DNA from: a bacterium
GTDB lineage: Bacteria > Patescibacteriota > Minisyncoccia > 2-02-FULL-40-12 > IGHO2-12-FULL-4
Length of the DNA: 46,831 nucleotides
NCBI GenBank assembly: GCA_030647955.1
Contig: JAUSIQ010000018.1
Span: 1-46,831 of the forward strand
Direction of reading: 5' to 3'
This document shows positions 1 to 46,831 of this stretch, piece after piece. Under the pieces are notes generated by a model, which saw nothing but the letters and a program-made list of their open reading frames with translations, searched no databases and was not told the DNA's origin. A program made the translations under genes and the position numbers. Within the stretch, counting starts at the first letter, position 1. Every line of letters begins with the position of its first letter.

Positions 1-2
1 CC

Positions 3-139
3 TCGCGCTGAACCTATGGATTCAGGAGGAGTTAGAGAAATATTGTACTCCTCCTGTCCAGCTCCTCGTTTTTATATCTTATTCGAAGACGAATGGGCTA
101 TAAAAACGAGTCGCTAAGCAATCCACAGGTTCAGAGCGA
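3..139. repeat. Branched palindromic element (outer stem plus two inner hairpins), MITE/REP-like
   Basis: 3-22 pairs with 120-139 (18/20). Inner hairpins at 23-56 (CAGGAGGAGT/ACTCCTCCTG) and 65-110 (CTCGTTTTTATA/TATAAAAACGAG). Confidence 0.75.
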
Positions 140-174
140 CCGGAAAGAGATGTTAGTTCTTTATTTTATATAAA

Positions 175-501
175 TTATTTAATCGTACTCCCCGGCTCCA
201 CCTCTTTATCAGGCTGGAGCAAAACCGGACCATCCGGACTGTCTGCGGCTAAGAGCATCCCTTGGCTTTCCAGACCCATGAGACTGCGAGGTTCAAGATT
301 AGCCACGATTATAATTTCTCTGCCGATTAAAGAAGCGAGATCATAAGTCTTGGCAATACCAGAGACAATTTGACGCTCCTCTGTTCCTAAAGATAGTTTT
401 ATTTTCAGAAGCTTTTCAGAGCCCTCCACCTTCTCCGCCTCTAAAATCTTCGCCACCCGCAACTCCACTTTTTTAAATTCGTCGTAATTGATTAAATCCA
501 T
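175..501 (-). CDS. tRNA-binding OB-fold protein (MetRS C-terminal/CsaA/Trbp111-like)
   Basis: Motifs ELRVAKILEAEKV, RQIVSGI, VANLEPR..MGLESQGMLLA. Confidence 0.93.
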   Translation of the reverse strand: MDLINYDEFKKVELRVAKILEAEKVEGSEKLLKIKLSLGTEERQIVSGIAKTYDLASLIGREIIIVANLEPRSLMGLESQGMLLAADSPDGPVLLQPDKEVEPGSTIK

Positions 502-526
502 ACTATTAAAAGTAACAAAAGTGACT

Positions 527-561
527 AAACAATAAAAGGGCCAATGGCCCTTTTATTGTTT
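527..561. terminator. Intrinsic terminator after 575..874
   Basis: AAACAATAAAAGGGCC-AAT-GGCCCTTTTATTGTTT inverted repeat. Confidence 0.8.
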
Positions 562-574
562 GCAGATGACGTTT

Positions 575-874
575 TTAGAGAGATTCAATCATCTCGTCTA
601 CGTTTCCAAAGTCGTTTTCCACCTCTAGAATCTCCACCGCATTGGCTTCGGCGCCAAGCTTGGCAATATCCAAAGAATCACGGTTACGGAAAGCCGAATA
701 AACATTGGCGGAGTAACTATCAATATCGAAGTTAGTGTTTCGAATTTGAGACCAGAGTAATTCTCCACCAATTAATACTGCGGAAATAGCCAAGATGAAG
801 AAAAGTTGGCTATGCTTGTTTTCGTCTAAAGAAGCTTGGTGAACCTTGTGAAAGTTGTGGATGTTTTTTTCCAT
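575..874 (-). CDS. Hypothetical single-pass membrane protein
   Basis: One hydrophobic segment, acidic C-terminus; 8 nt downstream of 883..1575. Confidence 0.7.
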   Translation of the reverse strand: MEKNIHNFHKVHQASLDENKHSQLFFILAISAVLIGGELLWSQIRNTNFDIDSYSANVYSAFRNRDSLDIAKLGAEANAVEILEVENDFGNVDEMIESL

Positions 875-882
875 GTTTAAAA

Positions 883-1575
883 TTAGTTACTATTAGGTGT
901 GGCGCTGGGAGAGGAGCTGGCTGATGGGACCGGAGATGGACTAACTCTGCCTTCTTTCCGCACTCTAGCTAGAGTAGTGGCGACACGATGGACAGCTTCT
1001 CGGGCTTTTTTCACGGCATCCTGAACTACTTTCAAATCAGCTTCCAAAGCTTTTCGTGCTCTCTTTAAAGCATCTTTAGCATCTAAATCCGAGGCGGGCT
1101 CAATTTTATAAACTTTTCCTTTTTGAGCCTCGATTGCCGCACGAGCCGTAGCAATAGCCGTTTTCGCCTCTTCATAAGCCGCTCGTGCTTTTTCCACATT
1201 AAAACCTTTTCCTGCTTTTTTATCGATTTTTGTACTAATTGAGACTAGGGTTTTGTCCAATTTATCTAAAGACTTTGAAAACTGATCCAGGGCACGAGTG
1301 TTAAGTGCGATAAGCCCGACGACGGTTTTGCTAATGAGCTTTCTTTTCCCCTCGTCTCTGATAGTTTTAAGATCGCTTTTAAATTCGATCTTTTTTTCTT
1401 TGATCTCTGTTTTAATTTCCTGTTTTACCGCTTTTACATCTTTGCGAATTTCTTTTACAGGCCTTGGAGATCCGCTAGGAGATGCACTCGGTGAAGCAGA
1501 ATCTACAGCAAAAACACCCGGAGTGAGTCCGGCGACCAATAACACTAGGGCGAGGGCGTAAAAAGTTTTTTTCAT
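883..1575 (-). CDS. Secreted coiled-coil protein with S/P-rich termini (CPR-type hypothetical)
   Basis: Signal peptide, SPSASP linkers, K/A/E-rich helices. Confidence 0.85.
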   Translation of the reverse strand: MKKTFYALALVLLVAGLTPGVFAVDSASPSASPSGSPRPVKEIRKDVKAVKQEIKTEIKEKKIEFKSDLKTIRDEGKRKLISKTVVGLIALNTRALDQFSKSLDKLDKTLVSISTKIDKKAGKGFNVEKARAAYEEAKTAIATARAAIEAQKGKVYKIEPASDLDAKDALKRARKALEADLKVVQDAVKKAREAVHRVATTLARVRKEGRVSPSPVPSASSSPSATPNSN

Positions 1576-1634
1576 AGGTAATACTATTATATCCCATGAC
1601 CACAGTAGTACAAGGAAAAACTGTTGATATTTAA

Positions 1635-3377
1635 TTAGAGAGGGAGGGTAAAGTAGAAGGTTGAACCCTCACCCTCTTCGGATGCTACTCCGATAATTCC
1701 TCCGTGTTCTTCCACAATTCCCTTGGTGATAACTAAACCGAGTCCCGTTCCACGATTTTCCTGAATAATCGCCGAAGAGTTGAGTTGTTTAAATTTACTA
1801 AACAGGAGATCACTGTTTTCTTTGGAAATACCCACACCCGTATCCACTATCGCCACCACTACCGTATCCGGTAAATTCTGGAGTTTCTTATCTTCCGGAT
1901 TTAATTTCAAAGCCGATCCGGACTTTTGGGCCTCCGCAAAAATATCCTGGTCTTTATGATGCAAAAAAGCTTTTATCGTAATCGTTCCCCCGGCACTGGT
2001 AAACTTCAAAGCATTAGAAAGCAAGTTATTTAACACTTGCGAGATTCGCGCAGCATCAAAACTAACTAGCGCGGGAAGATCTGCATCAAACCAACTTTCT
2101 AACTCGATTTTGGCCGCCTGTGCTGAAGGTTTAAAGAAGTTTAATCTTGCCGCCACGGCTTCTTTTAAGTCCCCGGGTATTTTTTTAAGATCAAACTTAC
2201 CCGCTTCCAACTTGGCTACATCCAAGAGATCACTAACTAACTCCAAAATATTCGAGGAGCTGTCGTGTATCATCTGCGCATACTTATTCGTCATTTTTTT
2301 GCTCTTTTCCTCGTCCCATTTGCTCATGGCCATAGCGATTTTCTTAATACCGTCCATTGGTGAGCGCAATTCGTGCACCATCATGGAAGAAAAATCTTCA
2401 CGAGATTTTTGAATTTCTTTTTCACGGGTAATGTCGTGAAAAATAGCCACGGAGCCCAAGACTTCTCCCGCCTTTCCTCCCTCGGCCGCCTTCACGGGCA
2501 AAACGAAAATCTGGAAAAATCTTTCCCCGATCATAATATCTTCCGATTCCCAAACTTTGTTTAACTTTACACTCTCTTCTAGTTTGCCGCGAATATCTAC
2601 CCTACCCCCCAAGTTATCTATAAAATCAAAGATAGTTAGATCCGCTTTATCCTCCAACCCCATCACTCTCTTAACGGCCGGATTCGCCACCAAAACTCGA
2701 TAATCTTTGTCAGTCATTAACACGCCATCTTCCATGCTCTCTACCATGGCATTGAGTTTGCGCTGTTCGTTCTGCACCACTTCTTGCAACCTGGTTACGG
2801 CCTGCGAGGCTTGTCCCGTAATTTTGTAAATAATGGACATCTCTTCCTCTTTGTAGAGGCCGGGCTTGGTGTGAGCCACGGTTAAAATACCGACCACCTT
2901 TCCGGCAATAACCAAAGGAATATTAAAAAAAGAACCCACCGGCTCTTGAAAGTCTTCCACAATAATCGCTCCCGTTAAAACCTCTTCCAAGGTCATGCGC
3001 TTCAAATCCTGGTCCAGCAAAGCGGCTAGAGACTTCAGCATTCTCTCTTTCATCTCGTCCACAAATTTGCGATTGACCGACTTTTCAAGATCCACCCGGA
3101 AAAGGATTTTTTCCGGTTCCAAAAACATATACGAGACTACGGAGTAATCTATAAACTGGCGCAGAGAGCCAGTGATGATGTCGATGATTTGCTGAACGTC
3201 TAGAGAGTAGCCAATTCTGTCTCCTAATTCTTTTAAGATGGCCAACTCGTACATTTTGCGACTGACTTCTTCGTCTTTCTTTCTTAAAACTTTATGCAGC
3301 TTTTGAGATTGCCACAACGCCAAAACAACAAAGCCCAGCCCTACCAATTCAAAAGATATTCCGACAAGAATAGACAT
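1635..3377 (-). CDS. Sensor histidine kinase (TM-GAF-PAS-HisKA-HATPase)
   Basis: H-box MVHELRSP, N-box NLLSNALKFT, DTGVGI, GTGLGL, GEGSTFYFTLP. Confidence 0.95.
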   Translation of the reverse strand: MSILVGISFELVGLGFVVLALWQSQKLHKVLRKKDEEVSRKMYELAILKELGDRIGYSLDVQQIIDIITGSLRQFIDYSVVSYMFLEPEKILFRVDLEKSVNRKFVDEMKERMLKSLAALLDQDLKRMTLEEVLTGAIIVEDFQEPVGSFFNIPLVIAGKVVGILTVAHTKPGLYKEEEMSIIYKITGQASQAVTRLQEVVQNEQRKLNAMVESMEDGVLMTDKDYRVLVANPAVKRVMGLEDKADLTIFDFIDNLGGRVDIRGKLEESVKLNKVWESEDIMIGERFFQIFVLPVKAAEGGKAGEVLGSVAIFHDITREKEIQKSREDFSSMMVHELRSPMDGIKKIAMAMSKWDEEKSKKMTNKYAQMIHDSSSNILELVSDLLDVAKLEAGKFDLKKIPGDLKEAVAARLNFFKPSAQAAKIELESWFDADLPALVSFDAARISQVLNNLLSNALKFTSAGGTITIKAFLHHKDQDIFAEAQKSGSALKLNPEDKKLQNLPDTVVVAIVDTGVGISKENSDLLFSKFKQLNSSAIIQENRGTGLGLVITKGIVEEHGGIIGVASEEGEGSTFYFTLPL

Positions 3378-3392
3378 TTAAAGAAGAGTAGA

Positions 3393-3695
3393 TTACTTCA
3401 ATCCGGCCGCGTCTAATATTTTTTTGGCGCCAACGGCCATGGCGGTGTACCCAATAATAAACAAGATGTCGTGGGCCCGAAACGAGGTTAAGAGCGGGAC
3501 CCAATCGATGGGCATGATAGAGATGGCAAAACCGGCGAGGTTAAAGAGCATACCAATACCAAAGTAATTATAAACTGTGGCGAGAGCTCCTCCGCCAATT
3601 TTTCTAGCATTAATAAAAACCAAGCAGTTAGCTAAAATACCGACCACCAGAGCAATGCCGGCTGAAAAACTATTGGCAAAAGAAATATCAATCAT
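3393..3695 (-). CDS. Small 3-TM membrane protein in two-component operon
   Basis: Three hydrophobic segments; tightly spaced with neighbours. Confidence 0.85.
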   Translation of the reverse strand: MIDISFANSFSAGIALVVGILANCLVFINARKIGGGALATVYNYFGIGMLFNLAGFAISIMPIDWVPLLTSFRAHDILFIIGYTAMAVGAKKILDAAGLK

Positions 3696-3704
3696 AAAAA
3701 AATA

Positions 3705-3974
3705 TTAACCTATCTTTTTAATGGTAGGGTACTTGCTAAAAATAGAACCGAGCGCGTTTTTAACAATCAATCCCGAAAGTTCTACGTATTGATCAATCAA
3801 AGTTTGCAAAGCCTGGTCCATATCTCCCTTTATATCCACCACCTTACCATCATTATCTAAAATCAAAGCAGGCACGCTACGCGCTTTTAAAATAGCAATA
3901 TCCGGCCCCAAAATGACCGTTTGCTTCTCAATGATCTCGGACATTAAAGCGAGGTAATCTTCTTTTTTACCCAT
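3705..3974 (-). CDS. Small soluble hypothetical protein in two-component operon
   Basis: 89 aa; 5-9 nt gaps to flanking genes. Confidence 0.85.
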   Translation of the reverse strand: MGKKEDYLALMSEIIEKQTVILGPDIAILKARSVPALILDNDGKVVDIKGDMDQALQTLIDQYVELSGLIVKNALGSIFSKYPTIKKIG

Positions 3975-3979
3975 AGTAA

Positions 3980-4366
3980 TTAGCTAACTCCCAGTTTTTC
4001 CTTTACCTTGGAGACGATTTCTTCGGCGTGCAATTCGTTTTTCTTGATTAAGTAGTAAGCCGGTTTATTCTGGACGATCTTTTCTAGAATCGCATCATCA
4101 GAATCTAATACTGTTAATATGATAATCGGAACATCTTTACCCCAATCATCTTCTCGAAGCTTGGACATGACCGAGATCCCGTCTAATTTGGGCATCACTA
4201 CATCCAAGAGAATTAAATCGGGATGCTCTTTTAAGGCCATCTGCAAACCCTCTTCTCCATTGCCGGCTTGCAACACAACAAAACCTTCGTTGGTTAATTC
4301 ATCGGCCAAAGCTTGACGAGTAAGTTGTTCGTCCTCTACCACGAGAACTCTTTTTGGTTGACTCAT
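3980..4366 (-). CDS. Stand-alone response regulator receiver protein
   Basis: VLVVEDE, PDLILLDVVMPKLDG, PIIILT. Confidence 0.95.
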   Translation of the reverse strand: MSQPKRVLVVEDEQLTRQALADELTNEGFVVLQAGNGEEGLQMALKEHPDLILLDVVMPKLDGISVMSKLREDDWGKDVPIIILTVLDSDDAILEKIVQNKPAYYLIKKNELHAEEIVSKVKEKLGVS

Positions 4367-4420
4367 ACCTTATTCTAAACAAACCAAGAGCAGTTGCCAA
4401 ATTTATTTATCCCCACCCCC

Positions 4421-5074
4421 CTAGTCCTTCTTTCTGAAATCGCCGAAGCCAAAATCGGGAATATTTTTTTCCGGTCCCATATTGCGATAAGCATCGACAA
4501 AGTCTTCCACTAGTTCTTTATTCACCTGATCCATTTTCACCAAACGCTCCCAGGCCACGATAGCGATGGGGCTATCATTGGCCACGCGCGGAGTCATGAT
4601 GACGCGAGAGCCATAGCCTTTGGCAATATCAGCCAGAATCTCAATTTGCTCCGCGGATAAATCCGGACGGTGAGCAAACCAAATATGACCGTGCTCGAGA
4701 TTATGGACGATCTGTTCATCGGGAAGCTCCTGATCATAAATTCCGGTTTGGACCGGTTGCGCATAGTGCCAACCTCCAGTCGGCGGATTGGTATTGTAAG
4801 CATCATGAGCTACTCCCACCGCAATGTGGTCACGAGATTGGGCCGGGAAAAACTCCCCCACATCGGGATTTTCTCTTGAGCCCAGTTTATAGACCCCCCA
4901 GCCAATCAGAATTAAAATCATCAAAAAGACCAGTCCTTTGGTAAATTTACGACGATTTCTTCTGCCGGCTTGCCTTTGCGCCTCGGAATTTTTAACCTCT
5001 TTTTTAGCCGAGTAGTCGTTGTTTGCCGACTCGTCACTTACCAATGCATTTTGGTTATTGTTTTCGTTTTCCAT
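4421..5074 (-). CDS. DUF3105 family membrane-anchored protein
   Basis: YNTNPPTGGWH, VHNLEHG, PIAIVAW motifs; one TM; ATG at 5074 preferred. Confidence 0.85.
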   Translation of the reverse strand: MENENNNQNALVSDESANNDYSAKKEVKNSEAQRQAGRRNRRKFTKGLVFLMILILIGWGVYKLGSRENPDVGEFFPAQSRDHIAVGVAHDAYNTNPPTGGWHYAQPVQTGIYDQELPDEQIVHNLEHGHIWFAHRPDLSAEQIEILADIAKGYGSRVIMTPRVANDSPIAIVAWERLVKMDQVNKELVEDFVDAYRNMGPEKNIPDFGFGDFRKKD

Positions 5075-5104
5075 ATGCCCGTATATTAGCACAAAATATC
5101 TTAG

Positions 5105-5866
5105 TTACAAAAATCGATTAATATAGACCTCATAAAACTGAAAATGCTCCAAAAGACCTCTGCTACTATTTAGAATACTGCTCCAACGACCGGCGATCAT
5201 CAAGACCCCAAGTATAATCAAAAACACTCCTACTACCCGATTAAAAACCCTTAGCCAACTCCCCCACTTCTCTATAGCAATAACCGCTTTATCCAAAAGT
5301 AGAGCAGTGAGTAAAAATGGCAAGGCTAGGCCTGCCGAAAACACTACCAGCAAGAAAGACCCTGTCACTACCGTTCCGGAGCTGGAGGCCAATAGTAAAA
5401 TAGAACCGACCAGTGGACCAACACAGGGAGACCAACCTATCGCAAACAAAACTCCAGTCGCGAAAGCTCCCCAGGCCTTACCCGGCTTTATCAATTTTCC
5501 CGACAAATTACCAAAAGAAGAGAAGGAGCCTTTCCAGCCAGGAATTAAACCCAAAATCCCAAAACCAAAAACCATCACCAGGATTCCCCCGATTACCTGC
5601 GTCCACTGCTTAAAGCCATACGCCACACCGATCCAAGACACGGCTAGGCCAAAGGCAATAAAAACTAAAGAAAAGCCCAAGACATACCAAATAGCATGAT
5701 AAAAAATCCGCCAACGACGACCGTCGCCTGCACCTTCTGGCCGGTCGTCGACACCCACCCCCGCCATAATCCCCAAAAAAGCCGGAATGAGCGGCAGAGT
5801 ACACGGAGCAAAGAAAGTAAAAAACCCGGCCACAAAAGCAGCCAAAGGAGTAGCAGATTCAAACAT
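5105..5866 (-). CDS. ccdA: Cytochrome c biogenesis / DsbD-type thiol-disulfide transporter CcdA
   Basis: FFAPCTLPLIP and WSPCVGP motifs; multiple TMs. Confidence 0.92.
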   Translation of the reverse strand: MFESATPLAAFVAGFFTFFAPCTLPLIPAFLGIMAGVGVDDRPEGAGDGRRWRIFYHAIWYVLGFSLVFIAFGLAVSWIGVAYGFKQWTQVIGGILVMVFGFGILGLIPGWKGSFSSFGNLSGKLIKPGKAWGAFATGVLFAIGWSPCVGPLVGSILLLASSSGTVVTGSFLLVVFSAGLALPFLLTALLLDKAVIAIEKWGSWLRVFNRVVGVFLIILGVLMIAGRWSSILNSSRGLLEHFQFYEVYINRFL

Positions 5867-5965
5867 ATTCTTATATTAGCATAAAAGCCTCCATTTCTTA
5901 CTTTTTATCTAATTACCAACCAGTGTATTTGACATTCTCATAATTTATGTTTATAATGTTGTATC

Positions 5966-5998
5966 CTTCATAATTCCTTCATTGGATTTATATATTAT
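5966..5998 (+). promoter_or_regulatory. OmpR-type direct-repeat box plus -10 upstream of the response regulator
   Basis: CTTCA at 5966 and 5977 (11-bp period), TATTAT at 5993; same layout at 6772-6805. Confidence 0.55.
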
Positions 5999-6077
5999 CG
6001 AGGCATAATTTATAAAAACCGGCTACCTTAATTGATCCTAATTAAGAGCGTCGATCTCTATTACATAAGTTAAAACG

Positions 6078-6752
6078 ATGAAAATTCTTATTGTCGAAGA
6101 CGAGGAAAAATTAGCCAAATCAATCAAAAAGGGTCTCGAAAAAGAAGGTCATGCCGCCGACTATGTTTTGGATGGCGAATCGGCTCAAACCCGCATCGAG
6201 CTCCATCACGAGGACTATGACCTGGTAATTTTGGATTTGATGCTTCCCAAAAGAGACGGTCTAGTGGTTTGCCAAAATATCCGAGAAAAGAACCTTACTA
6301 TCCCCATCTTAGTTTTAACCGCCAAAGGCGATGTTAATGACAAGATTGAGGTCTTAGACAAAGGAGCAGACGATTATTTAGTCAAACCCTTCTCTTTTGA
6401 AGAGCTGATGGCCCGAATTCGTGCTTTGATGCGCCGTCCCACCGAAGCTTTGCCTATTGAGCTTAAACTTAAAACCCTTACCCTCAATACCAGTACCCGC
6501 AAAGTTTACCGCAATGGTAAAGAGATTAACCTGACCCTTAAAGAATTTAATCTTTTGGAATACCTCATGCGTCACCCCAACCAGGTGCTCACTCGCGAAC
6601 AGATCTTGAGCAACCTCTGGGACTTCGATTTTGACTCCTTTAGCAATATTATCGACGTACATATTAAGAATTTGCGCAAAAAAATCGACACTGGAAACGG
6701 TCAAAAATTATTGGAAACAATTTACGGAGTAGGTTACCGCATTAAAGGCTAA
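6078..6752 (+). CDS. OmpR/PhoB family response regulator (REC + winged helix)
   Basis: KILIVEDE, LDLMLP, GADDYLVKPF, LTLKEFNLL, IDVHIKNLRKKI, ETIYGVGY. Confidence 0.97.
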   Translation: MKILIVEDEEKLAKSIKKGLEKEGHAADYVLDGESAQTRIELHHEDYDLVILDLMLPKRDGLVVCQNIREKNLTIPILVLTAKGDVNDKIEVLDKGADDYLVKPFSFEELMARIRALMRRPTEALPIELKLKTLTLNTSTRKVYRNGKEINLTLKEFNLLEYLMRHPNQVLTREQILSNLWDFDFDSFSNIIDVHIKNLRKKIDTGNGQKLLETIYGVGYRIKG

Positions 6753-6771
6753 AGATTTTTCCCTTCGAAAG

Positions 6772-6805
6772 CTTCACAATTGCTTCACCGCCTATCATAT
6801 ATAAT
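6772..6805 (+). promoter_or_regulatory. Second OmpR-type box plus TATAAT
   Basis: CTTCA at 6772 and 6783, TATAAT at 6800. Confidence 0.55.
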
Positions 6806-6811
6806 GTAAAA

Positions 6812-7054
6812 CAGTTACTTGATAAAGATTGGTGAACACCAGGACTTATTGGCCAAGATATGGGAATCGCGACCATATCACCTAATAACGGTTATAACCC
6901 GTCTTGGAATTAGCCAACTCATACCAAGAAAAATGTATATTCACTCTTATGGACGCATATATGACAAAACGCGCCGAAGTTTCCTACCACTTTAAGTATC
7001 TACCCTCTTCCAGAGGATAGATATGGGTAGCCTTCGGTGCGTTTTGTTGTGTAT
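6812..7054 (+). ncRNA. Candidate structured sRNA or leader RNA
   Basis: Own promoter. 23-bp stem 6957-6979/7032-7054 whose 4 non-WC pairs are all G-U on the + strand, with nested hairpins. No long ORF. Confidence 0.45.
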
Positions 7055-7084
7055 TGCCCAAGCGAGACTTCTCACGGGACGGGA

Positions 7085-7113
7085 TTGACATCATCACGAT
7101 TAAGACGTAGAAT
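7085..7113 (+). promoter_or_regulatory. Sigma70 promoter of hybrid kinase
   Basis: TTGACA-17bp-TAGAAT, 20 nt before ATG 7133. Confidence 0.7.
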
Positions 7114-7132
7114 ATACGAAACTCCAAGTCAT

Positions 7133-9283
7133 ATGACTAGCTCCAAAGCCCCTGATATTAATCCGTTCAAACTCCCTAAAAAAGACGTCGCCGCAGACGT
7201 TTCCTTTAAATTGCCGGAGGGTTTAGATGAAAACTACGTTATTCTAAAAACGGTGGTAGAAGGTATTACGGATGCTCTTTATGTTAAAGATATACGGGGC
7301 CGTTTTGTCCTTATCAACGAAGAACTCGCCAAACGCTGGAAAGACGATTTTAACTTAGACAGAGAGTCAATCATTGGACACACCAACATAGAAATCTTCC
7401 CCCAATCCCATACTCCCCTAACCCCCACTGAAAACCAGGTGATCGAATCCGGTGAGGCTCAAACCGGTGAAGAGCAGATCACCCTCCCTAAGACCAAGGA
7501 AACTAGAACTTATTTTGTTCGGCAGTGGCCCTATCGAGATCAATATGGAAATATTACGGGACTTATTGGTATCTCACGAGACGTTACTGGTTATAAGCAT
7601 CAGGAAACTCGTCAGCTTTTATTATCTAACATTGGTAAGGTTTTGTCCTACTCTCTAAACCCCGAATCGACTCTTCAGAATTTAGCTAACCTGATTATTC
7701 CGGATTTAGCGGATTGGTGTTTAGTCAGTCTTAAAGAAGAAGGCGGCACCATCCGCACCGTCACTATCGCCAACCAGAATCCAACTCGCGTCTCTTGGGC
7801 TCAGGAAGCACATGAAAAATATGAAGGAGATCAAAACCCCTTGGGCGCCGCGCGCGTCATCGAAACTGGACGATCCGAATTATATCCTCATATCACTGAG
7901 GAAATGATTCGCGCCTATACCCAAGACAAGGGACACGTCAACGCCATTCGCTCTTTAAATATTTGCTCGGTGATGATAGTACCGATGAACGTACACAACC
8001 ACACCCTGGGAGCGATTACTTTTATGTCTTGCCGACAAAACCGTCCTTACACCAAAGAAGATCTCGAGTGCGCGGAAGAGATTGCTCATCGTGCCGCGAT
8101 CGCTATCGACAACGCCAAACTTTACCAAGAAATTCGCCGAGCCGATCAAGCTAAAGACGAATTCTTGGCAACTTTGGCCCACGAATTACGCAACCCCCTT
8201 GCGCCTATTTTAAGCTCCCTAGAGTTCATCAAAATGTCGGAAACAAAAGACCCCGAATTGATCAAATCGGCAAGAATGATGGAGAGACAGATTCAGAACA
8301 TGTCTCGCCTTTTAGATGATCTTTTGGATCTTTCCCGCATCACCAGCGGAAAAGTTACCCTGCAAAAAGAATTATTGGATGTTCGCACCATCATCAATCA
8401 GGCGGCCGAAACCGCCAAGTCTCTTTTTGAAAATCGCCAGCATACCCTGGAAATTAAATTACCGGACAAACCAATCTTAATTCAAACCGACCCCCTGCGC
8501 CTTGAGCAAATCATTGTTAATATTTTAAATAACGCCGCTAAATATACCGAACCCCAAGGCAAAATTGAGCTAACCTGCAGTCGAGATTACCAGGAGATAA
8601 TGATTAGTATTCGCGACAGTGGCATCGGCATTCCAGCCGCCATGCTTACTAATATTTTCGAACCCTTCACTCAAGTTGACCACTCTATTACTCACTCACA
8701 GGGAGGTTTGGGTATCGGATTAAAATTAGTAAAAACCTTAGTAGAATTGCACGGGGGAACAATCGAAGCGCACAGCTCTGGACTAAACCAGGGTAGTGAA
8801 TTTATCGTCCGCCTGCCCTCTCGCCGAAAAATAGAGACAAAATTTTCTAAAGAAAATTTGCCCCAGCACAAGGAGAGCTCTTCTGATCAGAAAGGTTCGG
8901 CCGGACAGAGCCGCAAAATTCTGGTAGTGGATGACAATCAAGACGCGGCCATTTCTCTTGGTAAATTACTAGGCCGATTAGGACACAGTGTCGAAGTCGC
9001 TCATGACGGACCAAGTGCCATTAACACCATACGCACTTACCATCCCGATATCGTACTTTTAGACATTGGCCTACCCAACATGAATGGCTATGAGGTGGCT
9101 CGCCGAATCCGCGAAGATAAAAACAGCTACTCCCCTACACTAGTGGCTCTAACTGGCTATGGTCAAGAAGAAGATAAGAATAAAGCCAAAGAAGCTGGCT
9201 TCGACCACCACATTACTAAACCCGTCGGAGTCTCTGACCTGCAACTGATCATCACTAATCAACCCTCTCCGAGTCAGCTCTAA
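7133..9283 (+). CDS. Hybrid histidine kinase (PAS-GAF-HisKA-HATPase-REC)
   Basis: ALYVKD..GRF PAS, LADWC GAF, KDEFLATLAHELRNPLAP, GGLGIGL, ILVVDDN, LLDIGLP; start moved to ATG 7133 after the promoter. Confidence 0.95.
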   Translation: MTSSKAPDINPFKLPKKDVAADVSFKLPEGLDENYVILKTVVEGITDALYVKDIRGRFVLINEELAKRWKDDFNLDRESIIGHTNIEIFPQSHTPLTPTENQVIESGEAQTGEEQITLPKTKETRTYFVRQWPYRDQYGNITGLIGISRDVTGYKHQETRQLLLSNIGKVLSYSLNPESTLQNLANLIIPDLADWCLVSLKEEGGTIRTVTIANQNPTRVSWAQEAHEKYEGDQNPLGAARVIETGRSELYPHITEEMIRAYTQDKGHVNAIRSLNICSVMIVPMNVHNHTLGAITFMSCRQNRPYTKEDLECAEEIAHRAAIAIDNAKLYQEIRRADQAKDEFLATLAHELRNPLAPILSSLEFIKMSETKDPELIKSARMMERQIQNMSRLLDDLLDLSRITSGKVTLQKELLDVRTIINQAAETAKSLFENRQHTLEIKLPDKPILIQTDPLRLEQIIVNILNNAAKYTEPQGKIELTCSRDYQEIMISIRDSGIGIPAAMLTNIFEPFTQVDHSITHSQGGLGIGLKLVKTLVELHGGTIEAHSSGLNQGSEFIVRLPSRRKIETKFSKENLPQHKESSSDQKGSAGQSRKILVVDDNQDAAISLGKLLGRLGHSVEVAHDGPSAINTIRTYHPDIVLLDIGLPNMNGYEVARRIREDKNSYSPTLVALTGYGQEEDKNKAKEAGFDHHITKPVGVSDLQLIITNQPSPSQL

Positions 9284-9286
9284 ACC

Positions 9287-9325
9287 ACAAAAAAATACCT
9301 CCCATGAGCGGGGGTATTTTTTTGT
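9287..9325. terminator. Bidirectional terminator between convergent genes
   Basis: AAAAAAATACCTCC..GGGGGTATTTTTTT. Confidence 0.8.
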
Positions 9326-9332
9326 TATGGTT

Positions 9333-9701
9333 TTATAAGTATTCTCTTAACTTCTTTCCGGCATCTTCATTTAAAAAGAGGGATTTATAGAGAAAGTCTT
9401 TAGCGCCTAAGGACATGGCTTTATCCACATCATCAGAGCGCTGTAAATTAGAAAACACTACCACTTTTAAGTCTTTTAGTTTCTGGTCCTTTCTGATCTC
9501 TTCTAGTACATCAAAGCCATTCTTCTTGGGCATTAAAAGATCCAGCAAAAGTATGTCGGGTCTTCTTTTATGAATCGCCTTTAAGACCTCTTCGCCATCT
9601 TTTACGACTAAAACCTCGTAACCCGATCGTTCCAAAAATGCAGTGCAAATCTGCCCACAGTCTTCATCGTCCTCGCCAATCACCACATAAGGATAAGCCA
9701 T
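9333..9701 (-). CDS. Stand-alone response regulator receiver protein
   Basis: GEDD, PDILLLDLLMPKKNG, VFSNL, GAKDFLYK. Confidence 0.92.
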   Translation of the reverse strand: MAYPYVVIGEDDEDCGQICTAFLERSGYEVLVVKDGEEVLKAIHKRRPDILLLDLLMPKKNGFDVLEEIRKDQKLKDLKVVVFSNLQRSDDVDKAMSLGAKDFLYKSLFLNEDAGKKLREYL

Positions 9702-9752
9702 AACAACCTAATGCATTATTTTCATAAGTATACCATAAAAATTATCCCCAAC

Positions 9753-9777
9753 AAAAAGCCCCGCTAAGAGCGGGGCT
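9753..9777 (-). terminator. Intrinsic terminator
   Basis: AGCCCCGCT-AAG-AGCGGGGCT with U-tract on the minus strand. Confidence 0.75.
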
Positions 9778-9803
9778 CATTCGAACTCAATTAACAGATT
9801 GAA

Positions 9804-9959
9804 CTAGGGCTGGACGGGTGTTCTTCGTTGCATCAGTCGTACAATTAACATGATAATTGCCACCACCAGAAAGAGATACAAAAAGCCTCCGAAAGTATAC
9901 GAAGCGATAAGCCCAAATAGCCACAAAGCTAAAAAGATGACAAATAAAGCAACGAGCAT
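9804..9959 (-). CDS. lmo0937/DUF5670-like small membrane protein (51 aa, not in ORF track)
   Basis: MLVALFVIFLALWLFGLIASYTFGGFLYLFLVVAIIMLIVRLMQRRTPVQP, followed by a terminator. Confidence 0.85.
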   Translation of the reverse strand: MLVALFVIFLALWLFGLIASYTFGGFLYLFLVVAIIMLIVRLMQRRTPVQP

Positions 9960-9963
9960 ACGT

Positions 9964-10043
9964 AGAAAGTTAAAAGTTTATAAAGTTTTAAAGTTAACGT
10001 TAACTTTAAAACTTGAAGAACTTTACGAACTTGATGAACTTTT
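9964..10043. repeat. Degenerate 7-9-bp AAAGTT/AACTT repeat array centred on a perfect 32-bp palindrome
   Basis: 9983-10014 AAGTTTTAAAGTTAACGTTAACTTTAAAACTT is self-complementary; units invert at the centre. Confidence 0.85.
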
Positions 10044-10118
10044 TATTCACTTGATAACTAAGTATTTAATTTCGACCTGATGCCGTAATTTACCCAAAAT
10101 AAATGAATAAATTGTGAG

Positions 10119-10913
10119 TTACTTTCCGACCACAATCATAGCGGTTTTTACCTCTACAATCGGAACATGCGAGCCGGTCTCATAATCCTGGAGAGCGTTT
10201 TCTAAGACATCGACAGAGTAACGATACCCTACCCCTTTCGTCTTTAGACCCGGATCGTTAGTGATAAATTCACGAGTATTCGGATCATAGCCGATAATGA
10301 TCATCATATGGTGTAAGGGGCCCGGCGCGGTGTAAAAAGGGTTGCCCACTAATTGACCATTAACCGGTACGATCACCACATGGTCATTTTTTAGTTCAGC
10401 GATAATATCGTCTTTATCGATATTATGCTTAACCGAAACATTTTGGTGTCCATAATAACCTCGAATAATCCACTCCGCAGTATCTTCGGCTGAAGTATCC
10501 CGAAAGTTATTATATTTTTTGGAGAGGTAAGTTGAAACGGCCAAAACCTCTTCCAAGGCTTGCTGGGGAGTAAAAGACCCTCGTCCCCGTACCCAAGCCA
10601 TAGCCATAGCCGAGGAAGCCTCTTCGCAGCCATCCTGCTGACGTGGATCAGACCATTCTCCCAAAGCGGCTTGAGAGATATAGGGAACCTTTTGTAAAAG
10701 TAATCCGCTACTACCAGGAGAAGTAGTGGGCTTAACCGCAGGAGAAGCGGTTCGAGTCGGAGTAGAAGAGGCCTGGGGGTAGGGAGTAAATTTATCTAAA
10801 AGTGAACTCATTGGCCGAGGTTGATCGTCACGCATGTAGCCAAACGAAAACCATCCGGCGATTAAAAGGGCCGGGATAGCAGCTAAAGCAATCATTTTTC
10901 GTTCATTACTCAT
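10119..10913 (-). CDS. C39-like family peptidase, membrane-anchored
   Basis: KVPYISQA, QDGCEEAS (Cys), HHMMIIIGYD, FITNDPG. Confidence 0.88.
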   Translation of the reverse strand: MSNERKMIALAAIPALLIAGWFSFGYMRDDQPRPMSSLLDKFTPYPQASSTPTRTASPAVKPTTSPGSSGLLLQKVPYISQAALGEWSDPRQQDGCEEASSAMAMAWVRGRGSFTPQQALEEVLAVSTYLSKKYNNFRDTSAEDTAEWIIRGYYGHQNVSVKHNIDKDDIIAELKNDHVVIVPVNGQLVGNPFYTAPGPLHHMMIIIGYDPNTREFITNDPGLKTKGVGYRYSVDVLENALQDYETGSHVPIVEVKTAMIVVGK

Positions 10914-10975
10914 GTTTTAAATTTTACTTGATTTTTTATGATAAAGAAATTAAAATCCCGCAGTGGCGGGACTAC

Positions 10976-11164
10976 TTATCTTTTTTTGTATTGAATTTGT
11001 GGGACCATGCGGTTGGTCTCGATGACCTTGTCCTGCTTGTCCTGCCTGGCACGGCAATTCTGAACAAACAGTACAAAAAGCCATGACATTGCTCCACATA
11101 AGATAATCAGGAGCAAAGAAGCGCCCACAGCATTTTCATTTACCTGACCAGTATCTTCCGACAT
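10976..11164 (-). CDS. Small hypothetical membrane protein
   Basis: AGGAG RBS upstream, one TM, hairpin downstream. Confidence 0.6.
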   Translation of the reverse strand: MSEDTGQVNENAVGASLLLIILCGAMSWLFVLFVQNCRARQDKQDKVIETNRMVPQIQYKKR

Positions 11165-11240
11165 TAGCCTTCTCCTTTGTAAATATCTTTTTGTAATAAT
11201 ACTCTATATTGTAGATAATGTCAAAATAGAGTCCCACCAG

Positions 11241-11269
11241 TTGACATGTACATTGATTTTCTTTATAAT
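11241..11269 (+). promoter_or_regulatory. Consensus sigma70 promoter
   Basis: TTGACA-17bp-TATAAT. Confidence 0.8.
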
Positions 11270-11292
11270 CTGAAGACTCTCTCTGGGTATAA

Positions 11293-13368
11293 ATGCCTGT
11301 ATTTACAGCGCAAATGATGAGAATTCCTTCATTTTTCAAAAAAATCTACTCTTCTTATCCTTTCAAAACGGGAGTTTTAGCGGCCGTTTATTTTTTGACG
11401 GCTAAATTTGGACTAACTTTTGAGCCGGTCAGCGGCTTTGCAACCCTGGTTTGGCCCGCTACGGGAATTGCCATGGCGGCTTTAATACTTTCGGGCTATA
11501 AACTATGGCCAGGAATATTCGTGGGTGCTTTTTTGGCCAATTATCAGGCCGATGCTCCCCTGCTAGTCGCCGCCGGGATCGGACTTGGTAATGCCCTGGA
11601 AGCCCTGGCGGCCTATTATCTTTTAAACCGCTTCCTGAAATTTAGAAGTAACATGGAGCGCTTGAAAGATGTCTACGGTTTCATCCTTTTAGCGACTGTA
11701 TTAGCCACTACTCTAAGCCCCACTATTGGTATCATTAGCCTGCTCATTGGTAACGTCATTGATACCGCGGCCATTCCCTCCACTTGGTGGACCTGGTGGG
11801 CGGGAGATATTTTAGGAGCCTTAATCTTTGCTCCGCTTCTTTTGACCTGGTTGACCACTAAGACAGAACCTAACGCAGAACTTTCTGTCTCACGACGTAT
11901 AGAAATACTCATCTTGGTTATTACCGTAGTGTTCACGGGTTTTATGATTTTCGGAGACTTCAGCATACCGATTTTCTATACGCGTAGTCCGGAAATTCCT
12001 TATCAGGCTTTATTACCAATGATCTGGGCGGCATTACGCTTTGGGCCTCGAGGAACTTCTCTGACAGTTTTGGGATTAGCCATAATCGCTATTTGGGGTA
12101 CCACTTTAGGATTTGGTCCATTTTCCGGTAGAATGCTCAACCAAGATTTACTTTATCTCCAGATGTTCTTAGGAGTGGGAGCAGTGACCTCTCTGCTAAT
12201 TACTGGCAGTATTGCTGAAAATAAAAATACTCAGGAAAGCGTTAAAGACATCGCCAGACAGCTTAACGACGCTCAACTCATGGCCCATATTGGTAACTGG
12301 GAGTGGGATATCAATACCAATATCGTGAAGTGGTCAGATGAGCTCTATCGCGTTTTCGGCATCACTCCTCAAGAATTTGAAGGCACACTGGAGGCATACT
12401 TAACGCGCGTTCATCCTGAAGAGCAGAAGATAATTAAAGATATAATTCAAAAATCTTTACAGACTAGACAACCCTTTGATTTTTTTCATCGCCTAATTCG
12501 TCCTGACGGCACCATTCACATTATCCATGGACAAGGCCGTCCGATCGTCAACTCTTCCGGAAAAGTCATCCGCATGTACGGCATCGCTCAAGACGTTACT
12601 CACCAGAAAAAACTCCAAGAATCTTTGGAGATAAGCGCTAAAGAACTGGAAAGCGCTCTGTTAGAAATTAAAGCCGTCAACCAAACTAAAGACGAGTTCT
12701 TGGCTATCTTGGCCCACGAACTACGTAATCCCTTAGCACCTCTCAAAAGCAGTTTGGAATTAATGCACATGGAAGAAGCCCAATATCCAGGCATAGGCGA
12801 CTCCATTGATGTCATGGATAGACAGGTAGAGCACATGAGTCGCCTCCTTGACGATCTATTAGATATCTCCCGCGTATCACGCGGAAAAATTGATCTACAT
12901 AAAGAATGTCTCGACGCTAGAGAAATTGTCAAAAAAGCCATCGAAGATACCTCTACTTTAATTGAAAAATACGACCACACTCTTAGTGTGGAGATCTCAC
13001 CAGAACCGCTCTGGGTAATGGCTGATCCGGTCAGATTGGAACAAATCATCATCAACCTGATCAATAACGCCGCTAAATATACCCCGCCAGAAGGAAAAAT
13101 TAGTGTTAGCGCCGGCCAGGAAGATAGCATGGCTACCATTCAGGTAAGAGACACTGGTATTGGTATTCCTCCCGAATCACTGTCGAAAATATTTGAACTA
13201 TTCTCTCAATTGGACAAATCCCTCTCGCGTCGAGAAGGAGGGTTGGGTATTGGCTTGAAGCTCGTAAAAACTTTAGTGGAGCTACACGGTGGTAAAGTAG
13301 AAGCCTTTAGTAAAGGTCCCGGCCAAGGCAGTGAATTTATCGTGCGCTTACCACTCCTAAAAGCATAG
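11293..13368 (+). CDS. MASE1-PAS histidine kinase
   Basis: MASE1 (WPATGIA, WWAGDILG, WAALRFG), PAS (GNWEWDI..WSDELYRVFG), KDEFLAILAHELRNPLAP, GGLGIGL; exact start uncertain. Confidence 0.94.
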   Translation: MPVFTAQMMRIPSFFKKIYSSYPFKTGVLAAVYFLTAKFGLTFEPVSGFATLVWPATGIAMAALILSGYKLWPGIFVGAFLANYQADAPLLVAAGIGLGNALEALAAYYLLNRFLKFRSNMERLKDVYGFILLATVLATTLSPTIGIISLLIGNVIDTAAIPSTWWTWWAGDILGALIFAPLLLTWLTTKTEPNAELSVSRRIEILILVITVVFTGFMIFGDFSIPIFYTRSPEIPYQALLPMIWAALRFGPRGTSLTVLGLAIIAIWGTTLGFGPFSGRMLNQDLLYLQMFLGVGAVTSLLITGSIAENKNTQESVKDIARQLNDAQLMAHIGNWEWDINTNIVKWSDELYRVFGITPQEFEGTLEAYLTRVHPEEQKIIKDIIQKSLQTRQPFDFFHRLIRPDGTIHIIHGQGRPIVNSSGKVIRMYGIAQDVTHQKKLQESLEISAKELESALLEIKAVNQTKDEFLAILAHELRNPLAPLKSSLELMHMEEAQYPGIGDSIDVMDRQVEHMSRLLDDLLDISRVSRGKIDLHKECLDAREIVKKAIEDTSTLIEKYDHTLSVEISPEPLWVMADPVRLEQIIINLINNAAKYTPPEGKISVSAGQEDSMATIQVRDTGIGIPPESLSKIFELFSQLDKSLSRREGGLGIGLKLVKTLVELHGGKVEAFSKGPGQGSEFIVRLPLLKA

Positions 13369-13370
13369 GC

Positions 13371-13413
13371 TTACTTTCCACACCTCCTGCGCTTTTTTTC
13401 CGTATTTTGGCAT
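13371..13413 (-). pseudogene. Short relic resembling the DUF6496 N-terminus
   Basis: Reads MPKYGKKAQE and then loses similarity. Confidence 0.4.
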
Positions 13414-13484
13414 AAAAAAATAGTATTCAGTATACGGTATTTTGTATATAATATGCGGATGAAATTGGCATTAAAAACCCGTCA

Positions 13485-14090
13485 TTAGACGGGGTGAATG
13501 TGAGCTCGAGGATCGAGGGGATGGCGTTTCTTCCAAGCATTGAGTGCATATTCAAATTCTTCCAACAAATGGAGACGATACTTCGCGCAAAAGATCAGCA
13601 ACCTTTCACCACTGCCCCACTCCGCCGCTTTAGCAAATTCATGACGACGGGCTAATGGATGCTTTAGCTCGGCGTTCGGGCGAAACCCTCGTTTAACCGT
13701 CAGCCACATTTCGTAAACTTCATGCTCGATAATGACCGGTAAAAGATCAAAAAAATCTTCTCCGTCCGGTGTAAAAAAACTTACGTCAATACTGATGTAA
13801 GCCGTGCTGACCCGATCTTGATATACATTATCACTTTCCACTCCATTCTCAGTATTGGTTATGGTTAAAGTGGAGTGCCTATTAAATCCCAGACAGGCTC
13901 TGGCTGGAGAGTTAAGATCAACATCCAGATGCGCATTAAGCGCCTTCTCAAACTGCTTGTGCTCTTTTGCCGAAGCTAACTTTACTCTGGAGCGAGCAAG
14001 GGCAAAAAAAGATTTTTTCTGTTCTAGCGGAGTCCCTTCGATTTTAAAAGGTGCTTCAAGAAAAACATAATCCGGAAGATTGCTTTCCAT
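13485..14090 (-). CDS. Hypothetical protein with HExxE..H putative metal-binding motif
   Basis: IIEHEVYEMW...KHPLARRHE; purine-rich RBS upstream. Confidence 0.75.
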   Translation of the reverse strand: MESNLPDYVFLEAPFKIEGTPLEQKKSFFALARSRVKLASAKEHKQFEKALNAHLDVDLNSPARACLGFNRHSTLTITNTENGVESDNVYQDRVSTAYISIDVSFFTPDGEDFFDLLPVIIEHEVYEMWLTVKRGFRPNAELKHPLARRHEFAKAAEWGSGERLLIFCAKYRLHLLEEFEYALNAWKKRHPLDPRAHIHPV

Positions 14091-14181
14091 CTCTTTTCCT
14101 TCACTACCTTTCTTTACAATTAGTATATACCCTAATTCTATAATTAATCAAATAACAGCAAAATTCCTGCACGCAGGCGCG

Positions 14182-14210
14182 AAAAAAGGGATGATCGCGC
14201 ATCCCCCTTC
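14182..14210 (-). terminator. Intrinsic terminator
   Basis: Minus strand AAGGGGGATG-CGCGAT-CATCCCTTTTTT. Confidence 0.75.
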
Positions 14211-14211
14211 A

Positions 14212-14370
14212 ACAAAGAACCGTGCTCTCCGTCACCTACCCAAAGCCAAGATGTTACTCCGGCTAAGTTGCCCGCTTCCTGTTAGGAGTGGCGGGTCTCT
14301 TCAAGGATTGATCTTATCTCCCCCGAAGTGAGTAGGCGTAACGGAAAGTTAGAACTGACAAAGAACAACT
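14212..14370 (-). ncRNA. Candidate structured RNA (rod with central bubble) flanked by boxA-like GTTCTTTG motifs
   Basis: Minus strand CTTTCCGTTA(CG)CCTACTCA pairs with TGGGTAGGTGACGGAGAG (18 bp, 3 G-U). Inner TAAGAT/ATCTTG stem and apical CCCGC..GCGGG hairpin. Confidence 0.45.
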
Positions 14371-14385
14371 GACTAACCCTGGACG

Positions 14386-15279
14386 CTAGGCGCCCGCTTG
14401 ATGTTGCTGCCGCACTCTTGCTGCCGCACCCTCCTGACGCTCGTGTTGGGCGATGTGCCGACTGATGTTGTGAGCCCGGATGCGCTGCTCTGTGCATAAC
14501 GAGCACCGATAGAAGGCAACCAGCTCTGGATTATCAGTTGCCGCTGGATCGCGCTGATACGAGTCTAGCGCAAACACGACCTGCCGATCTCCGCACAAGG
14601 ACCGAACCTCTCGGTGGATGTGTACTTGGTCCGGGTCTGGAATTTGCTGCGCAACAGGGGTGGCCCATTGCGAACTTCGCCAGCGCGCCTGCAGAATCGC
14701 GGCCAGCAGGCCTAGCCCCAAGATAAACGCAGAAACCACCAGGAGAATTACCGTCTTCCGACCGAAGCTCTGCGCGAGCAGGGCTTCGGTCGCGTCCAGA
14801 CGCTGCTGGATAATACTCTTGTCCGTCTTCAGTCCGACTACCTCTTTTTGGGAGTCGCCCAGAGCTTTCTGGTTGCGAACTAACTCCACTTGAGCCGTCG
14901 CTAGCGATTGCCGCAGGTTACCAAGAAGAAGCCGCTCCTTTCGACGAAGAGACTCTCCCTGATCGTACTGCAGAATCAGCCGTGAAAACCTTACTACAGG
15001 AGCCGGCGGAGCCTTGAATTGGTAATCCGGTCTGATTCGGACTGATTTCCCCGCCGGAAGATAACGCAGACTATCTGGACTAATCCGGTTGTCGGCCATC
15101 ACCTGGGCGATCCATCCCTGATTGTACCCGGCCCTTTCGAGAGCTTGGGACAAGCCCTCGCCCGGCTTTAGCCGCAAAGTATGACTGTGCGCTTGCGCAG
15201 CCACTGCCGTCGCCACGAAGAGCCACGTGGCTCCTATCGCGATCAGCAACGTTCCAAGGATCTTACCAAACGTTTTCAT
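14386..15279 (-). CDS. Membrane protein: signal/TM, LysM-like domain, coiled coil, TM, C-terminal C2H2 zinc finger
   Basis: GGAGG RBS before ATG 15279; LKPGEGLSQAL..ADNRI..LPAGKSVRI; CSLC-x12-HIAQH; visibly GC-rich. Confidence 0.8.
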   Translation of the reverse strand: MKTFGKILGTLLIAIGATWLFVATAVAAQAHSHTLRLKPGEGLSQALERAGYNQGWIAQVMADNRISPDSLRYLPAGKSVRIRPDYQFKAPPAPVVRFSRLILQYDQGESLRRKERLLLGNLRQSLATAQVELVRNQKALGDSQKEVVGLKTDKSIIQQRLDATEALLAQSFGRKTVILLVVSAFILGLGLLAAILQARWRSSQWATPVAQQIPDPDQVHIHREVRSLCGDRQVVFALDSYQRDPAATDNPELVAFYRCSLCTEQRIRAHNISRHIAQHERQEGAAARVRQQHQAGA

Positions 15280-15376
15280 CCCTGCCTCCCTTTCTGGAGA
15301 CTTCTGTCGTGTCGCGAGCATTACCCTTGTAGAACCACACGCGCTATGTTAATTATAGCGTCCGAATCTGTAGGAA

Positions 15377-15685
15377 TTATGAAAACAAATCTACCCTATC
15401 CATCTCAGCCATAATTGCCGCATACAACAGCTGGTTTTGCTCTTGGAGAGCCTGATATTGAGCCATATTAAAAAGTTCCCAAGCCTGATCAATATCCCCC
15501 GCCACCAAGCATAGTCGCGCTAAACGGCAGGTAAACTCAATTTCCGCTTCAGACGTTTTCGCCAATTTTCTCTCTTCTTGCTTTGTCCATTTTTGGATAA
15601 CTGCTCTATCTCCTGATTGAATAGCTTCGATCATCTCTTGTTCTGACACTTCTTCTTTATTTGACGGTGGTAATTCTTTATTCAT
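15377..15685 (-). CDS. Hypothetical helical (TPR-like) protein
   Basis: LARLCLVAGDIDQAWELF; leaderless promoter. Confidence 0.75.
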   Translation of the reverse strand: MNKELPPSNKEEVSEQEMIEAIQSGDRAVIQKWTKQEERKLAKTSEAEIEFTCRLARLCLVAGDIDQAWELFNMAQYQALQEQNQLLYAAIMAEMDRVDLFS

Positions 15686-15771
15686 TCTAAAATTTTAGCA
15701 TAACCCGTTTAAACTGAAAAAGATTACTCCACCTCCTTTAAAAATTCTTTCAATTTAATCAATGCCTGTTT

Positions 15772-15954
15772 TTATTTTTTAAAGCTGGCATGAAAGAGCC
15801 CACCGGTGATTAGAAAGGCCGCCCAACTTAACCATTGCGGCACCATCCAACCCGCAATACTAACTTCCCAGCCGAAGATGATCCGCGTCAGATGTACCGC
15901 GGCAATAATCGCAAAGACTATCCCTGTCACCAGCCGATAATTTTTGTTTTTCAT
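15772..15954 (-). CDS. Small 2-TM membrane protein
   Basis: IFAIIAAVHLTRIIFGW..VPQWLSW pattern. Confidence 0.8.
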   Translation of the reverse strand: MKNKNYRLVTGIVFAIIAAVHLTRIIFGWEVSIAGWMVPQWLSWAAFLITGGLFHASFKK

Positions 15955-16011
15955 ATATCTTCATTTTACCACCTCTGGTCTTTAAATAAAAAAACCGAGC
16001 AAAGCTCGGCG

Positions 16012-16605
16012 TTACACTCCACACGGACCCCATTGATGTAAATCGCAGAAATGGAGGCAGGCTTCATGGCTCTCCCAAAATTGCGGACAGCCCGCACCAT
16101 TTTTGGCCCGGCCCAGAAATTCTTCTCGAGGCGGAAGGCGAAAATCGGCCGGAACTTTTTCAGGAAGAACACTGTATAAATCTCTATAATCCTGCGCTGT
16201 CCGAGGACGATCAAGAATATCACGATGCTTTACAATGGCCTGCTGGATTTTAATTAATTCGCCTAGCAACTCTTCCCAAAACATCGACCCAATGTCCTCA
16301 TTCCATCGAGCGGAATCTAAGATCGCATCGGGCGAAACCGGATCAGGCTCTTCCGTTCGGCAAAATTCATAGAACATCACACACAGGCTCATTTTCACCT
16401 GCATCGGCATGCTGTTTAGAAAATATGCCGAGAAGCGAGGAGTGTCCTCCACGAAAGCCCAGATTTTATAATCATCCAGAAAGCAACGATCATCCCCCCT
16501 CTGATCACGACTATACCGTAATGCCTCTCGCCGTTCTTTTATGGCCACCAATAATTCATCTCGAGACAATCGCATCAACTTATGCGGTTCGTAAGAGATA
16601 ATCAT
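16012..16605 (-). CDS. Hypothetical Cys/His-containing protein with an internal two-unit repeat
   Basis: RDQRGDDRCFLDD; second similar helical unit; C-terminal C..FWESH..C..C..H; 5 nt downstream of NADAR. Confidence 0.8.
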   Translation of the reverse strand: MIISYEPHKLMRLSRDELLVAIKERREALRYSRDQRGDDRCFLDDYKIWAFVEDTPRFSAYFLNSMPMQVKMSLCVMFYEFCRTEEPDPVSPDAILDSARWNEDIGSMFWEELLGELIKIQQAIVKHRDILDRPRTAQDYRDLYSVLPEKVPADFRLPPREEFLGRAKNGAGCPQFWESHEACLHFCDLHQWGPCGV

Positions 16606-16610
16606 CTCGC

Positions 16611-17108
16611 CTACTCCTTCCTGGAATTTCTTAACTCTTCCCTAAGCTTCATCCAAATTTTGCCCATGTGATTTTGGCCATTCCAATCCGGACCACGACC
16701 CCAGAAAGAATCCTTCGGAGAATCCTCAACTATTTCTGCATCTCCGGTAGCCAATAATTTTCCCTGAATGTAGGGATGTTGATCAAGCTTGGACCGAACA
16801 ATGCTTTCCATGATCTTCAGTTTAACTTTCTTCCAATCCGCTCTGATTTTATCCTTAAACTTCTTGGCCAACTGTTTAGCTTCGTGAGGCGAACGGGACA
16901 TTTTGATCAACTCTAAAATTTTCGGCTCTAAAATAAATTTAGAAGCCTGATAGGCATGCTCTACCGTATACCAGTCTATTCCACCCCAAGCAACCCTAAA
17001 CGCCGAAAAATTATCGTAAATCCAATTTTTGTGAGTATAGAAAAGAATTTTCTCTGACTGGCTGTCTCCATGACATCCTGGATTCATAACCATACTCCTT
17101 ATTTTCAA
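16611..17108 (-). CDS. NADAR (YbiA-like) family protein
   Basis: DNFS, TVEHAYQASKF, K..QHP, LLATGDAEIVEDSPKDSFWG, GQNHMGKIWMKLR. Confidence 0.93.
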   Translation of the reverse strand: MKIRSMVMNPGCHGDSQSEKILFYTHKNWIYDNFSAFRVAWGGIDWYTVEHAYQASKFILEPKILELIKMSRSPHEAKQLAKKFKDKIRADWKKVKLKIMESIVRSKLDQHPYIQGKLLATGDAEIVEDSPKDSFWGRGPDWNGQNHMGKIWMKLREELRNSRKE

Positions 17109-17138
17109 AGATAGTTAAATATACAATATTTAATACAA

Positions 17139-17474
17139 TTGTCAAACTATTATTTTACTGAGTTGATAGAAAAATGGGTCTTGGGAACTAAAGCAGGTTC
17201 GGACGTTCTCAATCGTCTTTGTCAAAATACCGCTCAAAAGATTTTGCAATTTTTAGGAGAAGCCTCCTACTTCACTTCCTATGTCGACAAAAGCCGAGCA
17301 CATCGCGCGCTTAATACTCTGCCTCGCGTGCGCAAACAACTCGACTCGATTTATAAAGAAATTATCAGTAGTGGCTTGGCGGAAGCCGTGATCGTTCACG
17401 ACAGTTTTGACCGCGTTCTCGGCTACGTGGCCAACATGGCAGAAATCAGCATCGACCAAGCCCTTTTGCAGTAA
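17139..17474 (+). CDS. Hypothetical protein, weak PhoU-like C-terminal motif; start uncertain, possibly a fragment
   Basis: SFDRVLGYVANMAE resembles the PhoU ERxxDxxxNIAE motif; followed by a hairpin. Confidence 0.45.
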   Translation: MSNYYFTELIEKWVLGTKAGSDVLNRLCQNTAQKILQFLGEASYFTSYVDKSRAHRALNTLPRVRKQLDSIYKEIISSGLAEAVIVHDSFDRVLGYVANMAEISIDQALLQ

Positions 17475-17569
17475 AACAAAAGCCCCGCTTGGGGCTTAAC
17501 TTCTACTACTGGTACCATTACCGCCTCTTTCTCTAGATCTCTCTTGATGCATCGTCTATCCACAGTTTC

Positions 17570-18445
17570 TTAAATACTCCAGCACACTGCACCCGCACTC
17601 CAAAATCCATAATGGACAGGAATAGCTCCAACCGGACCATCTAACACGCAAGGGTCACTCCCTTGATCCCAGGACGGATCTGTAAAACCGGGTGAAAAGT
17701 TGCCCTCGGGATGAGTAACTAATTTGTAATCTATGCCGTTGGAAGCATAAGACCAGGCGTGAGGAACACCGGCACAATTAAGAGAGGGGTCTCCAGGAAG
17801 CCGACTGATATATTTTGGAACCAAGCCGGGAATGTAGTCAGTGGCATGCCCCTCGCAATAACGATAAACAGATAGCCCCCCCGTAGGTTCAAAAGTTTTA
17901 GGGTATTCGTCATAATCCGCTCGATACAGCTCCAGGGCCGTCTGCAGAACCCTTAAATCATGGGCCCGGGCCACGTCTCTAGCCTTTAACTGTGTTCGGC
18001 TTAAAGAGAAGACAATCATCGTGCTTAAGATACCGATAATAGCAATCACAATGAGTAGCTCAACGAGAGTAAATCCGGCCGTATATTGCAAGGGTGGAGG
18101 TTGCCCAGAGGAAGATTTGTGTTTATACCATAGAGCCACCAAGAGGATGGCAACAATGCCCAGACTCAGGAAGATTCTTGTCTTATTATCAGAGAAAAAG
18201 TTGGACGAGGCAGGAGCAAAAGCCACATCCCCATTTTCCATCCTAATTAGAACAAATTTTCCATGTTCATTTTTTATAGTCTCTTCAGACAAAACTCTTC
18301 CTTGACTTTTAAGATCTCGAACTTGTCGGGCATTCACTACAGCAGAAGCCAAAGCATCACCGCTAATCAAAAAACTGCTCAATAGCATAAAGAAAAGAAA
18401 GGAACCGGCATATTTACGAACGAAGCTCCGATTCATTGTATTCAC
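17570..18445 (-). CDS. Type IV pilin/GspG-like protein with long N-terminal extension
   Basis: Internal G|FTLVELLIVIAIIGIL, KARD..R..DL..LQTALELY, LVPKYISRLPGDP. Confidence 0.88.
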   Translation of the reverse strand: MNTMNRSFVRKYAGSFLFFMLLSSFLISGDALASAVVNARQVRDLKSQGRVLSEETIKNEHGKFVLIRMENGDVAFAPASSNFFSDNKTRIFLSLGIVAILLVALWYKHKSSSGQPPPLQYTAGFTLVELLIVIAIIGILSTMIVFSLSRTQLKARDVARAHDLRVLQTALELYRADYDEYPKTFEPTGGLSVYRYCEGHATDYIPGLVPKYISRLPGDPSLNCAGVPHAWSYASNGIDYKLVTHPEGNFSPGFTDPSWDQGSDPCVLDGPVGAIPVHYGFWSAGAVCWSI

Positions 18446-18485
18446 TATACTACACTCTTTATTATATTAAATAGGATATCCTCCT

Positions 18486-18526
18486 CCCCAATCAAAAACT
18501 GCTTTTAGAGCAGTTTTTGATTGGGG
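18486..18526 (-). terminator. Terminator after cold-shock gene
   Basis: CCCCAATCAAAAACTGCT..AGCAGTTTTTGATTGGGG. Confidence 0.8.
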
Positions 18527-18535
18527 TACAAAAGC

Positions 18536-18739
18536 TTACGAAGCTTTCTGCACATTGACAGCCGCCGGTCCTTTTGGACCACTCAAATCTTCATCAAAGG
18601 TCACCGTGTCGCCTTCTTTTAATTGAGCGAAAGCTCCGCCAGTGCTTGATTCATGGAAGAAAAGGTCCTTCTCGCGTCCTTCGACAGCGATAAAGCCAAA
18701 AGGCTTTCCTTCTACAATCTTTTTAATTGTTCCAGTCAT
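18536..18739 (-). CDS. csp: Cold-shock domain protein
   Basis: FGFI, DLFFH, LKEGDTVTF, GPKGPAAVNV. Confidence 0.95.
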   Translation of the reverse strand: MTGTIKKIVEGKPFGFIAVEGREKDLFFHESSTGGAFAQLKEGDTVTFDEDLSGPKGPAAVNVQKAS

Positions 18740-18863
18740 ATTTTTTGTTTTATTTTATCCGTTCCTATAGAAACCCGACCGCCTCTCTTCTATAAATGCA
18801 TATTACCATTTAATCAACCTCGTGTCTAATGCGCACGAAAATTTCCTGTGCTATAATGAAATC

Positions 18864-19076
18864 ATGACTAGTCGAAAATTACTCAGACTTTTAAGAAGTT
18901 TCTCGATCGCCATCAGTATTATCTTAATCTGGCGCGGGACTTGGTATTTACTTGATCTGGTGGACCAGCACTTTTTTGGAGGAAACCACATTTTCACCGC
19001 CATCGGCGGCATAATCGTCGGCATCCTCATTCTCTACTTCCCCGACCACGACCTCAAAGAACTATCCAAGCTGTAA
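18864..19076 (+). CDS. Small 2-TM membrane protein
   Basis: IILIWRGTWYLLD motif; leaderless TGCTATAAT-6nt-ATG. Confidence 0.85.
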   Translation: MTSRKLLRLLRSFSIAISIILIWRGTWYLLDLVDQHFFGGNHIFTAIGGIIVGILILYFPDHDLKELSKL

Positions 19077-19165
19077 AATAAAACCCCGTACGGGGTTTTA
19101 TGATTCTACAATATCCATGGTTTCGATCTGAAAATCCAGATCATCAAGCAGAAGTAAAAGCTCTA
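19075..19165 (-). pseudogene. Terminator plus 3' fragment of a diverged copy of 22362..22721
   Basis: 81/91 identity to 22339-22429; encodes ELLLLLDDLDFQIETMDIVES-stop. Confidence 0.9.
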
Positions 19166-19175
19166 TGTTTAGCAT

Positions 19176-20669
19176 TTAACTTCCTCGTTGTTCCGGCTGA
19201 CCACCCCGGATTTTTCGATATTGCTCTTTGTATTTCTCTATCACCGCCTCAACTTGATCGTGGGGGATCTCAACCCTCAACAGGTCAATCGCATTAATGG
19301 TGTCGTAAATATCCAAACTGTTTTCCAGCTTATAGATAGCATCTCGCCACAAAATCGCCTTTTCATACTCTCCTTTTTCGGCCGCCTTTTTTTCTAGATC
19401 CCTCATCATACTAATAAACGCCCAGTAAACACCCTCTTCTGCTCCGCCCCGACTAACCGTCCTATCCTTGAAGGGAATTCTTAAGATAGATCTTTGCTCT
19501 TTCATCATCTCACGAATCTTTCCAGTTCTTTGCCAATTAAATGCCGTCGTCACTATTTTTTCATAGTAATCCAGCGCCTTTTCCAATACATCCCTTGAAA
19601 CGTCTGGAACGTGGCGAATAGTATCTAGCAAACGAAAGGCACCAAATTCAATCATCTCCAGACTCCACCAAGGTTTGGCAGAGGCCCACCAAAAATGATC
19701 TGACGACGACGCCATATCCATTTTTTCACGCACTAAATTCCAACGAGGATTATTGCTGTCTAGGTCCTTAACTTCCGCCAGAGCGAGGTCGTACAAATGC
19801 CGTTGCCATAAATGGATAGGATTTTCCGGATCAGCCCATGATAAAAACTGGATACCTTTATCGATATCTTCTTTGCTTGATGCCCAGGTGGACTTGACCG
19901 GCTCGATCTCAACAACGTCGTGATAATAATTTTTGATATCTGAAATTTTAATTAAATCGAAATCCGGAGAGCTGAAAATATTGATGAGCATTTTTTCAAG
20001 ACCCGGCCGATGATGGCCAAACGTTTCTCCATCCATCGCGGTTACTAAATAGCGGCTACTTTTTAGATCCTTGACCATGGCCTCCCTAAGGGTTTCGGGC
20101 GAGCGCACCACGGCACTCATAATCAAATTACTCAGTCGCCGCTCACGAAAGAATACATTAAGCCCCGATCCTTTTATCTCGTATATTTTATTGTAGTCAA
20201 CCTGTCCGGGCATACCGCTACACGCGATCTCATCTAAAATGATCCACTCAAAGCCAAGCGACTTAATAATAGCCGGCAGTTTAGAATCGTACCCCATTTC
20301 CGGCGGAAAAAATCCTCTAATTTTATTTTCTTTGCCTAAAAAGTAAGCCAGCGATTCATTGTTGATTTGGATCTGCCTAATAATTTCTTCCGGCGATAAA
20401 AATGGCAAAAAGGCGTGATATTTGGCAGAACCCGTGAACTCCAGCCTCCCCTCTTTACTCGCTTGGCGCAAAATATCAATCAAATCATGGTACTTATTTT
20501 TATCAAATAACTCCAGGAGTGCTCCGTTGATATTGAAGGTTAATTGCACATGCCGGTGATCGCGAATGCCCTCAAGTATTGGCCGATAGCTTTGGGAGAC
20601 AACTGCGGCTAAAATATCCGGCTGCTGGCCGGCTGGTTGATAGATATGAAGAAAATTAGCCCATTTCAT
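19176..20669 (-). CDS. Glycoside hydrolase family 57 protein
   Basis: NFLHIYQP, SAKYHAFLP, FFPPEM (Glu), AMDGETFGHH (Asp), SSDHFWW. Confidence 0.9.
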   Translation of the reverse strand: MKWANFLHIYQPAGQQPDILAAVVSQSYRPILEGIRDHRHVQLTFNINGALLELFDKNKYHDLIDILRQASKEGRLEFTGSAKYHAFLPFLSPEEIIRQIQINNESLAYFLGKENKIRGFFPPEMGYDSKLPAIIKSLGFEWIILDEIACSGMPGQVDYNKIYEIKGSGLNVFFRERRLSNLIMSAVVRSPETLREAMVKDLKSSRYLVTAMDGETFGHHRPGLEKMLINIFSSPDFDLIKISDIKNYYHDVVEIEPVKSTWASSKEDIDKGIQFLSWADPENPIHLWQRHLYDLALAEVKDLDSNNPRWNLVREKMDMASSSDHFWWASAKPWWSLEMIEFGAFRLLDTIRHVPDVSRDVLEKALDYYEKIVTTAFNWQRTGKIREMMKEQRSILRIPFKDRTVSRGGAEEGVYWAFISMMRDLEKKAAEKGEYEKAILWRDAIYKLENSLDIYDTINAIDLLRVEIPHDQVEAVIEKYKEQYRKIRGGQPEQRGS

Positions 20670-20672
20670 AAT

Positions 20673-22178
20673 TTAGATTGCTTTTCTGGCATGAAACTCA
20701 ATCGTCCGATCAAGTATTTTTGCATATTCACGCGCGGAGTTATCCCATGAAAAATCTTTCTTCATCGCTCGTTCTTGTATTTTTCTCCAGATGGCCTTAC
20801 GTTTGTTTACTTCCATCGCTCGAATAATGGTTCCAAATAAGGCATAATTGTCATAGTTTTCAAAAACGAATCCGTCTCCGGTGTTCTTTTGTAAATCAAA
20901 ATCTTCAACACTATCGGCTAAACCGCCTGTTTTCCTCACGATCGGTACTGCTCCGTAGCGCATTGCTTCCATTTGAGTCAGGCCACAGGGCTCATATTTA
21001 GAAGGGATGAGCATGGCATCGGCACCACCGTAAACCAGCCTCGGCAAAATAGAGTCGTACGATAAATGAATGCCAAGCTTTTTTGGATAACGCCGCCTAA
21101 GTTCTTCGAAAAAATTAATATACTTACCCTCGCCGGTACCGATAACAACCATCTGGATATTAAAATTATTAAGCAAAGAATCGCCGCAGGCCATAAGCAT
21201 ATCGAACCCTTTTTGATCAGCAAGGCGAGAAACAATGCCGACCAAGAAGGCTTGTTCGTCTTCGGGCAAATTAAACTTTCTTTGTAGAATCGCTTTATTC
21301 TTATCACGTTCTGTCAACGTTTTATGACTGAAATTAAAGTTTAAATTATTGTCGGTGGCTGGATTCCATTCGTCATAATCAACCCCGTTTAAAATGCCAT
21401 ACAATATCCCGCGCCGTTCTGCCAAAAGATCGTGTAATAGCTCGCCGAACTCAGGTGTAGTGATTTCTTGGGCATAGGTAGGCGAGACCGTGTTAACAAC
21501 ATCGGCATACATCACTCCCCGTCGCATAAAATTTAATTTAAGGAGTTTAGGATCGTATATGGACGGAATTTCCGCCTGACCAGCATCATAATCCATCTCT
21601 GTTGCAAAGTGGTGGTCAAAGGAACCTTGAAACGCGAGATTATGAATAGAAAATAAAACGGCTATATTTTTCAATCCCGCATCGTTTTTATAGTGCGTGT
21701 GCATATAGTTGGGAATCAGGCCCGTCTGCCAATCGGAGGCGACGATTACGTCCGGCTTCCACTCTGAATTTTTAATAAATTCGAGGGCTCCACGGCATAA
21801 AAGGGCCCAACGGACACTATCATCACTATAGCCGTAAATATTAGCCCGCTTTTCGTAATACTCCTCATTTTCGAGAAAATAAGTAGGGGCCGGGGCATCT
21901 TTATCAGTGGCATTGAACAATTTTACATTACAAATAAGCGGCTCGTGCTCCCCGCCCGCAGGAACTTTTAGTCCCTCCATCACAGTTTCTAAATTAAATT
22001 TTTCTTGATCGACGGAAAGATAGCGAGGAATCATTACACGGGCATCGTGACCAAGACGCCGCAGTGAGCGCGGTAAAGAAAACATCACTTCTCCCAGCCC
22101 CCCTACTTTAGCAAACGGGCCAGCCTCCGAAGCCACAAATAGAATTTTGAGATTATTTTTTTCCAAGAAAGTTTTCAC
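20673..22178 (-). CDS. glgA: Glycogen synthase
   Basis: KVGGLGEV, SIHNLAFQG, TVSPTYA, GILNGVD, SRLADQKG, PSKYEPCGLTQM, TGGLADSV. Confidence 0.96.
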   Translation of the reverse strand: MKTFLEKNNLKILFVASEAGPFAKVGGLGEVMFSLPRSLRRLGHDARVMIPRYLSVDQEKFNLETVMEGLKVPAGGEHEPLICNVKLFNATDKDAPAPTYFLENEEYYEKRANIYGYSDDSVRWALLCRGALEFIKNSEWKPDVIVASDWQTGLIPNYMHTHYKNDAGLKNIAVLFSIHNLAFQGSFDHHFATEMDYDAGQAEIPSIYDPKLLKLNFMRRGVMYADVVNTVSPTYAQEITTPEFGELLHDLLAERRGILYGILNGVDYDEWNPATDNNLNFNFSHKTLTERDKNKAILQRKFNLPEDEQAFLVGIVSRLADQKGFDMLMACGDSLLNNFNIQMVVIGTGEGKYINFFEELRRRYPKKLGIHLSYDSILPRLVYGGADAMLIPSKYEPCGLTQMEAMRYGAVPIVRKTGGLADSVEDFDLQKNTGDGFVFENYDNYALFGTIIRAMEVNKRKAIWRKIQERAMKKDFSWDNSAREYAKILDRTIEFHARKAI

Positions 22179-22216
22179 AGCATCATTATATCAATAATTA
22201 CTGCCTGTCTGCAACT

Positions 22217-22294
22217 ATGACTAGTCGAAAATTACTCGGACTTTTAAGAAGTTTCTCGATAGCCATCAGTATTATCTTAATCTGGCGCGGTACT
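22217..22294 (+). pseudogene. 5' fragment duplicate of 18864..19076
   Basis: 75/78 identity to 18864-18941, starting exactly at the ATG. Confidence 0.9.
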
Positions 22295-22361
22295 ACCATT
22301 CTCTAATCCGCATACTTTAAGTATGACAAAAATTGGGCAAAACAAAACCCCATATGGGGTT

Positions 22362-22721
22362 TTACGATTCTACAATATCCATGGTTTCGATTTGAAAATC
22401 TAAATCATTAAGCAGAAGCAACAGCTCTACAGTATTCTGAATCATTAGTCCAAAACTGCGACGACTAAATCTCTTCAGGGATCCTTCCTTTTTTATATAT
22501 ACCGAGGCCTGTATCTCGACCATGTGGCCAAGAGAGGACTTTTTGCCCTCCATAAGAGATTTGCGGTCTTCGCTCTTACATAAATCAAACCACCTATTAT
22601 CACACACCATGCCTCCCGGCGTACACCGCGGATTACTCCATGGGGTTGGCGGATAAAACTTCTGAATCTTTTCAAATATCTCTAAAGCCTTGGGACTAAG
22701 CTTCTCGCAATCGGTGGCCAT
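22362..22721 (-). CDS. Hypothetical protein
   Basis: AGGAG RBS; synonymous divergence from its relic at 19098-19165 supports coding. Confidence 0.85.
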   Translation of the reverse strand: MATDCEKLSPKALEIFEKIQKFYPPTPWSNPRCTPGGMVCDNRWFDLCKSEDRKSLMEGKKSSLGHMVEIQASVYIKKEGSLKRFSRRSFGLMIQNTVELLLLLNDLDFQIETMDIVES

Positions 22722-22818
22722 TTTACTCTCCTAATTAAAACACAGCTGATGACATCATATTGTTTTTATGATAATTTGTCAATATTTACTATTATGAATA
22801 TATTTGTATAATAATCCA

Positions 22819-23307
22819 ATGGATAAAATCTATACCAAAAAAGGTGACCGGGGTTTTACTGCCGATTACTCCGGACGACGAATTCCCAAAGACCATATCC
22901 TAGTTATTACCGGTGGCAAAATTGATACCCTGCAGTCCGCTATCGACTTGGCGATACTCAAGAGCGCTAAGAAACATAAACTTTTCTTAGGGTGGATCCA
23001 GAGAAAACTTTGGCAAACCGCCGGAGAAATTTCCTGCGCAGATGAAACGTGCATTATCGACCCCATCACCGCCGAAGATATTAATAGACTAGAAAAATAC
23101 ATTGACTCCCTAGGTAAGCCTCCGCAAAAGTTTATTCGTTTCGATACCGAAAAAGCAATTATCTACAACGAAGCGCGTATTCGCTGCCGAGAGCTTGAGA
23201 CATTTTTAGTGAAGCTTTTGCGCGCCAAAAAAGTCCGACCCCTCGCCTACCAATGGCTCAACCGCCTCTCTAGTCTTTTCTTCATGCTTAGTTATGCACA
23301 AAGATAG
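22819..23307 (+). CDS. pduO: ATP:cob(I)alamin adenosyltransferase, PduO type (divergent)
   Basis: KIYTKKGD.G.T, AR..CR..E, LNRLS motifs. Confidence 0.8.
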   Translation: MDKIYTKKGDRGFTADYSGRRIPKDHILVITGGKIDTLQSAIDLAILKSAKKHKLFLGWIQRKLWQTAGEISCADETCIIDPITAEDINRLEKYIDSLGKPPQKFIRFDTEKAIIYNEARIRCRELETFLVKLLRAKKVRPLAYQWLNRLSSLFFMLSYAQR

Positions 23308-23414
23308 ATTTTAAGATTAGAAAAGCCGACTCCTGGTCGGCATTTAATAATGAGAACAATTCTTTTGCTTTTTAGTAAGCTTCGCTTTTTTATATACTTT
23401 CCTAACCATCAGGA

Positions 23415-23774
23415 TTACTCCTTCAGGCCTAAAAGCTTACGCTGTGCAGGACTTAACTTACCCATTATCATAATCCGCACATTGGCCTCGATTTCCCTTT
23501 CATTCAAAAGAATGACGGGCTGTCCAACCAGAAACCCCTCCTTACCGTTGGTAAGAACAAAAGCCTTTCCGATCTTAGTATAATTAGAATCATTTAATGC
23601 TTCTGCAAACGCCTTAGCAACATCTTCATTATGTAAAAATCCCAAGGATTCGACCTTCCTACCATCCTCATCCGTCCTGTAAACTTCCGTCATCTCTCCT
23701 ACCCAGAAACCAGTCAAATCAATTCCCACCAACTTTTCGGCCCGATTGTCGACGCCCATTGCCCTCTCCTTCAT
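23415..23774 (-). CDS. Hypothetical protein
   Basis: 119-aa ORF; GGAGAGG RBS before the second Met (23759) suggests the real start. Confidence 0.75.
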   Translation of the reverse strand: MKERAMGVDNRAEKLVGIDLTGFWVGEMTEVYRTDEDGRKVESLGFLHNEDVAKAFAEALNDSNYTKIGKAFVLTNGKEGFLVGQPVILLNEREIEANVRIMIMGKLSPAQRKLLGLKE

Positions 23775-23925
23775 ATAATGAACTTATCCCAAGTTAACAC
23801 TTCCGCGTATTTTATCAAACACATACAAAAAACCGAATCTAGCCCCCTAAGAGAGGCCCACAATACTTATGAATTTATCAATCCCCTCCTAGCCTGCGAG
23901 CGGTTCGATAGGACTCGCCGCAAGC

Positions 23926-24642
23926 TTAATACCCCGACATAAACTTTAGACCAATTATAGCCAAAACTACCAAGACGATATTTCTAAAGATTTTTTGAGG
24001 TATTTTATTGACGACTTTTTTTCCAATGTAGGAGCCCGCTATCGCAAGGACAAAAAGAACCGGAATGTAGGCATAATACTTTTGCTCCAAGAATCCTCCT
24101 GCAAAATAAATCGGTATCCGGGTAATATCTACCGCCAAAGCTATGGCGGCCGCGGTGGCAAGATATACTCCCTTTTCTAAACCGAAAGCAGTCAAGAAAG
24201 CTCCCCGCAAAGCGCCGCCGGTCCCAATAAGACCGGCCAAAAATCCAGAAAGTCCGCCGCCAATTATTGCATTGGGTTTGTTTGCGGGGAACTTCAAAGC
24301 CGGCCTTACAAGAGAGATGGCCGCAAATAACAAAAAGAAAAGACCTAGAACGGCTTTCAAAATCTCTTGCGGAATGTGGTTTACTAGCAACGCCCCTGGT
24401 ATAGTTAATGCCACGCTCGGTATCCCAAAAATATAAATCAATCTTTTATCAATCCTGTGGCGAAAAAAAGTGATTCTGCCAATATTCCCAAAAATATGCA
24501 AAAACGCAACCAACACAAGAGCGGTTTTAAAATCAACGAAGAGTAAGGCAAGAGGCAAAAAAATAGCTGAAGAGCCGAAGCCAATTACTGTGCCGGCGAC
24601 CTCAGAGATAAATGCCAAGATAAAAAAGAGTGCTTCTGTCAT
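23926..24642 (-). CDS. TauE/SafE (TSUP) family membrane protein
   Basis: GTVIGFGSS, GGLSGFLAGLIGTGG, GSYIGKK; about 8 TMs. Confidence 0.9.
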   Translation of the reverse strand: MTEALFFILAFISEVAGTVIGFGSSAIFLPLALLFVDFKTALVLVAFLHIFGNIGRITFFRHRIDKRLIYIFGIPSVALTIPGALLVNHIPQEILKAVLGLFFLLFAAISLVRPALKFPANKPNAIIGGGLSGFLAGLIGTGGALRGAFLTAFGLEKGVYLATAAAIALAVDITRIPIYFAGGFLEQKYYAYIPVLFVLAIAGSYIGKKVVNKIPQKIFRNIVLVVLAIIGLKFMSGY

Positions 24643-24648
24643 AAGAAT

Positions 24649-25119
24649 CTATTTCATTACCGCATAGGTAAATAACACCCCGAATCGTCTGCACCAAACA
24701 ACGGCTGTTTTATATTCGGAAATATCGATAGAGCCAATCTCGTAGTTTTGATTGCCCGATGTGCCCTTGAGAAGACCCAGGTCCACATAGTCGCCAAGAC
24801 TCTTAATATCTCCCGTGAGCTGTACGGATTTTGTAAGATACACATAGAGATCGGGGCCGCTTGTAACATTGAAGTTTTCAAAACGCAAGATATTTTTATC
24901 GTCAAAGCGGATGATCTTTGCCTCACCGGAACCTTTATGAACTAAATCCACTTTGACAAAATTTCCACTAGCCAACGTCTGGACAGAGGCTTCGGGTTTA
25001 TCAGAGGTGGCTGGCAATGATTCCTGCACATCATTTCGTATAAAATAAGTGTATAGTCCGGTATAGTAAATTACGCCCGCCACTATCAAAACTGGGGCAA
25101 TGAGATAGTATTTTTTCAT
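24649..25119 (-). CDS. DM13 domain protein
   Basis: H.GSGEA, GPDLYVYL, LG.LKGTSGNQNY, VVWCRRFGVLF. Confidence 0.92.
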   Translation of the reverse strand: MKKYYLIAPVLIVAGVIYYTGLYTYFIRNDVQESLPATSDKPEASVQTLASGNFVKVDLVHKGSGEAKIIRFDDKNILRFENFNVTSGPDLYVYLTKSVQLTGDIKSLGDYVDLGLLKGTSGNQNYEIGSIDISEYKTAVVWCRRFGVLFTYAVMK

Positions 25120-25129
25120 AATTACGCGC

Positions 25130-26698
25130 CTATCTTTCGTATATTTTGGCCGCGGAGGTAAAGCCGGCGACCTCACTTGCTGTTTTATTTGGAAAAACTT
25201 CTACTTTAATGCGATTGTCAGAAAACATTTCAACAAGAAACACTCCCAAAATCTTATTATCAAGATTTACAGCAGAGCGTATTCCATGTCGTTCGTTGCC
25301 CGTAAACTGAAAACCGATCAGCTCGTATTTCAAAATCCCGGTTTTAAGGTCAATGTTGACCGGATCGGGGCTATTTCCCTTAACACCATAAACATCAAAA
25401 CAAACATTGCATAAAGAAGCATCAATGCCGCTGTTTGGAATAGCGATGCGAATAATACTCGGCGTCACATTGTCATAAACAATGGCCAGATGACACTCAT
25501 AATATGTACAATCACTTCCATTACCTTCATAGCCATTTGTTCCTTCCCTAAACCAATTTCCCACCAATCGGCCATCAACATCATAATCTATTTTACCGCC
25601 GACCGGTACAGCCGTTCTAATGCTTTTATCTTTAAGTTGTGTTTGTAGGATTGATTCGAAATAGCCGAACAAATCTACGGTATGAATCTTCCATCGTTCA
25701 CCATAGTAAAAAGCATGGCTAATGAATCCCGATAAAATTTTTGAAGTATCGTGCACGCTAAAATCAACGCTATTTCTCATTTTCCCTATCACTTGTCCGG
25801 CCTTTACCGGAATAGGCGCTATTCGATTGTCATCCGGCCCTTGGTCAGCTTCCCAGCGGGAGCCGGGCGGCAGAGGTCCGGTTTGGGATAAAATCTCCGG
25901 CGCTATTTCATAAGCATGTATATAAATAGTAGAAACCGTGCAGGAATGCCAAAGAATAATTCGGTAATCATTGGCGCTTGGAAAAGCACCGATACTTGTA
26001 ATATATCCGTCTGCCGGAGAACGCAAGTCACTGCTGGTCACGCCATCCCTGTTTTTACTATTGTGAATATAACCGTGGTCTGTTGGGGTAACATGAGAAC
26101 TGGAAAGCTGACCCATGGGTACAATGTGGTTTATTTCTGATACATTTACGGGTGAAGAAGTGAATGTGACGGAGGTGCCGGAACAAGTTGATGGTGGAGA
26201 CCAACCGGCAGGACTTTTAGGATAAGAGGTGGTTTTCGTTGTGGTGGGCGTTGTGGTGGGCGTTGTGGTGGGCGTTAGTTTCTTCTGTGTATCTGCAGGT
26301 TGAGAAACAACCGGTTGTTGAGTTTGGGGCGCGGATGTTTCACCTCTCCCTCCTACGCTCAACTGCGACATTTTCTCCCTTAGCGCTGTTGTTCTTTCAA
26401 TATCAAAACCTTGCGCTTCCAGCTCCGCAAGCTTGGCATCAACTGAACCATACACATCGGGGTGTATACCGCCATATTGCAAACCCCTTTCCACATCACT
26501 TTCAAGTGCGGAGAGGATTTTCTCATTACTTTCAAGCCCGGAGAGAATTTCCTCATTGCTCTGTAATTGTCCATCTTTGTTATGCGTCAACCAAAAACCG
26601 GCGGCGACTATAACTAACGCGCTTATTACGATTATGGGTAATAGATGAGCAAATCCTCGATTGTTTTCATTTATGTTTACGTTTCGCATATTTTCCAT
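25130..26698 (-). CDS. Large extracytoplasmic protein with M23-like hybrid-motif domain; pilin-like GFAHL leader
   Basis: RGFAHLLPIIVI, PTTT linker, HVTPTDH, SPADG.I, IPVKAGQVIG. Confidence 0.8.
   Translation of the reverse strand: MENMRNVNINENNRGFAHLLPIIVISALVIVAAGFWLTHNKDGQLQSNEEILSGLESNEKILSALESDVERGLQYGGIHPDVYGSVDAKLAELEAQGFDIERTTALREKMSQLSVGGRGETSAPQTQQPVVSQPADTQKKLTPTTTPTTTPTTTKTTSYPKSPAGWSPPSTCSGTSVTFTSSPVNVSEINHIVPMGQLSSSHVTPTDHGYIHNSKNRDGVTSSDLRSPADGYITSIGAFPSANDYRIILWHSCTVSTIYIHAYEIAPEILSQTGPLPPGSRWEADQGPDDNRIAPIPVKAGQVIGKMRNSVDFSVHDTSKILSGFISHAFYYGERWKIHTVDLFGYFESILQTQLKDKSIRTAVPVGGKIDYDVDGRLVGNWFREGTNGYEGNGSDCTYYECHLAIVYDNVTPSIIRIAIPNSGIDASLCNVCFDVYGVKGNSPDPVNIDLKTGILKYELIGFQFTGNERHGIRSAVNLDNKILGVFLVEMFSDNRIKVEVFPNKTASEVAGFTSAAKIYER
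26238..26276. repeat. 12-bp tandem repeat x3 (PTTT linker)
   Basis: GTTGTGGTGGGC x3. Confidence 0.9.
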
Positions 26699-26775
26699 GG
26701 TTAAATTATATCACAAAACACGCCCCCCGTCCGGCGTGTTTATAACACTCTATGTATGGTATGGTTTTTAAGCTA

Positions 26776-26979
26776 TTACTTTTTGTATTCTAAAATGTCC
26801 CCGGGCTGACATTCTAAAGCCTTACAAATCGCCTCTAGAGTGGATAATCGGATCGCTTTTGCCTTTCCATTTTTTAGTATAGAAAGATTAGCCATCGTTA
26901 TTCCGACTTTTTCTGTAAGTTCTGTAACGCTCATTTTCCTTTTAGCCAGCATAACGTCTATGTTGATTATAATTGCCAT
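26776..26979 (-). CDS. YozG-like Cro/CI HTH regulator
   Basis: IDVMLAKRKMSVTELTEKVGITMANLSILKNGKAKAIR..CQPGDILEY. Confidence 0.95.
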   Translation of the reverse strand: MAIIINIDVMLAKRKMSVTELTEKVGITMANLSILKNGKAKAIRLSTLEAICKALECQPGDILEYKK

Positions 26980-27011
26980 ATAAACTTTTCTGCTCGGGCT
27001 ACTTTAATGCA

Positions 27012-27494
27012 TTAAACTACTAAATCGTTTTCCGATTTTATATCTATGGCATTTTGCGCAAGCTTTTGAAGGATTGCCGCAAAGACGGCCACCACTGTTG
27101 GAGTAAGAGCAAAGGCTAATCCGATTAGTATGGCACCTGGGGCATCATCTGCCTCCGCGATTTGAATTAAGATTGGCATACCCGCCAAATACAAAATACT
27201 CATTGCGATTCCACAATATTTTATATACTTAAGAGCCTCTACCGAATTTGCCGAAAAAGCGGTGTTCTTGTCGATATAGCTTAAAAGCTTAAAGGCTTGA
27301 TACAGGGCAATGAAAAACGGTATCGCTGTCATATATCCACCAATGAAGATGGGGTATTTCAAGCCAGCGAGCTCCGGCCACTCTATACCCACTCCCTTAC
27401 TTATAGCGGGTATCGCAAAAATGCAAAAAGCTAGTACGAGACCACCCATCACAAAAAGGGTTGTCTTCAAGAAAAATGTTGACGCCTGTTTCAT
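27012..27494 (-). CDS. DUF2975 (YoaS-like) membrane protein
   Basis: PFFIALYQAFKLLSYID...AFS..SV.ALKYIKYC, AIDIKSENDL. Confidence 0.92.
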   Translation of the reverse strand: MKQASTFFLKTTLFVMGGLVLAFCIFAIPAISKGVGIEWPELAGLKYPIFIGGYMTAIPFFIALYQAFKLLSYIDKNTAFSANSVEALKYIKYCGIAMSILYLAGMPILIQIAEADDAPGAILIGLAFALTPTVVAVFAAILQKLAQNAIDIKSENDLVV

Positions 27495-27504
27495 AATTAA
27501 TTTA

Positions 27505-27984
27505 TTAAGCCGTCAGGTTATTTTCTGATTTTATGTTTGCGGCATTTTGTAAAATTCTTTCAAACACAGACGCCGCGGTGGCGATTACAACAGAAATAAA
27601 AGTAGCCAAAATGCCGATGGCAATAAAGCCCGCCGGATCGTCATCTACGTTGTGAGACGTCCTGATGTATAGTATTGCCATCACAATTAAGATGCTTTGC
27701 ATGATTGCACAATATTTTATAGTCCTTAAAGCTTTCGCGGAGCTTAGCGAGAATACTTTATTTTGCCCAATGTATCCGAGTAATTTAAATGCTTGATACA
27801 GCCCGACAAAAAACGGAATAGACGCTATATACATGTACACTATGAACGGATCCCAGTAAATACTAAACAAGTCTAAGTTTACAGCTCTCCCCTCGGTCAA
27901 GGGAAACCGAATCATGCCTCCAAGCGCCACGATTACTATAAATACAATTACTATCTTTAGAAATATTATTGAACCTTGTTTCAT
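27505..27984 (-). CDS. DUF2975 (YoaS-like) membrane protein, paralog
   Basis: PFFVGLYQAFKLLGYI, NA.NIKSENNLT. Confidence 0.92.
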   Translation of the reverse strand: MKQGSIIFLKIVIVFIVIVALGGMIRFPLTEGRAVNLDLFSIYWDPFIVYMYIASIPFFVGLYQAFKLLGYIGQNKVFSLSSAKALRTIKYCAIMQSILIVMAILYIRTSHNVDDDPAGFIAIGILATFISVVIATAASVFERILQNAANIKSENNLTA

Positions 27985-27988
27985 CTTA

Positions 27989-28084
27989 TTTTACTGAGCG
28001 AGGAGCAAAATGGAAGATTCTGATCTTACATTTTGTCCGACCGCGTGTCGCTAAAGCTTTAGCGGTGGCACAGCGAAGCTAAAA
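27989..28084. repeat. REP-like two-hairpin element
   Basis: CAAAATG.AAGAT..ATCTT.CATTTTG and GTGTCGCTAAAGCTTTAGCG..GCAC hairpins between TTTTA/TAAAA ends with AGCGA motifs. Confidence 0.55.
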
Positions 28085-28087
28085 GGG

Positions 28088-28170
28088 TAATGCCCCGATG
28101 CTCTGCATCGGTATCAATAATGTCTAGGACATTATTGATACCTCGCAGCTTGCTGCGAGGAGTATTCATT
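28088..28170 (+). mobile_element. Non-autonomous IS200/IS605-type palindromic element (PATE/MITE-like)
   Basis: CCGATGC.CTGCATCGG hairpin, 13-bp AT-rich hairpin, CCTCGCAGCTTGCTGCGAGG hairpin followed by TTCA; resembles HUH-transposase end hairpins. Confidence 0.5.
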
Positions 28171-28192
28171 AATAACTTAAACTTACTCCTTA

Positions 28193-28228
28193 ATTTATCG
28201 TATGTCAATAAATAAATATCGTTTATCG
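28193..28228 (-). promoter_or_regulatory. Putative YozG-type operator overlapping -35 of the DUF2975 operon
   Basis: ATTTATCG-TATGT-CAATAAAT imperfect palindrome, further TATCG half-sites; minus strand TTGACA-17-TAAGTT. Confidence 0.55.
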
Positions 28229-28251
28229 GCAAAGCATGTACCGTTTTACTT

Positions 28252-28785
28252 CTATTTGACGCGCAGATAGTCTGTCGCTAAAAGATACAAAGGACCGGCA
28301 CATATATAAAACCAGTAAATAAAAAGGGAGCCGTGAATGATTCCAAGTCCAAAAAATGATGGTGAGCTCTCTGCGCTTCGGATCCCAAGAAGGTAGTAAC
28401 CGATATATTCCAGACAGAAAAGGGCAGACACATATATTATGCTCACAACTACCCATCTATAAGAAACGCGCAAACGTTTATATATCTCCCGTAGCGCTAC
28501 CAATCCTGCTGTCCACAGAATGAGAGGATAGACATTTATGTGTCCTATTAATAAATTGTTGCCGGTATATACGGTTGCCTTATAAGAGGTAACGACAAGG
28601 GCAAAAAACAAAGCCACGAGAAGCTCTTCCCCAACAGAACGCCGATAAATTGCATACGCCACACATAGACACACAAAGACTAACCAAGTGACTACCAATT
28701 TATTATCAACTGTGGCAAGCGTCGGTACTGGAATGAGAGCTATTGCCAAACTCGAAAAGAGTATAATTTTCTGTCGAAACTTCAT
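28252..28785 (-). CDS. Hypothetical multi-pass membrane protein
   Basis: About 6 TMs; leaderless TGTTATAAT-6nt-ATG. Confidence 0.8.
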   Translation of the reverse strand: MKFRQKIILFSSLAIALIPVPTLATVDNKLVVTWLVFVCLCVAYAIYRRSVGEELLVALFFALVVTSYKATVYTGNNLLIGHINVYPLILWTAGLVALREIYKRLRVSYRWVVVSIIYVSALFCLEYIGYYLLGIRSAESSPSFFGLGIIHGSLFIYWFYICAGPLYLLATDYLRVK

Positions 28786-28982
28786 AAGGAAATTATAACA
28801 CGTGATAAAATTGATTCCCGATATTTATGCTAGGTATTATGCCCCATGCATGGTCAATATCATATTAATAAACTTTGACAAACGGCACCTGCTTTGCCCG
28901 CCCTAGTCCTTCGGTAAATTCAGGACAAAGGAGGGACACCTTTTTTAACGTAGTTATCCGCTACGTCCAACAGTTAGTTTCG

Positions 28983-29452
28983 TTAGTTTAAAATCCAAAT
29001 TGCAAAGTTCAAGTAGGCGGCAAAACTAACCCAAAGAATATATAGCGCCAGAAGCCAGGCAGCAGTTTTAGAGATTTTCCTGAATATTAAAATGGTCAAA
29101 ATAATAGTGGCCCACAAGAGTACGATAACCGCCAATGCGCTACCGATAGATTGAGCACCGAAAAATATTGGGGACCAGATGGCATTTAAGACCAGTTGAA
29201 CTGCAAAAAGCCAGATCGCTTTCTTCTTTCTTTGGAATCACTTTTCCATACCAGCCACAACGAAACGCCCATTAGGAGATATAGAGTTGTCCAGACCGGA
29301 CCAAATATCCATGCCGGCAGATTAAGCGCCGGCTTTGTGAGTGTCGCATACCAGGTTGGAATTGCCGAGATAGTAAACACGGAACCGAGTATACCCGCAA
29401 ATTCGGATACGCCGATCGCAACGAGTAACTTAATAAGATTATTTATACGCAT
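28983..29452 (-). pseudogene. tspO: Frameshifted TspO/MBR protein
   Basis: WY..L.KP...PAWIFGPVWTTLYLLMG, then frameshift in an AAAGAAAGAAG run near 29225. The other frame continues AIWLFAVQLVLNAIWSPIFFG..YILWVSFAAYLN to stop 28983. Confidence 0.9.
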
Positions 29453-29584
29453 GATCTTAATTCTATACGAAAACACTATCATTGACGATAGTGTTTTATG
29501 ATCCAGACTAGTAATTCGAGATGTCCAGCGGATGCTCTTATTGGTATAAGGTTTTTAGACGATTATTATATCTTATACAACTGA

Positions 29585-30427
29585 CTACCCCTCTATCGGA
29601 TCTAGAATTAAACAGCCGGGAGTACTGATAGACTCGTCATAGAGTGTTGGGTCACCAACGTACTCTTCCCATGATTTATAAAAAGCAATGATTTTCTTTC
29701 CTATTTCTTCCTTTATACTCGGATCAAGATAAGTAAACGGGCAGACATGCTCTGGTGGCCCATCTCCCCCACCATGCAAAATCCCGATTTCTACTGCACC
29801 AAATCCGGCAGGCGCTCCATGATCAAAATTACTTACCTCACCGATTATTTGACCAGCTTTTACTTTATCACCAACTTTTACCTTTGGATTTATTATGTGC
29901 TCTGTTTCATAAACCCACCTTTCGAGTTCACCACTCTTGGTTACTTGGATAGAATAATCACCGCTCCAAAGGGTTGGCATGTTGGCTACTATTCCATCCA
30001 CCAAAGAACGTACGGGAGTGCCTAGGGGTAAGATATAAGTAGGCTGTGGATTATATTTATTCGGAGATGCGCTACTGGACGGTATAAAAAAACCATAACC
30101 CATAAACAAACGGTTAAACTGTAGATTTTGTTTTGCAAAAAGAAAATCACCGGCTCGGCCTGATCCTGGATCATAGTAGTCTAAGTTGATCCCAATACTT
30201 TTTAAAAGCACCGGGGGTTTATCACCACTGACTTGCTGAACCACTGGAGATTGTGTTTGGTTTACAACCGGTTTTGTATTATTTGTATTATTTGGTTTGG
30301 TATTAGGCACACTGCTCGGACTAACCTCCGAATTTAGTGTAGAGTCATGATTAAATTCGCTGAAGACATATAGACCGAAAGCTAGGAGACAGATACCGAT
30401 AATACCGGGTACAATAAATTTTCTCAT
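29585..30427 (-). CDS. M23-like membrane-anchored protein
   Basis: GTPVRSLVDG.V, YETEH, VKVGDKVKAGQIIG, HVCP. Confidence 0.85.
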   Translation of the reverse strand: MRKFIVPGIIGICLLAFGLYVFSEFNHDSTLNSEVSPSSVPNTKPNNTNNTKPVVNQTQSPVVQQVSGDKPPVLLKSIGINLDYYDPGSGRAGDFLFAKQNLQFNRLFMGYGFFIPSSSASPNKYNPQPTYILPLGTPVRSLVDGIVANMPTLWSGDYSIQVTKSGELERWVYETEHIINPKVKVGDKVKAGQIIGEVSNFDHGAPAGFGAVEIGILHGGGDGPPEHVCPFTYLDPSIKEEIGKKIIAFYKSWEEYVGDPTLYDESISTPGCLILDPIEG

Positions 30428-30476
30428 AAATCATTTTATCACTATATAAGATAAGCAAAAGTCTCTCCGTCCTATC

Positions 30477-30507
30477 TGGCTCCGGACCTGGAACGAAGTT
30501 CGAACCT
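30477..30507. other. Degenerate tRNA-Asn 3'-end/att-like relic
   Basis: TGGCTCCG...TTCGAACCT versus tRNA antisense GCTCCG...CTCGAACCT; coincides with a shift to GC-richer DNA. Confidence 0.4.
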
Positions 30508-30701
30508 GCTATTTCTCAAACGTCAAGTTTTGGGCGCTTCCTTCATTCCCGTTAACTTGCTCTAATTCTAAAGAGACTCGGGAGGACGAGCAAGAGGTGG
30601 CCTAGCCTTTTGATGCTGACGTTTTGTGCGTTCACGATAGGTCGAGCTCAAGACCACTGCAAGACGCTACAATTTGCCACATATGGCAGACTTTCCCCCC
30701 C

Positions 30702-31313
30702 CTACAACGATTCGAAAAACTCAAACGTAGCCCGATCATAGTCTACACCTGTGATCCTGTCGCCGTGTGCCTCCGTGAGGGGCTGAAGAACTTCGACCAC
30801 AAATCTAACAGCGACTGGTTTGAATATATGCGCCAACAGACTCGAGTCAATTACACCGTCCTCTGCAAACAGACGAACCTTGTGAAAATAACGATACGTC
30901 AAACGTCGCCAATCATCCAACTCGTCGCCTGTTCCCTCTGACACCTGTCTAATGAATTCTGCAGCAGCGCGCGATACTCCGGACCGTAAACACTTTTCAC
31001 TGAACCGGTGAAGCTCCCTCATGGCTTTACCCATATCTGGCGATGCGTACTCCGTAACAAGACTCGAAACCAATTGCCGCTTTGCAGCATCCTCGGTCGC
31101 CTGCACGCTCTCACCTAATCGCTTCAGATGCCAAACCGCGACGCCAAGTGCAATCACTGCTCCGACCACCAAACCTCGCTGTGCACTTCTAAACATCCTG
31201 AGCGTCTCTGGCCACTGCACTTCCCAAAACTTCCGATACTTTTCTAACTCCTCAGACTCACTCTCCAATTTAGCAATCCGATCTTCCATGTTCGACTGCA
31301 TAGGCCCATTCAT
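30702..31313 (-). CDS. Hypothetical TM-anchored helical protein (DUF4760-like)
   Basis: TM then EYAS..M..AM, YFHKV..F..DGVID; GGGAGA RBS; GC-richer. Confidence 0.7.
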   Translation of the reverse strand: MNGPMQSNMEDRIAKLESESEELEKYRKFWEVQWPETLRMFRSAQRGLVVGAVIALGVAVWHLKRLGESVQATEDAAKRQLVSSLVTEYASPDMGKAMRELHRFSEKCLRSGVSRAAAEFIRQVSEGTGDELDDWRRLTYRYFHKVRLFAEDGVIDSSLLAHIFKPVAVRFVVEVLQPLTEAHGDRITGVDYDRATFEFFESL

Positions 31314-31351
31314 ATCGTCTCCCTTCCCACGAACATTAAAAAACCAAAGGG

Positions 31352-31561
31352 TTACCCTTTGGTTTTGAAGCTCATCCTTAACTCGTCATGTTGCCTCAGG
31401 ATTCTATCCAAACGCCGAGCGTTACCCAGCAATATTATTCCGAGCACAAGACCTGCTCCAACACACAATCCTCCAAATATACAATCCTCCAGCTCCAATT
31501 TCGATTGAAGCTGCGATCTCCCCCGCTGATTCATACCGCCTCCAATAAGGCGATAGGACAC
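31352..31561 (-). CDS. Small hypothetical membrane protein
   Basis: One TM; GGAGG precedes internal ATG 31534. Confidence 0.5.
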   Translation of the reverse strand: MSYRLIGGGMNQRGRSQLQSKLELEDCIFGGLCVGAGLVLGIILLGNARRLDRILRQHDELRMSFKTKG

Positions 31562-31626
31562 TCCAGCGGCGGGAAGGACCCGGCGCTGGGCCCTACCGAC
31601 ATGCTCACTTACTATTTACATAGTAT

Positions 31627-31854
31627 CTAAATTTCAGAAAACGTCAAGCCAGACCAGATTCCATGTAGGCTAGTCCTTACTTCAGTCTCACACGCCTGAC
31701 ATCGATGCCCTTCCGGCAACGGCCGCATGACCAATTGATAGAGCTGGACCATTTTTAGAGCCAAATCAAAGGCCCGCTTATCGGAGAGGTCTTCACCGAC
31801 ATGATTTCGATAGATTCTTTTGAACTCTGTAAGCTCCTCAGGAGTTATGTGCAT
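31627..31854 (-). CDS. Small protein typical of CPR integrative elements
   Basis: EELTEFKRIYRNHVGEDLSD..A...A.K.V.LY..V.RP pattern, recognised from memory only. Confidence 0.7.
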   Translation of the reverse strand: MHITPEELTEFKRIYRNHVGEDLSDKRAFDLALKMVQLYQLVMRPLPEGHRCQACETEVRTSLHGIWSGLTFSEI

Positions 31855-31918
31855 ATGCGGCTAACTTAGAAGAACTGCTGCCGTTTGACAAGCCACTCCG
31901 ACTTGTTAAACTAGAACC

Positions 31919-32155
31919 ATGTCCGATCTCACTAAAGAATATTTTGATAAACAGCTAGGCAACCTGGCAACCAAGGCTGATTTGGCGCTGCAGACCCAAG
32001 ACTTAAAGTCATACACCGATGACAAAATCGATGAGCTCGCCGGAATGGTAGAGAGACGCTTCGACGAAGTCGAACGCAAGCTGGATGTGCGGGAGGAAGT
32101 AGATCGGCTCAAGACCCAGATGAAGAAGGTCTGGGATGCTCTACATCTCGGATAG
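31919..32155 (+). CDS. Small coiled-coil hypothetical protein
   Basis: LATKADL, KIDELAGMVERRFDEV heptads. Confidence 0.8.
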   Translation: MSDLTKEYFDKQLGNLATKADLALQTQDLKSYTDDKIDELAGMVERRFDEVERKLDVREEVDRLKTQMKKVWDALHLG

Positions 32156-32391
32156 AGAGAGTCTGTTTTGGCTCGAACCTAACGAATCTTCCTTATTTCC
32201 TCAATACAATCTGTGTGTTTCACTCTCCGGTGTCCTTACTCCGTCCTCGTCACAGTGAATTTGCTCGAACCACCATCCGTGGTTATTTTTCAATCTTTTA
32301 GAACGATTATGAAGTCACCTTCGTGATTTGCTCCGCTTAATCCTTGGTGTTAGAACCTGACTTGAAGTAAATAAAAAGACCGATTTCTCGG

Positions 32392-33231
32392 TCAAGGAGT
32401 CCAATGTTCAGAACATTCGGTATATGACATGCCCGAATGAAGGCTAAGAATTTGGTTAATAAATTCTCCAATAGTTTCAGGTAACTGTCGAACCTTATCT
32501 CCTTCTTCCGCATCTCTACCTTCTGCTGATCCGAGTGAACCATCTGGGAGCCAGAACTTGTCACGAAGCCTGCGCAGGGACTTGGTTACCAGAGGAAGGT
32601 CGAGAAGCTTGGTAGGCCCTTCAACTCTTGTAGCAATATCTTCTGTCACTTGCATAACTTCTGCTAACGCTTTGTAGAAAGCTTCCGCTGCTTGCTGCCT
32701 GGTCCACTTTATATCCAGCACCATGCAACCACATGATAGACACTGACCAGGCTTGAGCTGTTGCAGTTGAGTTATGTGCTCGTGGTGACTTTTTGGCACA
32801 GGAAACTGCACAGTAATTTTAGCCCTGAGTTTGGGTAGTAGTACTGCTCCGCTAGATCGCTTCATCCTGTTCTCACAATCAGAACATTGCATTACATGTT
32901 CTTCTATGGCCGTAGTGTATGCCCTTAGATCATCATGACCCCAATCACCACCCTGAATGAGGCTGTGAGGATCGAGTTGGGGAGGAGTGAACGAGACACG
33001 CTCCTCTTCGCGTACGAAACCGTCAGTTCCTTTAATATAGTTAACTAGCGTGCCCTCCCAGATGCCGTCAACTTTCTCGATACAATCCTCAATCCAGAAA
33101 AAATTTTTGCCAATCCATACTGCGGATCTTGGAGTTTTTTCAAAGATTGATTTGACAGACTTAAATCCTAGAAGTGAATTTAGGTGCTTCACGAACCCTC
33201 CTACAATTAGAACTAAAAAACAAAATACCAC
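32392..33231 (-). CDS. Hypothetical protein with Cys/His clusters
   Basis: H..QCSDC, HH.H..CLSCGC; real start probably GTG 33189. Confidence 0.65.
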   Translation of the reverse strand: MVFCFLVLIVGGFVKHLNSLLGFKSVKSIFEKTPRSAVWIGKNFFWIEDCIEKVDGIWEGTLVNYIKGTDGFVREEERVSFTPPQLDPHSLIQGGDWGHDDLRAYTTAIEEHVMQCSDCENRMKRSSGAVLLPKLRAKITVQFPVPKSHHEHITQLQQLKPGQCLSCGCMVLDIKWTRQQAAEAFYKALAEVMQVTEDIATRVEGPTKLLDLPLVTKSLRRLRDKFWLPDGSLGSAEGRDAEEGDKVRQLPETIGEFINQILSLHSGMSYTECSEHWTP

Positions 33232-33255
33232 TCAAGTGGTATTTTGTCAATGATG

Positions 33256-33327
33256 CTCCGCGGCTAGGACTCGAACCTAGAACCATCGCGTTAACAGCGC
33301 GCCGCTCTACCATTGAGCTACCGCGGA
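33256..33327 (-). tRNA. tRNA-Asn (GTT), CCA not encoded
   Basis: TCCGCGG/CCGCGGA acceptor, CTGTTAA loop, GTTCGAGTC T-loop, G73. Confidence 0.97.
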
Positions 33328-33439
33328 ATTTGTTTGGACTTTAGCATTTTACCAGCAATTCCCTATTTATTCAAGTTGCCGACTCCACTCACCTTGATAT
33401 AATTTTTAGCACGGTTATTTAAAAATACAGGAGGAAGTT

Positions 33440-34018
33440 GTGTCCCGATTAGAAGTTATTGCCGGTCCGATGTTTAGTGGAAAGTCCGAAGAAATGATCA
33501 GAAGGCTAGTGCGATCATCTTTTGCTAGAAAGGGTATTTTTACGCTACGGCCCAGGTTAGACGATCGTGTTACCAGAAATATTTTCAACTTAATTAATGA
33601 AAATAACTTCTTAAATTCTTACAAAAATATTCGCTCCGGCTTTCTCGATAATCCCGAAACGTTAAAACGGGCCATCAAAGATTTTGGCCTTCAAGTTTTA
33701 GCGATCGATGAAGCTCAATTCTTCGAACCATGGATCGTTGACATCATCAAAGAAACTTTGGACAGGTTTGCCAGGGATGATTTTCGTATCATCGTCTCTG
33801 GTCTGGATATGAACTTCCTAAAAGAGCCGTTCGGTCCGATGCCAGCCTTGATGGCCATGGCCGATGAAGTAGTGAAGCTCACCGCTATTTGTCATCGTTG
33901 CCGCACCAATCCTGCCAACCTTACTTATAAACTGGGAGACTCTAAACAGAAAGTTGAAGTCGGCGATAGCGAACTTTATCAGGCCCGTTGTCGCCATTGT
34001 CATGCTTTGCCAGATTAA
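33440..34018 (+). CDS. tdk: Thymidine kinase
   Basis: GPMFSGKSEE, IDEAQFF, GLDMNF..PFG, CHRC, YQARCRHC. Confidence 0.96.
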   Translation: MSRLEVIAGPMFSGKSEEMIRRLVRSSFARKGIFTLRPRLDDRVTRNIFNLINENNFLNSYKNIRSGFLDNPETLKRAIKDFGLQVLAIDEAQFFEPWIVDIIKETLDRFARDDFRIIVSGLDMNFLKEPFGPMPALMAMADEVVKLTAICHRCRTNPANLTYKLGDSKQKVEVGDSELYQARCRHCHALPD

Positions 34019-34198
34019 CCCAAGCACCCCTATGGTGCTTTTTCATTCCCTGTGGATTATTTTTTAGAACGATTTGTAGTACAATATTTATATTGAATCC
34101 CGGACGAAATAGCCCTAGCCGGTCCGGAACTCATATCTAAAAATTAACACTATAGCTTATTGCGCATGTATAACTGCGTAGCAGCTATTTCGTACGGG

Positions 34199-34645
34199 AT
34201 GAAGAAACAAAATAGACAACAAGGTTTTACCTTAATCGAAATTTTGGTCGTTATCGGTATTATCGCTATCTTAGCCGCAGTGGTTATTGTTGCTCTTAAT
34301 CCGGCAAGACAATTCGCGCAAGCCCGCAACACCCAACGCACCTCGAATGTTAATACGATCCTAAACGCCACCTGGCAACGCATGATCGATAACCGCGGTA
34401 TTTGGACTATTAGCGGAGGCTGTAGCGTCGCTCTTCCCGCCACTCCTACCATCATCGGATCCGGAGCCGGCAATGTTAATCTTGAACCCTGCTTAGTACC
34501 AACTTATGTTTCTACTTTAGTTGTCGACCCCAATAACGGTACTCTCGCTTCCAGCGGCTACAGTATTTATCGCGATGTGAACGGCCGCATCGTCGTCAAC
34601 GCGCCAATGGCCGAATTAGGCGACACCATCTCCGTCACTCGATAA
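34199..34645 (+). CDS. Type IV pilin-like protein
   Basis: QQG|FTLIEILVVIGIIAILA, NPARQFAQARNTQR, LVPTY..DP. Confidence 0.93.
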   Translation: MKKQNRQQGFTLIEILVVIGIIAILAAVVIVALNPARQFAQARNTQRTSNVNTILNATWQRMIDNRGIWTISGGCSVALPATPTIIGSGAGNVNLEPCLVPTYVSTLVVDPNNGTLASSGYSIYRDVNGRIVVNAPMAELGDTISVTR

Positions 34646-34680
34646 ACAAAAAGACCTCGTACGAGGTCTTTTTGTTTATC
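34641..34680. terminator. Bidirectional terminator (perfect 40-bp palindrome)
   Basis: GATAAACAAAAAGACCTCGT|ACGAGGTCTTTTTGTTTATC between convergent pilin and rpoD. Confidence 0.88.
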
Positions 34681-34681
34681 T

Positions 34682-35896
34682 CTAATACCCTTTTAGTTTA
34701 TCCGCCTTGTGATGCTGGCGAATTTTTTCAAGGGCCTTGGCTTCAATCTGACGAATACGTTCGCGAGTAACGGCGAACACCTTCCCCACTTCTTCCAAAG
34801 TGTGCATGACGCCATCATTTAAACCAAAACGCATTTCAAGAATCTTCTGCTCGCGCGGAGTAAGGTCCTGAATAATTTCCATCAAGTGATCTTTGAGAAT
34901 ACGTCGCGCAGCCGAAACCGACGGTGCAATACTGTCTTCGTCCGGAATGAAGTCGGCGAGCATACTGTCTTCGTCGTCATCTCCCACTGGCGTTTCCAAA
35001 GGAATTGTATCTTGGGAAATTTTAATAATGTGACGGATTTTCTCGATGTCCATGCCCATTTCCACGGCAATTTCTTCCGGCAACGGTTCACGTCCCAAAT
35101 CCTGCACCAAACGACGCACCACCTGCTGGTACTTATTGATCGTTTCTACCATGTGCACCGGAATACGAATAGTGCGGGCTTGGTCGGCTAAGGCTCGGGT
35201 GATGGCCTGACGAATCCACCACGTGGCATAAGTTGAGAATTTGTACCCGCGCTTGTAATAGAAGTTCTCCACCGAGCGCGATAATCCAATATTCCCCTCT
35301 TGAATGTGGTCAAGCAAAGTTAAATTCGCCGAACGGCCAATGTATTTTTTGGCAATCGAAACCACCAAACGCAAGTTCGATAAAATTAATTTCTGCCGAG
35401 CGGCCTCGTCACTTAACAAAATTTTCTTGGCCAGATCCACCTCTTCTTCGGCGCGCAACAACGGGTACTGTCCAATTTCACGCAAATACATCTGCACCGA
35501 GTCCGAAGAAATATCTCCTAACTCTGTTTCCAACTTCTTCTTCTCTTCAAATTCTTTGGCGCGATCCTGTTCGAAAATCTTTCCCGTTTCGATGATGTTG
35601 ATATTGGAAGATTCCAAACGCTCGTAGAGTTGTTCCAACCCCTCGATATCTTTTTCGATATGAGGAAAAGCATGTAAAATTTCCGCCTCCGTGACAAATC
35701 CACGGTGACGGCCTTTGTCGATCAACTTTAAAACGTCATCTTCTTTGATGACTTGTTTAATCGCCTTAGCGGCCTTTCCCGCCCCCTTGGCTTCAGCCTT
35801 TTTCTTCGCCGGTTTCGCTTTTTTAGCCGCATCTACTTTCGGCCGCTTTACCGGCACAGTCTTTTTGGCCTTTTTATTTTTTTTGTTTTTCGCCAT
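34682..35896 (-). CDS. rpoD: Primary sigma factor RpoD
   Basis: [57 protein letters not shown]; follows dnaG. Confidence 0.97.
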
Positions 35897-35898
35897 AG

Positions 35899-37698
35899 TT
35901 ATATTTTGATCTGATTAAGACGACTGGCTGTTTCCTGAAACTGTCCCACTAAGCCGGAAACTACCTCTTGATTTTTATTCTTCTCCGCCTGCTTGATGGC
36001 GAATTCCAGGTCAGCGAGTTTAGCATTAATCGTTCTTCGCCAGAGCTGGTTCAGAATCGACATGAACTCAAGCTCTAGGTCATAATCCGTAAACCCTTGC
36101 CACAATTCCTGCGCCTGCAGATAGAGCCGTTCCAGGTACATCGGCGATTGCTCGCCGCCTTCCGGCATCTTCTGCACCATATAATCCATCACTGGACCTT
36201 GTTGCTGTTCGTTAATATAATTTTTAAAAATATTGAAAAAAGAATGCAAAGCTAAAATCTCTATCTCCTTTTCACTCAAAACCGAGGAGACCATTGTGAT
36301 CAACTGCGGCTTAATCATTAATAAAGATACGAGATAATCTTCTAAAACACTTAACTTGGCTGTGGCCAAGAAAGCTTGCTTGTCCTGTAAGGATTTGCCC
36401 GCCTGCATCGCCGGCCCAATGGCCATCTTGTCCATCTGCTCCCAAAGCAAATCGTCTTTTACTTTTAAATGCATGGCTAATTCGGCAATCCAATGAGACT
36501 GCTCAACGCGATTGGGAATACTTTTTAAAATGGGCAAAACTTTTTCGGTGATCATTTTTTTGCCCGTCCCCGTAGCCACGTCGAAAGTTTTCAAAGCATT
36601 TTGCAGATAGAAACCAAAGATCGGTTGCGGAGCTTGCAAACGTTCCTGCCACTTCTCACCGTACTTCTGCACGTAATCCGCCGGATCTTTGCACAACGGA
36701 TCATCGAGACTGACTACCGCCAAATTAAAACTTTGTTGTAAGGCGGAAGCAATTCCTCGCTCCATCGCCTGGCGTCCCGCCGAATCCGCATCAAAACACA
36801 AATCAAGGTTCTGGGTGTAGCGTTTGATGATCTTGAGATGCTGATCAGTCAGAGCCGTTCCCGAAGAAGCCACCACATTGGCTGCTCCGGCTTGGTGCGA
36901 CATAATCACATCCATATTGCCCTCGACGACCACGCAGCGATTATGCTGTTTGATGCTTAACTTGGCCTTCTCGAGACCATATAGAATACGACTCTTGTCG
37001 TAAAGAATCGTCTGTGGAGTGTTCACATACTTGGCCAGTTCATCCGCGGCCTTCTTGCCAAAGATGCGTCCCGTGAAGCCCACGATTTGACCATTAACAT
37101 CGGCGATCGGAAACATCACCCGCGAACGAAAGCGATCATAAATCCCGCCGCGATCTCTCTTGATCGCCATGCCGGAATCAATGATCTCCTGTTCGGTATA
37201 ACCGCGATCCCGCAAAAAGGAAATGAGACTATCCCAAGATTCTGGAGCATAGCCTAAGCGAAAGTTCTTCGCCGTTTCTTCCTGCAAGCCTCGGCCTTGC
37301 AGATAAGACTGTACTTTTTTGCCGGTGTTCGATTCCAACTGCTTTTGAAAAAACTTGGCAGACCACTCGCAAACTTCATAGAGTCGAGTCTTCGAATCCT
37401 GAAAGGTGCGATCAAACTTTTCTAGTTCGATTCCAGCCCGCTTGGCTAAAATCCGTAAGGCCTCCGGAAAATCCACACTCTCTACCTCCTGCACGAAAGC
37501 AAACTGGTCGCCTCCTTTTGAGCAACCAAAACAGTGCCAAATTTGGCGACTGGGTGAGATATAGAAAGAGGGGGTCTTTTCGTTGTGAAAAGGACAGTTG
37601 GCTTTGTAATTGACCCCGGCCTTATGTACCTTCAAATAACTGGAGATAAGTTCGACAATATCCACACGGTCCTTGATTTTTTCGATATTGCCATCCAT
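35899..37698 (-). CDS. dnaG: DNA primase
   Basis: [51 protein letters not shown]. Confidence 0.98.
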
Positions 37699-37821
37699 TC
37701 CAAAATAGAGAAATTTTTACAAATTAGCTTAAAATTAAGCTTAAACAACAGCTTTTAAAGCTGCAGAAATTCCATTATAACACAAGACCTTTTGTAAAAC
37801 AATCATTCGAGGTCTATATTT

Positions 37822-38583
37822 TTACTTGGCCACACCTGCTAATTCCTGGTCGATAATAGCCTTAAAAGTAGCAAAGGGTTGGGCACCGATTACCCTTCTA
37901 CCGTTAACAAACAAAGTTGGTGTGCCACTCACTCCAAGCGCTGATCCAGCCTGTAAGTCTTTACTTACTTCTTCTTTATATTTTCCTGAATCTAAACACT
38001 GATTAAATTGGGCTGTATTTAAATTGGTTTCCTGGGCCCATTTTTTCAATTCCGGAACACCATAGCTCACCGTACCCTGTCCTTGCAAAGCTTGAGCCGA
38101 AAAAATCTTGTCGTGATACTCCCAGAACTTGCCCTGATCATCCGCACACTCCGCGGCTTGAGCCGACGGTTCTGCGGCCGGATGAAAATCCAAAGGAAAA
38201 TCACGAAAAACTAATTTTACCTTTCCAGTATCAATATATTCTTTTTTAATTTGCACATAAGCATCCTCCCAGAATTTGCGGCAAAACGGACATTGAAAAT
38301 CACTGAATTCCACAATCGTCACCGTGGCATTGGGATGGCCCAGAACAGGATCGTCATCCACACTAACATCTGCTTTCCCCTCTTCGTCTCCCTGGACAAT
38401 TTGCGCTCCTTTATTCGTGTCGGCACTGCCTAATTTATCTCGATTAACATACAACAGCGTGCCGGAGACGAGCACCGCCGCGATTAAAATCGCCACGGGC
38501 AAAATTAGCTTATTAATATCTAGGGAAGAAGATCTCTTTTCAGTGGCCGCACTACTGCCTTCAGGGATAATTTCGATGTCCAT
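37822..38583 (-). CDS. DsbA family thiol-disulfide oxidoreductase
   Basis: EFSDFQCPFC, FRDFPL, GVSGTPT, GAQP; N-terminal TM. Confidence 0.94.
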   Translation of the reverse strand: MDIEIIPEGSSAATEKRSSSLDINKLILPVAILIAAVLVSGTLLYVNRDKLGSADTNKGAQIVQGDEEGKADVSVDDDPVLGHPNATVTIVEFSDFQCPFCRKFWEDAYVQIKKEYIDTGKVKLVFRDFPLDFHPAAEPSAQAAECADDQGKFWEYHDKIFSAQALQGQGTVSYGVPELKKWAQETNLNTAQFNQCLDSGKYKEEVSKDLQAGSALGVSGTPTLFVNGRRVIGAQPFATFKAIIDQELAGVAK

Positions 38584-38723
38584 AGAAATAGATAATTAGA
38601 TCAAAATATTATTATCTATCAGTATATCTGAAGTAAATTTTAAAATCAAAGAACACAAGGGCAACCTCTCTGAATATGAATTCTATATGAGAGCATAGCG
38701 CAAACTAAATGAGAATATGATGA

Positions 38724-38753
38724 ACCCCGCCCATGTCTAAACATGGGCGGGGT
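38724..38753. repeat. GC-rich palindrome after pyrE (terminator or REP-like)
   Basis: ACCCCGCCCATGT-CTAA-ACATGGGCGGGGT, no clear U-tract. Confidence 0.6.
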
Positions 38754-38757
38754 GAAC

Positions 38758-39384
38758 CTACTTTTTGCTATTTTTTTCTAGGTATTTTCGCCCATGTCCC
38801 ACTTGGGTATTAATCATTAATCCCAATGCACACATTGGACAATCTTTTTCTTCATACGATTCCAGGGGCAAAATTCCCAGGCTGGAAAATGGCACCCCGA
38901 GAGTTTCGGCATTTACTCTTTGTGCATCTCGATTAACCATCGCGCTCGCCGCCACCACTTTTCCTCCGACTTCCTGTACCGTGGCGATAACTTTTTTTAA
39001 AGATCCGCCCGTAGTGGTTAGGTCTTCTAAAGCCAAAACATTTTTCCCAGCCACAAATAATTCGTGTCCGCGTGTAAACTTTTGCTGATCGTTAATCTTT
39101 TCGGTATATACTCCCAAAACTTTGCGCCCTAGTAACTGCGAGAGGTGATAAGCCGTCCATTGAGATAAAATAATACCCCCAAGAGCGGGGGCCACGACTA
39201 CTTCTATTGGATATTCTCGATTAACTTCCGCCAAAAGCTGACCGATACGAGCCGTTTCTTCCGTATGCGGAAAGAGGGCATCTTTATTAATATAAGTGCG
39301 CAGGTGCCGTCCGGAGGTACCCACAAAATGCCCATCCCCCAATATCGCGCCTACTCTTTTTAAGATCTCGATGACGTCCGTCAT
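38758..39384 (-). CDS. pyrE: Orotate phosphoribosyltransferase
   Basis: GHF..TSGRH, PALGGI, VLALEDLTTTGGS, CPMC. Confidence 0.9.
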   Translation of the reverse strand: MTDVIEILKRVGAILGDGHFVGTSGRHLRTYINKDALFPHTEETARIGQLLAEVNREYPIEVVVAPALGGIILSQWTAYHLSQLLGRKVLGVYTEKINDQQKFTRGHELFVAGKNVLALEDLTTTGGSLKKVIATVQEVGGKVVAASAMVNRDAQRVNAETLGVPFSSLGILPLESYEEKDCPMCALGLMINTQVGHGRKYLEKNSKK

Positions 39385-39420
39385 TGAGATTTAGTATATC
39401 TTAATGATGACTAAACACCA

Positions 39421-39460
39421 ACTGAACCAAAAACCGCCTAGCGGCGGTTTTTGGTTCAGT
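39421..39460 (-). terminator. Terminator after the large surface protein gene
   Basis: ACTGAACCAAAAACCGCC-TAGC-GGCGGTTTTTGGTTCAGT. Confidence 0.88.
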
Positions 39461-39467
39461 GATCATC

Positions 39468-42400
39468 TTAGGGGTTAGCATTGCTCATGTCTTGCTGAAC
39501 CTCTGAAACAGTAAGTACTCGATCGTAAAGGTGAACCTCATCGATCTTGCCGTTAAAGTATTGACCAATTCCCCCGTAAGCACCAATGGTAGTAGGAAAG
39601 GCAGTGGAGGTCGGTGTACCACTATTCTGATTGGCACTTCCCGAAAGCGCGCCGTTGACATAAAGGTTGGCCGTGCCAGTCGCAGTTCTCGTCACACAAA
39701 CATGGGTCCAAGTGTTATTTAGAAGAGCATTATCTACCGAGCCGACGGTTGTCCCACCATTACTCGTAAAGTACACTCTATGATCATAGCCCCGGGCCAA
39801 AAGACCAAATCTGGTATTATCGACAACAGAGTTAAAGCCAGAGGGATAATTTGAGTAAATCCAGGCACAAGCACTAATCGTCCCAGTACTAATAAGGTTA
39901 CTACCAAGATTCACATAGTCATTGGTTCCGTCGAACAACAATCCGCCGCCACTTTTCCCTGTAGTCCAGGCAGGACCATTGGTGAGGGTGCCGAGATGGC
40001 CATTGCCGGAAGAGTCCTCAGCGACAGTGCCAGAACCTTCGGAAAAGGTATAAGAGGAGATCAAGCCACTGGGCAAAGGACTTTGTATAACGTTGTAGGT
40101 AGCCGTGTACGATTGGGCACTGGTGGGGACAGTGATAGTATGTAATCTCGCTTCTCCGTCAGACCAGGCAACAAAGTTGTACGAAGTGAGTCCTTGGTTT
40201 TGATCCGGAGCTTCCATGGTATGCTGGAAACCAATTAAGGTATCGAGTACAAACGGAGCGGTCTTGCTAATACCATCAAGCTTCAAAGTTAGTCCGCTCG
40301 GCGAGGTATTAAAGCTAAGGTTAACTTTATCGGGATAAACAACCACCGACTTCGTGTCAGTCAGACTATTAGAATCAGTCACCGTTAATTTAAACTCGTA
40401 ACGAGTATTGCCCTGAAAATCATGGCCGCTAGTAGGAACGGTGAAGCTTCCTGAAGTCACCCCCATAAAAGTCGGCCCAGGGTGGACATGTCCCTCGTGC
40501 AGAAAATTAACTTCCCAGGAAAACGTACTCTCCGGCAATGTACCGTCTTCTAAATCAGTGGCTTGTCCAGAAAAACTGATCACATCCCCCGCTCGAAATA
40601 GAGCATTGTTCTGCGGGGTAAGAATAGTTGCGGTCGGTTTGCTTCCTACCGTTACATAGACCGGTTCAGCCAGAGTAGTGTTAATGCTGTCAGAAACCGC
40701 CAGTCGCACAGTATACTGCCCAGCTTGAGTATAGACATGGCTGGGATTGGCGGCAGTAGATGAGGCCGTATCTCCGAAAGTCCAAAGATAGGTGAGGGGT
40801 TGATTTTCGGGATCAGACGAACCAGTGCTAGAGAAATCCACCGTCAGAGGTGCCGGACCAGAATCGGGATTAGCCGCAGCCATGGCTACCGGCGGCTGGT
40901 TAGTCTGAACATAGCGGATTCTTCGCACCTTACTTATGCCATCAGAGATTCCCAAATCCACATAATACAACGCCCCATCCGGACCCTCTGATAAGTAAAC
41001 AATGTCTCCGTAGGGTCCGTCCAAAGAACCATCAATCGGTTCGAAGTTTTGGGTACTCACCACATTACCATTGACATCGAGCACGAGACGTCTAATCCAA
41101 TTTTGAGCATAGTCTGCGTAAAAATAGTTACCTTGGTATTCGGATGGATATTGAGTGCCGTGATAAATAAACCCTCCGGTAATCGAAGCATCGCGATTAT
41201 TGTGAGGATACCAGAAGAGCGCATCAGTGTAGGCAGGATTGCCGCAGGCACCCTCGCAATTTGGCCAACCATAGTTAGCGCCAGCCACTCCGATATTGAC
41301 TTCTTCTTTAGCCACGGCCGGATCGTTTCCACCGACATCAGCAATATAGAATCTTCCCGTGGGGATATCGTAATACGCTCGGAACGGATTACGCAATCCA
41401 TAAGCCCAGATGGCTTCCAGGTTGGGACCGGCACCATCATCGAATGGATTATCGGTGGGGATGGTTCCGTCTGAATTGATGCGCAGAATCTTTCCGTGAT
41501 AAGTAGTGAGCAGTTGCGAGTCAGACGGAACAAAATGTTCGCCCACTGTGACGTACAGCTTCCCATCATTTCCAAAATTCAGAGCCCCACCATGGTGTTG
41601 AACATCGGCATCGACAATGTCTTGCCAAACAACGAATTCGCTTCCCGAGACAGTAGCATTACCACTGGCTGTAAAGCGCGACACTCGGTCACGGTTAGGA
41701 GAGCCCAAAGTATAAAACACGTAGTAGTATCCGTTGGTCGCAAAATTAGGGTCAAGAACCACATCCATCAAACCCTGCTCACCCAGAGATGTACCAATAT
41801 TACTCAACAGTAAGAAAGGGGTTGGATCCGGTTGGGTGGCACCCGGCTGAACCACACGAATCACCCCGCCAAGCTCGGCCAAAAGCATTCTACCGTCTGG
41901 CAAAAACTCAAGATTAGTAGCAAAGTTCGTTCCAGTGACGACAATTTCGTTCTGGAAAAATCCGGCATTAAACACAGTCACATTAACTGGGGACGAGACG
42001 GTGATGTTAACAGCCGCATCCCTAGCGCGCGCAGTCAAAGTGTGCGACCCATTGGAAGTAGGAATAGTATCCCAAGAAATGGTATACGGAGCATTGGTGT
42101 CTTCCACACCAAGATCCGCTCCATCTAACAAAAACTGCACACCAGACACTCCGACATTATCCGCCGCCGTCGCGGTAAGCGTCACAAAACCAGAAAGCTG
42201 TGCTCCACTTGTCGGAGAAGTAACCGAGACCGTCGGAGGAGTAGCGTCGCTAGGAATAGTGCCATTGGAGTTATAGACCGATAAAACCTCTTGGAAAGAC
42301 AGTGGGCGGTTATATATTTTTAATTCGTCCACATTACCGTACAAATTCATTCCTCCGATACTGCTATACTGGCCAATAGTGGCCGGAAAAGCAGTAGCTG

Positions 42401-44159
42401 TAGCTGTTCCGATATTTTGATTGATAGTTCCCGACAAAACCCCATTTACATAGAACGTGCCGGTATTACTGGTTCGAATAAAGCAGAAATGATTCCAAAC
42501 ATTGGACGGGAACTGGCTAGATACAGCAGTGAACATCCCATTACTGGTACCGAGCAAAGTTAAAGCATTGGAATCATACGTATCCACCACAATAGAGAAT
42601 CTGGTATTATCCAAAACGTCATTAAACCGAACAGGGGCGCCAGAGCGCTGAAACAGCCAGGCACAAACCGTGAGGTCCTGGGTGCCGATAATCGTGTCAT
42701 TCAATACGACATGGTCATTAACTCCGTCGAAACTTAAAGCCCCCGCCCCAATTTTGCCTGCAATCCAAGTTGGCCCGTTCACCAAAGTACCATTGTTATC
42801 ATTGCCGGAGGTATCTACCGCTAATGTACCCGTGCCAACATCTAGAGGATAGGAGCCGACTAGACCTGGCAGCTCACTGCTCGGTGGATTTACGGTAACC
42901 ACCGCATCATCGCTCGTCGACAAGGCCGAATCATCGGCGGTTAATCTTAAAGTGTATATACCCTCATCAGAAAAAGTGACGGTAGTATCTACCGCACCAG
43001 CATTACCAAAAGTCACTGTGCCCGGACCGCTAATCTTCGTCCAGATCGTAGTCACCGTAGATGGCGGATTCGGCAACCCATCATCACTAACCATACCGTC
43101 TAAATTGGCGACACTGCCCGAAGCAATACTCTGATCGTTCCCCGCACTTACTAACGGCGCATCATTAGTCTGCACCGGTGTCGTGAAAGTGAAATCAAGA
43201 GATTGGCCAAGATTATTGGACGCATCTCGCGAACGGACCTGATAATGATACAAAGTATTGGGCGCAAGACCATTCAAAACCACGCTATGGCTAGCAGTCA
43301 AAGTACTATTGAGTGTGCTCAAAGAGCCATACCCCGTGGTAAGACCAAAAGCCACCTGGGAATCGGCAGGCTCATCCGTCGTCCAGTTAATAGTGGCCGA
43401 ATTGTAAGTCACGGGGGAGGCACTAACGGCAGAGATCATCGGAGCCGTTGTATCTGGCGGAGCACCGGTATCATTGTAAACATCAGTCACCTCTTGAGAA
43501 GTAAGCACCTGGTTATATATTCTCACTTCGTCAATCTTGCCATTAAAATATTGCCCAACTCCGCCGTAGGCACCAATAGTAGTTGGGAAAGCCGTCGAGA
43601 GCGGATTACCGGTGCTTTGGTTTGGTGTACCAGATAAAACTCCGTTCACATAAACATTTCCGGTCCCGCCGGCTGTTCTGGTTACACATATATGCGTCCA
43701 TGTATTATTTGGAACGCTATTATTGGCCGATACGGCGGAAGCACCACCGTTACTGGTAAAGTACACCGCATGATTAAACCCACGGACATACAAACCAAAA
43801 CGCGTATTATCAAGTACAGAAGTAAATCCGCTTGGTAAATTAGAATACACCCAAGCGCAGGCACTAACTGCTCCAGTACTAACTAGGCTATTACCGAGAT
43901 TAACGTAGTCATTATTTCCATCAAAAGAGAGGCCGCCGCCGATTTTCCCCATGGTCCAGACTGGGCCATTGGTAAGTGTACCGGTATTACTATTACCCGA
44001 AGCGTCGACCGTAGTGGTACCGGAGCCTTCCGAGAAAGGATAAGCGGCAATGGGACTGGGCGCAGCCAAAGCATTCTCGGGCAAAAGATTAACAGTAGAA
44101 ATTACAGTCGACCCTATCACTAACATAACAAGCATCTGACGCAAAGATTTATTTTGCAT
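39468..44159 (-). CDS. Large secreted multidomain protein: 3x LamG, Fn3, PKD/Ig-like, PQQ-dependent glucose/sorbosone dehydrogenase beta-propeller
   Basis: LSFDG.NDYV/F.GKIDEV.IY (LamG), GEQGL, HHGG.L.FG.DGKLY, GKILRIN.DG, AYGLRNPFR, NYGWP, WTFGD (PKD). Confidence 0.92.
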   Translation of the reverse strand: MQNKSLRQMLVMLVIGSTVISTVNLLPENALAAPSPIAAYPFSEGSGTTTVDASGNSNTGTLTNGPVWTMGKIGGGLSFDGNNDYVNLGNSLVSTGAVSACAWVYSNLPSGFTSVLDNTRFGLYVRGFNHAVYFTSNGGASAVSANNSVPNNTWTHICVTRTAGGTGNVYVNGVLSGTPNQSTGNPLSTAFPTTIGAYGGVGQYFNGKIDEVRIYNQVLTSQEVTDVYNDTGAPPDTTAPMISAVSASPVTYNSATINWTTDEPADSQVAFGLTTGYGSLSTLNSTLTASHSVVLNGLAPNTLYHYQVRSRDASNNLGQSLDFTFTTPVQTNDAPLVSAGNDQSIASGSVANLDGMVSDDGLPNPPSTVTTIWTKISGPGTVTFGNAGAVDTTVTFSDEGIYTLRLTADDSALSTSDDAVVTVNPPSSELPGLVGSYPLDVGTGTLAVDTSGNDNNGTLVNGPTWIAGKIGAGALSFDGVNDHVVLNDTIIGTQDLTVCAWLFQRSGAPVRFNDVLDNTRFSIVVDTYDSNALTLLGTSNGMFTAVSSQFPSNVWNHFCFIRTSNTGTFYVNGVLSGTINQNIGTATATAFPATIGQYSSIGGMNLYGNVDELKIYNRPLSFQEVLSVYNSNGTIPSDATPPTVSVTSPTSGAQLSGFVTLTATAADNVGVSGVQFLLDGADLGVEDTNAPYTISWDTIPTSNGSHTLTARARDAAVNITVSSPVNVTVFNAGFFQNEIVVTGTNFATNLEFLPDGRMLLAELGGVIRVVQPGATQPDPTPFLLLSNIGTSLGEQGLMDVVLDPNFATNGYYYVFYTLGSPNRDRVSRFTASGNATVSGSEFVVWQDIVDADVQHHGGALNFGNDGKLYVTVGEHFVPSDSQLLTTYHGKILRINSDGTIPTDNPFDDGAGPNLEAIWAYGLRNPFRAYYDIPTGRFYIADVGGNDPAVAKEEVNIGVAGANYGWPNCEGACGNPAYTDALFWYPHNNRDASITGGFIYHGTQYPSEYQGNYFYADYAQNWIRRLVLDVNGNVVSTQNFEPIDGSLDGPYGDIVYLSEGPDGALYYVDLGISDGISKVRRIRYVQTNQPPVAMAAANPDSGPAPLTVDFSSTGSSDPENQPLTYLWTFGDTASSTAANPSHVYTQAGQYTVRLAVSDSINTTLAEPVYVTVGSKPTATILTPQNNALFRAGDVISFSGQATDLEDGTLPESTFSWEVNFLHEGHVHPGPTFMGVTSGSFTVPTSGHDFQGNTRYEFKLTVTDSNSLTDTKSVVVYPDKVNLSFNTSPSGLTLKLDGISKTAPFVLDTLIGFQHTMEAPDQNQGLTSYNFVAWSDGEARLHTITVPTSAQSYTATYNVIQSPLPSGLISSYTFSEGSGTVAEDSSGNGHLGTLTNGPAWTTGKSGGGLLFDGTNDYVNLGSNLISTGTISACAWIYSNYPSGFNSVVDNTRFGLLARGYDHRVYFTSNGGTTVGSVDNALLNNTWTHVCVTRTATGTANLYVNGALSGSANQNSGTPTSTAFPTTIGAYGGIGQYFNGKIDEVHLYDRVLTVSEVQQDMSNANP

Positions 44160-44228
44160 TGTTTTATTTAAATAAAATTATACCAATCAACGATTATAAT
44201 AAATCACAAAAAAACTTGCAAATCATGA

Positions 44229-44280
44229 AGACAAAATAAGACCCCCGAGAGCGAGGGCCACCACGACTTCGATCGGATAT
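44229..44280 (-). pseudogene. 52-bp internal fragment of a diverged pyrE allele
   Basis: 44/52 identity to 39163-39214; YPIEVVVALALGGLILS versus YPIEVVVAPALGGIILS. Confidence 0.88.
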
Positions 44281-44284
44281 CGGC

Positions 44285-44854
44285 CTAATTCGTCCAGTCA
44301 AATTCCACTACATTGGAGACGAGCGTCCCCTTCCATACATTTTCCATTATGCCACTTTCCTCTGAATCTTTGGCCTTCCAATAATCTTTCTTGCTCGTCC
44401 ACTCCACTTGCGCCATATACTTTCCCGGAGCTAGATTACTAAAATAATAAATTCCCCAACTCAAGACGCCGCCGCTCTTTTTATGTGTTCTTAGACTACT
44501 CGCAAATTCCTTTTCTTCTCCCGGTGCCAAGCGCACATAGTAGTCTTGGTAGATACTGGAATCAAACCTCATCGCCGCCAAGTCATCTTCGGCTTTAATC
44601 GTCTGACCAGCCGCATCTTTTAAAACTAGGTAGGAGGGCTGCAAAACGCTGTTTTCCAAAAAGACTTTCTCGGTGGACGAGTTGTTACGAATAACCGCCA
44701 CGAGTTCTCCATTCTCTCCCACCCTTAAACTTAAAGTCAACGGGTTTTCTGCTGCGTTTTCCATATTAAAAATTGTACCCCATTCTGATTTGGCAATCAA
44801 AAAGCCACCGACGATCAATCCTGCCACAATCCAGCTGTAGATCATTTTTCTCAT
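44285..44854 (-). CDS. Hypothetical membrane-anchored Ig-like protein
   Basis: N-terminal TM, L.PGE, L.PGKY, W.G.L.SN motifs; ATG 44854 preferred. Confidence 0.8.
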   Translation of the reverse strand: MRKMIYSWIVAGLIVGGFLIAKSEWGTIFNMENAAENPLTLSLRVGENGELVAVIRNNSSTEKVFLENSVLQPSYLVLKDAAGQTIKAEDDLAAMRFDSSIYQDYYVRLAPGEEKEFASSLRTHKKSGGVLSWGIYYFSNLAPGKYMAQVEWTSKKDYWKAKDSEESGIMENVWKGTLVSNVVEFDWTN

Positions 44855-44977
44855 AGCCTTTAATATAGTATACCGCAAGCGCGAGTAGGCACAATGAAGA
44901 TTTTTCGCCCTCCTCTCCTTCGTCTCTTCTCTCACCAAAAAGAAAAGGGCTTAATCAAAAAGCCGACGTTTAGTCGA

Positions 44978-45283
44978 CTACAAAGGTCGGATTTCTCCGA
45001 TAACTTTGGTAAATACTCTTACTCCTTGGTATTCAGTGGGAAAGGGAATATTGCCCGGTAATGGTTCTCGAAACCCGACCAAAAGACAAAAATCATCTTT
45101 AGTATCTGGACTGGCCTCTTTATCACAAATACTAACCATGGAAATCCCGCACGAATTTACATAATTCGAATACGGATGAGCAAAAAAATATTCCTTCACA
45201 AATTCCCCGTTAATACGCTTAACATCTTCGAACAAAAAACCCATTTCTCTCTCCTTCAAAAAGTACTCTTCACACTTTATCAC
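44978..45283 (-). CDS. Hypothetical protein
   Basis: AAGGAG RBS; P.EYQGV.V...VIGEI C-terminal motif. Confidence 0.75.
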   Translation of the reverse strand: MIKCEEYFLKEREMGFLFEDVKRINGEFVKEYFFAHPYSNYVNSCGISMVSICDKEASPDTKDDFCLLVGFREPLPGNIPFPTEYQGVRVFTKVIGEIRPL

Positions 45284-45319
45284 TCCTTAAATTGCGGGTA
45301 AAGGCTTGCGTCTACTGCA

Positions 45320-45907
45320 TTACGGGGCCGGAAGATGGCCGACCGATTGCCAAGCCTTGATGGCCTCGAGAGGATAAAGGAGCATGATGACATTCAGAGC
45401 GAGATTATCGCGCACCCAGAAAAGTGTGCCCAGCTCCATAGCGATAATCAAAACTACCGTAAGCCAAACCGGGAATTTATAAGCAAGATAAAAACCAAAT
45501 CCAGCCATGAACACATCGCTAAGCGAGTTAAAGACACTATCTCCCACATAGCCCAACGAGATGGTCACTTCGCGGTAGCGGTTAATAATGAGCGGAGAAT
45601 TTTCCAGAATTTCCCAACCCGCTTCCAAAAGCAACGCCCCAATGAACCGGTATTTCAAGGGTAGTCTTCTGGCCACCAGCCACAAGAAGGCATAAAACAG
45701 CATGCCATGGATGATATGCGAAAAAGTGTACGGATCGGCAAAGCGCTGAGACTGTTCACTACTCCACACATCCGCTTCCCAAAGACCCGGCTTCCCATCC
45801 GGTCCCCACGGCAACCGGCCCATCGAAAATTCCACCGCGGCCGTCACCGCCAAGATCACCACCACTGCCACAATAATCCATTTATATTTTTTCATTTTAT
45901 CGATCAT
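45320..45907 (-). CDS. DUF2585 (UPF0314) family membrane protein
   Basis: SQRFADPYTFSHIIHG, EAGWEILENSP.II.RYR, Y.GDSV.NS, RDNL.LN. Confidence 0.9.
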   Translation of the reverse strand: MIDKMKKYKWIIVAVVVILAVTAAVEFSMGRLPWGPDGKPGLWEADVWSSEQSQRFADPYTFSHIIHGMLFYAFLWLVARRLPLKYRFIGALLLEAGWEILENSPLIINRYREVTISLGYVGDSVFNSLSDVFMAGFGFYLAYKFPVWLTVVLIIAMELGTLFWVRDNLALNVIMLLYPLEAIKAWQSVGHLPAP

Positions 45908-46010
45908 TGATAGATAGTCTAAAAATGGATATGAAATCCCTATCTTCCATAGTCAAAGCATAACAAAACCAAGCATTTTTCAATAGTTAACATATGTTAA
46001 CTATTGATTC

Positions 46011-46146
46011 TGCGGAGAGAGTGAGATTTCTCTTCCTCCGAAAATTTCTGATGCCTTTGGCATATCGAAATTTTCTCCTCCAGAGTCCGGGTTTTCTAAA
46101 AAGTGAAACTATTCACTTTTTCTCAATACCCTTCGAATCACACTCC
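46011..46146 (-). repeat. tRNA-Ser 3'-end fold-back element 1
   Basis: 46011-46028 identical to the tRNA end 46195-46212; inverted T-arm copy TTCGAATCACACTC at 46132-46145; two inner hairpins. Confidence 0.85.
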
Positions 46147-46156
46147 AATCATAACA

Positions 46157-46192
46157 AATAATAAAGAGTGGCTAAAGCCACTCTTTATTATT
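46157..46192 (-). terminator. Terminator downstream of tRNA-Ser
   Basis: AATAATAAAGAGTGGCT-AA-AGCCACTCTTTATTATT. Confidence 0.85.
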
Positions 46193-46196
46193 GATG

Positions 46197-46283
46197 CGGA
46201 GAGAGTGAGATTCGAACTCACGAGGGTCGTGAGACCCTGGCGGTTTAGTAAACCGCTGCTTTCAGCCACTCAGCCATCTCTCC
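46197..46283 (-). tRNA. tRNA-Ser with ACT anticodon, long variable arm, CCA not encoded
   Basis: GGAGAGA/TCTCTCC, GCGGT-TTACTAA-ACCGC, AGGGTC..GACCCT variable arm, GTGAG-TTCGAAT-CTCAC, G73. Confidence 0.93.
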
Positions 46284-46307
46284 AATAAATTGCGAAAATG
46301 CCTTCCA

Positions 46308-46688
46308 CTAACGCTTCACCGGCGTTCCCTGATGGAAAAACATCTGCCAATTATCGTTCGTCTTTTTCCAGATTGAACTTCGGAGCGAGGTTACCTTATC
46401 GGTATCGTTAATCGTCCTTTCTGTTTTAAAAGTCGTTAATACAAAATTTTCGGACAGCTCTCTTGCTTGAAAGTCGCTTACGATAAACACAACCTTATCT
46501 GTAGATGTCGAAAGATTCTCAAGTGTATCTGCTTTTTTATACAAAGAGCCGGAACTCCCGAACTCCATAAAATCGTCAGTAAGCAATTTATCCAACCGCT
46601 CGCGAGAAGACCGCACTTCTGGTTCAAGAAGTGACATTTCGAGTTCGTAAAAAGTTTTATTTAAATCGTCCATATCTTTCAAAAACAC
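46308..46688 (-). CDS. DUF4440 (SnoaL/NTF2-like) protein
   Basis: LL.PEVRSS, LLTDDFMEFGSSG, SLRSSIW, WQMFFHQGT. Confidence 0.9.
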   Translation of the reverse strand: MFLKDMDDLNKTFYELEMSLLEPEVRSSRERLDKLLTDDFMEFGSSGSLYKKADTLENLSTSTDKVVFIVSDFQARELSENFVLTTFKTERTINDTDKVTSLRSSIWKKTNDNWQMFFHQGTPVKR

Positions 46689-46689
46689 T

Positions 46690-46810
46690 TGCGGAGGCGA
46701 GAGGATATCTCCTTCGGCTCTCGGCTCGCCGTCGCTCGCCTCGGCCTAGGCACCGCCTCGCGGTGTCGCCTACTAGCGACACATCTCTCCGGCGTTCGAA
46801 TCCTCTCTCT
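46690..46810 (-). repeat. tRNA-Ser 3'-end fold-back element 2 (different isoacceptor end)
   Basis: Minus strand GAGAGGATTCGAA-[GC-rich hairpins]-ATATCCTCTCGCCTCCGCA. Confidence 0.8.
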
Positions 46811-46831
46811 AGTCTCCAGAATAGCATAAAA

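Follow-up and report, generated by a model that had tools for sequence, protein, structure and literature searches.

Small hairpin-rich DNA modules of two families behind tRNA genes of CPR bacteria: candidate insertion units without an integrase

Two families of small hairpin-rich DNA modules, type A and type B, are located behind many tRNA genes in ultra-small bacteria of the candidate phyla radiation (CPR). One module of each type was found in the window, the 46,831-nt stretch of DNA analysed here, which is the entire contig C32 of genome G000 (0.94 Mb, 42 contigs, 53 tRNA genes and one tmRNA gene). The modules have a common plan: an inverted copy of a T-arm (X'), a conserved core folding into a three-way junction, and a direct copy of the tRNA from the T-loop to the 3' end (X). 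We tentatively interpret them as tiny insertion units at tRNA 3' ends that carry no integrase and use the fold-back as a recombination seam.

Both elements of the window were found on the minus strand at the places given by the original prediction, and they share one design (Table 1). The order on this strand is element 2, the DUF4440 gene, tRNA-Ser(ACT), a terminator-like palindrome (below, t), element 1, a second palindrome, and the DUF2585 gene. The interiors had been described as unrelated, and they indeed represent the two distinct core families. The earlier description of element 1 is also correct in that it copies 18 bp of the adjacent tRNA-Ser and lies just after the terminator of this tRNA. 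Its interior between X' and X has a length of 103 nt, and nine of 11 stem positions of X' pair in the alignment of the type A family. No ORF was observed between tRNA-Ser(ACT) and element 1. The assignment of the two accessory genes was confirmed by Pfam; both are flanking DNA, the DUF2585 gene beyond element 1, and the DUF4440 gene beyond element 2 and outside the unit. There is a promoter-like site at 45894-45923, by the DUF2585 gene. The palindrome abutting element 1 shares an identical stretch of 30 nt with genome G010; other palindromic repeats are also present in G000.

The window ends inside element 2. Positions 1-43 of contig C13 are identical to window positions 46831-46789 (an overlap of 43 bases), and thus contigs C32 and C13 can be joined. 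A tRNA-Ser on the minus strand had been predicted beyond the contig end or elsewhere in the genome, and tRNA-Ser(GGA) was found beyond this end (G000, C13:882-969, minus strand) with exactly the predicted 3' end, AGAGGTTCGAATCCTCTCGCCTCCGCCA. The X copy of element 2 is identical to C13:884-899 in 16 of 16 positions. Across the junction, tRNA-Ser(GGA) is followed by a terminator-like hairpin, an X'-like remnant GGGATTCGAAC, two ORFs of 137 and 63 amino acids without Pfam matches, a second terminator-like hairpin, and element 2. Read in this way, element 2 follows its tRNA at a distance of approximately 860 nt that includes genes. The direct repeats of the tRNA 3' part bound the module DNA as attL and attR would (18/18 and 16/16 identical positions), and the bounded DNA of elements 1 and 2 contains no integrase gene. 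Contigs assembled from four DNA runs over 44200-46831 stop inside both elements; none of them has a joint skipping an element, and they are uninformative on empty sites.

Table 1. Coordinates of the two modules and neighbouring features in the window
Feature	Position	Strand	Description
DUF2585 gene	45320..45907	-	Pfam PF10755, E = 3e-67
Perfect palindrome	45980..46007		Abuts X of element 1
Element 1, type A module	46002..46152	-	Extent from the match to covariance model R2, 161.4 bits; three-way junction
X of element 1	46011..46028	-	Exact copy of tRNA-Ser(ACT) from T-loop to discriminator, plus CA; 18/18 identical
X' of element 1	46132..46146	-	GGAGTGTGATTCGAA; imperfect inverted copy of tRNA-Ser(ACT) T-stem/T-loop, ends TTCGAA
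Terminator-like palindrome (t)	46157..46192	-	16 pairs, then T-rich tail; between the tRNA and element 1
tRNA-Ser(ACT)	46196..46283	-	ARAGORN; Rfam tRNA, 56.8 bits; tail is X1, the first repeat copy for element 1
DUF4440 gene	46308..46688	-	Pfam PF14534, E = 2.4e-16
Element 2, type B module	46685..46813	-	Extent from the match to covariance model R1, 123.4 bits; three-way junction, 35 pairs
X of element 2	46690..46706	-	Direct copy of tRNA-Ser(GGA): T-stem 3' strand, acceptor 3' strand, discriminator
X' of element 2	46794..46817	-	Inverted copy of tRNA-Ser(GGA) 3' part; insertion of 4-5 nt, one mismatch

Both elements fold more stably than shuffled sequences (z = -3.17 and -2.20). Neither is called a tRNA by ARAGORN or Rfam. 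At E values up to 10, the Rfam scan gave nothing on element 2 and, on element 1, sub-threshold matches far under the gathering scores; the tRNA alone passes its gathering score. A full-text search of the main texts of openly accessible papers found no published description. Neither search gave a match to an already described repeat family.

The last 30 nt of each tRNA and tmRNA gene of G000 were sought downstream of the gene in the sense and antisense orientations. Exact sense copies of at least 12 nt at distances up to 450 nt were found for 12 of the 54 genes. The controls yielded 0 of 54 in upstream regions and, for tails paired with the downstream region of another gene, 0, 1 and 1 of 52-53; the pattern is thus above chance. 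Altogether, 14 of the 54 genes bear modules, arranged as tRNA-X-t-X'-core-X, in agreement with the prediction that the same design would occur at other tRNAs, and the 16 modules of the genome occupy about 2 kb. The covariance model of type B has 11 matches (ten strong and one weak), at Ser-GGA, Ser-GCT, Ile-TAT, Arg-TCT, tmRNA, Lys-TTT, Leu-CAA, Lys-CTT, Glu-CTC and Gly-TCC, with a further match about 480 nt behind a tRNA-Met. The five type A matches are at Ser-ACT, Ala-CGC, Pro-CGG, tmRNA and Glu-CTC; behind the tmRNA gene and behind tRNA-Glu, a module of type A and one of type B are in tandem. Every one of the 11 type B and five type A matches is downstream of a tRNA or tmRNA gene on the same strand. 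The first position of X is in the T-loop (56 for type B, 57 for type A), and its last is the discriminator. The tRNA-Pro(CGG) gene bears an additional, third kind of interior.

Type B modules were found in 49 of the 61 genomes of the order, with 0 to 13 copies per genome. The copy number swings within genera (for example 12, 0, 6 and 4 in g10) and is zero even in some complete genomes. At 18 of 29 loci in the relatives there is a tRNA or tmRNA gene just upstream on the same strand, sharing a tail of at least 10 nt with the 3' end of the element; several of the remaining 11 loci follow intron-containing tRNAs that were missed at first pass. With one genome per species, the exact type B pattern has at least 118 matching stretches, nearly all from records whose titles give Patescibacteria or a named CPR lineage; a few are in GC-rich non-CPR genomes and have no neighbouring tRNA. 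Upstream tRNA or tmRNA genes on the same strand were observed at 60 of the 80 pattern loci that were fetched. These 60 loci span 16 tRNA types and tmRNA, and the modules are therefore not a serine system. The sense copy has at least 12 nt in 44 of them (at least 17 nt in 33) and X shares less than 12 nt with the tRNA in 16. The distance from the tRNA to the core is below 110 nt in about nine cases in ten (n=59), and a gene therefore cannot fit between them. The orientation of the core relative to the tRNA is constant wherever a neighbouring tRNA was found. Type A is narrower, with matches in 11 of the 61 genomes, mainly of the window's own family; six of seven type A loci in the relatives are adjacent to a tRNA and have matched arms. 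In viral contigs the exact type B pattern has no matches, and the single match to a looser pattern was rejected by model R1 and ARAGORN. The suggestion of structure-defined fold-backs tailored to individual tRNAs is supported, and the additional inverted copy is found regularly.

The ten type B copies of G000 fold into a three-way junction of 35 pairs, 29 of which have compensatory changes. In 106 matches (104 distinct, from 100 loci) 93.5% of the cells are paired and 33 of the 35 pairs change on both sides, these counts being taken from an alignment fitted to the model, which favours pairing. None of 500 shuffles reaches the observed values, and sliding of the partners lowers pairing to 34-44%. 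The construction of covariance models, proposed at the outset, has thus given base pairing in type B strong support from covariation. The type A core is a three-way junction of 46 pairs, 17 of them compensatory (eight sequences). In the core helices there are 52 G-U against 15 A-C oppositions (27 against 20 in the closing stem), and thus the tRNA-sense strand is the folding strand. G-A and A-G oppositions are common, many of them in tandem, and X' has GA facing G57-A58 of the T-loop in 24-26 of 78 copies. Invariant unpaired bases were observed in both families. The fold of a single strand is therefore supported, and the sequence of the core is highly conserved as well; this differs from the free interiors of attC-like sites that had been proposed.

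The closing stem is mostly limited to the T-loop and T-stem part. It corresponds to tRNA positions 56-65 in the X of 37 and the X' of 15 of 78 copies (a few T-loops were mis-parsed by the script). An upstream complement of the acceptor strand with at least six of seven pairs is found in 48% of 99 copies, compared to 41% in the control, and the acceptor part of X, though mostly without a pairing partner, matches the tRNA exactly. Thus the proposal that the fold rebuilds the duplex of the tRNA end is correct for the T-loop and T-stem part, but usually not for the whole acceptor end. The shape of a tRNA-like RNA, with an acceptor stem and a side hairpin, is seen in some copies; this idea was rejected, as family-wide it is not above control.

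The repeating unit is X-t-X'-core, followed by another X. Locus L042 contains two identical tandem units with no gene in either, and L026 two tandem units, also without a gene, whose 5' halves are near-identical and 3' halves have diverged. The tmRNA gene of G000 is followed by one unit of type B, one of type A, and then part of the first unit again, without its core. Behind tRNA-Ile(TAT) the repeat runs on through the terminator. Units bearing genes are occasional, and their genes are situated between the tRNA and the hairpin (the junction of C13 with the window, and L032), instead of after the hairpin, where the accessory genes had been taken for cargo. No recurrent gene family after the hairpin was seen by eye in the loci that were read.

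The cores show no clustering by tRNA type: the core tree requires 51 changes for 67 labelled rows with 17 states, compared to a shuffled mean of 51.1, and since the tree is poorly resolved (84 columns, 50 of 100 inner branches open), this is weak evidence. The copies of G000 do not cluster either (10 changes, 10.6 when shuffled), and clustering by lineage is modest (27 against 37.5). A type A module behind tRNA-Ser(GCT) is common to genomes G003 and G007 of genus g4; its hairpin has compensatory differences between them, and the DNA past X is different. The synteny of these two genomes stops at a type B module, at a rearranged locus with a different tRNA-Ser. The module behind tRNA-Asp in g8 is retained in all six genomes, with cores that have diverged, been rearranged or become composite. 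There, G044 and G017 have the P3 core helix in common, and X and X' match the tRNA allele of their own genome (CCCAT with TTGGG against CCCTT with AAGGG). As the arms track the local allele, the tRNA, X' and X change in concert. G054 contains composite remnants, and in G044 the X copy is split by a small GC-rich palindrome. Neither the G007/G003 pair nor the tRNA-Asp locus of g8 provides a clean case of filled and empty orthologous sites. Two possible origins of the arms were rejected. Retro-copying, with CCA in X and a gene without CCA, gives no signal, as tRNA genes end with CCA or CA regardless of the modules. Insertion of the core into the T-loop of a duplicated tRNA is contradicted by non-palindromic T-loops, which show that X' is the antisense of the loop and not the sense strand.

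No enzyme linked to the modules was found, and none is encoded beside the elements, as had been observed initially. Matches to PF00589 in G000 are on contigs C41, C38 and C30, none of them beside a module array; judging by the translations, two of the tyrosine recombinases are Xer-like, and one is the integrase of an island at tRNA-Tyr. Ordinary islands use the same tRNAs as the modules. Small GIY-YIG nucleases were rejected as candidates: they have matches in all 61 genomes (1-15 each), and the gene counts do not track the copy number of type B. One GIY-YIG gene is located between two X copies at tRNA-Gln. A retron or another RNA linked to reverse transcriptase (RT) was rejected as well, as there is no RT beside the modules; the only RT matches of G000 are on C25, beside apparent parts of a diversity-generating retroelement (read by eye). 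The Y1 transposase (Y1_Tnp) and serine recombinases are absent from G000. A large serine recombinase (Pfam domains Resolvase, Recombinase, and Zn_ribbon_recom) was found in G042, where two contigs with an overlap of 55 nt join tRNA-Ser(GCT) to X'-core-X through about 8 kb: the tRNA is followed by the recombinase, about 6.8 kb of genes, a terminator-like hairpin, and X'-core-X. Since G000 has 16 modules and no serine recombinase, this stretch is read as a later, separate island that moved the older module outward.

Several known systems resemble the modules in part. Genomic islands and satellites enter tRNA and tmRNA genes by means of site-specific recombinases. Integrases targeting the T-loop reportedly leave a repeat from the T-loop to the tRNA end, and CIMEs are integrase-less derivatives of islands integrated at tRNA genes. 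As in such islands, there is a direct repeat of the tRNA 3' part from the T-loop on, the copy borne by the element would keep the tRNA intact, tmRNA is also a target, and newcomers would shift older units outward. However, the modules are only about 130-220 nt long, lack an integrase, contain the inverted T-arm copy and the three-way-junction core, and share a single core family among at least 16 tRNA types and tmRNA. Imperfect inverted repeats acting as a folded single strand are also known from the attC sites of integrons. The modules also have imperfect inverted repeats, which may act as a fold-back, and like attC they occur once per unit, in tandem arrays at a fixed entry site. Unlike attC, they have a conserved branched core in place of a free spacer, arms copying the target tRNA in place of the R and L boxes, and mostly no genes, and none of the PF00589 matches of G000 provides an IntI next to an array.

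CTX phage and others exploit the host Xer recombinases by folding a single-stranded attP into a mimic of the target on the chromosome. The stem of the modules may similarly be a duplex copy of a chromosomal target, they have no recombinase of their own, and there are Xer-like recombinases in the host; however, the target is the T-arm of a tRNA, not dif, and there is no phage genome. The use of Xer by the modules is pure conjecture. MITEs and REP/BIME are short, non-coding, multi-copy, hairpin-forming intergenic repeats, and the same can be said of the modules. The differences are that the terminal inverted repeats of the modules vary from locus to locus and equal the tail of the neighbouring tRNA, that no Y1 transposase was found in G000, and that the modules are located strictly behind tRNA genes. 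Finally, tRNA-like structures and small RNAs linked to tRNAs are excised by tRNA-processing enzymes. The modules resemble them in having a helix copied from the T-arm and a 3' tail identical to a tRNA, with a real tRNA gene adjacent, but have no D arm, anticodon arm or T-loop, and the full acceptor stem is not general. Among islands, the tycheposons are additive and seeded by tRNA genes, and accretion has been described for them (10.1101/2020.12.28.424599); the arrangement in G042 corresponds to such accretion. That text does not contain the word "hairpin", and has "inverted repeat" in its reference list only; as described there, tycheposons are without the hairpin and the conserved core of the modules.

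Both the inverted copy and the core, which covaries and is strand-specific, suggest that the modules are active as a folded single strand. In the explanation that we tentatively prefer, although it falls somewhat short of being probable, a unit would consist of X, that is, a replacement T-loop-to-3' end that completes the tRNA, then t, occasionally one or more genes, X', and a core of type A or B. Elements 1 and 2 would be the far ends of such units, and the original tRNA end, now displaced, would be the next X downstream. X' would pair with this X on the single strand of tRNA sense, closing the core into a fold-back, and this may be the form acted on by a recombinase or nuclease encoded elsewhere, in the manner of attC or of the folded attP of CTX phage. 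New units would enter beside the tRNA and push older ones outward. X1-t-X' and X'-core-X2 would form two short quasi-palindromes. Template switching or gene conversion, with the selected tRNA copy as the reference, could correct these and might thereby keep the arms matched to the local tRNA.

Insertion at the level of DNA would account for more features than the other explanations: the two end points of the copy, the terminator after the tRNA, the tandem and gene-carrying units, and accretion. It is also favoured by the volatile copy number, the breaks of synteny, and the acceptor part of X that is identical to the tRNA yet unpaired. The terminator-like hairpin before element 1, the absence of a promoter-like site there, cores not clustering by tRNA type, the fold of one strand, and the arms that track the local tRNA allele in g8 argue in the same direction. 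On the other hand, no linked enzyme and no clean filled and empty pair were found, and the fixed orientation of the core and the genus-wide persistence at one locus also argue against insertion units. The occurrence of one core family at 16 or more tRNA types and tmRNA is not explained by the insertion model itself. Invariant unpaired bases and tandem G-A pairs across very distant lineages would suit a functional RNA and a DNA site equally well.

Hence the main rival: the modules may encode small structured RNAs, whose transcription would either continue from the tRNA gene or start independently. The closing X':X helix would mimic the T-arm and carry the 3' tail of the tRNA, and the RNA would be excised and stabilised by enzymes of tRNA processing or bind a protein whose usual partner is that tRNA. 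The strong covariation and invariant unpaired bases in copies from all over CPR, the G-U excess showing that the tRNA-sense strand folds, the recurrent tandem G-A pairs including those opposite G57-A58, the orientation that is always that of the tRNA, and the retention at tRNA-Asp in g8 favour this explanation, as does the terminator-like hairpin after X in many copies. However, between element 1 and its tRNA there is a strong terminator-like hairpin, and no sigma-70-like promoter is situated before the element; several other copies of G000 also have a stable hairpin with a T-run between the tRNA and X' (by eye). A copy number of 0-13 among relatives, with zero in complete genomes, is unlike an essential RNA, the mimic of a full acceptor stem is not general, and exact copies of 17-21 nt at many tRNAs are left unexplained unless there is copying at the DNA level. 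The terminator, the missing promoter and the volatile copy number weaken this explanation, and we consider it doubtful; it nevertheless remains a serious rival, given the unpaired bases, G-A motifs, fixed orientation and persistence at one locus.

Another possibility is that integrative elements left displaced tRNA ends behind, where a selfish palindrome-seeking core settled later, and the arms grew by quasi-palindrome correction without a role of their own. This would fit the many decayed or rearranged copies, the short X at 16 of the 60 loci, the composite remnants and the palindrome within X in G044, the ordinary islands on the same tRNAs, and the other palindromic repeats of the genome. 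Still, it is unlikely: the covariation of 33 of 35 pairs over 104 distinct copies requires selection on the fold, two unrelated cores share one architecture, and the core was never observed apart from the X'/X frame at loci that could be checked, all 16 matches in G000 being behind tRNA or tmRNA genes. Finally, the integron-like cassette system on tRNA-Ser that was proposed originally, with each hairpin the attC of the gene after it, is very improbable, since the small accessory genes after both hairpins of the window and the two small ORFs preceding element 2 are outweighed by the family-wide counts that already contradict it (16 tRNA types and tmRNA, about nine in ten units without room for a gene), by the absence of a gene family recurring after the hairpin among the loci read, and by the position of the three tyrosine recombinases found in G000, none of which is beside an array.

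CPR bacteria have tiny genomes with few recognised mobile elements, and this genome contains 16 modules, with up to 13 copies of type B alone in its relatives. On either reading the modules break assemblies, as seen from the source contigs broken inside both elements, create calls of tRNA fragments, and mark breakpoints of synteny, which matters for the annotation of thousands of CPR genomes. If they are RNAs, they would form a large unrecognised RNA family tied to individual tRNAs. If they are insertion seams, they would mark sites of DNA uptake and shuffling and represent a new, enzyme-less use of tRNA genes as landing sites, with a folded strand copying the target. One could go further and regard the core as a nucleic-acid device that, when folded as a single strand, presents a duplex copy of the T-arm of the neighbouring tRNA gene and directs recombination or another enzyme to that very gene, the arms being re-templated from any tRNA beside it, or, alternatively, regard the modules as RNA mimics made for each tRNA; we believe this to be rather unlikely. 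The device, if real, would mean that a target-copying, self-retargeting insertion system without an enzyme of its own has spread throughout the candidate phyla radiation.

The tRNA-Ser gene in the window carries the anticodon ACT, that is, an A at the wobble position. In bacteria, A34 is unusual except in tRNA-Arg. The same anticodon was called by ARAGORN in a related genome, G042 (locus L192), and the source genome additionally has a distinct tRNA-Ser(GCT) on contig C33. When all tRNA genes of the source genome are considered, about half encode CA instead of CCA 3' of the discriminator base.

In G011, an intact tRNA-Asp gene that represents another allele precedes a 3' fragment of the tRNA-Asp typical of the genus; the fragment begins in the anticodon stem. 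This arrangement marks a separate integration, whose crossover lay near the anticodon loop. At four loci of related genomes (L027, L029, L030, L036), the tRNA genes adjoining type B fold-back modules are split by long inserts resembling group I introns; these interrupted genes were overlooked by the first ARAGORN pass. In G042, about 8 kb separate tRNA-Ser(GCT) from a type B module (L192 and L191, contigs C51 and C20). A large serine recombinase, the only ORF of this stretch checked against Pfam, adjoins the tRNA gene. The stretch also carries genes for membrane proteins and an HTH protein, and an ORF that resembles FAD-type oxidoreductases.

Small GIY-YIG genes were found in all 61 related genomes, with 1-15 matches per genome. 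One in the source genome, of 90 aa, lies between tRNA-Gln(TTG) and a second, 15-nt copy of the tail of this tRNA. Another is flanked by hairpin repeats GTCATTCCCGC...GCGGGAATCC, which are a separate short repeat family.

Next to a reverse transcriptase gene (PF00078) of the source genome are genes that, judged by eye, resemble the accessory gene (four-helix bundle) and the variable-protein gene of a diversity-generating retroelement. In the window, an ORF of 1563 aa probably encodes a large surface protein; read by eye, it contains repeated segments that resemble lectins and glucose/sorbosone dehydrogenases.

Immediately past element 1, the type A module behind tRNA-Ser(ACT), there is a perfect palindrome of 28 nt; a 30-nt identical match occurs in G010, a genome of a different family. 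Finally, tRNA-Ser(CGA) and tRNA-Ser(TGA) share a GC-rich hairpin element starting TTCGCTCGCCGAAGCGAGC, directly 3' of each gene and with no terminator between. A similar stretch is present in G001 (L198), downstream of the direct tRNA-tail copy of a type A module. This element may constitute an additional module type.

Coordinates of the features (G000, source genome)
Feature	Location	Positions	Strand
tRNA-Ser(ACT)	window	46196-46283	minus
28-nt palindrome	window	45980-46007	
1563-aa ORF	window	39468-44159	minus
tRNA-Ser(CGA)/(TGA) with TTCGCTCGCCGAAGCGAGC element	G000:C7; G000:C33	~1830-1951; 1922-2052	minus (C7)
tRNA-Gln(TTG), GIY-YIG gene, tail copy	G000:C28	4086-4499	minus
Second GIY-YIG gene with hairpin repeats	G000:C17	within 12100-13050	
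Reverse transcriptase and adjoining genes	G000:C25	69263-71733	
tRNA-Asp and 3' fragment	G011:C7 (L205)	358-480	minus strand view
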